Below, piece after piece: positions 1 to 64,000 of a DNA stretch of 64,000 bases. Under the pieces are notes generated by a model. The model was not told the origin of the DNA. It saw only the letters and a list, made by a program, of their open reading frames with translations, and searched no databases. This DNA is from Eledone cirrhosa (lineage: Eukaryota): assembly GCA_964016885.1 (NCBI GenBank), contig OZ024755.1:39308001-39372000 (forward strand), given 5' to 3'. Numbering within the stretch: the stretch's first letter is position 1; each line of letters starts with the position of its first letter. The translations under genes and the position numbers were made by a program.

Positions 1-162
1 TATGTACATATATATATGTATGTACATATATATATATATGTATATATATATATGTATATACATATATATATGTATATATATATATATATATGTATATACG
101 TATATACATATATATGTATATACATATATATGTATATGTTTATATATACACCTATATACATA

Positions 163-202
<40 letters not shown>

Positions 203-868
203 TATATGTATATATATATATATACATATATATATGTATATATATATATACATATATTTATATATATATATATATATATACATATATTTATATATATATA
301 TATATATATACATACATATATTTATATATATATATATATATATACATACATATATTTATATGTATATATATATACATACATATATTTATATATATATACA
401 TATATTTATATATATATATACATATATTTATATATATATATATATATGCATACATATATTTATATATATATATATATACATACATATATTTATATGTATA
501 TATATATATACATACATATATTTATAGGTATATATATATATACATATATTTATATGTATATATATATATATACACATTTATATGTATATATATATATATA
601 TACATATATTTATATGTATATATATATATATACATATATTTATATGTATATATATATATATGTACATATATTTATATGTATATATATATATACAGATATT
701 TATATGTATATATATATATATATACACATACATATATTTATATATATATATACATACATATATTTATATGTATATATATATATATATACACATACATATA
801 TTTATATATATATATACATACATATATTTATATATATATATTTATATATACATACAAATATTTATATA

Positions 869-922
<54 letters not shown>

Positions 923-987
923 CATACATATATTTATATATATATATATATACATACATATATTTATATATATATATATATATACAC

Positions 988-1018
<31 letters not shown>

Positions 1019-1053
1019 CATACATATATTTATATATATATATATGTACACAC

Positions 1054-1084
<31 letters not shown>

Positions 1085-1174
1085 TATATATATATATATA
1101 CATATATACACATATATATATATATATATATACATACATATATTTATATTTATATATATATACATACATATATT

Positions 1175-1210
<36 letters not shown>

Positions 1211-1450
1211 TATATATATATATACATACATATATTTATATATAGGTGTATATATATATATATATATATACACATATATATATATTTATATATATATACA
1301 TACATATATTTTTATATATATATATATATATACATATATTTATATATATATATTTATATATACATACATATATTAATATATATATATATATATATACATA
1401 CATATATTTATATATATACATATACATACATATATATACATACATATATT

Positions 1451-1485
<35 letters not shown>

Positions 1486-1492
1486 ATACATA

Positions 1493-1528
<36 letters not shown>

Positions 1529-1578
1529 CATATATTTATATATATACATATACATACATATATATACATACATATATT

Positions 1579-1618
<40 letters not shown>

Positions 1619-1626
1619 CATATATT

Positions 1627-1674
<48 letters not shown>

Positions 1675-1675
1675 C
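1..1675. repeat. (TA)n-based compound microsatellite with TACA/TTTA interruptions
   Basis: Directly visible. It produces the spurious IY-repeat ORFs. Confidence 0.98.
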
Positions 1676-1716
1676 AATATTAAACAAATGGAAACTATAT
1701 TTATAAAACCATATTT

Positions 1717-1780
1717 ATTTCATTATACATATTTCGGGGATACCATATTAAAAATATGGCATGCCTTCTTCAGATAAAAT
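1717..1780 (-). ncRNA. Type I hammerhead ribozyme (family A)
   Basis: Minus strand reads ATTTTAT-CTGAAGA-AGGCATGCCATA..TATGGTATCCCC-GAAA-TATGTA-TA-ATGAAAT. The mirrored copy at 4554-4617 has a mutated core (CTGAAGG) and cleavage site. Confidence 0.7.
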
Positions 1781-3430
1781 ACAATATATAAACAGTTTTA
1801 TAAATAATTTTGACGTACCATAAATATTGATCAACTTTTATGTAAGAAGTTGGTTTGGTAGTGAAATGTTTATAAATATTTAGTGTTAAGCACAGTTAAA
1901 AAGAAAGGCTGAGAAAAAGAAGAAATGTATGTAAAGAAAAACAGAGAGAAATAGAGAGAGAAAGGGGAGAGAGAAATAGTGAGGAGGTGAAAAAAGAGAT
2001 GCAGCTGAGGCAACAGATGAATAATAATAATTCATCATACAAATTGAGAGATTTAGGAGGGAGGGAGTACTGTACTTATTTAATTATAGTGTTAAGGAGA
2101 CGGAGAGAAATAAAAAATGAAGAGAAAACAGAGAGAGAGAGAGAAAGATAGAGGTGGGGGTAAAAAGAGGTAGACCAAATAATAATAATTATTATATATG
2201 GGGAGGTGAGAGAAATAGGAGAGAAGTAAGAGAGAAAACAAGAGAGAAACTCCAGAGGCAAAGTTAAAATAACCGATACTTAGACTTCATCAAATATAAA
2301 GAGGGAGGAGAAGAAAGAGCTATATCTAGAGAGAGGGATGATAGATTTACATCTTTACGTTATGTCCTATCAATTTGATTATCAATTCATATGAATTGGT
2401 TATTATAATGTAAATATCAATATTCATGAATGAGACATCGATATATAATGTGTGAAAAATAATGGCCATATGTTTAGTTTAAAATTCTGAGGTCGATGTA
2501 CCAAAAACTGAGATAAAACTTCAAAAAATACGGAAATATATAAGTATATATGTACTTTCCGGAAAAGGAAAGAAAGAGAAAAAGAGAAGGTCATCTCAAG
2601 TTCTAGTTGATACTATAGACATACCCATGATCTTACGTGATCAACTCTGTAATTTCTTGTTTCACAGAAAAAAATGTTTTCCCTTGTGTTATAAAAGATT
2701 TTACTATATATATATATACATAAAAAAATATATATATACATAAAAAATATATATTAATACTCCTGCCCTCACATACATGATTATGGTTCATGTATAGAAT
2801 ATTATGCATATCTGTAACATATCCAGAGCTATACCCACACATACATATATATATATATATATATGTATGCACACATATATGTACATGGACAGATAAAATA
2901 AACAGATAAAATAAAATATACTCTGTAATCATTCCATATTCATATTATTACATATGGCCTTTGTACAGAGACAACCAGATATTAATATACCAGCACAGAG
3001 ATATCAAAACGTTAAAAATATTTTCATCACTCCCTAGAGTATCTCGGGCCGTAAAAAACACAGTATGCACCCCATATCAACCACAGAAATCTACCCTTCC
3101 AATTTATCTGACAATATATTGCCAAGTTCATTAGAAGCAATCAAAATCAAAAATCAAACAAAAAACCAAAAATTATTCAACAAAACTTATTTAGCAGAAA
3201 TCATTTAAAAGATTTAGGAGACCCTGTTGTTCTACAGATGCTCTTATATTTAGTATAGAAGTTTATCTAGCGTAAAATTTATTCAATAGATTGGCAGCAT
3301 CTACATTTTAGGGTAGTTTAATTACATCATTAGTATATATTTATGAAGAAGGTTTAAAAGAAAAAGTTGAAGGAATCGAAAGATTTATCGTCAGGTTTCA
3401 TACATTAATTAAATATCTTAGCTAATTATA

Positions 3431-3716
3431 CTACATCTTAAATTTATATTTATATTTAAACGTTGAGTTCAATCTATGTCTGCAGCAACTGAATAAATTG
3501 CTCCTTAAATTAAGGGAATTTTTAGATTTTAATATAAAGAATATCTCCTCCACACAGAGGTCACATGTCTCAGATGAGGAATTAAAAGGAATCCCTCTTG
3601 AGACAATATTCCAAAACATCGAATACCCAACGTTATCATGTTTAAGTTGCCAGAGTAAGCCTGATAGTGAAGTTGAAGATTTCTTGTTTGGATCTGTGAA
3701 AGAATTCTTATGATTA
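3431..3716 (-). pseudogene. PLE GIY-YIG endonuclease C-terminal fragment
   Basis: YNHKNSF..TSLSGLLWQLK..W..CDLCVEE..LNLRS..CCRHR aligns by eye with the C-termini of the ORFs at 39738-40442 and 50242-50835. Confidence 0.85.
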
Positions 3717-4746
3717 TATAGTATCAACTAGAACTTGAGATGACCTTCTCTTTTTCTCTTTCTTTCCTTTTCCGGAAAGTACATATATACTTATATATTT
3801 CCGTATTTTTTGAAGTTTTATCTCAGTTTTTGGTACATCGACATCAGAATTTTAAACTAAACATATGGCCATTATTTTTCACACATTATATATCTATGTC
3901 TCATTCATGAATATTGATATTTACATTATAATACCCAATTCATATGAATTGATAATTCAAATTGATAGGACATAACGTAAAGATGTAAATCTATCATCCC
4001 TCTCTCTAGATATAGCTCTTTCTTCTCCTCCCTCTTTATATTTGATGAAGTCTAAGTATCGGTTATTTTAACTTTGCCTCTCGAGTTTCTCTCTTGTTTT
4101 CTCTCTTACTTCTCTCCTATTTCTCTCACCTCCCCATATATAATAATAATTATTATTTGGTCTACCTCTTTTTTCCCCCCACCTCTATCTTTCTCTCTCT
4201 CTCTGTTTTCTCTTCATTTTTTATTTCTCTCCGTCTCCTTAACACTATAACTAAATAAGTACAGTACTCCCTCCCTTCTAAATCTCTCAATTTGTATGAT
4301 GAATTATTATTATTCATCTGTTGCCTCAGCTGCCTCTCTTTTTTCACCTCCTCACTATTTCTCTCTCCCCTATCTCTCTCTATTTCTCTCTGTTTTTCTT
4401 TACATACATTTCTTCTTTTTCTCAGTCTTTCTTTTTAACTGTGCTTAACACTAAATATTTATAAACATTTCACTACCAAACCAACTTCTTACATAAAAGT
4501 TAATCAATATTTATGGTACGTCAAAATTATTTATAAAACTGTTTATATATTGTATTTTATCTGAAGGAGGCATGCCATATTTTTAATATGGTATCCTCGA
4601 AATATGTAAAATGAAATAAATATGGTTTTATAAATATAGTTTCCATTTGTTTATATCGTATATCTACTCCAAAACTTGTTGAGTGCTTTATATCAGTTAT
4701 AAAATATTTACTTGTTGTACCCAACAATTTTAAATAAAACTTTTGC

Positions 4747-4799
<53 letters not shown>

Positions 4800-4864
4800 T
4801 TTATATATATTTACACACACATATATATATACACACACATATATTTATATATATATATATATAT

Positions 4865-4923
<59 letters not shown>

Positions 4924-4934
4924 TATATATATAT

Positions 4935-5357
4935 AATGAAAAATTGAACAGGGACAGAACAGAGAGGCAGTACGATAAATGTTTATTAAATTCACGCTCA
5001 GGAGAGTGGGGGGTAGGTGGGGGACGACGTTTCGGGCATAAGCCCTTCTTCAGGTGAGAGTTCAAAAGGTGTGTAGGGGAGTGGTGGAGAGACATATAGC
5101 GAAAGGAAACGGTGCGAGTGAAAAATTAACAAATAAAGACAAAATTATAATAAATAATAAATAAAAATAAAGCATGATCAAACTACAAGGAATGAGAAAA
5201 TTTAAAAATAAAGGCATGGTCAAAATAAACTGAAATTAAAAGGGGGGTAAACAGGTGGTGGAAGGGTGTGGGGTGAGTAGAGGTGGTGGCGGGTGGAGTG
5301 GGGAGAGGGAGACGGGGTGTCAGAGCGGGGAGGGCTGAAGGTGGTGTGTGTGGTTAG

Positions 5358-5396
<39 letters not shown>

Positions 5397-5745
5397 AAAG
5401 TGAGGGTTGGGGGAAGAAAGGGGTTGCATGTTCAGGAAGGTGTGTGTGGGGGGTGTTTTTGTGGGTCGGAGGGTCTGTGCGTGTGTGGATAGGGGGGTGG
5501 GGGGAGAGGAATCAGGGGGCTGAGGGTGTAAATATGTGGTGGGAAGCACGTGTATGTGGTTTAAGCGTGTTGTGGGTGTGGGTGGCGTGTGGATAAAAAA
5601 ATGTGTTGGGGGGTGTGTGTGTGGGTGAGTTATATAGGTGGTGGTGTAAGAGGATGGTTGAAAAGTGGTAAGTTACACGGATGTATGGAGATTTTGGTTG
5701 GAAGTCAATAACGCGTGTGGGTAATCCAAGAAGCGGTGGTCGGAA
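4935..5745 (-). mobile_element. PLE 3'UTR remnant with minimal HHR-like motif at about 5016-5056
   Basis: Minus strand CTGAAGAAGGGCTTATGCCCGAAACGTC, with a weak stem I. A homologous terminus recurs at about 46273-46357. Confidence 0.5.
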
Positions 5746-5834
<89 letters not shown>

Positions 5835-5849
5835 TATATATATATATAT

Positions 5850-5894
<45 letters not shown>

Positions 5895-5939
5895 TATATA
5901 TATATATATATACACACACACATATATATATATATATAT

Positions 5940-6000
<61 letters not shown>

Positions 6001-6027
6001 CACACACACACATATATATATATATAT

Positions 6028-6078
<51 letters not shown>

Positions 6079-6095
6079 TATATATATATATATAT

Positions 6096-6136
<41 letters not shown>

Positions 6137-6137
6137 T

Positions 6138-6225
<88 letters not shown>
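5746..6225. repeat. (CA)n/(TA)n compound microsatellite
   Basis: Directly visible. Confidence 0.97.
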
Positions 6226-6226
<1 letters not shown>

Positions 6227-6502
6227 ATACTATATAGCAGTATGTAGATAGTAATCTCTCACAGCAGTAAATCATATCCTAACTTGCCGCCATGTTTGAC
6301 AGATTCCAATCGCAGAGAAATACAGAAGATACGATATCTAGTGAAGGTATTAAACGCTAAATCAATGACAACATATTTTTATTACTGTTTCACTGTGGAT
6401 CCTTGGGCAAGTTTCTTCACTATACACTCGGTTTGATCTATATTCTGTGAAAGGAATTTGTTTGACAAGAAATGCACACGTCCATCATCTTGATTAACAT
6501 CA

Positions 6503-6870
6503 TGATGATGATGATGACGACGGTGATGGTTATGATGATGGAGATGGTGATGATGGTGGTGATGGTGATGGTGATGTTGATGGTGATGGTGGTGGTGGTG
6601 ATGGTTATGATGATGGAGATGGTGATGGTGATGATGGTGGTGATGGTGGTGATGGTGATGTTGATGGTGGTGGTGATGATGGTGGTGATGGTGATGTTGA
6701 TGGTGATGGTGGTGGTGGTGATGGTTATGATGATGGAGATGGTGATGGTGATGATGGTGGTGATGGTGGTGATGGTGATGTTGATGGTGGTGGTGATGAT
6801 GATGTTGATGGTGATGGTGGTGGTGATGATGGTGTGTATGTGTGTATGTGTGTATGTGTGTGTGTGTGTG
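6503..6870. repeat. (GAT/GGT)n trinucleotide repeat followed by (GT)n
   Basis: Directly visible. Confidence 0.95.
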
Positions 6871-6910
6871 GAAGAGGTCGTTAGGTGATCCAGAGGAGAT
6901 CGATTAAATA

Positions 6911-7462
6911 AGTATGGCCGCAGTCAAAGGATTGGAAACGACGTAAGTGGGTGACCCCAGTATGGCCGCAGTCAAAGGATTGGAAACGACGTAAGTGGGT
7001 GACCCCAGTATGGCCGTAGACAAAGGATTGGAAACGACGTAAGTGGGTGACCCCAGTATGGCCGCAGTCAAAGGATTGGAAACGACGTAAGTGGGTGACC
7101 CCAGTATGGTCGCAGTCAAAGGAGTGGAAACGACGTAAGTGGGTGACCCCAGTATGGCCGCAGTCAAAGGAGTGGAAACGACGTAAGAGGGTGACCCCAG
7201 TATGGCCGCAGTCAAAGGAGTGGAAACTACGTAAGTTGGTGACCCCAGTATGGCCGCAGTCAAAGAAGTGGAAACGACGTAAGGGGGTGACCCCTGTATG
7301 GCCGCAGTCAAAGGAGTGGAAACGACGTAAGGGGGTGACCCCAGTATGGCCGCAGTCAAAGGAGTGGAAACGACTTAAGGGGATGACCCCTGTATGGCCG
7401 CAACCAAAGGAGTGGAAACGACGTAAGGGGGTGACCCCAGTATGGCCGCAGTCAAAGGAGTG
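6911..7462 (+). repeat. 48-bp minisatellite, about 11.5 copies (AGTATGGCCGCAGTCAAAGGAGTGGAAACGACGTAAGTGGGTGACCCC)
   Basis: Unit starts at 6911, 6959 and so on, giving 16-aa periodicity in the ORF track. Confidence 0.95.
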
Positions 7463-8367
7463 AAATCACTAAACGGGTGCCAAAGCCAAGTGAACCACAG
7501 AAAATGAGCCAAAATGTCTCTAATTCATACCTTGAGTGACATTGCTAATTATAGATTGCAGCTGGTACCTTACACCTTCAGTATCTATCGAGGACATACA
7601 CCAGGAAAGTGTTTGTGATACTAGAACGAATCTACGTTTAAATATGTTATTATCTATTGTTTATAAAAAAAAAAAAATTTTATATTTGAAATGTGTGCGT
7701 CCCAACGTAAAAAACAGAATAGACGATATTTGGGAAACACACGTTGTCTCACTTTATTTGATTTTCTCAACTATTATTTGTATTGATCGACTATTATTAT
7801 AGTCATTTGCGTGGGATGCACTCATTTCAGATTTCAAATTTACTCAACGATTCTTAAGTCAAACTCTGTTTAAATGGCTTCTTGTTTAGAACAGATTCTA
7901 AATATAGATTATGCATATGTGTGTGTATGCGTGTGTGTAATAATTGTCTACACTATTTCCACGATAGTGGAAGTAAATCAAAGACGATGTGAAGAAGTGA
8001 GAAACCACAGCTTAACCCTCTCCTAATCATATTTCTTGTAAATGTGTATATGAATTGATTTTGAAAATAATCAATAATTTAGAAGGACTTGATGAAATAA
8101 CTTTCTCGTTATTTCCCTGGTATTGGAAAAATAACTAAACAAATGTTCCAACGTGGATTTTAGATAAATATAAACACTTTAAAATAAACAGTTTTGTCTC
8201 GTGGAAACAAAGGTGGTTTCTGGCGTTTTGGTAACTAATTGTTAAATGTGGTTGATAGGGTGGTAGAGTTAGATGGGAAGATTTGGGGGGGGGGGGGGTA
8301 GAGATAGATGGGAAGAGATGGGAGGTAGAGATAGATGGGTAGATAGAGAGGTAGGTAGATAGATAGA

Positions 8368-8625
8368 TTTCTTTATTTACCATAAAGGTATAAAAAGAAG
8401 GGACAAATACAAAGGGGGAGTTTACATAAAACCGAGTAAAAAGAGTATAAAATAAAAATAATAAAAACAACCTCAAAAGGGAGGGGACGTGATGGGGGTT
8501 GCACACACCCCCGAAAAAGTGTGCAATCCTTTGCCCGGGGAGCACATGGAGAAGGTGCTCCCCTCTCCTTCACTTCTTTACCTACATGATGGTATACAGA
8601 GAAGGCCCATTTACACGAGCCATAT

Positions 8626-8656
<31 letters not shown>

Positions 8657-9105
8657 CATAGATACATAGAGAGATAGATAGATAGATACATTTCTTTATT
8701 AGCCACAAGGGCACAAAAGAAGGGGACAAATACAAATGGGGAGTTTACATACAGGTATAGGAAAATAAAACTATTAATAAAATAACAAATAACAAATGAA
8801 ATCCCCAATAGGGGGGAGGCGTTACACAGGGGTTGTACACACCCCGAAAAAATGTACAACCCTCTACTCCAAGAGCACCAAGAGTGAGTACTCCCTTCCT
8901 CTCTTCCTCCAACCTACAGGCTTATATAGAGAGAAGGCTCAACCACTCGGGCCATCTTTGACACATTCACCCACCTTTTATAAAATTTGGTGATAATTGA
9001 AAAAACGAATCAGTTGCTCGCCGGAGAGAAAGGTGCCTGACCTCAGCCCTTTTAACCTCGTCCACCATATAACCTCCTTCACCATAGCCCTAACGCATAG
9101 GAAAA
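8368..9105 (-). mobile_element. L1/Tx1-like LINE 3' end with tandemly duplicated 3'UTR (about 8368-8610 and 8690-8940)
   Basis: Minus-strand AMVKEVIWWTRLKGLRSGTFLSGEQLIRFFNYH and KRWVNVSKMARV..* resemble a Tx1/L1 ORF2 C-terminus (recognised from memory). The duplicated UTR is visible. Confidence 0.55.
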
Positions 9106-9187
<82 letters not shown>

Positions 9188-9283
9188 AGAAATAGATATA
9201 TAGAGATAGATATATAGATATAGAGATAGATATAGAGATATATAGATATATAGATATATAGAGATAGATATAGAGATAGAGAT

Positions 9284-9318
<35 letters not shown>

Positions 9319-9343
9319 AAGAGATAAAGAAATAGATATATAG

Positions 9344-9414
<71 letters not shown>

Positions 9415-9682
9415 AGGGAGAGATAGAGAGAAATAAATAAAGAAAGAAAGAATGGGTGGGGACCAAAATACTTTGTGATCCGATATTGAGAAATAAATCT
9501 ATCATGAAAATATTGGAATGTTAAGTCGCTTGTTTTGGTAGATTCTGTAAAACAAGATAATGGGTTGATTTCTGGTTTGTAAAGATAGATAAAATAATAC
9601 CTTTTAAAACTGATGGATGGCTTCAAGGGTGCACAAGGGCGAAACTGAGCTCTGTGTTTCAAAATAGAGGAAGCAAGACTGA

Positions 9683-9990
9683 AGGTATACGTCTTAGTGG
9701 TTAGCGTGTTCGGTTTACGATCGTAAGGTCGTCAGTTCGATTCCAGTCGACACGCTGTACTCTTGAGCATGACACTCTATTTCCCGTTGCTTCAGTTCCC
9801 TCAACCAGCAAAAATGAGCTGTATATGTAATGCATATGGCCAGCCTTGTCACTCATTATGTAACTGAATCTTCCTGAGGATTACAAAGGTACACGTGCTT
9901 GTGGAATGCTCAGCCATTTGCACGTTAATTTCACTAGCAGGTTGTTCTGATGATCGAATTAGATGGAACACAGATCGTTGGAACTGAGAG
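9683..9990 (+). mobile_element. tRNA-derived SINE; a second degenerate head lies at about 10063-10140
   Basis: A-box-like TAGTGGTTAG and B-box-like GTTCGATTCC, followed by a CTTGAGCATGACAC core. Confidence 0.7.
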
Positions 9991-11638
9991 AAGGCCAAGA
10001 TAATAGCTGAAGAGGAAAGAAAAAGAAAGGTGTACTTTTGCATATGTAAGGATCAAATACTGAAGGTAGGGTTTAGTGGTATGAGGGCTGGGTTCACAAA
10101 CATAAGATCATGAGATCGATTCCTGAGTCAGTCGGTGCTAGTTCCACAAAAGAAAAAAAACATCGATAAAATAAGAAGTAGACCTGAAAATAAGTCTTGA
10201 GACCGTTCTAATAACTTTTCCAATAAAACAAAACAACAAACACATACATACACTCACACATGTATATATACATATATATATGTATAGGGGTAAGCGCGTG
10301 TTATAGGACGCCTATTTTATAGTGAGTGCCTTATTCTTGCCTCATATTTTGTTAATACCGACTCTATTGTGGTCCACAGTCAAGCTGTGTAAATAGTCTG
10401 ATCACAGCTAAATACTCTTCTTCAATCGCCTGGTTTTATTTTAGTATAAATCGGTTGATTGACAAGGCGATCATAGGACTAATGTATGCTTGGTTCTTTA
10501 TATTCAACGAGGTCCGCGGAGGCCATTTCGAATACAACTGTCCTCTGATTATTACAATTCAAGCATACCTAGGATTCCCTCCATAGAATTAGTCATCCGA
10601 TATCCTGAGGAATCACCCAAAAGTTTTGGTCTATAACAAGAAATTAAGTTTATTCTTCAGAACGTTTGCCATTTGCCCGTTACAGAAGTTAGATTCCTTT
10701 CATGATTATTAATGGTAATATTTTAAACAAGTACTCTAGCAGAATCAATAGAGCGGCGGACACTACTTTGCAGTACTTGTCCCAGCTTCGCCGGTTGACT
10801 TTGTCTTTTAAACATCCAAGGTTGATACCTCTCTAAAACTGGAGACAATATAATTGACTTTCTCCTTCCTCAAGTACCTAGCTCTGTACTTAAATTAGAA
10901 ACCAATATTTTAAACAAACAAACAAAAAAGAAGGGTAAATACTATCAAAATTAGTTCTCCGGTATCAAGAATTATTTTACTAAAGATAAATGGGACAAAG
11001 ACAGTGAGACTTACAGAGCAAACAAAAACACGGTTAACATAATCATGTAGCTTCAATCTTCAGCTGCCTGGTGAATATCATAGCAGTTTCGCACACCCGG
11101 GACATAACTGTTAGTCACGACGGCGTGGAACAATGATAAGAAATAGTTTAACAATGCTGGCGAAATCAACAAAGTACATCCTCAACCAGTATCATTTCTG
11201 TAATGACATGTACCGACACGTGACTACAAATATTTTGCATGAAAATTAAGTAATTATATACTTAAATTAGATGCAACAGTTTTACTTTATGACTGGCAGG
11301 CGTATGCAAACATAATAGATCTTAGAAGAGAAAATAGATTAACCTTGTCAATATTTGTTTGGTTCAAACATTCCCCAAAAGAAAATAAGTAGCATAAAAT
11401 TTTGAAATTTAAATCGTTTATTTTATGACAAAAGTGAACAAACCACACATTATAAATATCTGTCACACATGTTCGTAAGCAGAGAGATAAAGTCATGAGA
11501 TGTTTAATCAAAAATTAGAATATATTTGAATATCAATCAGAATTTGTCTTTGAAACTGATGGTTCCTGTGTTTAATGAAAATGGCAAACCGGAAAAAAAG
11601 AAAGACGCACTGAAGAATTACACACATGCACACCTGTG

Positions 11639-11688
<50 letters not shown>

Positions 11689-11691
11689 CAC

Positions 11692-11758
<67 letters not shown>

Positions 11759-12075
11759 CATATGTACATATATATATATGTATTAATATAGAAAGTCGTT
11801 CTTAAATAGGAAAACAAATAGAAGTATGTGAAAAGATTTCTTCAGCTCAAAATATGAGATTTATTACAGTAAGCTATTCAGAAAGCTACATAAAATTTTT
11901 AATTGTTTGAATTCCTTGAAATGTTTACAATTTGATATCAATAACTACTATGCTTCAACCCCTATCCCTTCTAGATAAAATATTATCTTTTGCTACTAGA
12001 CTTACAGATAGAGCATAAATTAAAATTAAAATTGAAACTATTTTAGCAGTTAGAAGATGTATTATTGAATTTAAT

Positions 12076-13764
12076 TTCGGCAACTCTTTGCGGTGCTACT
12101 GCAGACATGCGAGTTAAGCGACCCTGTATCATTATGGGAGAAATACAAAGAGGACTTTTCAGATGACTACATACACCAAGGACAACTGCTACTCCCTCAT
12201 TCCGACGTACGACTCAGCGACGAATTCGTCAACAAAGCTCTCATTGACATCGAGGACAAAATCCTAACTGCCGGCGGAAATGACCTTCCATTCTATGGAC
12301 TGCCAAAAGTTCAGCGAACGGCCTCGGACAAACTTCCGACGGGCATAATTCAGGAAACTGCCTACGATCTCGAAGCCCTCGAACTGTTCATCAACGAAAA
12401 CGAGCCGAAATTGTTGCAGGACCAACGGCGGGCGTATGACACAGTTTGCACTTCCATTCGTCAACGCACAGGAGGTATCTTCTTTTTGGGCGCCCCAGGA
12501 GGAACTGGTAAAACATTCTTCAATAAACTCCTTCTCGCCAAAGTGCGACAGCAAAAAGGAATCGGCCTGGCTGTGGCTTCTTCTGGGATTGCTGCAACTC
12601 TGCTGTCCGGAGGTAGGACAGCTCATTCCGCATTTAAACTACCATTCAACACGACTTCAGACGACACAATAACCTGCAATATCACCAAGGACTCTGACAA
12701 AGCAGAAGTCTTGAAAAGATGCCAGCTAATTGTGTGGGACGAATGCACAATGGCCCATAAAGGGTCCCTTGAGGCGTTAGACAGAACCCTACGAGATATC
12801 AGGGAATGCAACCGGCCGATGGGAGGAGTACCTCTACTGCTGTCTGGCGATTTTCGACAAACTCTTCGAGTTGTTCCAAAAGCCACAAGGGCCGACACTG
12901 TGGGGGCTTGCATTAAGTCATCTCCCCTGTGGTAGGAGGTGACAATTCTGACCCTCACAACACACATGAGAGCCCAACTGCTCGGCGACCACTCATCAGC
13001 CGACTTCTCGAAGGACCTCTTAACAGTTGGTGACGGCACCGCATCTTCAGATGCAGCTGGAGAAATGGCAGTCTCGCAGGTAGGCACCGTTGTCGACACT
13101 ATTGACGACCTCACAGCCTCTGTCTTTCCTGATATGGCCATCAACTACAAAAACACGAGTTGGCTGTGCGATAGAGCCATATTGGCTCCCAAAATTGTCT
13201 CCGTTGCAAAAATCAATGAGGACCTTCTACAACGCTTTCCTGGAAACCTCCGTACCTACAAATCTGTGGACAAAGATGAGGTTGACGATTTTCCCACAGA
13301 ATTTCTCAACTCCTTGGACCTCTCTGGACTGTCACCTCATGAACTGCGCGTCAAAGTTGGGTCTCCAGTGATGCTGTTGAGGGACCTGGAACCACCACGC
13401 CTCTGCAACGGAACACGGTTGGTGGTAAGAAACCTCCTGCCACATGTAATTGAAGCCACAATTCTCACGGGCTGCGACGCTGGAGAAAACGTCTTCATAC
13501 CCAGAATACCATTAACTCCATCAGGTACGGAATGCCCCTTGTACTCTGCGCCGACTTCAATTTCCCGTTAAACTTTGCTTCGAGATGTCAATCAACAAGT
13601 CCCAAGGCCAAACGCTATCAACGGCAGGCCTCCATTTAGCCCAGTCGTGCTTCTCACACGGCCAATAATACGTCTCATGCCCAAGAGTGGGATGCAAGCA
13701 GAACTTATTCATACTTGCGCCCAAAGGCAGAACAAAAAATGTGGTCTACAGAGAGGTGTTGTGA
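12076..13764 (+). pseudogene. Helitron PIF1-family (SF1B) DNA helicase, disrupted
   Basis: Motifs GAPGGTGKT, ASSGIAA, GGRTAHS, IVWDECTM, GDFRQ, ILAP, LCNGTR and SINKSQGQT. In-frame TAG at 12933-12935 and a frameshift near 13545. Confidence 0.93.
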
Positions 13765-13946
13765 CTCCTCTATTCAGCACCACTGCAGTCTTGCCGGTCT
13801 GACACATGGTGAGTAGATGCTATTGTTGTATATTTTCAAACTTACCCGTATTTACTTTCTTTCCCTCAATAATCATAATTGAGTGGAATCATTAAGAGTA
13901 CTTTAAAGCAATTAAACTCCGAGCAACGCCGAGCACTTCTGCGAGT
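12076..13946 (+). mobile_element. Helitron, 5'-truncated (RepHel helicase region plus 3' end)
   Basis: PIF1 helicase coding region followed by a 3' terminus CCGAGCAACGCCGAG..TTCTGCGAGT (degenerate hairpin plus CTAG). Confidence 0.85.
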
Positions 13947-14010
13947 TGTTAATATATATATATACATACATATATATACATATATATATACATATATATA
14001 TATACATATA

Positions 14011-14117
<107 letters not shown>

Positions 14118-14317
14118 ATAATAATGATTCTATTTATAGTTATGTATATACTATAAACAACTATAAACAGGAAAGGTCAGTAATTTCCTACTACCCTATT
14201 ACCAGTAAGAGAAATAGCTCAATGTAAGAACATCAGGTGTTTTACAGAGCAGGAATATAATTTACACAATTATCAAAGTTATGTTCAAATCATTTAATTG
14301 CTGACAATCGTTTCTTC

Positions 14318-14389
<72 letters not shown>

Positions 14390-14569
14390 GATAAATCTAC
14401 CAAGAGTTTACGGTAGTGTCCAATCCGTATGAAGAACTCAATGTAATCCGGATATCATGGAAAGAAGAGATGCAATGAAAAATCACTTTCGGTGAAAGAT
14501 AAACGGAATACAGAGTCAAGATAAAATATTAAAAAAATAATATATATATATATATATATATAAAAAAAA

Positions 14570-15095
<526 letters not shown>

Positions 15096-15120
15096 GTCAT
15101 TTTTGCACATATAGACTCGC

Positions 15121-15195
15121 ATATCTGATGAGATGTCGAAAGAGAGTCATCTTGATTGTGCACTGAGCTGATCGATGTCAAAACAATTGTAATAT
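15121..15195 (+). ncRNA. Degenerate type I HHR (GAAA changed to AAAA)
   Basis: ATAT-CTGATGA-GATGTCGA...TCGATGTC-AAAA-CAATTG-TA-ATAT. Confidence 0.55.
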
Positions 15196-15504
15196 ACAAA
15201 TAAAGTTCGATTCTTCTCTCTCTGCACATATATATACATTGACGAGGTTATAGTTAGTATTAGAGAGAGGGGGCGGGGTAGAGAGTGTTCTGCCATTTAA
15301 CAGTGTTATCTAATGAGAAGAATGTACAAATATATAATCATGTTCTAAAACTGAATATTTCTCCTCTGTTTTCTCTAACAATATCTTTACTTGTTATCTA
15401 TACTATTAAAGGTGGATTGAGGCGGTGGATTGGCAGTATCGGTAGAGGGTCAGACACCATGCTTTCTAGCATAGTTACGTCCCTCTCTCTCTCTATATAT
15501 ATAC

Positions 15505-15537
<33 letters not shown>

Positions 15538-15540
15538 TAT

Positions 15541-15756
15541 ATAGGAACGAGTAGGACCCCGACGGCTGAGCTCAAGCCGTTTCGACGGCTAATTCTGGAC
15601 TAAATGAACATTTTTATTTAGTCCAGAATTAGCCGTCGAAACGGCTTCAGCTCAGCCGTCGGAGTCCTACTCGTTCCTATTACCCACTCTACTACCCTAA
15701 GTATTGAGTACTTTGTTGCGTTATGGTCCACCTGGTTCCTTACCACATTTCCATCG

Positions 15757-15758
<2 letters not shown>
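15541..15758. mobile_element. Small palindromic element (family D) with tail; second copy at about 46748-46970, fragments at 19577-19615 and about 38230
   Basis: About 62-bp inverted arms containing GAAACGGC..GCCGTC (HHR stem III-like), an approximately 78-nt tail, and (TA)n flanks. Confidence 0.75.
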
Positions 15759-15804
<46 letters not shown>

Positions 15805-15810
<6 letters not shown>

Positions 15811-16132
15811 GTAGAGATATTTTTGCATGCACATATAAACAAAAGTATTTCTTTCGCGATAAAGTATTGATTTTCTTCGAACGGAAAAAACCCCTGGTAA
15901 TGTACGACGAACTTATTTTATAAGCACACCATGTAGACACCAGCCCGAGGCCGAGGTACTCCGTACTTCTCTGTACCGTTATTTATATATTCGTGTACAA
16001 ATATTTTTGCATACACAATAACAAAATATAAACAAACGTAATTTCTTCACGAGGCTCGAGAAGGATAAATATATATCAGATATATAAGAATCCTAGAGCA
16101 AGTCCCGAGCACCGCCGGCCCATTCTGCTAGT
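15805..16132 (+). mobile_element. Non-autonomous Helitron-like 3' end
   Basis: Ends in CCCGAGCACCGCCGGCCCATTCTGCTAGT, similar to the terminus at 13919-13946 and ending in CTAG-T. Confidence 0.55.
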
Positions 16133-16166
16133 ATATTACTACGATGAAATTACTCAACTGTTATAC

Positions 16167-16864
16167 ACCGCCACCACCAACACCACCACCGCCAACACCA
16201 CCAACACTACGATCACCAACCTACTGCCACCACCACCACTACTACCACCAACACCACCAACACCATCACCACTACCACCACCACCACCACCACCACCACT
16301 ACCACCACCACCACCAATACCACCAACACCATCACCACCGCCACCACCACCACCACCACTACCACCACCACTACAACAACCACCACTACCATCACCACCA
16401 CTACCACCACCATCACCACCAACACTACCACCACCACCACCACTGCCACCACCACCACCACCACCACAACCAACACCACCACCACCACCACCACCATCAC
16501 CAGCATGATCACCACCACCACAACCAACACCATCACCATCACCACCACCACCAGCACCATCATCACCACCATTACAAACATCTCCGTCTCCCTCATCGTC
16601 AACACCACCATCACCACCACCATATACATATATATATATATATGTATACACGCAAACATACACAAACACACACACACAAACACACACAAACACACACACA
16701 CAAACACACACACACACACAAACACACAAAAAACACACACACACAAACACACACACACAAACACACACAAACACACACACACAAACACACACACACAAAC
16801 ACACACACACAAACACACACAAACACACACACACACACAAACACACACACAAACACACACACGC
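16167..16864. repeat. (CAC)n followed by (CA/CAAA)n low-complexity repeat
   Basis: Directly visible. Confidence 0.95.
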
Positions 16865-17094
16865 ATATATATATAATATAATAAGCAACATGAATTTGCA
16901 ATATCGCAGTTCGAGGATCGATATTCATTATACAAATGACACGTGTTTCGTTATCTAACAAATGAACAACTTCTAGAAACGCTAGTCCGATTAAATTGAT
17001 CGGCAAATTCAATTCATACTATTCTGGTTCATTAACCGAGACAACTCATCGCGAAAAAAACAATGTTTACATTTAAGCAAGATGATAGTGACTC

Positions 17095-18084
<990 letters not shown>

Positions 18085-18285
18085 GGACAAAATGAAAACA
18101 CACACGCACATAGAACAAACAACCAACCTGTAACATGTAAATAAACAAATAAATAAACGAATATAAAAACACACAGACACCCGGATGTGGCGCATGCGCA
18201 GACTGAGCACACAACACACACACAGAAACAAAATGGCGTAGGACAGAACAAAGGAGAGGCACAAAAACAAAGAAAAGAATCCCCA

Positions 18286-18328
18286 GTCACTGAAGAGGTC
18301 ACAGAATGTGTAACGAAAGAACTTTGAC
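18286..18328 (+). ncRNA. Minimal type I HHR in the 3'UTR of the PLE at 17237
   Basis: GTCA-CTGAAGA-GGTCACAGAATGTGTAAC-GAAA-GAAC-TT-TGAC. Confidence 0.6.
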
Positions 18329-18536
18329 AATATATAAACAACCATCCGGTTGTGGAACCAACCAACCAACGGGAAATTTATAAATTCCTCAATTTATAAA
18401 TTTATTATAATAAATTGAAGTGAAAGTTACTGGTGCGTGTGTTTCTTATTGGCAACATGACCCTCCTAAAGTATAACAATATCGGTTTCAACACACGATT
18501 TCAGATAAAGAATCTTGCTAAACAAATTCAGAAACG

Positions 18537-18606
<70 letters not shown>

Positions 18607-18611
18607 TTAAT

Positions 18612-19420
18612 AATATTAAATAAATGGAAACTATATTTATAAAACAATATTTATTCTATTATATATATTTCAAGGGTACCAAAACTTTGGTACGCTCTTA
18701 TCAGATAAAATACAAAGTTTGTTTTATAAATATTGACATAACCAGGAAAGAATAACTTAACGGTTCAAGATTTTCCTGGATAGTGAAGGAAAGAAGGGAA
18801 AGAGAAGAAAAGTCAAATATTTCAAATTATTATGATGAGTATGCAAATGAGGGCTGAAAAAAAACGTTATTTTTAGACGCTATGTAGATTTAAATAATTA
18901 GGATATATATGTATGTATGTGTTGGAAGAAGAAAGAGAAAGAAAGAAAAGCCTGTATCTACGTGAATTTAAAAAGAATTAACAGTTTGTAGGAATTGTGG
19001 AATATGATTCCAGAATTTAAAGAAATATTTAGCTATATTATGAGTTATAATATTATATATATAATCAATTAGATTATATGAAGAATTATGGTTGTAAGTA
19101 CATTTTATCTTATTATATTGCAACAGGTTGTAAGTATATAAATATCTATATAGATTAATAAGTGTGCAAGTATAAGTATTATTGGTGATTTTATAGAATT
19201 AAATCACAATTATTAGTTGTTTACATTTCTCATATGATTTACGAAGGATGTTGATTTTGCATTTTACACAAAAAAAAACATCCTTACGGGGTCGATAAAA
19301 TAAAGTACCAGTAATGCACTGGATAATTGCTGGCCTTGTGCCAAAAGTAGAAACAATTATCATTGAATATTATAATCCAGAAAAACTGTCGAGTGCTTTG
19401 AATCAGTTATAAAGATTTAT
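18612..19420 (-). mobile_element. Family A PLE 3'UTR fragment with HHR at 18653-18711 (core CTGATAA), an embedded SINE tail and an inverted tail
   Basis: Shares the ATGGAAACTATATTTATAAAAC terminus with 1689, 25874 and 37401. Confidence 0.65.
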
Positions 19421-19426
19421 ATATAT

Positions 19427-19557
19427 ATTTAATATAGAAATGGCTTCTACAGGACTAGAACTGTTTCATTCGGAAGAAATCATCAAGAAATCCTTTCCTG
19501 ATGATTTCTTCCGAATGAAACAGTTCGAGTCCAGTAGAATCCATTTCTATATTAAAT
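19427..19557. mobile_element. Fold-back element (family C) with an HHR on each arm; other copies at about 25305-25370, 26365-26430, 26645-26728 and 51903-51965
   Basis: Shared motif CTGATGA-TTTCTyCCGAAT-GAAA-CAG(TTCTAGTC)CTG-TA. Stem I AGATTC/GAATCT is perfect in the 51903 copy. Confidence 0.7.
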
Positions 19558-19787
19558 GTTTATACTCTGTTATGGAGGACCCCGGCGGCAGAGCTCAAGC
19601 CGTTTCGTCGAGAGAATATATATATATATACTGCCAAAACTATAATTGAACCATCAGCACAGTTGAGGTATGTCAGACATCAATTTATTTTATCTGATGA
19701 GGACGTACTGATGTAACAGCTCAGTACCTCGGCATTATATATAAAATATTTTTGATCACATGAATGTCTTTATTTATTAATATTTTG

Positions 19788-19945
<158 letters not shown>

Positions 19946-19993
19946 TATATATAATATATATATATATATAATATATATATATATATAATATAT

Positions 19994-20027
<34 letters not shown>

Positions 20028-20040
20028 ATATATATATATA

Positions 20041-20250
20041 TGTGTGTGGTTGAGTGGTTAGAGAATTGGATTCACAATCTTGAAGGTGTGAGTTCGATTT
20101 CCGGACTGGGCGATGCGTTATGTCCTTGGGTAAGACACTTTATTTCACGTTGCTCCTTCTACCTGGAGATGCGGCCGATAGATGGCATTAGCAATTGGAA
20201 AGACCAATGGAAACATTGTTTCCTCGGTCCGATTTGACGAAAGTCGATCG
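20041..20250 (+). mobile_element. tRNA-derived SINE; same family at 36341-36552
   Basis: A-box TGG..GAGTGGTTAG and B-box GAGTTCGATT, with two highly similar copies. Confidence 0.8.
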
Positions 20251-20533
20251 AACCTTTTTACATCTATATACATACATACATTTATATATGTGTGTGTGTG
20301 TCTAGCTGTGTGTGTATGTGTAGCGTGTGAAGAATTAAAAACCGTTTAAGGCAGAAATATAATAAACTGAATCTATCTTTCTATATCGATCAGTTGATCT
20401 GTTTTTTTAAAATCAATTCGTCAACATAAAACAGTTCTAAACATTAGATTAGTAAGAGCTGCTGTCTCTAAATACATTTATTGATGTATATCTACTGGAT
20501 ACACACACACACGTATATATATATATATACATG

Positions 20534-20602
<69 letters not shown>

Positions 20603-20695
20603 ATGTATATATGTGTGTGTATACATACATATATACATGTGTATAAATATTCATGGCACGTAATAAACAAACACATGACACATACTTAGTATATA

Positions 20696-20792
<97 letters not shown>

Positions 20793-20876
20793 ATAATGTA
20801 TGAATATATTCTGTGCTTAGTGATACATACATATGTACTCATACATACATACATAATATATACATACATAATAGAT

Positions 20877-21485
20877 GGTGGCTGCCAACTCGTTTTCGAG
20901 TACGGCCACTACTTTATATCCATGTAGGAGAACTCCTACCGATGCGCTGAACGAGTGTGACTTTTTAGTCCAGCCAGCGACTTGGAAACTCTGGTACAAA
21001 CACTACACTTGTGACAATTATTGACACATAGTGCTGGGCCCATGGTACCATGTGATGACAAGTGCAGAGAGATCTCCAGATATAAAGCAATGTCTGTGCC
21101 GTGAAGCTTTTATAGTGAGCAAAGGCACTGCACAAAGCCAGTCTCACTCTCTTAACCAAGATGATATTTACCAAAAAGAAGAACAAGTCAATATCATTGG
21201 ATACCATCAGAGTTGCAGGTGTTATATCAGAGTTTTCCTTCTCCTAGAATTCTGCATTGACAAAGGCTAAGGGGTCATCTCTCCCGGTGATTTTGGATGG
21301 CCATTGACTCTTAAGAGCTCCTTTGCCCTTTGACAGGTTTTGTTTTTAGTCCTGCAGGATGTCCAAAGTCACCCTCCTCACCAAGAAACCTTGGTGGGGT
21401 TGCCAGTTGAGTCGCCAACGACCCGACCATGGGACAGGTTGTACTGGGATACATGTTACCAGTTACACCAACTGGTGACCTGACA
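20877..21485 (-). repeat. About 600-bp dispersed repeat, near-identical copy at 29087-29690 and diverged copy at about 27200-27650
   Basis: Direct sequence match, with matching ORFs at 20965-21207 and 29175-29414. Probably a retroelement 5' region (inference). Confidence 0.85.
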
Positions 21486-21584
21486 TACATATATATATAT
21501 ACATACATACATATATATATATAAATATATACAAACATATATTTATGAATGTTGTGACGTTCTTCAAGAATTTACTTTTCACAT

Positions 21585-22696
21585 GTGTATATATGTGTGT
21601 AAGTGTGTGTGTTCGTTTGTGTATATGTGTGTGTGTGCTAGAGATAATATGTGGAATATAAAGGCGGTGGTGTGTGTTCGTTTGTGTATATGTGTGTGTG
21701 TGCTAGAGATAATATGTGGAATATAAAAGCGGTGGTGTGTATATATGTGTGTAAGTGTGTGTGTTCGTTTGTGTATATGTGTGTGTGTGCTAGAGATAAT
21801 ATGTAGAATATAAAGGCGGTGGTGTGTATATATGTGTGTAAGTGTGTGTATTCGTTTGTGTATATGTGTGTGTGTGCTAGAGATAATATGTGGAATATAA
21901 AGGCGGTGGTGTGTATATATATGTGTGTAAGTGTGTGTATTCGTTTGTGGATATGTGTGTGTGTGCTAGAAATAATATGTGGAATATAAAAGCGGTGGTG
22001 TGTATATATGTGTGTAAGTGTGTGTATTCGTTTGTGTATATGTGTGTGCTAGAGATAATATGTGGAATATAAAGGCGGTGGTGTGTATATATGTGTGTAA
22101 GTGCGTGTGTTCGTTTGTGTATATGTGTGTGTGTGCTAGAGATAATATGTGGAATATAAAGGCGGTGGTGTGTATATATGTGTGTAAGTGTGTGTGTTCG
22201 TTTGTGTATATGTGTGTGTGTGCTAGAGATAATGTGTGGAATATAAAGGCGGTGGTGTGTATATATGTGTGTAAGTGTGTGTGTTCGTTTGTGTATATGT
22301 GTGTGTGTGCTAGAGATAATATGTGGAATATAAAGGCGGTGGTGTGTATATATGTGTGTAAGTGTGTGTGTTCGTTTGTGTATATGTGTGTGTGTGCTAG
22401 AGATAATATGTGGAATATAAAGGCGGTGGTGTGTATATATATGTGTGTAAGTGTGTGTGTTCGTTTGTGTATATGTGTGTGTGTGCTAGAGATAATATGT
22501 GGAATATAAAGGCGGTGGTGTGTATATATATGTGTGTAAGTGTGTGTGTGTTCGTTTGTGTATATGTGTGTGTGTGCTAGAGATAATATGTGGAATATAA
22601 AGGCGGTGGTGTGTATATATGTGTGTAAGTGTGTGTGTTCGTTTGTGTATATGTGTGTTTGTGCTAGAGATAATGTGTGGAATATAAAGGCGGTGG
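21585..22696 (+). repeat. About 87-bp tandem repeat (about 13 copies) abutting a SINE head at 22689-22800
   Basis: CTAGAGATAAT recurs at 22049, 22136, 22223, 22310, 22397 and onward. Confidence 0.93.
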
Positions 22697-23239
22697 ATTA
22701 GCAGATTCTTTAGAACGTTCAAAGCTTAATGTCATTCATTCGGACATTCTGAGTTCAAATCTCGCCGAAGTCAACTTTGCCTTTCATCCTTTTGAGATCT
22801 GCTGTAAGGCCTGGAAAGGGGTAGACTGGGGAGGCTTCAAATGGCCAAGAAACGTCGTATATCAATACGGTGCCCATATATCTCGAACAAGAAGAAAGGA
22901 AATATAGTAAATTCTGTTGAATTTCACAGTATCATAAGTATATTCAATCCCCCGGGGTATTAATTTCCCAGTGTCTCCCATCACAACCAGCCCTGCTTTT
23001 AATATCAACAGTATAGCTGGTAGGATTACAATGTTCGAAATTTTGATAAACAATAATATTTAAAATATAACCCCTCTTCATAAACAACCGTTATTTATAA
23101 ACTATTGCTTCATCACATAACGTCAATTGATGTGTTACCATAACATACACAAGTATATATATACGTATGTGAGGGTGTGTGTGTGTATGTGGTAACCACC
23201 TTCCCCAACCACCAGAAAACCAATAAATACAACAGTTTT

Positions 23240-23919
23240 GCCATTATATTCGGGGCTTACAAAGGTCAAGCTCTTCTCATTCTGAGGATTCTACTTATAC
23301 CAAGTGATAGCGAGTTGCCTTTTACATTTAAGAGACTGCAGTTCCCAGTGAGGCCATGCTTTGCCATGAGCATCAATGAGAGTCAAGGTCATACTTTCAA
23401 AACTATTGGAATAGATCTGACAAACCCATGTTTCAATCATGGCATATTTTATGTGGTTGTTTCAAGGACTAAATTTTAGACAATGAAAGAAAGACAAGAA
23501 ATGTTGTTTACTCTGAAGTTCTCCATTAGGAAAAAGTATGAAATATATTTTCACGTATTTATTATGTTAAAAAATAAATAATTAAACTTTGAATTTCTAA
23601 TTTGAAAATAATTCTTTACACAAAAATGAAATGATCGAATTTTGAATTGATATTTTGAAAAAAAAATATTTACAAGAAACAAAATAAGAATAAGATTTAA
23701 TAATGTAATTTTGATTTGATATATTACAAAAAATAATGTTTTCCAATTTTTCATGCATTACTAATATTGAAATGCACAGTTTTTCATGCATTACTAATAT
23801 TGAAATGCACAGTTTTTCTCCATAAATTATATCACTGATTAAAAATCAATCATCATTTTCTTACGTAAAAAAAGAAAGAAATTGTGTGAAACGCAGCAAG
23901 GTGCGGGTAATTCGGCTAG

Positions 23920-23920
<1 letters not shown>
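23240..23920 (+). mobile_element. Helitron 3' fragment (helicase C-terminus plus CTAG end)
   Basis: FKRLQFPVRPCFAMSINESQG..GIDL..F.HG.FYV..SR, and the terminus GCAGCAAGGTGCGGGTAATTCGGCTAGT. Confidence 0.85.
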
Positions 23921-24000
<80 letters not shown>

Positions 24001-24127
24001 TCGGAAATGTTGGTAAAAACAGGAGTAAGCAGGAGAAAGCTCTCAACGATCGTTGTTTTTACGATGGAAAATTTTATGAAAATAACAAATTTAGATGCTG
24101 ATCTTATTTTGTTATTTTTATATATAT

Positions 24128-24276
<149 letters not shown>

Positions 24277-24547
24277 AGCGGATGGTACTTGATTTAGGAG
24301 CCGCAGAAACCCAAATACTGGATTTTACCAACCTTCCAGGGGTCCGGGTAAATTTTTCAATACCCGAATTACTTGATCGTTTTTTTTTTTTGGCTATGCG
24401 AATGATTGTTTAACCATCATCTCAGTGTGTTTGGCCTTTAACGTTTGTTATAGCTCTGGTTCTTCTGAATCATTGAGCACTTGCCACACATCTCGGAGGT
24501 TGTTTTTCGTTATTTCGTGGACCGAAATGCGAATCTCGATAATTTAT

Positions 24548-24595
<48 letters not shown>

Positions 24596-24727
24596 AGAGG
24601 GAGAAAGAGACGATTATTAGGAAGAAAAATATATTTTTTTCCTTTCTTGTTTGTCTCTTTTTTTCTGGGTTAGAAAATGATTAAAACGAAATGTTTTACT
24701 TTGTGTGAAGTGTTAAGGTATTAGTTG

Positions 24728-24780
<53 letters not shown>

Positions 24781-25094
24781 GTAGGAGGTGAGTTTTATTG
24801 TAGTACAATAAAGCAATGCAGATATAAACAATAATAATAAACAATAATAATAATCCTTGGTCTTACTGAATCTTTTATTATATATATATATATATATAAT
24901 AAAAGATTCAGTAAGACCAAGGATTATTATTATTGTTTATTTATACATCTACAGACGCTTCAATGCAACCAATGAAAATAGTGAACTAGCTCACTATAAT
25001 CTCATATATTGATATATATATGCATATTCAAACAGAACTTAAAACGATAAGTTCTTCTTTTGGGATATGTCACTATTTATAAAACAACTTTTGT

Positions 25095-25153
25095 ATTTTA
25101 TCTGATGAGTGCGTACCAAAATTTTGGTACCCTTGAAATATATATAATAAAAT
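25095..25153 (+). ncRNA. Type I HHR (family A variant)
   Basis: ATTTTAT-CTGATGA-GTGCGTACCAA..TTGGTACCCTT-GAAA-TATATA-TA-ATAAAAT. Confidence 0.75.
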
Positions 25154-25401
25154 AAATATGGTTTTATAAAGATAGTTTCCATTTATTAATATTATATTAT
25201 ATTCCATTTATTAATATTAGTTGACGATAGCTTATCTGACCCAGTGTATTTGAATACGAATTTATATATATATATATATATAATATATTATATTTATGTT
25301 TATCAGGAAGCCCTGATGATTTCTCCCGAATGAAACAGTTCTAAGCCTGTAGAAGCCTTTTCTATATTATATATAAATATATATATATATATATGCATGC
25401 A

Positions 25402-25469
<68 letters not shown>

Positions 25470-25754
25470 TAGATAGATATATATAGGTATATTTATTAGA
25501 ATAACAGATTAAAGTTCAAGCAAAGAATCGGTGCTTTCACACTTAAAGGGATCTTCTGAAACTAAAAAAGTCAATCTGTGAACGCAGAAGTAAATATTTA
25601 AAAAAACGTTGCAACCGAAGGAAGACAGGAAGACGATACTTTGGTTCGTGGAAACGTCCCCTGGCAAATATTTGCTCTACAGTTCTTATATATTTGATAT
25701 ATATTTATCCTTATCGAGCCCTCTTTGGTTTTGAGTCTTCAAATTTACTATTAT

Positions 25755-26341
<587 letters not shown>

Positions 26342-27739
26342 TTATATATATATATATTTATTGTATAGAAGGAGCTTCTACAGGACTAGAACTGTTTCAT
26401 TCAGATGAAATCTTCAGGCAGCTGGGTGTCATATTAAGTTCTGGTATTTATACATTTAGGTAGTGGTAAGGGAGGGGTGGTGGCTGGGGGGGGGGGGGGG
26501 GGTAGGTTGGTATTTAGATACACAGGACCATAACATGGCACAGACCGTTTTTTCTTTGGGGAGTGGTCAATTAGCCGGAGTGCTTTTGTATATATATATC
26601 TATATATATATACATGCATATATATATGTATACATATTTATATTTAATATAGAAAAGGATTCTACAGGACTAGAACTGTTTCATTCGTGAGAAATCATCA
26701 GGTGGCCCTGATGATTTCTCCCGAATGGTTCTTTTCCTTCCTCTTCCCAGCACTTCTAGAACTCTTTTGATTAAATGAATCCTTTAGGTTGTCACACCGG
26801 AGGGTTATGTCTTCTCCGTTTGCCTCAGACATGGCTGCAAACGTGCAATGTTTTGGTGTTTACATCAAACCTGATACTTGTGACCCCTTTATTATGGATC
26901 GTTTTCTGTTTAATCTTCGGTGATATTAGAATGAAGTGTTGCTCACTGTTGCGGTCTGCACCAGGGAAGGCAATAGTCCTGACCTTTGTAACATTGAACT
27001 TGAACATTTCAGATGAGAGGATGAAGTCAATTTAGTTGTGACTCCTGCTACTGGGTGCATGACATGGTAAGCTCCCTATGAAATACATACATATATACAT
27101 AAATACATACATATATACATACATATATACATAAATATATACTCTGTTAAGGGTACTGCAATTGCTTGGAGGAATCTAAAGTTTGGTGCATTTTAGGTTA
27201 CGGCCAGTCACACAAACCCCTAAAATATCCTAAACAAGCAATGCCTGTGCTTTGAATGTTTTTGAATTGTGGAAAGGCCTTGCACTCGACCAATCCCACT
27301 CTCTGAGCATCGAAAACAGTACCCGAAAAGGAGAACTGGTCAACATCATCGGATGCTTCCGAAGCTACTGGGTTTTTTTCAGAGTTTCCCTCTCCTACAA
27401 AGGTGTTGTGACAACAACTGGGGGCCTTTCACTCCCAGATGAAAAAAAAGTACTATTTGAATGGCCGTTGACCCTGCTGACTTCCTCCGCCCTTTGCCGG
27501 ATCTTGTATTTCATCCCGCAGGGTGTCCAAATATCACCCTCCTCACCAAGCAAGCTTGGTGGGGTTGCCGGTTTGTTCGCCGACGACCCGACCATGAGAC
27601 ATGTTGTACTGGGTTACATGTTACCAGTAGCTCTCGAGAGCAACCTGACATAACGTAAAGACATACATACATATATGCATGCATACATAACTGCATGTAC
27701 ACATTTACTAATACTAAGTATATGCACATTCACAAATAT

Positions 27740-28395
27740 AACTCAAAACATACACACCCACACATACAATAATATTCATACCTGCACACACATGCATGCA
27801 TGCATGCATGCAGACATGCATACATATCTAACTAGTTGATGTAGTGTAAATTCCAATAAGAGAGTCTTGTGTCTATGTTAGAAACCGACTCTCCCTCTAT
27901 TGGCAAAAATTTTTGAAATTATAAAACCAGAAGAACATACATACATACATACATACATACATACATACATACATACATTAGTTAGGAAATTACAAACACA
28001 ACTAGTTAGGAAATTACAAGTACAATCCATTAATGGAACAGTAAAAATATGTAAAACATTCCAAAAATGTTGCATCTAATAACTGCATATACACTTGTAC
28101 AGATACAAAGCATATACACATGCACACATACAACTCAAAACATACACATTCACACATACAATAACATCCATATCTACACATGCATGCATACATACATATC
28201 TACCTAGTTGATGTTGTGTAAATTCCAGTGAGAGAGTCTTGTGTCTATGTTAGAAACCGACTCTCTCTCTCTATTGGTAAAACTTTGTGAAAGTATAAAA
28301 CCAGAAGAACATACATACATACATACATACATACATACATACATACATACATACATACATACATACATACATACATACATACATACATACATACA
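27740..28395 (+). repeat. Tandem duplication of an approximately 200-bp unit ending in (CATA)n
   Basis: CTAGTTGATG..GAAACCGACTCTC..CCAGAAGAA(CATA)n occurs at about 27833 and 28204. Confidence 0.75.
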
Positions 28396-28905
28396 CACAT
28401 GGTGGTAACCAACTCACTGTTGAAAATAATCCGCTTTTACAGTGAAATGTCGTGACTAACACTTCCCAAACACCAACAAAATATTAGTGAATGAGAAAGT
28501 CGCGTAATTGAATGAAGTATTACGCGTGTGAGTGTGATCTTTTGAGAAAGTAAACTATGGAAGGGGATGTATTTTATAGTGGCAGAAGATTAAGCTACCT
28601 AGACTGCCAAGCATATGATTAAAAAGAGTTCAGTTTCTGCATACATTTGTGTCCATATAGATATTAAATATAGATATTGAATAGAAGTGTTGAAATATTT
28701 CTCTTACATACATTGTTTCAAAATAATCAATAGATTTTCTCTAAAGTATAGAATAGCGTTGAAACAAAACACTGCTAACGCATCAGTAATTTATATATCA
28801 TATATCATGTTTCTATGTGTATATATCTTTAAGTATGAACTATATGAATCTTTAATATTAAAATGTATATGACATATGTATGTGTGTTTGTGTATAGAAA
28901 TACCT

Positions 28906-28946
<41 letters not shown>

Positions 28947-28976
28947 CAAACTTACATATTTGTATATGTATGTAGG

Positions 28977-29036
<60 letters not shown>

Positions 29037-29780
29037 TTATATATACACATATACATATTTAAATATGTAAGTTTGTATATATATATCGTGGCTGCCAACT
29101 CGTTTTCGAGTACGGCCACTACTTTATATCCATGTAGGAGAACACCTACCGATGCGCTGAACGAGTGTGACTTTTTAGTCCAGCCAGCGACTTGAAAACT
29201 CTGGTACAAACACTACACTTGTGACAATTATTGACACATAGTGCTGGGCCCATGGTACCATGTGACGACAAGTGCAGAGAGATCTCCAGATATAAAGCAA
29301 TTCCTGTGCCGTGAAGCTTTTATAGTGAGCAAAGGCACTGCACAAAGCCAGTCCCACTCTCTTAACCAAGATGATATTTACCAAAAAGAACAAATCAACA
29401 TCATTGGATACCATGAGGGTTGCAGGTGTTATATCAGAGTTTTCCTTCTCCTAGAATTCTGCCTTGACAAATGCTAAGGGGTCATCTCTCCCGGTGATTT
29501 TGGATGGCCATTGACCCTTAAGAGTTCCTTTGCCCTTTGACAGGTTTGTTTTTAGTCCTGCAGGATGACTAAAGTCACCCTCCTCACCAAGAAACCTTGG
29601 TGGGGTTGCCAGTTAAGTCGCCAACGACCCGACCATGAGACAGGTTGTACTGGGATACATGTTACCGGTAGCACCAACTGGTGACCTGACATATATATAT
29701 GAAAAACCACAGACATATATATATATGAAAAACCACCTGACATATATATATGAAAAACCACAGACCCTCCATCTCAACTC

Positions 29781-29820
29781 TACTTTTGAAAAGCAGAAGA
29801 ACTGCGAAACCGGTAAAGGA
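29781..29820 (+). ncRNA. Minimal HHR with U3-A8 core; partial inverted copy at 29932-29963
   Basis: CTT-TTGAAAA-GCAG(AAGAA)CTGC-GAAA-CCGG-TA-AAG. Confidence 0.55.
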
Positions 29821-29829
29821 TATATATAT

Positions 29830-29862
<33 letters not shown>

Positions 29863-29972
29863 GAAAAAAAGATGAAATCGAAAATGCAACTGGAGTCTTA
29901 TTTTTTTTTTAAATATATATATTTATTTGGTTCCTTTACCGGTTTCGCAGTTCTTCTGCTTTTATATATATA

Positions 29973-30022
<50 letters not shown>

Positions 30023-30552
30023 TATACATATTTAAATATGTAAGTTTGTATATATATATTTATAAATACACACACACACACACACATATACATATTTAAA
30101 TATGTAAGTTTGTATATATATACACACCCACACCCACATATACATATTTAAATATGTAAGTTTGTATATATATATATATATATATATATACATACATATA
30201 TATATATACATACATATGTGTATGTTTTTTTAAAAAATAAGTATATATACACATATATCTATGTGTGGGCGAACGGATACACACACTTGAAAGAAAAATT
30301 CAAGTCTGTATGTTAATTAAGTGCAAACACAAAACCAACCATGCATATCTTTACTATCTCTAATCCTTCTATAGATTTAGAAAAATAACCAACGCCAAAT
30401 AATGTATTCTATAAAAATGTCAAAACAACAGATGGGAATCTAATTACCCACTGCTATCAAAAATTTCTATCCACTTCCTTAACTATTCTTCTAACAGCTC
30501 CACTCCTCCCTCTTAATATTCTCTATAAAAACCAAACAAGTTCTCAATGAGA

Positions 30553-30673
30553 TTATTCTGATAAAATGATAGTTGAAAATAACATTGAAATATTGAGTGT
30601 CTGCATAATTAATACTTTGTGGATAGCAGCTGTTTTCAGGTTATATAACTGTTATTGAAACACGTGTCAATAA
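30553..30673 (+). ncRNA. HHR with long stem II and a G8A-mutated core
   Basis: TTATT-CTGATAA-AATGATAGTT...AACTGTTATT-GAAA-CACGTG-TC-AATAA. Confidence 0.55.
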
Positions 30674-30709
30674 ATTCCTTTTACTGAACTGTATCCATTT
30701 AAATCCTTC

Positions 30710-30755
<46 letters not shown>

Positions 30756-30837
30756 TACATATAAATATGTAAGTTTGTATATATATGTATATATACACAC
30801 ACACATACATATATATATTCAAATATGTAAGTTTGTA

Positions 30838-30893
<56 letters not shown>

Positions 30894-30997
30894 TGTATGT
30901 ATATGCGTATATATATAATGAAAGGGAAAAAGAGAGAGAGGTGCAGATAGATAGATAGAGAGAGGGAGAGAGAGAGTGACTGAGCGAGAGAGAGAGA

Positions 30998-31062
<65 letters not shown>

Positions 31063-31310
31063 AATGATAGTGTTTAGAAGGCTCCATATTTTGGTAAGAG
31101 GTAATCTATAGCGAGGAATAAATGTTGCCAAATTCTCCAGAATATTATGCAGCTTCTAGTTTTGATATATTACATGTTGGTATTCTTCAGAAATGTCTCC
31201 ATTAGTGTTATGTGAGAATGGCTTTGGCAATTAACACTTCTATCATCGTTTCATATTACCACCTTCTTGGATATCAATATTCCCAAGTCAACATTACTCT
31301 ATCATCAACG

Positions 31311-31366
<56 letters not shown>

Positions 31367-31371
31367 GCACA

Positions 31372-31469
<98 letters not shown>

Positions 31470-31583
31470 TATATTTATATATATATATTTATATATATAA
31501 ATATATATTTATATATATATATATTTATATATATATATATATTCATATATATATATATATATATTTACATATATATATATATT

Positions 31584-31952
31584 TAAATGTAAGTATGTAT
31601 GTATACGTACATACATATATGTATACAGACGTACAGTAGCATGTATATATATATATACATACAGGCACACATATATATATGTACGTATCAGTTTACCGAA
31701 CATTTATTATAATGTTCGCTTTGTTCGTTTGTAAACAAACGGACAGCCTGATTTACGCCGTACAGTGTTCAGGCAACCACGTCACCTTTTTGTTCAACAC
31801 TGACACAGGAACGATGTACTAGTTTCAAGCTTGTTAGCTATCGTCAGCACCGTATACCTTTCTGCCAGATGGTTGAACGTTGGTACAAACGAACAAAGCG
31901 AACATTATAATAAATGTTCGGTAAACTGACACATACATATATATATGTGTGC

Positions 31953-32044
<92 letters not shown>

Positions 32045-32289
32045 GCTACTGTACGTCTGTATACATATATGTATGTACGTATACATACATACTTACATTT
32101 AAGTAAGTGCCGTACTAAGAGTGAGAAATGAAATTTCGTTTCATTCTATTCCATTTATCGTTTTCGGTGCGCCTGGCCGACTGAACTCACTCGATATGCA
32201 AATTAGGCTGCTCAGCCGTTAATTTTCATAAGGAAAGTATATACTTTCGAACGTTCAACCATCTGGCAGAAAGGTATACGGTGCTGACG
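31584..32289. mobile_element. Fold-back retrozyme-like element related to the 466-nt family
   Basis: Inverted arms and an intact minus-strand HHR at 31811-31853. The plus arm ends inside a second HHR core (GGTGCTGACG). Confidence 0.75.
31811..31853 (-). ncRNA. Type I HHR
   Basis: ACGGTG-CTGACGA-TAGC(TAACAA)GCTT-GAAA-CTAG-TA-CATCGT. Confidence 0.8.
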
Positions 32290-33240
32290 CTGCCCTTTTA
32301 CAGCAGGATCTGGATGCCATATACAAATGGGCGGAAGAAAACAACATGCAGTTTAATGCTGGCAAATTCCAAGCCCTACAATACAAACCTCCAAACAAAC
32401 CTGCAAACACAAATATAGTACAACACAACTACACAGGACCAGGAGGGACCGATATCCCCGTGTCAAAATCGATACGAGACCTGGGCATAGACATGAGCGA
32501 TGATGCATCTTTTTCTTCACACATCATGAAAGTGGCGACAATGTGCAGACGACTCGCTGGCTGCATCTTGAGGACATTCCGGACAAGAGATCGAGACACC
32601 ATGTTGACACTATGGAGGACATTTGTCCTAAGTCGCCTGGACTACTGCTCCCAGTTGTGGTCACCCCATAGTGTCAAACTAACCACGGAGCTTGAGGCAA
32701 TCCAGCGAAGCTTCACCAAGATGATTGCCAAGATGAGGGAGACAAGCTACTGGGAGAGGCTGAAGGAACTGAACCTCTACTCCTTGGAGCGAAGACGGGA
32801 GAGATACGCAGTGATATACATGTGGAAAATCCTGGAGGGACTAGCACCAAACTTTGGCATTGGGATCTGGACCAACTGTCGAACAGGACGTCACTGTGTG
32901 GTGCCAAAGGTCCCGTCTTCCACATCTAGAATAAGGAGCAGGTATTGCAATAGCCTGGGATTCAAGGGCCCTCAACTCTTCAACAAGCTGCCGAGGGATC
33001 TGAGAGATTTGCATGACGCGGAGGTGGGTGTCTTCAAGAAACATCTCGACACCTTGTTATCCAGGATCCCGGATGAGCCCACAGCAAGACACGAGGGAAA
33101 CCTAAGGGCAGCAGCAACAAACTCCCTCTTACACCAGTAGCCAACCTATACAGGCTGGAGATAAAATGTGTAACAACAAGGGCGGTGCCCCAGCATGGCC
33201 TCAGTCGGATGGCTGAAACAGGTAAAAGAGTAAAAGAGTG
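32285..33240 (+). mobile_element. CR1/L2-group LINE 3' end (RT C-terminus open to the stop at 33140, plus 3'UTR)
   Basis: LQQDLDAIYKWAEENNMQFN, RDLGI, ILRTF, SRLDYCSQLWSP, YWERLKELNLYSLERRRER. The 3' tail is GTAAAAGA repeated twice. Confidence 0.9.
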
Positions 33241-33292
33241 TATATATATATTTATATATATATATATATATATTTATATCTATATATATATT

Positions 33293-33370
<78 letters not shown>

Positions 33371-33374
33371 TATA

Positions 33375-33410
<36 letters not shown>

Positions 33411-33417
33411 TATATAT

Positions 33418-33481
<64 letters not shown>

Positions 33482-33494
33482 ATATATTTATATA

Positions 33495-34680
33495 ATTAAG
33501 TTAAAAATGTACATCTACATATGCATACTGAAATACTAGTATGCATATGAATACACACACGTATACATATGTAGAGGTACCAAGTCTTTCACTGGTTACT
33601 TTACTGTGAGTATCCAGCTATTCTGTATGTAAACACACAGACAAACCGGTTTTTAGAGTCATACTGGTTTTTGAGGAAACACCTTTCCTCTATTCTCCAG
33701 AAAGCCAGACAAGGAATATTGAACTAGTTTCGTTGTTGTTACAACTCATCAGCAATATTTACCTATCTACCGGCCTTTCTGGAGAATCGTAAAAGCACAT
33801 ATCGTTATATGCTTTTTCTATGAAAATTAGTAGTGGGCAGACTAATTTGCATAGAGTGTGAGTACGTACCGGTTCAACGGAGACGATAAAAACAAATAAC
33901 GAAACGAAATTAAATTTCGTTTCGTTTGTAACTCACTTTTTTATGACTGACGCTTAAACAATTAAGTTAAAAATGTACATCTACATATGCATACTGAAAT
34001 ACTAGTATGCATATGAATACACACACGTATACATATGTAGATGTACCAAGTCTTTCACTGGTTACTTTACTGTGAGTATCCAGCTATTCTGTATGTAAAC
34101 ACACAGACAAACCGGTTTTTAGAGTCATACTGGTTTTTGAGGAAACACCTTTCCTCTATTCTCCAGAAAGCCAGACAAGGAATATTGAACTAGTTTCGTT
34201 GTTGTTACAACTCATCAGCAATATTTACCTATCTACCGGCCTTTCTGGAGAATCGTAAAAGCACATATCGTTATATGCTTTTTCTATGAAAATAACGATA
34301 TGTGCTTTTACGATTCTTCAGAAAGGCCGGTAGATAGGTAAATATTGCTGATGAGTTGTAACAACAACGAAACTAGTTCAATATTCCTTGTCTGGCTTTC
34401 TGGAGAATAGAGGAAAGGTGTTTCCTCAAAAACCAGTATGACTCTAAAAACCGGTTTGTCTGTGTGTTTACATACAGAATAGCTGGATACTCACAGTAAA
34501 GTAACCAGTGAAAGACTTGGTACATCTACATATGTATACGTGTGTGTATTCATATGCATACTAGTATTTCAGTATGCATATGTAGATGTACATTTTTAAC
34601 TTAATTGTTTAAGCGTCAGTCATACAAAAGTGAGTTACAAACGAAACGAAATTTAATTTCGTTTCGTTATTTGTTTTTAT
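33495..34680. mobile_element. Non-coding tandem 466-nt HHR-bearing repeat (candidate retrozyme) with inverted arm
   Basis: Direct repeat 33495-33960 / 33961-about 34292, inverted arm about 34295-34680, three identical HHRs, and no ORF. Confidence 0.85.
34341..34385 (+). ncRNA. Type I HHR; identical minus-strand copies at 33715-33759 and 34181-34225
   Basis: AATATTG-CTGATGA-GTTGT(AACA)ACAAC-GAAA-CTAG-TT-CAATATT: 7-bp stem I, 5-bp stem II and palindromic stem III. Confidence 0.9.
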
Positions 34681-34683
34681 ATT

Positions 34684-34747
<64 letters not shown>

Positions 34748-34749
<2 letters not shown>

Positions 34750-36320
34750 ATACAATAACAGAGATAGTTTAAAGCTAAACTCTGACTGGTAACCATCTCA
34801 CTCAACAAACATTAGGTTATATTAAAATATAAACCCAATTTAAGTGTTTGGGGTGCTAACAATATGTATAATGTGGAAAAACCAGTTGTATTATTTTATG
34901 AGATATAATTAAAGTTAAAGTATATCTCTCTTTCCAAACAATTGTTTCATTATAAGTTTTCTACAAGTTTGGGAGAATGTTTCCAGTTTATGTAGAAGCC
35001 TAATATATATTCATGTAAGAATATATTTAGGTGGGCACTTATAAATCGTCGTTAAAGATATTTAATGCTTTGATATTTCTAGATTTCTTTTGACTATACT
35101 GATATAGTTGTATTTCCAAAATATATTCCTTTGGTATTTTAAATTTATATTGTTATAGTTATATTTCCAAGTTATAATCCTTTAGTAATATATTGATATT
35201 TGATTATCTCTATACAAATACCTGTGTGTGTATTAACATGCATATAAAAGTGTTATATGTTTTTTGTGTTTGTATATATGTCTGTATTTATACATGAGCG
35301 ATGCGGGAGGACGCACGCAAATATTTATTTATACATATGTATGTGTATATATGTGTATGTATATATCTATGTGTGGGTGAGAGGTATGTTGCAGATATGC
35401 ATAATATTAAATACATGAATGGTAATCGTATATATGAGGACATGAATATTAATCGTATATATTTATGTATATATACTGTGAACGTTTTATAACACAAGGA
35501 ATGTATAGCAGTGATTAAGAGAAATCATTTACGTTTTGTATGTCTATATTGTTGGCTTGAGTAAACATAATTTCTATTTTCAGGACGTGCGTATATGTAT
35601 ATATATAAATATACATATATATTTGTATGTCTTTGCATAAGATACTGATTTCTATAGCAAGGGTACTTTTTCAAAGATTTAACTCAGATTTTGGTATATT
35701 GATCTCAAGATTTTAAACTAAACATGTAGTCATTATTGAACAATGTTTAATTTCTCATATTATATATCTATGTCCCATTCATGAATATTGATATTTATAT
35801 TTTTATTATTCATTTCATATAAATTGTTAACTCAACTTAATATGACATGACGTAAAGTTTTCATTATCTTCCCCTCTCTCTGCATAGTATTTCTCTCTCT
35901 TAAGTTTGTCTATCTGTATGATGACTTGATATCTCTCTGTTGCTTTCCTTTGTTTTTCTTGTTTCTTCCTTTTTTCTTTCTTTTTCTGTTTCCTCCTATC
36001 TTTCTTTTCTCCATACATTTCTCTCTCTCTCTCCGATATTTCTCCAGGTTTTCTTTCTCTCTCTCCGTCTTTTTTCTCTGTCTCCGTCTTTTTTCTCTGT
36101 CTCCGTCTTTTTTCTTTCTCTCCGTCTTTTTTCTAATTGTGCTTAACACTATGACTTATTAAAATAATATATACAATACGTCAAAGCTATTTGTAAAACT
36201 GTTATATATTGTATTTTGTCTGATGAAGGCATACCATAATTTAATTTGGTATCCCTGAAATATGTATAATGAAATAAATATTGTTTTATAAATATAGTTT
36301 CCATTTATTAATATCGTATA
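34748..36320 (+). mobile_element. Family A PLE 3'UTR with HHR at 36213-36275
   Basis: 35280-36320 resembles the reverse complement of 1681-2930. The left end recurs at about 44147-44340. Confidence 0.7.
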
Positions 36321-36555
36321 AATATATATAAATATATAAAGTGAAGGCGTGTGGCCGAGTGGTTAGAGAACTGGATTCTCAATCGTGAGGTTGTGAGTTC
36401 GATTCTTGGACCGGGCAATGCGTTATGTCCTTGAGCAAGACACTTTATTTCACGTTGCTCGTTCTACCTGGAGTTGCGACTGATAGTATTAGCAATTGGA
36501 AAGACCAATGGAAACACTGTTTCCTCGGTCCGATTTGACGAAAGTCGATCGTTAG

Positions 36556-36654
<99 letters not shown>

Positions 36655-36754
36655 AATATATATAAATATATATATATATAAATATATATATATATACAAA
36701 TATATATATATATATATATATAAAAATATATATATATATATATATATATTAAAA

Positions 36755-37375
<621 letters not shown>

Positions 37376-37386
37376 ATATATATATA

Positions 37387-37840
37387 TACGATATTAATAA
37401 ATGGAAACTATATTTATAAAACCATATTTATTTCATTATACATATTTCAGGGATACCACATTAAATTATGGTATGCCTTCATCAGATCAAATACAATATA
37501 TAACAGTTTTACGAATAGCTTTGACGTACCCTTTTAAAATACAACCATTACTTTTGGAGGTGGTCTGGATATCCAGACAGCCTCCAAAAGTAATGGTCGT
37601 ATTTTAAAAGGGTACGTCAGAGCTATTTGTAAAACTGTTATATATTGTATTTTATCTGATGAAGGCATACCATAATTTAATGTGGTATCCCTGAAATATG
37701 TATAATGAAATAAATATGGTTTTATAAATATAGTTTCCATTTATTAATATCGTATATCTACTCCAAAAACTTGTCGAGTGCTTTATATTAGTTATAAAAA
37801 TATTTACTTGTTGTATCCCAACAACTTTAAATAGAACTTT

Positions 37841-37844
<4 letters not shown>
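37387..37844. mobile_element. Family A near-perfect palindrome (centre 37570/37571) with HHRs at 37430-37492 (-) and 37649-37711 (+) and an approximately 90-nt tail
   Basis: Mirror ORFs at 37401-37607 and 37534-37740, centre GGATATCC, and (TA)n flanks. Confidence 0.88.
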
Positions 37845-37929
<85 letters not shown>

Positions 37930-38630
37930 TTATATATATATTTATATATATATATGTATATTTATATATTTATTTAAATGAAGTAATTCCGTCGGAAAAG
38001 TCCAGGAAAAAAGAATGCTCTATGTAGGTAACAGAGCTTAATATCCACGTTCGGTACTCTTGTATTCTCTTTCTCCCTTATCTCCCCTCATATTTAAACC
38101 TTTTCCTGTGTAATTTTACCGCTCCTTTCCCCCCCTATTTTTTTGCCTTACCCTTCACATACCAACATTTTTTTATTTTTAGATATTAATTTTTATATAA
38201 TGGTTTTGTGTGTTTTTATATAATAGCCTCGAAAAGACTTGAGCTCTGCCGTAGGGGCAGGGTTCTTCCTATGTGTGTATATATATATATACGTTTTTGT
38301 ATGTGTGTTTGTATTTCTGTGGTTGGGGTTTTTTGTGTGTGTGTGTGTATGTATATATATTTATATGTGTTCTTGTGTGTATTTGTATATGTATATATGT
38401 ATAAGGGTGTATGTATGTGCATCATTTTAAATAGTGATTTGATGATTATTTTCATTGATCTTTTGCTCCATGAACTTGTTGAGTGCTCTAGGTCTGCTAT
38501 GGGCATTTATACCCTTTTCTAAATATATATATATTTTTATTTATTATTTGTCGTATACCAAAATTTTTTTTATATATAAAATATTTATTTTATAATATTT
38601 ATGTTCTTTCTCATATATATATATATATAT

Positions 38631-40922
38631 ATAATATAAGATCAAAAGATGGTTAAAGGAGTTCCATATATTTTATTATGCGCATTTCAAAAACAAACAT
38701 AATCAAGCAATAATATTTGTGTTTTCATCAGATAAAACAGGAGAACATGATATGAAGGCTAAAAAACGCTTGTGGATAGTGCAGTTTTAAATCAACATAT
38801 GAAAAGTGGTTTTAGATTGATGTGTGATATTGGGAAAAATATTTTATTTAGAGAGGGGGGGGAAAGGATGAAAAGGGAAGGAGATGAGAGGGAGAGATGG
38901 GTGATAGAGAGAAAGAGATAGTTTTTATAACTGAGAGGAGATATATTTTTTACATAGAGGGGTTGAAAACCGTTGGAAGATACTGTATAAATTAAAAATT
39001 TTGAAAATTAACGAAGGGAGGATATGTGCGAGGAAAAAATATTTTATTTATGGAGGGGGGGGAGGATGAAAAAAAGGGGGAGGAGATGAGAGTGAAGGTG
39101 GAGAGGGAGAGATGGGTGATAGAGAGAAAGAGATAGTTTTTATAACTGAGAAAAAGATATATTGTTTTAATATAGAGAGGTTGGGAACCGTTGGAAGATA
39201 ATGTATAAATTAAAGGAATTTGAAAATTAACGAAGGGAAATTATGTATGAAGATAGAGAGAAAAAAATAATAATTGTGGGTGAATATTCTAACGTCAAAA
39301 GAAGAAATGTATGTATTGTGGCAATCTCAAAATTAGCGAAGAGAAAAATTGTTAAGGTTTGTGTGTAGAAGGATTTGAGAAAAATAATGTGAAGTTAAAG
39401 TTTGTATATTGAATTGATAATATGTGCGAATAAAGAGTTAATATGTATTAATAATGAGTTCGTTGATGGGGAGAAAAAAAATAATAATAAATTAAGGATG
39501 AAATTGAGATTGAAAAGATTTATGATAGAGAGAAAAAATAATAATGATTGCGGATGAATATTCAAAATGTCAAAAACAAATGTTATTATTTTACGAGAAG
39601 ATAGAATGAGGGTAATGAGTAAACGAGTATTATAGAGTGTATAATGCCCTTTAAAGTAAGGTAGATGGGTATATTTTAAAGAGGTGTATGTATATGTGCC
39701 TTTGAGAAAAGATTCTAAATTGATAAAGAATTGAATATTAACTGTATACTTTGTGAAAAGTTCTATGGAATTTATGCAGGCAGATAGAAAACAAATCTGA
39801 GAGTCTATTTATTATAGAATCTAGGTTAGAGATAATGGTAAATTTTTCATTTAGGCAGAGATTACAGATTTTAGATAGAGAGCTGTTCAAGTATGAGGAT
39901 GCAGAAGAAATCTTCTTCCAAAAGATGGTATATTTAATGTTTTTGTCTTTTAAGGACCATATGAGTTCTGAGAGAGCAGTGTTAGTTCTTTTAAGTTTGT
40001 ATTTGAAAGATGAATGATGATTATAGAGACGAGCTTTAAAAGAGGTGGAAGTGGAGCCAAAATAGGTGAAGGAATTGGTGCTAGTTATAATTTTACATTC
40101 ATAAATTAAGTTTTTATCGAGGCAATGGTTGTTGAGAGGACATTTATTTTTAATGCGGCAGTTGCAATTAGAGAGATTATTAATGAGTGATCTAGTGTTA
40201 TCTATAGAAGGAATTGGATTGGAGAAGTTGTTTGCGATAGGAATAATAGGAATAATAGTTTCTTGATTTAGAGTTGGATTATGAACATTTAGCGAAGTTG
40301 TGTTTGACGTTGTATTTGGGTTTACAGAAGTTAGCCTAGGGTTTACAATGACGTCGGGAGTACTATTACTGTTATTATGAAATTCAATATTGGAAGGAAG
40401 AGATTTAGTATTTAATATTTTGTTGTTGTGTTTTCCTCGCACATATCCTCCCTTCGTTAATTTTCAAAATTTTTAATTTATACAGTATATTCCAACGGTT
40501 TTCAACCCCTCTATGTAAAAAATATATCTCCTCTCAGTTATAAAAACTATCTCTTTCTCTCTATCACCCATCTCTCCCTCTCATCTCCTTCCCTTTTCAT
40601 CCTCCCCCCCCCTCTCTAAATAAAATATTTTTCCCAATATCACACATCAATCTAAAACCACTTTTCATATGTTGATTTAAAACTGCACTATCCACAAGTG
40701 TTTTTTAGCCTTCATATCATGTTCTCCTGTTTTATCTGATGAAAACACAAATATTATTGCTTGATGATGTTTGTTTTTGAAATGCGCATAATAAAATATA
40801 TGGAACTCCTTTAACCATCTTTTGATCTTATATTATGCATACTCCAGTCACACAAACTGTAGAGTGCTTCTTATCCGATATCTGCATTGCTTTATTGTAC
40901 TACAATAAAACTCACCTCCTAC

Positions 40923-40923
<1 letters not shown>
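38631..40923 (-). mobile_element. 5'-truncated PLE (family B): inverted arms 38631-39037 and 40431-40836, tail 40837-40923, HHRs at 38671-38737 (-) and 40730-40796 (+)
   Basis: About 406-bp inverted repeat enclosing a GIY-YIG ORF, with (TA)n flanks. Confidence 0.9.
39738..40430 (-). pseudogene. PLE GIY-YIG endonuclease domain (Neptune-like CxC..CPL..C linker), 5'-truncated but open
   Basis: CNCRIKNKCPLNNHC, NLIYECKI, YFGSTSTSFKARLYNH, TALSELIWSLK, CNLCLNEK. Confidence 0.9.
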
Positions 40924-41000
<77 letters not shown>

Positions 41001-41124
41001 TACACATATATATATATATATATGTGTGTGTGTTTGTATTTGGTTGTGCGTGTTTGTCATATATACGTATTTGTATGTGTATAATTGTATGGCTATGTAT
41101 GCATGTGTGTGTATATATATATAT

Positions 41125-41264
<140 letters not shown>

Positions 41265-41711
41265 ATTTATATATGTATATGTGTGTGTGTATGTATTTGT
41301 GGTTACGTATGTATGTGTTTATGTATTTGTATATGTATATTTATGTGTGAGAGTGTGTATGTATTTATGTTTGCGTATGTATGTGTACGTGCATTTGTGT
41401 GTATTGCTTACCACGTGTGTTTTTTCATTTACTTGTTGCCTGTATCGCTGTCAACTTTATAATAGTCTTTATTTTTCTTTTTTGTATTTTATATTTTTTC
41501 TTATATTTATTTGCGTGTGTGAATATGTAGGGGTGTGTGTATATTTTTCTAATTTTGTATATGCATATGTATGCATGTATATATGTGTGTATGGATGTGT
41601 ATGTATGTGTATGTATGTACGTGTGTATATACGTATGATTGTGTGTATGTATGTATGTATGTATGTATATGTATGTGTGTATAGCTATGTATGTGTATGT
41701 GTATGCATATA

Positions 41712-41744
<33 letters not shown>

Positions 41745-41823
41745 ATATATATGTATTTATATATATATATATGTATGTATATATATATATATATATGTAT
41801 GTATATATATATATATATATATG

Positions 41824-41882
<59 letters not shown>

Positions 41883-41930
41883 ATATATATATATATGTAT
41901 GTATATATATATATATATGTATGTATATAT

Positions 41931-43550
41931 AATATATAAGAACAAAAGATGGTTAAAAGAGTTCCATGTATTTTATTATGCGCATTTCAAAAACAAATAT
42001 CATTATGCAATAATATTTTTGTTTTCATCAGATAAAACAGGAAGACATGATATGAAGGTTAAAAAACACTTGTGGATAGTGCAGTTTTAAATCAACATAT
42101 GAAAAGTAGTTTTAGATTGATGTGTGCTATTGGGAAAAATATTTTATTTTGAGGGGGCGGGGGGTTGGAAAGGATGAAAAAGACGAGGAGATGAGAGTAA
42201 AAAGTGGAGAGGGAGCAGTATAATGAGGAAGGAGGAGATAGGAGGACAGATGGGTGATAGAGAGAGAGAGATAGCTTTTATAACTGAGAAAGATATATTG
42301 TTTTACATAGAGAGGTTGAAAACCGTTGGAAGATAATGTATAAATTAAAAGAAAATTAACGAAGAGGAAAATAATGTAAAGTTAAGGTTTGTATATTGAA
42401 GGGTTTAATAATATGTGCGATGAAAAGAAAATGTTAATATGTATTAAGAATAATATTTAAGGGTTTAATAATATGTGCGATGGAAAGAAAAAGTTAATAT
42501 GTATTAAGAATAATATTTAAGGGTTTAATAATATGTGCGATGGAAACAAAATGTTGATATGTATTATTAAAAAGAACACCTGGTAATTTAAGTAAGGATA
42601 TATTGTGAGATGAGCATGAATAAGTTAGATGAAGGGGAGAAAAGATTAATGAATTGAGGATGAATAATCTAACGTCAAAAAAATGTTTATGTTTACGAAG
42701 GATTTTTACAAGGTGATATAGAGTAAGAATGTATTGTATTATGTAATAATTGTTTCTATGTTAGGCAACAGTGAGAAAAGGTACAGATTAGGGGTTAGAC
42801 ATTAAAAGAAAAAGAGAAGAAAGGGAAGTGATAAATAGGAGCGATATAGAATGAGTAACAAGTATTATAGAATGAGTAACAAGTATTATATAATGTATAA
42901 TAAAACTTTGAAATAAGGTAGAAAGATGGGTATATTTTTAAAGAAGTGTATATATATGTGCCTTTGAGAAAAAGATTCTAAATTGATAAAGTTTTGGATA
43001 TTAGCTGTATATTTTGTGGAATGTTTTGTGGAATTTATGCAATTCTTTTAATTTATACATTATCTTCCAACGGTTTTCAACCTCTCTATGTAAAACAATA
43101 TATCTTTCTGTTATAAAAGCTATCTCTCTCTCTCTCTATCACCCATCTCTCCTCCTAACTCATCCTTCCTCATTATACTCCTCCCTCTCCACTTTTTACT
43201 CTCATCTCCTCGTCTTTTTCATCCTTCCCCCCCCCCCCCCTCAAAATAAAAAATTTTCCCCAATATCACACATCAATCTAAAACTACTTTTCATATGTTG
43301 ATTTAAAACTGCACTATCCACAAGTGTTTTTAACCTTCATATCATGTCTTCCTGTTTTATCTGATGAAAACACAAATATTATTGCATGATGATATTTGTT
43401 TTTGAAATGCGCATAATAAAATACATGGAACTCTTTTAACCATCTTTTGTTCTTATATATTATGTATACTCCAGTCCTACAAACTGTAGAGTGCTTCTTA
43501 TCCGATATCTGCATTGCTTTATTGTACTACAATAAAACTCACCTCCTACA
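41931..43550 (-). mobile_element. Family B PLE remnant: arms about 41931-42353 and 43043-43462, tail to 43550, HHRs at 41971-42037 (-) and 43355-43421 (+)
   Basis: The spacer holds the last codons LHKFHKTFHKIYS* (43001-43042, minus strand), matching the end of the 39738 ORF. Confidence 0.88.
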
Positions 43551-43724
43551 TATATATATATATATATGTGTGTATATATATGTGTGTGGTTGTATATATG
43601 TATGTGTATGTATGGATATGTTGATATTTATGTGTGTATGTATGTATGTATGTGTATGTGTATGTGTATGTATATATATACACATATATATGTGTATATG
43701 TGTGTTTGTATGTATGTGTGTATG

Positions 43725-43759
<35 letters not shown>

Positions 43760-44017
43760 ATATAATTGTGTGTATGTATATAATTGTGTGTGTGTGTGTG
43801 TTTGCATGTGTGTTTTTATTTTATTTTTCCTTTCATTCTTCCTTCTCCAGCCTCACTTTCATATAGACTGCATTTTTGTTTTTAGAATCCAATATCAATA
43901 AATACACCAGGATTTTTTCATTCTGATGATTGAAAGCAAAATTTTTTGCTTTTAAGAAACCACTGGTAAATGGAATAATTGCCTTATGTTGTTTATTAAA
44001 TAACTATATATATATAG

Positions 44018-44055
<38 letters not shown>

Positions 44056-44714
44056 TTATATATATATATATATACATACATTTATATATATATATATACA
44101 TACATTTATATATTTATACATATATATATACATATATATATATATTTAATACAATAACAGAGAAAGCTTTAAGCTAAACTCTGACTGGTAACCATCTCAC
44201 TCAACAAACATTAGGGTATACGTTAGTATAATCCTAATTTTGTGTTTGGGGTGCTAACTATATGTATTTTGTGGAAAGCCAGTTGTATTATTTTATATGA
44301 GATATAATTAAAATTAAAATATATCTCTCTTTCCAAACATCTCCATGTAAAACAATATATCTTTCTGTACAATATATCAATATATCCGATCTGTACAATG
44401 CCATGAACCACTCACTATATATATATATATATATACACACATTTATATATATATATGTATGTATATACATTTATATATATGTATATATACATACATTTAT
44501 ATATATATATGTATGTATATATATATGTATGTGTGTGTGTATATATATATATACATACATTTATATATATATATATGTATGTATATATATATATATACAT
44601 ATATATATAAATGTATATACATATATATATATAATTGGAGGCTTAGTAAAATCGAATCCTTGGCGGCGTGCAAGCAAATTCGACCTACGATATGAATGAG
44701 TTAGCAAAGCACTC

Positions 44715-45460
44715 GACAAGGCCAGCAATTACCCAGTGCATTACTGGTTCTTTATTTTATCGAGGGTAGGTCCTTAGAGTAATAACTGTTTCTACTTTTG
44801 GCACAAGGCCAGCAATTACCCAGTGCATTACTGGTTCTTTATTTTATCGAGGGTAGGTCCTTAGAGTAATAACTGTTTCTACTTTTGGCACAAGGCCAGC
44901 AATTACCCAGTGCATTACTGGTTCTTTATTTTATCGAGGGTAGGTCCTTAGAGTAATAACTGTTTCTACTTTTGGCACAAGGCCAGCAATTACCCAGTGC
45001 ATTACTGGTTCTTTATTTTATCGAGGGTAGGTCCTTAGAGTAATAACTGTTTCTACTTTTGGCACAAGGCCAGCAATTACCCAGTGCATTACTGGTTCTT
45101 TATTTTATCGAGGGTAGGTCCTTAGAGTAATAACTGTTTCTACTTTTGGCACAAGGCCAGCAATTACCCAGTGCATTACTGGTTCTTTATTTTATCGAGG
45201 GTAGGTCCTTAGAGTAATAACTGTTTCTACTTTTGGCACAAGGCCAGCAATTACCCAGTGCATTACTGGTTCTTTATTTTATCGAGGGTAGGTCCTTAGA
45301 GTAATAACTGTTTCTACTTTTGGCACAAGGCCAGCAATTACCCAGTGCATTACTGGTTCTTTATTTTATCGAGGGTAGGTCCTTAGAGTAATAACTGTTT
45401 CTACGTCAGGCACAAGGCCAGCAATTACCCAGTGCATTATTGGTTCTTTATTTTATCGAC
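44715..45460 (-). repeat. 87-bp tandem array (8 full units plus one) made from a SINE 3' region
   Basis: CACAAGGCC recurs at 44802, 44889, 44976, 45063, 45150, 45237, 45324 and 45411. The array is continuous with the adjacent SINE. Confidence 0.95.
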
Positions 45461-45573
45461 CCCGTAAGGATGAAAGGCAAAGACAACCTCACCGGCATTT
45501 GAACTCAGAATTGCAAGGACCGTAACTCTATACGTCAAAGCATGGCGTCCGACCCTCTACCAATACTGCCAAT

Positions 45574-45577
<4 letters not shown>
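45411..45577 (-). mobile_element. tRNA-derived SINE; family fragments at 15420-15480 and 19278-19360
   Basis: Minus strand GGATTGGCAGTATTGGTAGAG...GAGTTCAAATGCC...GCCTTTCATCC..GGGGTCGATAAAATAAAG. Confidence 0.8.
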
Positions 45578-45631
<54 letters not shown>

Positions 45632-45695
45632 AGAGAATACATGAAAAGATATGCTTTTTCATTACAGGGTATTTTATGAAAGACCTTAGTTCAAT

Positions 45696-45742
<47 letters not shown>

Positions 45743-45748
<6 letters not shown>

Positions 45749-46253
45749 GATATCCACGGTAAGTTGTGGTGTCTATTCTGCATGAAGAACTCGATGTAAT
45801 TCATATGTTGAAAATGTTGTAGGTTAAGATAAATCTCGGAAAACAATAAAACATTAAAAGGAAAACAGAGTCATGATATAAGTTAAAACAATGAAATAAA
45901 AAAATCAAGTCATTAGAGATATACTTCACTGTTTTACGATCGTTTCTAGATGATGATAATACATTGTAGCTATACTTCGTTATTGATCTATGTAAGGTTA
46001 GTTACAAAATATCAGATAAAGAGAATATTTACTTACATGAATATCACCAGCTGTTTTCAAAATTATTGCTTTTGAAAACAGCTGGTGATATGCATGTAAG
46101 TAAATATTCTCTTTATCTGATATTTTGTATCTAACCTTATATAGATCAATAACGAAGTATAGCTACAATGTATTATCATCATCTAGAAACGATCGTAAAG
46201 CAGTGAAGTATATCTCTAATGACTTGATTTTTTATTTCATTGTTTTAACTTAT
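45743..46253. mobile_element. Fold-back element (arms 45876-46253, left tail 45743-45875); related tail at 14387-14525
   Basis: About 185-bp inverted arms containing GAAA-CGATCG-TA (HHR stem III-like), with (TA)n flanks. Confidence 0.75.
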
Positions 46254-46427
46254 ATATATATATATATATATAGTTAAATATTAGACAGGAACAAAACACA
46301 GAGAGGCAGTATAAATGGTAGTTTATTAGGTTCACGCTTTTGAGAGTGAGAGGGGGATATATATATATATATATATATACATCCATATATATATATATAT
46401 ATATATATACATCCATATATATATATA

Positions 46428-46469
<42 letters not shown>

Positions 46470-46976
46470 ATAAAACATGTCTATAGAATCACCAGATAAC
46501 ATATATACCATTTCCTCTCCCAATTAGCATAATTAACCATATGAAAAATCGAATAGACCAGGCTATAAGAATGAGGCTTCTATGAAGAAATCTCCAACAA
46601 ATAACCGAAACTAGCCCTTCGCGTCGGCTGCGACGGAATATTTATCGAATATTTCGACAGTGTAATCGCCCAGATATACAGTCAATTAAACAGAATTAGG
46701 TGTAAAATAAACTAGGAGAAAAGAGAATACATTTATTTATATATATATAGGAAAAAGTATGACCCCGACGGCAGAGCTCAAGCCGTTTCGACGGCTATTT
46801 CTGGACTATTTCTGGACTAAATTAGAGTTTTTAGGCCAGAAATACCCGTCGAAACGGCTTGAGCTCTGCCGTCGGAGTCATACTGTTTCCTATTACCCAC
46901 TCTACTACCCTAAGTATTGAGTACTCTGGTGCGTTATGGTCCATCTGGTTCCTTACCACAATTCCTTTGTTATTTA

Positions 46977-47007
<31 letters not shown>

Positions 47008-47805
47008 GTGTGTGTGTGTGTATGTACATGTATTTATATGTATGTATGTATTTATATTTATATGTGTGTGTACATATACGTATATATATTTTACTTATAT
47101 ATTCATATATATCACAGTTCAACCTGACAACAACGCTCTCCATAGTTACTAATAATTCTACAACAATCTCCACTCCATATATATATTAACGATATTCTTA
47201 GCTCTATTCCAGCAGTAATCACTTCGATTTCTATTAGATCTTAAGTTGATATTTCTATTTAAGGATTGTTGCCAGAAAATGTATGTTGTTCCTGTAATTG
47301 AAAATAGATATGTGCTGTATCATGTTGGAGGCTGTGAACATGATGATCCAATCCAAAATAGCTGTGGGATAGTGAATCATTTATTAATGTAACGGTGCTA
47401 GTGTAGTAGTAGACCACTTCCGTAGACACTTCAAACGTTGCTAATTCCTTCACAGATCTATGTGTGTTACGTGTGTCGTATAACAGTGTGAGACCTCATC
47501 ACAAAACTCTGAAGATCAGATGAAAGCGGATCTATGATATTAACATTAAAACATGAACATTGCCGCTGGTTATAATTTTATTCCTATTACTTCGATCAGT
47601 GGTGGACTTCAACACTCTATGGCTTTAATCAAATCGTCGAAAGATGGAGTATAAAGAGAATAAGACCAGAAATAACAGGAGACACAGAGAAAAGAGACAG
47701 ATGGTCATTGAGGCGGTCACACAATGTGTGACAAAATTAACAAGAAGTAATAATAATACAGCTGAAGTGAAAGTCAAGTAGCGAATGCATATATATCCAT
47801 AAACA

Positions 47806-47877
<72 letters not shown>

Positions 47878-47881
<4 letters not shown>

Positions 47882-48962
47882 TGATAAATTAACGGAGCCA
47901 TAGAAACTCGCCATTCCCTGTAAATAGTGTGCTCAAAGGAGAAGAGATACTGAGCTCTTTAAAATACAATATGTTGAAAAGGTAACAAACCAGAGAGAGA
48001 TATATAGTGCGTTATCAATAATACAGGGAAAAAACCACCAGTGTACAGAATCTATAAACTATGACAGGCAGACTATAGACACGATAATTAAAAATATAAA
48101 TTAAAGCGTAAATAAATACCTCTATAAGTGACAGTCACTTTTAAAATTCTCTTATTGTTGTCTGAAATGTATAGCCTTACACACGCTGATGAACCGAGGT
48201 TACTCCATTTCTGTCAACAAATTACTGGCGAAACATCTCTTTGGATTTGTACGTGTGTTATATAGTTAAAGAGGTATTTATTTACGCTTTAATTATATTT
48301 TTAATTATCGTGTCTATAGTCTGCCTTTCATAGTTTATAGATTCCATACACTGGTGTTTTCCCTGTTTTATTGATAGCGCACTGTATATCTCTAGTGTGT
48401 TAATTTTTCAACATATTATATTTTAAAGAGCTCAGGATTTCTTCTCCTTTGAGCACATTATTTACAGGGAATGGCGAGGTTCTATGGCTCCGTTAATTTA
48501 TCGTGATATTTCGCTCCTTATAACAGTCTTTCCTATCTCTCTGTTTGGTTGAGCACACTTCTCTGAGTCGTTTTGGGCTGCCCTTTCGAGCAGCACGTCT
48601 CTCAGAGGCCACTGGTTCACTGTCCTTAAACACGCTGTGACTTCTCTCTCCCACGTGTAGCTGGACAGTCACTTTTAAAATTCTCTTAGTGTTGTCTGAA
48701 ATGTATCGCCTTACACACGCTGAGGAACCAAGGTTATTCCATTTCTGTCAACAAATGACTGGCGAAACAGATCTCTTTGGATTTGTACGTGTGTTATATA
48801 GTTATAGAGGTATTTATTTACGCTTTAATTTATATTTTTAATTATCGTGTCTATAGTCAGCCTTTCATAGGTTATAGATTCCATACACTGGTGGTTTTTT
48901 CCCCTGTTTTATTGATAGCGGACTGTATATCTCTAGTGTGTTACCTTTTCAACATATTGTAT
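47878..48962 (+). mobile_element. Non-coding tandem 534-nt HHR-bearing repeat (candidate retrozyme) with inverted 5' arm
   Basis: Direct repeat starting at 48130 and 48664. 47878-48127 is the reverse complement of about 48265-48508. Confidence 0.85.
48713..48794 (+). ncRNA. Type I HHR; second copy at 48179-48258
   Basis: ACACACG-CTGAGGA (CTGATGA in the other copy)-stem II-GAAA-CAGATCT..GGATTTG-TA-CGTGTGT, with a perfect 7-bp stem I. Confidence 0.85.
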
Positions 48963-49032
48963 TATATATATATATATATATATTTTATAAAGAAAACGAA
49001 AAATCAGTGATGCATCTAGACTTAGTTTATTG

Positions 49033-49123
49033 CGTGTTACAAATGTTTCGCCGGCAGATAGCTCGAGACATGGTCCTTGTATGGATCTGGCTGATTCTAC
49101 TTCTGCGGGTTCTTTCAGACACG
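49033..49123 (-). ncRNA. HHR-like motif with a one-nucleotide core insertion
   Basis: CGTGT-CTGAAAGA-..GCAGA...TCTGC..-GAAA-CATTTG-TA-ACACG. Confidence 0.5.
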
Positions 49124-49691
49124 GGTGTTTCGTCTGGAGCACATTTTATCACTGGGGTGTTATCATAAAAAAACACCATAAAAAACCCTACTTCCACTCT
49201 TATCATGCCATTGGCTGTTTTTACTCCACGTCATCAGAAGTTCTGGTCAGTATCTGCTGCCACACGGTTCATCAGCCATTTTCCGTCCGACACATTTCGA
49301 TGGATTCATGCTGGGTTCAGTATTTCATACGTCTGCTCACACTTCAGAGTAAGCACCCACACATACTAAAATACACACATAAACACACACACATGCAGAC
49401 ACATACATATTTATGCATACACACACGTACGCATACATGCGCAGACGCACCCCCTACATACATAGATAAAAGTATATATGCACACACCCTCTCTCCCTCC
49501 CTTCCACGGACCCAGTCACACCCACTTTTTGACACATATGGCCACAAGCCTTATGACGGCTGCTTACTTAGCGCCCTGTATCAGTTGGGATAAGCATGGC
49601 CCACTCAAACATACACATATATACATACATACGCGTGCACACATACATACGCCCAACCTTATATACATTTATATATATATATATATATATC

Positions 49692-49918
49692 AAAGAAGAG
49701 AAATAGGACGAAGGTAAACAATTACAAAAGAATTTAATCCACGTATTTACAATTGTTTCATCAGAATTTCAGTCCATTATTGCTACACTATGTTATAATA
49801 GGCAATCAAGAAAGATACTGTGGCATCCGAATTTTCAAAATACAAAGTTGGAATGACCTTAGGAAATGAAATAAGGGGTAGTAGTGTAAGATAGAGGAAC
49901 AGAGAGAGAAAGAGGGGC

Positions 49919-49985
<67 letters not shown>

Positions 49986-51480
49986 GATAGAGGAAGGGAG
50001 AGAAAGAGAAAGAGATAGTGTGGTGTGAGAGGATTTGTATAGGGAGGGGGAGGAGGGATGTGTGCTAAAAGTTGTGATGAGTAGAGGGAGAGAGAAGGAA
50101 GATAGAATTTTAAGAGGCATTTGGAAGTGGACAGGCGAAAGTCTTACCAGAGAACAGATGAAGGAAGAAAGTATTAAATTTCATATATAGTCTATTTTTA
50201 GGGGTGTAGAATTGTTATTTAGGGTAGAAAGATAGGTAGTGTTAGGATTTGATTGAAGGTTTGAAGTGTGAGAATTTCGCTTTCAGTTTATGCTGGCAAA
50301 AAATTGACCTTTCAATGTTGTTGTTGAGTAGTTGGTGGCTTGAGCTTAGAATATGGAAGAGCTCATTATTACACAACGGGCACGTTTTCATCCCACTCCG
50401 GTATGGAGGAGCATGTGAGAGTTTGGTCCATTTAAGGGTGTATTGTCGGTTACTCCCTTTTAAGTGCCAAATTTTGTCGGCGAGAGTCGTTACGTAACGG
50501 TGGTGGTGGTGCTTTATTGCGTAACGATGCGTGTACCAACGAGTTTTGAAGGTGTTTGCAGTGCTGCCTATGTAGTACCAGGTTTGGTTGCCCGACTCAA
50601 CCGAGCACCTGTATACTAGGTTTGAATGCAAACATTCGTTATTCAATGGACAAGTCTCTGGAAGGTGACAATTACAATTTCTGTTATGGGCAGTGGTGGA
50701 GTTATAGGTGTGCTGGGATGTGTGTGTGAGTGTGTTTTGTGCATACTGATTGTTAGTGGGTGGTTGTGTATTAGGTGTATTATTGTGTTGAGCGATTGGG
50801 GTGTTGTTGTTACGGAGTTTTTTGGCGTTGAGCATCTTAATGTGTGCATCTAGGTTTGGTGCAGTGGAATAAGATAGTCTAATTGTTTTGGTATTAAGTA
50901 TACTACTATATTTATGTGAATTTGGAAAGTGTTTTTTTATAATTTTGTAGAATGTGGAGGTAAGTTAGAGCTAATAGAAGAGTTAAAAATAGGATTATAC
51001 CAAATGTAAGATCTACTCCGTGTTCTGTTTTGCTTTGATGTTGCTGTTGTATTTGTGGTGTGGTTAGTATTAGGGGGTCTAGGTGCGTGTGTGCGGGTGT
51101 TTGTGCGGCGTTTGGCGTGTCTGTAGTTATGTGTTTTATGGTTGTGTGGGTCCATGTATTCTAGTTTTTCGGTGTGGCCAGCCCGTTCTAATGCAGTTTT
51201 GTAGTATTCAGCGTGTTGATCGAATATTTGTTGGTTAGATGAGAGGCGGGATATTCTAAGTGATATGCTATGTGGCACGGACCTTATAATAGATAGTGGG
51301 TGGTTAGAGCTAGTGTGGATGTAGGTGAGGTTCTCGTTGTTTTTGTGAAAGGGTGTGATAATTTGGGTGTTGAGGTTGAAGGTGGCATCTAGGAAGTTAA
51401 CTACTTTGGTACTATATTCGTAGGTGATTTTAAGGCCAAGGCTATCTAGGGTTCTTCTAATGCTCTTTTGGCATATAGTT
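49692..51480 (-). mobile_element. 5'-truncated PLE (RT thumb, GIY-YIG and 3'UTR with HHR at 49742-49844)
   Basis: Coding fragment described below, plus a downstream HHR next to (TA)n. Confidence 0.88.
50242..51480 (-). pseudogene. PLE RT C-terminus and GIY-YIG (Neptune-like), frameshift near 50935
   Basis: VVNFLDATFNL, YIHTSSNHP, RISRLSS, IWYNP.F, CNC..CPL..C, LVYRC..YYIGST..FKTRW..H, CPLCNNE. Confidence 0.92.
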
Positions 51481-51968
51481 GAATAGTTTAAGAGAAATTT
51501 GAAGATAATTGTAAGATATGCACTCAATATTGTGAATTTGTCTACAGAATTCTCTAAACCTTTGTCACTTAGTAGAACCTTAATGAATTTAGCTTTTAAA
51601 GAATCTCCCTTTCCTTTAAATCTATCTACCATGACTGACCCCCCACTGATCTTATAGACACCTGTTAGCTGAAGAGAAACTTAATAATAAGGAGTGGCAT
51701 GCCATCCTGAACCTGTTTATAGAATTCTGTCTGCCTTTGTTACTCTAAAAACAAAAATAAATAAAAATAAACTATAGCTTTGTAGAATTAGCTATTAATG
51801 AATTCCCTTTTCTATCAACCAATGACCTACACCCATCCCACTCGCCACCCTCCCCTACCACTTGTAGAGACCTATAAATACCATACTTATTTTTTGATAC
51901 CCAGATTCCTGATGATTTCTAAAGAATGAAAGAGTTCTAGTCTTGTAGAATCTCATCTATATTAAAAC

Positions 51969-51999
<31 letters not shown>

Positions 52000-52506
52000 T
52001 CATATATACACACATATATACATATACACATATACACATATACACCCGCATTCCGCCACATATGTATATACATGCACATGTCTGCACATACACGCGCGTA
52101 TAAGCTCATGCACACACACAGTCATGCCCATACACACACCCCAGCACCCACCCACGTATATATATATATATACATACACATCTACACACTCACACGTACA
52201 TATAGCCACGCAAAGGTCCACACATAAAAGCACGCGAATATAAACAAAATATGATAATAAAATAAAATAAATGAATTAATTTACAATATTTTAGGGTACA
52301 TTAAAATCTGTATATAACAGCATAAATAGGTACAAGAAAAAGAAGGGGTAAAATAAAAAAGGGGTGAGGGGGGTACAGGAGAATGTGCGTGAGTCCATGC
52401 GACGTGCTACACACATGTATTATAAGTTGCAAACTTGTGTCCGTGTATAGAACAGGTAACAGAACATTACTATTATTATTGTTATATTATTGTTCTGTTA
52501 CCTGTT

Positions 52507-55500
52507 TAATACACTAACAACACTACCTGTCACACTGACAACACTACCTGACACACTAACAACACTACCTGACACACTAACAACACTACCTACCACACTA
52601 ACAACACTACCTGACACACTAACAACACTACCTGACACACTAACAACACTACCTGACACACTAACAACACTACCTGACACACTAACAACACTGCCTGACA
52701 CACTAGCAACACTACCTACCACACTAACAACACTACCTGCCACACTAACAACACTACCTACCACACTAACAACACTACCTGACACACTAACAACACTACC
52801 TACCACACTAACAACACTACCTGACACACTAACAACACTACCTACCACACTAACAAAACTACCTGACACACTAACAACACTACCTACCACACTAACAACA
52901 CTACCTGACACACTAACAACACTACCTACCACACTAACAACACTACCTGACACACTAACAACACTACCTGACACACTAACAACACTACCTGACACACTAA
53001 CAACACTACCTGACACACTAACAACACTACCTGACACACTAACAACACTACCTGACACACTATCAACACTACCTGACACACTATCAACACTACCTGACAC
53101 ACTAACAACACTACCTGACACACTAACAACACTACCTGACACACTAACAACACTACCTGACACACTAACAACACTACCTGACACACTAACAACACTACCT
53201 GACACACTATCAACACTACCTGACACACTAACAACACTACCTGACACACTAACAACACTACCTGACACACTATCAACACTACCTGACACACTATCAACAC
53301 TACCTGACACACTAACAACACTACCTACCACACTAACAACACTACCTACCACACTAACAACACTACCTGACACACTAACAACACTACCTGACACACTAGC
53401 AACACTACCTACCACACTAACAACACTACCTGACACACTAACAACACTACCTACCACACTAACAACACTACCTGACACACTAACAACACTACCTACCACA
53501 CTAACAACACTACCTGACACACTAACAACACTACCTGCCACACTAACAACACTACCTACCACACTAACAACACTACCTGACACACTAACAACACTACCTA
53601 CCACACTAACAACACTACCTGACACACTAACAACACTACCTACCACACTAACAACACTACCTGACACACTAACAAAACTACCTGACACACTAACAACACT
53701 ACCTACCACACTAACAACACTACCTGACACACTAACAACACTACCTACCACACTAACAACACTACCTACCACACTAACAACACTACCTGACACACTAACA
53801 ACACTACCTGACACACTAACAACACTACCTGACACACTAACAACACTACCTACCACACTAACAACACTACCTGACACACTAACAACACTACCTGACACAC
53901 TATCAACACTACCTGACACACTATCAACACTACCTGACACACTAACAACACTACCTACCACACTAACAACACTACCTGACACACTAACAACACTACCTGA
54001 CACACTAACAACACTACCTGACACACTAACAACACTACCTACCACACTAACAACACTACCTGACACACTAACAACACTACCTGACACACTATCAACACTA
54101 CCTGACACACTAACAACACTACCTGACACACTAACAACACTACCTGACACACTAACAACACTACCTGACACACTAACAACACTAACTACCACACTAACAA
54201 CACTACCTGACACACTAACAACACTACCTGACACACTAACAACACTACCTACCACATTAACAACACTACCTGACACACTAACAACACTACCTGACACACT
54301 AACAACACTACCTGACACACTATCAACACTACCTGACACACTAACAACACTACCTACCACACTAACAACACTACCTACCACACTAACAACACTACCTGAC
54401 ACACTAACAACACTACCTGACACACTAACAACACTACCTGACACACTAACAACACTACCTACCACACTAACAACACTACCTGACACACTAGCAACACTAC
54501 CTTACACACTAACAACACTACCTGACACACTAACAACACTACCTGACACACTAACAACACTACCTGACACACTAACAACACTACCTATCACACTAGCAAC
54601 ACTACCTGACACACTATCAACACTACCTGACACACTAACAACACTACCTACCACACTAACAACACTACCTGACACACTAACAACACTACCTGACACACTA
54701 ACAACACTACCTGACACACTAACAACACTACCTATCACACTAACAACACTACCTGACACACTAACAACACTACCTGACACACTAACAACACTACCTGACA
54801 CACTATCAACACTACCTGACACACTAACAACACTACCTACCACACTAACAACACTACCTGACACACTAACAACACTACCTACCACACTAACAACACTACC
54901 TGACACACTAACAACACTACCTACCACACTAACAACACTACCTGACACACTAACAACACTACCTACCACACTATCAACACTACCTGACACACTAACAACA
55001 CTACCTGACACACTAACAACACTACCTGACACACTAACAACACTACCTACCACACTATCAACACTACCTGACACACTAACAACACTACCTGACACACTAA
55101 CAACACTACCTGACACACTAACAACACTACCTGACACACTAACAACACTACCTACCACACTAACAACACTACCTGACACACTAACAACACTACCTACCAC
55201 ACTAACAACACTACCTGACACACTAACAACACTACCTACCACACTAACAACACTACCTGACACACTAACAACACTACCTACCACACTAACAACACTACCT
55301 GACACACTAACAACACTACCTACCACACTATCAACACTACCTGACACACTAACAACACTACCTGACACACTAACAACACTACCTGACACACTAACAACAC
55401 TACCTGACACACTAACAACACTACCTACCACACTAACAACACTACCTGACACACTAACAACACTACCTACCACACTAACAACACTACCTGACACACTAAC

Positions 55501-58500
55501 AACACTACCTACCACACTATCAACACTACCTGACACACTAACAACACTACCAGACACACTAACAACACTACCTGACACACTAACAACACTACCTGACACA
55601 CTAACAACACTACCTACCACACTAACAACACTACCTGACACACTAACAACACTACCTACCACACTAACAACACTACCTGACACACTAACAACACTACCTA
55701 CCACACTAACAACACTACCTGACACACTAACAACACTACCTGACACACTAACAACACTACCTGACACACTAACAACACTACCTACCACACTAACAACACT
55801 ACCTGACACACTAACAACACTACCTACCACACTAACAACACTACCTGACACACTAACAACACTACCTACCACACTAACAACACTACCTGACACACTAACA
55901 ACACTACCTGACACACTAACAACACTACCTGACACACTAACAACACTACCTACCACACTAACAACAGTACCTGACACACTAACAACACTACCTACCACAC
56001 TAACAACACTACCTGACACACTAACAACACTACCTACCACACTAACAACACTACCTGACACACTAACAACACTACCTGACACACTAACAACACTACCTGA
56101 CACACTAACAACACTACCTACCACACTAACAACACTACCTGACACACTAACAACACTACCTGACACACTAACAACACTACCTGACACACTAACAACACTA
56201 CCTACCACACTAACAACACTACCTGACACACTAACAACACTACCTGACACACTAACAACACTACCTGACACACTAACAACACTACCTGACACACTAACAA
56301 CACTACCTGACACACTAACAACACTACCTGACACACTAACAACACTACCTGACACACTAACATCACTACCTGACACACTAACAACACTACCAATCACACT
56401 AACAACACTACCTGACACACTAACAACACTACCTGACACACTAACAACACTACCTGCCACACTAACAACACTAGCTATCACACTAACAACACTACCTGAC
56501 ACACTAACAACACTACCTGACACACTAACAACACTACCTGACACACTAACAACACTACCTGACACACTAACAACACTACCTGACACACTAACAACACTAC
56601 CTGACACACTAACAACATTACCTGACACACAAACAACACTACCTGACACACTAACAACACTAGCTATCACACTAACAACACTACCTGACACACTAACAAC
56701 ACTACCTGACACACTAACAACACTACCTGACACACTAACATCACTACCTGACACACTAACAACACTACATGACACACTAACAACACTACCTGACATACTA
56801 ACAACACTACCTGACACACTAACAACACTACCTGACACACTAACAACATTACCTGACACACAAACAACACTACCTGACACACTAACAACACTAGCTATCA
56901 CACTAACAACACTACCTGACACACTAACAACACTACCTGACACACTAACAACACTACCTGACACACTAACAACACTACCTGCCACACTAACAACACTACC
57001 TGACACACAAACAACACTACCTGACACACTAACAACACTACCTGCCACACTAACAACACTACCTGAAACATTAACAACACTACCTGACACACTAACAACA
57101 CTACCTGAAACATTAACAACACTACCTGACACACTAACAACACTACCTGACACACTAACAACACTACCTACCACACTAACAACACTACCTGACACACTAA
57201 CAACACTACCTGACACACTAACAACACTACCTGACACACTAACAACACTACCTGACACACTAACAACACTACCTGACACACTAACAACACTACCTGACAC
57301 ACAAACAACACTACCTGACACACTAACAACACTACCTGAAACATTAACAACACTACCTGACACACTAACAACACTACCTGACACACTAACAACACTACCT
57401 GACACACTAACAACACTACCTGACACACTAACAAAACTACCTGACACACTAACAACACTACCTGACACACTAACAACACTACCTGACACACTAACAACAC
57501 TACCTACCACACTAACAACACTACCTGACACACTAGCAACACTACCTGACACACTAACAACACTACCTGACACACTAACAACACGACCTGACACACTAAC
57601 AACACTACCTGACACACTAACAACACTACCTGACACACTAACAACACTACCTGCCACACTAACAACACTACCTGACACACAAACAACACTACCTGACACA
57701 CTAACAACACTACCTGAAACATTAACAACACTACCTGACACACTAACAACACTACCTGACACACTAACAACACTACCTGACACACTAACAACACTACCTG
57801 ACACACTAACAACACTACCTGACACACTATCAACACTACCTGACACACTATCAACACTGCCTGACACACTAACAACACTGCCTGACACACTAACAACACT
57901 ACCTGACACACTAACAACACTACCTGACACACTATCAACACTACCTGACACACTAACAACACTACCTACCACACTAACAACACTACCTACCACACTAACA
58001 ACACTACCTGACACACTAACAACACTACCTGACACACTAACAACACTACCTGACACACTAACAACACTACCTACCACACTAACAACACTACCTGACACAC
58101 TAGCAACACTACCTGACACACTAACAACACTACCTGACACACTAACAACACTACCTGACACACTAACAACACTACCTGACACACTAACAACACTACCTAT
58201 CACACTAGCAACACTACCTGACACACTATCAACACTACCTGACACACTAACAACACTACCTACCACACTAACAACACTACCTGACACACTAACAACACTA
58301 CCTGACACACTAACAACACTACCTGACACACTAACAACACTACCTATCACACTAACAACACTACCTGACACACTAACAACACTACCTGACACACTAACAA
58401 CACTACCTGACACACTATCAACACTACCTGACACACTAACAACACTACCTACCACACTAACAACACTACCTGACACACTAACAACACTACCTACCACACT

Positions 58501-61500
58501 AACAACACTACCTGACACACTAACAACACTACCTACCACACTAACAACACTACCTGACACACTAACAACACTACCTACCACACTAACAACACTACCTGAC
58601 ACACTAACAACACTACCTACCACACTATCAACACTACCTGACACACTAACAACACTACCTGACACACTAACAACACTACCTGACACACTAACAACACTAC
58701 CTGACACACTAACAACACTACCTACCACACTAACAACACTACCTGACACACTAACAACACTACCTACCACACTAACAACACTACCTGACACACTAACAAC
58801 ACTACCTACCACACTATCAACACTACCTGACACACTAACAACACTACCAGACACACTAACAACACTACCTGACACACTAACAACACTACCTGACACACTA
58901 ACAACACTACCTACCACACTAACAACACTACCTGACACACTAACAACACTACCTACCACACTAACAACACTACCTGACACACTAACAACACTACCTACCA
59001 CACTAACAACACTACCTGACACACTAACAACACTACCTGACACACTAACAACACTACCTGACACACTAACAACACTACCTACCACACTAACAACACTACC
59101 TGACACACTAACAACACTACCTACCACACTAACAACACTACCTGACACACTAACAACACTACCTACCACACTAACAACACTACCTGACACACTAACAACA
59201 CTACCTGACACACTAACAACACTACATGACACACTAACAACACTACCTACCACACTAACAACAGTACCTGACACACTAACAACACTACCTACCACACTAA
59301 CAACACTACCTGACACACTAACAACACTACCTACCACACTAACAACACTACCTGACACACTAACAACACTACCTGACACACTAACAACACTACCTGACAC
59401 ACTAACAACACTACCTACCACACTAACAACACTACCTGACACACTAACAACACTACCTGACACACTAACAACACTACCTGACACACTAACAACACTACCT
59501 ACCACACTAACAACACTACCTGACACACTAACAACACTACCTGACACACTAACAACACTACCTGACACACTAACAACACTACCTGACACACTAACAACAC
59601 TACCTGACACACTAACAACACTACCTGACACACTAACAACACTACCTGACACACTAACATCACTACCTGACACACTAACAACACTACCAATCACACTAAC
59701 AACACTACCTGACACACTAACAACACTACCTGACACACTAACAACACTACCTGCCACACTAACAACACTAGCTATCACACTAACAACACTACCTGACACA
59801 CTAACAACACTACCTGACACACTAACAACACTACCTGACACACTAACAACACTACCTGACACACTAACAACACTACCTGACACACTAACAACATTACCTG
59901 ACACACAAACAACACTACCTGACACACTAACAACACTAGCTATCACACTAACAACACTACCTGACACACTAACAACACTACCTGACACACTAACAACACT
60001 ACCTGACACACTAACATCACTACCTGACACACTAACAACACTACATGACACACTAACAACACTACCTGACATACTAACAACACTACCTGACACACTAACA
60101 ACACTACCTGACACACTAACAACATTACCTGACACACAAACAACACTACCTGACACACTAACAACACTAGCTATCACACTAACAACACTACCTGACACAC
60201 TAACAACACTACCTGACACACTAACAACACTACCTGACACACTAACAACACTACCTGACACACTAACAACATTACCTGACACACAAACAACACTACCTGA
60301 CACACTAACAACACTAGCTATCACACTAACAACACTACCTGACACACTAACAACACTACCTGACACACTAACAACACTACCTGACACACTAACAACACTA
60401 CCTGCCACACTAACAACACTACCTGACACACAAACAACACTACCTGACACACTAACAACACTACCTGAAACATTAACAACACTACCTGACACACTAACAA
60501 CACTACCTGACACACTAACAACACTACCTACCACACTAACAACACTACCTGACACACTAACAACACTACCTGACACACTAACAACACTACCTGACACACT
60601 AACAACACTACCTGACACACTAACAACACTACCTGCCACACTAACAACACTACCTGACACACAAACAACACTACCTGACACACTAACAACACTACCTGAA
60701 ACATTAACAACACTACCTGACACACTAACAACACTACCTGACACACTAACAACACTACCTGACACACTAACAACACTACCTGACACACTAACAACACTAC
60801 CTGACACACTATCAACACTACCTGACACACTATCAACACTGCCTGACACACTAACAACACTGCCTGACACACTAACAACACTACCTGACACACTAACAAC
60901 ACTACCTGACACACTAACAACACTGCCTGACACACTAACAACACTACCTGACACACTAACAACACTGCCTGACACACTAACAACACTACCTGACACACTA
61001 GCAACACTACCTGACACACTAACAACACTACCTGACACACTAACAACACTACCTGACACACTAACAACACTACCTGACACACTAACAACACTGCCTGACA
61101 CACTAGCAACACTACCTGACACACTAACAACACTACCTGACACACTAACAACACTGCCTGACACACTAACAACACTACCTGACACACTAGCAACACTACC
61201 TGACACACTAACAACACTACCTGACACACTAACAACACTACCTGACACACTAACAACACTACCTGACACACTAACAACACTGCCTGACACACTAGCAACA
61301 CTACCTGACACACTAACAACACTACCTGACACACTAACAACACTGCCTGACACACTAACAACACTACCTGACACACTAGCAACACTACCTGACACACTAA
61401 CAACACTACCTGACACACTAACAACACTACCTGACACACTAACAACACTACCTGACACACTAACAACACTGCCTGACACACTAGCAACACTACCTGACAC

Positions 61501-64000
61501 ACTAACAACACTACCTGACACACTAACAACACTACCTACCACACTAACAACACTACCTGACACACTAACAACACTACCTACCACACTAACAACACTACCT
61601 GACACACTAACAACACTACCTGACACACTAACAACACTACCTGACACACTAACAACACTACCTACCACACTAACAACACTACCTGACACACTAACAACAC
61701 TACCTACCACACTAACAACACTACCTGACACACTAACAACACTACCTACCACACTAACAACACTACCTGACACACTAACAACACTACCTGACACACTAAC
61801 AACACTACATGACACACTAACAACACTACCTACCACACTAACAACAGTACCTGACACACTAACAACACTACCTACCACACTAACAACACTACCTGACACA
61901 CTAACAACACTACCTACCACACTAACAACACTACCTGACACACTAACAACACTACCTGACACACTAACAACACTACCTGACACACTAACAACACTACCTA
62001 CCACACTAACAACACTACCTGACACACTAACAACACTACCTGACACACTAACAACACTACCTGACACACTAACAACACTACCTACCACACTAACAACACT
62101 ACCTGACACACTAACAACACTACCTGACACACTAACAACACTACCTGACACACTAACAACACTACCTGACACACTAACAACACTACCTGACACACTAACA
62201 ACACTACCTGACACACTAACAACACTACCTGACACACTAACATCACTACCTGACACACTAACAACACTACCAATCACACTAACAACACTACCTGACACAC
62301 TAACAACACTACCTGACACACTAACAACACTACCTGCCACACTAACAACACTAGCTATCACACTAACAACACTACCTGACACACTAACAACACTACCTGA
62401 CACACTAACAACACTACCTGACACACTAACAACACTACCTGACACACTAACAACACTACCTGACACACTAACAACACTACCTGACACACTAACAACATTA
62501 CCTGACACACAAACAACACTACCTGACACACTAACAACACTAGCTATCACACTAACAACACTACCTGACACACTAACAACACTACCTGACACACTAACAA
62601 CACTACCTGACACACTAACATCACTACCTGACACACTAACAACACTACATGACACACTAACAACACTACCTGACATACTAACAACACTACCTGACACACT
62701 AACAACACTACCTGACACACTAACAACATTACCTGACACACAAACAACACTACCTGACACACTAACAACACTAGCTATCACACTAACAACACTACCTGAC
62801 ACACTAACAACACTACCTGACACACTAACAACACTACCTGACACACTAACAACACTACCTGACACACTAACAACATTACCTGACACACAAACAACACTAC
62901 CTGACACACTAACAACACTAGCTATCACACTAACAACACTACCTGACACACTAACAACACTACCTGACACACTAACAACACTACCTGACACACTAACAAC
63001 ACTACCTGCCACACTAACAACACTACCTGACACACAAACAACACTACCTGACACACTAACAACACTACCTGAAACATTAACAACACTACCTGACACACTA
63101 ACAACACTACCTGACACACTAACAACACTACCTACCACACTAACAACACTACCTGACACACTAACAACACTACCTGACACACTAACAACACTACCTGACA
63201 CACTAACAACACTACCTGACACACTAACAACACTACCTGCCACACTAACAACACTACCTGACACACAAACAACACTACCTGACACACTAACAACACTACC
63301 TGAAACATTAACAACACTACCTGACACACTAACAACACTACCTGACACACTAACAACACTACCTGACACACTAACAACACTACCTGACACACTAACAACA
63401 CTACCTGACACACTATCAACACTACCTGACACACTATCAACACTGCCTGACACACTAACAACACTGCCTGACACACTAACAACACTACCTGACACACTAA
63501 CAACACTACCTGACACACTAACAACACTGCCTGACACACTAACAACACTACCTGACACACTAACAACACTGCCTGACACACTAACAACACTACCTGACAC
63601 ACTAGCAACACTACCTGACACACTAACAACACTACCTGACACACTAACAACACTACCTGACACACTAACAACACTACCTGACACACTAACAACACTGCCT
63701 GACACACTAGCAACACTACCTGACACACTAACAACACTACCTGACACACTAACAACACTGCCTGACACACTAACAACACTACCTGACACACTAGCAACAC
63801 TACCTGACACACTAACAACACTACCTGACACACTAACAACACTACCTGACACACTAACAACACTACCTGACACACTAACAACACTGCCTGACACACTAGC
63901 AACACTACCTGACACACTAACAACACTACCTGACACACTAACAACACTGCCTGACACACTAACAACACTACCTGACACACTAGCAACACTACCTGACACA
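52507..64000. repeat. 21-bp satellite (ACACTAACAACACTACCTGAC), about 545 units, running off the window end
   Basis: Directly visible, with 7-aa periodicity, no net frameshift over 11.5 kb, and higher-order duplications. Confidence 0.98.

Follow-up and report, generated by a model that had tools for sequence, protein, structure and literature searches.

Animal non-LTR retrozymes were defined by Cervera and de la Peña in 2020 (PMC7229834), who named Penelope-like elements (PLEs) as their likely carriers, and Li et al. in 2026 (bioRxiv 10.64898/2026.07.22.740005) argued from pLTR homology that retrozymes are non-autonomous PLE derivatives and reported cleavage in one of nine. PLEs carry hammerheads themselves, and circular templates have been proposed for them (PMC4209133), while self-priming has been proposed as the origin of their inverted arm (PMC3846280). 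Frangieh (2024; PMC11167929) described two internal start sites of reverse transcription that bound the PLE tail, predicted a protein dimer and reported a start site without a difference between the strands. Non-autonomous Chlamys elements such as MRC1 (PMC8557442) represent a further type of non-coding PLE passenger with multicopy head-to-tail insertions. In a literature search whose scope excluded most subscription papers, we found neither a counted rule of one end site per arm nor a test for a common template of both arms.

The window analysed here is a stretch of 64,000 nucleotides from Eledone cirrhosa (contig OZ024755.1, positions 39,308,001 to 39,372,000). Based on the sequence, self-comparison and alignment, it contains at 47876-48962 an element that consists of an inverted arm placed head-to-head with 1.55 tandem monomers and that lies within (TA)n. 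The left microsatellite (47808-47879) has 36 units, and its last 4 nt are common to the end of the inverted arm, which occupies 47876-48127 on the minus strand and corresponds to monomer positions 137-380 (position 1 is set at 48130). A central junction of 2 nt (48128-48129) separates it from the plus-strand arm, composed of a non-coding first monomer of 534 nt with 38% G+C (48130-48663) and a partial second monomer (48664-48962; positions 1-292), which is followed by the right (TA)n microsatellite (48963-48982). The element contains two hammerhead motifs of type I, from 48179 to 48258 and from 48713 to 48794. Their starts are 534 bp apart and the predicted cuts lie after 48251 and 48787; the predicted RNA between these two GUA ends has 536 nt. 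The spacing of the motifs and the (TA)n on either side were as described in an earlier reading made from the sequence only. The same reading had seen no credible open reading frame (ORF), and the longest ATG-initiated ORF lying wholly within the element indeed encodes 46 amino acids. Since no reverse transcriptase plus GIY-YIG ORF is present, the element is not an autonomous PLE. A tRNA gene search, the scope of which does not extend to degenerate Pol III boxes, detected no tRNA gene in the element; a tRNA-derived SINE was rejected on this basis and because two fixed ends and permuted tandems were found instead of one fixed 3' end.

The element is a further family of a known kind, namely a non-LTR retrozyme that behaves like a non-autonomous PLE. 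It shares with the described animal non-LTR retrozymes the non-coding monomers arranged in tandem, each with one type I hammerhead, the low G+C content, the lack of an LTR, the dispersed high copy number and the co-occurrence with PLEs (PMC7229834; bioRxiv 10.64898/2026.07.22.740005). With about 540 nt, the monomer is larger than the 170-400 nt given in PMC7229834 and lies within the 51-972 bp given in bioRxiv 10.64898/2026.07.22.740005. Unlike the known retrozymes as these sources describe them, it has a stem III that is long and a stem II that begins with A·C or A-U, and its link to PLEs is provided by the insertion footprint, whereas Li et al. drew it from pLTR homology. Endonuclease-containing (EN+) PLEs (Neptune, Poseidon and Naiad; PMC8557442, PMC11167929, PMC3846280) likewise show partial tandems, an inverted arm in head-to-head orientation, insertion into (TA)n, a one-sided tail and a hammerhead upstream of two end sites, but in contrast to them the element has no ORF. 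The Chlamys elements are similar to an autonomous partner in their 3' ends and are described as a clade without canonical hammerheads (PMC8557442); the retrozyme differs in both respects, as no such partner was found in the loci sampled.

A second hammerhead family is present in the window at 33488-34680. This 466-nt family shows the same head-to-head design, its arms end about 68 nt apart and its units are about 99% identical and hence younger. The sequence-only reading had regarded the two families as unrelated, which agrees with a similarity at chance level (best E 0.36) and with the observation that a profile of the family of the 534-nt element matches only that element within the window. 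It had also noticed that the two monomers of the 534-nt element differ; in an alignment of 292 positions, we counted 13 substitutions and 7 gap letters. Its suggestion of an older insertion did not stand, as 11 of 263 non-polymorphic sites differ (4.2%) and this is close to the mean of 3.4% for tandem pairs of the family, which makes the age of the copy ordinary. The differences between its two monomers are mostly post-insertion decay.

Every tandem unit carries a type I hammerhead motif with core, GUA and three stems. The Rfam models gave no hammerhead match in the window element, neither at the gathering score nor at E<=10, so that the recognition of the motif depends on the stems and the consensus of the core. 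Both window motifs contain the 7-bp stem I and the GUA cleavage site that had been claimed for them. The hairpin stem III was present as such in the downstream motif (7-8 bp), while that of the upstream motif is short by 2 nt. 'Extended', the word previously chosen for stem II, overstates it, since in both motifs three pairs under an A·C mismatch at 10.1-11.1 are followed by a long, weakly folded loop. The usual hammerhead pair at this place is G10.1-C11.1, and changes there slow cleavage. Compared with the predicted ensemble, the hammerhead fold is higher by 4.9 kcal/mol in the 48713 motif and by 9.4 kcal/mol in the 48179 motif. Monomeric cleavage, as proposed earlier, would be possible on architectural grounds because stem III is a real hairpin, in comparison to one pair and a palindromic loop in the 466-nt family. 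For this particular copy it appears doubtful, since A·C opens stem II and stem III of the upstream motif is shortened. As the release of a monomer requires both cuts, the copy is a poor candidate source.

To describe the motif across the family, 154 motifs from 120 loci were surveyed, of which 146 could be parsed. GUA was found in 136/146 and a full stem I in 114/146, both figures being inflated because the sample was picked partly with a 23-mer that covers those letters. The pair 10.1-11.1 was A·C in 66/146 and A-U in 74/146 motifs. A·C mostly accompanies a long stem III and is retained in distant sister lineages, so it does not represent local decay. Across 40 diverse copies, in the selection of which core letters played a part, pairing amounted to 93.5% in stem I, 74.2% in stem II and 91.7% in stem III. 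Covariation in the hammerhead stems was not significant in these 40 copies (48 of 500 shuffles reached the score), and the consensus fold of 38 monomers contained one-sided changes only.

The sequence-only reading had proposed a genome-wide census and held that a lack of other tandem copies would point to a one-off local duplication. In the host genome of 3.0 Gb, we found more than a thousand copies at dispersed locations, many of them forming short tandem arrays, which supports the retrozyme interpretation. Exact matches to the 23-mer over the cleavage site numbered at least 1,153 (reversed control: 0), and a looser core pattern gave 1,447 matches. A search with the monomer, in which 40 of 2,886 candidates were scored, yielded 149 matches, most of which lie in tandem and which are 80-100% identical to it. 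The copies are spread over many chromosomes in arrays of one to about six units, and full monomers from 38 loci measure 534-545 nt, mostly 539-543 nt. Twenty divergent matches to the core pattern all belonged to one non-coding repeat with the same ends, none of them tied to an ORF. Short non-coding tandem repeats ranging from dimers to multimers, no LTR and a G+C content under 50% are the retrozyme traits found throughout. In three sequencing runs of one sample, which may be that of the assembly itself, a passage from the monomer into (AT)n at 48509 was seen in 25, 16 and 21 contigs; contigs cannot show circles. At nine loci (L015, L037, L044, L046, L049, L060, L081, L082 and L092), the retrozyme is embedded in another repeat with shared flanks and was amplified together with it as a unit. 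The composite repeat at L081 and L082 is arranged in tandem with a spacing of about 3 kb; three matches about 3 kb apart on contig C1, considered as a full-length PLE, were recognised as this kind of larger composite repeat.

The most informative feature of the element had been overlooked in the sequence-only reading. It had noted that the inverted arm extends about 85 nt beyond the plus-strand copy. We measured 88 nt, as the inverted arm ends at position 380 and the plus arm at position 292. Since these positions are two fixed sites (see below), the overhang corresponds to the 88-nt segment between them, i.e. the PLE 'tail', which is contained within monomer 1 at 48422-48509. Hereafter, position 292 is referred to as the short and position 380 as the long end site; both follow the predicted cut, at distances of 170 and 258 nt. 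The tail is longer than the 30-40 bp described for EN+ PLEs.

Arm ends were determined at 120 loci, consisting of 39 best-scoring matches and 81 of the first 100 23-mer matches on contig C1; overlapping duplicates and the composite repeat at L081/L082 were left out, and two loci on C1 are assigned to the first set. Loci of the C1 set were taken in order of position, on condition that their 23-mer is intact. Loci L139-L148 served for a motif scan only. Among 199 outer 3'-type ends, 174 were located at one of the two sites, 84 at the short (284-297) and 90 at the long one (372-380). Besides 41 one-armed loci, there were 79 two-armed insertions, with 58 that combine a short with a long end, one with two short ends (locus L047, checked), none with two long ends and 20 with an end elsewhere, several of these owing to later insertions. 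Thus, one end of each kind was used in 58 of the 59 two-armed insertions with both ends at the sites (binomial p 2e-16), and in 44/44 of the C1 set alone (binomial p 1e-13). The papers on EN+ PLEs, as far as their text is concerned, describe a tail that is 'often' or 'optionally' present at one end. The longer arm was either one of the two in equal proportions (29 vs 29). The insertion target is (TA)n or an AT-rich microsatellite across the copies, and the flanks of the 58 insertions have only other repeats in common.

We then compared this pattern with coding PLEs of the same genome. GIY-YIG queries served to sample two families (A and B), a minority of the PLE families present. Both families have two end sites in (TA)n, with spacings of about 40 and 58 nt. 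By hand count, 13 of 14 head-to-head loci of family A had one short and one long end and 1 had other ends, while the 16 loci of family B comprised 12 with one of each, one with two long ends (L201) and 3 others. The rule therefore holds in 25/26 insertions of coding PLEs (A 13/13, B 12/13). Family A contains an intact ORF of 875 amino acids (L223:1451-4078, minus strand), the start codon of which is located inside the tail, and a fragment of the family gave RVT_1 and GIY-YIG matches. Its copies are 95-99% identical in the endonuclease region, which indicates recent activity. No sequence similarity to the monomer was found in family A or B. An autonomous PLE with ends homologous to the monomer was detected neither in 60 loci of the two PLE families nor in 30 GIY-YIG loci or 20 divergent hammerhead loci, so that a helper PLE is indicated by the footprint only. 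One of 138 loci (L092) contained a PLE ORF fused to the monomer. A template switch was rejected as explanation, because the ORF ends in a small fold-back, its continuation is not the one seen in the normal family and the composite repeat provides the right flank; we take the junction as a secondary fusion. A monomer fragment near a GIY-YIG match at L233 is a separate insertion in (TA)n.

Several other remnants were observed in the window. At 16995-18540 lies a truncated PLE with a C-terminal GIY-YIG domain that belongs to family B. This family is large, has two sites in (TA)n at which its copies end, and shows a minimal hammerhead-like motif that precedes the short end by about 157 nt. PLE-like endonuclease/reverse transcriptase remnants are found on the minus strand at 39738-40463, with a weak GIY-YIG match, and at 50242-51680, judged by eye and without Pfam support; other hammerhead-like motifs lie near the minus-strand PLE remnants (37170-43361 and 51909). 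Another hammerhead-like family with an AT-rich stem I and some inverted pairs occurs at 1773, 25102, 25958, 26087 and 37656. Furthermore, the window contains a PIF1 helicase remnant, probably a Helitron fragment (12075-13571), 87-bp arrays at 21670-22696 and 44716-45459, and a long tandem array with a 42/189-bp period that reaches the window end (52511-64000).

In order to compare the origin of the arms, 39 polymorphic columns of the monomer were analysed. In 26 loci in which the arms overlap sufficiently, opposite arms of an insertion differed at 6.3% of these columns, compared to 42% between loci (p 1.5e-7), and adjacent tandem units differed at 3.8% versus 42.5% between loci (81 pairs). Monomers of one locus hence do not stem from different subfamilies; within an insertion, one sequence variant is common to both arms and to every tandem unit, which indicates one template source. 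Rare alleles in common amounted to 2.1 per kb for arms, 2.7 for tandem units and 0.1 between loci, while unshared rare alleles were equally frequent in arms and tandem units (about 25 per kb), from which we conclude that arms and units began alike and decayed later. This fits one RNA or sister RNAs of one source, and a circle or a uniform linear multimer alike. The window copy is an exception to the one-variant rule, as its arms differ at 3/7 polymorphic columns. The differing columns fall into a patch of the inverted arm (positions 238-265) that matches another subfamily and would derive from gene conversion or a second RNA.

A spread at the DNA level by unequal crossover, segmental duplication or carriage in another repeat, as in a satellite or local duplication, was considered as an alternative. 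An array with three identical inner units and a differing outer unit (L020), two loci resembling a duplicated locus (L022 and L026) and the copies inside another repeat with shared flanks speak for such events. Unrelated flanks, fixed 3' ends combined with variable 5' ends, (TA)n targets and the distribution over many chromosomes are the footprint of retrotransposition, and DNA-level spread is refuted as the main route; as an explanation of the element we regard it as highly improbable.

The inverted arm could alternatively result from fold-back self-priming of a single cDNA, with the tail arising by endonuclease resolution, as proposed in PMC3846280 and PMC8557442. One arm is contained in the other in 42/58 insertions, near-symmetric central junctions are more frequent than expected (11/80 vs 3.1), and a copied arm would share variants just as two arms primed on one template. 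Neither arm lies within the other in 16/58 insertions, two of which are borderline, so in about 14/58 the arms cannot be copies of each other. At two loci the arms do not even overlap (106-292 with 295-380 at L052; 89-292 with 319-380 at L130), and the even distribution of the longer arm over both sides likewise speaks against this route. One arm is therefore not always a fold-back copy of the other and two primings are needed. Fold-back as the sole route is excluded by the non-nested arms and we consider it unlikely as the general explanation, but it may account for a minority of insertions.

At the central junctions, the arms overlapped by 1-17 nt in 47/80 cases, 21 of which showed an overlap of only 1-2 nt, as expected by chance. 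Arms did not preferentially stop at the start site of the other arm (3 and 5 of 160 vs 3.3 expected); such an enrichment might have been seen with a shared circle, and its absence is evidence against the PLE model outlined below. Run-off at the ribozyme cut was also considered. While 13 of 160 arm starts fell at 123-140 compared to 5.4 expected, 10 lay just upstream as well, and because the comparison is post hoc, run-off is not claimed. An observation of the same post hoc kind is a hotspot of arm 5' ends at positions 236-250, seen at many loci (19/160 vs 4.5 expected). Its position coincides with the base of a predicted hairpin, a little upstream of the short end site.

Taken together, we consider the window element a decayed copy of a high-copy non-LTR retrozyme that was likely inserted into (TA)n by a PLE reverse transcriptase-endonuclease, and assign this interpretation a probability of roughly 0.75. 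According to the proposed mechanism, a tandem copy would be transcribed, and its hammerheads would cut the transcript, which could then be closed into a circle of about 540 nt. A PLE protein dimer would bind the tail region and nick both strands of the (TA)n target. Priming would take place at site 292 for one strand and at site 380 for the other, with either a single RNA or sister RNAs from one source copy as template. Each of the cDNAs may extend past one monomer, and the two cDNA ends would finally be joined head-to-head by microhomology, followed by gap filling. Whether the rule of one short and one long end is obligatory, meaning that a PLE dimer with one subunit per start site of one RNA primes both nicked strands and the cDNAs are joined head-to-head, is in our estimation an even bet. 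Besides the missing enrichment of stops, we count against the PLE model the lack of a PLE with homologous ends in the loci searched, the non-significant stem covariation, the exceptional window copy, and the single insertions with two short and two long ends, respectively.

Alternatively, the same PLE machinery could use a linear multimeric read-through transcript, with a hammerhead that is slow, protein-dependent or dispensable, so that no circle would be needed. The frequent A·C at the base of stem II (66 of the 146 parsed motifs) and the hammerhead fold not being the predicted ground state are in line with this, as is the predominance of arms shorter than two monomers. From the literature, it can be added that an anole PLE ribozyme cut only in the presence of protein and was not needed for insertion (PMC11167929), and that eight of nine Xenopus retrozymes showed no cleavage in vitro (bioRxiv 10.64898/2026.07.22.740005). 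In contrast, GUA and full stem I are retained at the frequencies given above, inflated as they are by the 23-mer selection, and sister lineages that are distant from the family still have the core. As would be expected for a single monomer template, tandem units moreover have rare alleles in common and some arrays are almost uniform, and the circular monomer folds better than its shuffles (z -3.5). We regard a linear template as a tenable but less probable explanation.

The value of these insertions lies in a large natural data set on two questions that the cited papers leave open, namely which machinery moves animal retrozymes and how tandem and inverted PLE insertions with a one-sided tail arise. 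A two-site, one-RNA model would be directly testable in vitro, since the non-coding RNA is short, has sharply mapped start sites at two positions and a long tail, and the genome also contains an intact PLE ORF. The part worth following is the strict end rule, which is shared by the retrozyme and two coding PLE families. If the rule is obligatory, a single model would account for the inverted arm and the one-sided PLE tail and replace self-priming as the main route, and, if the interpretation is correct, PLE machinery would be identified by its footprint as the carrier of animal retrozymes.
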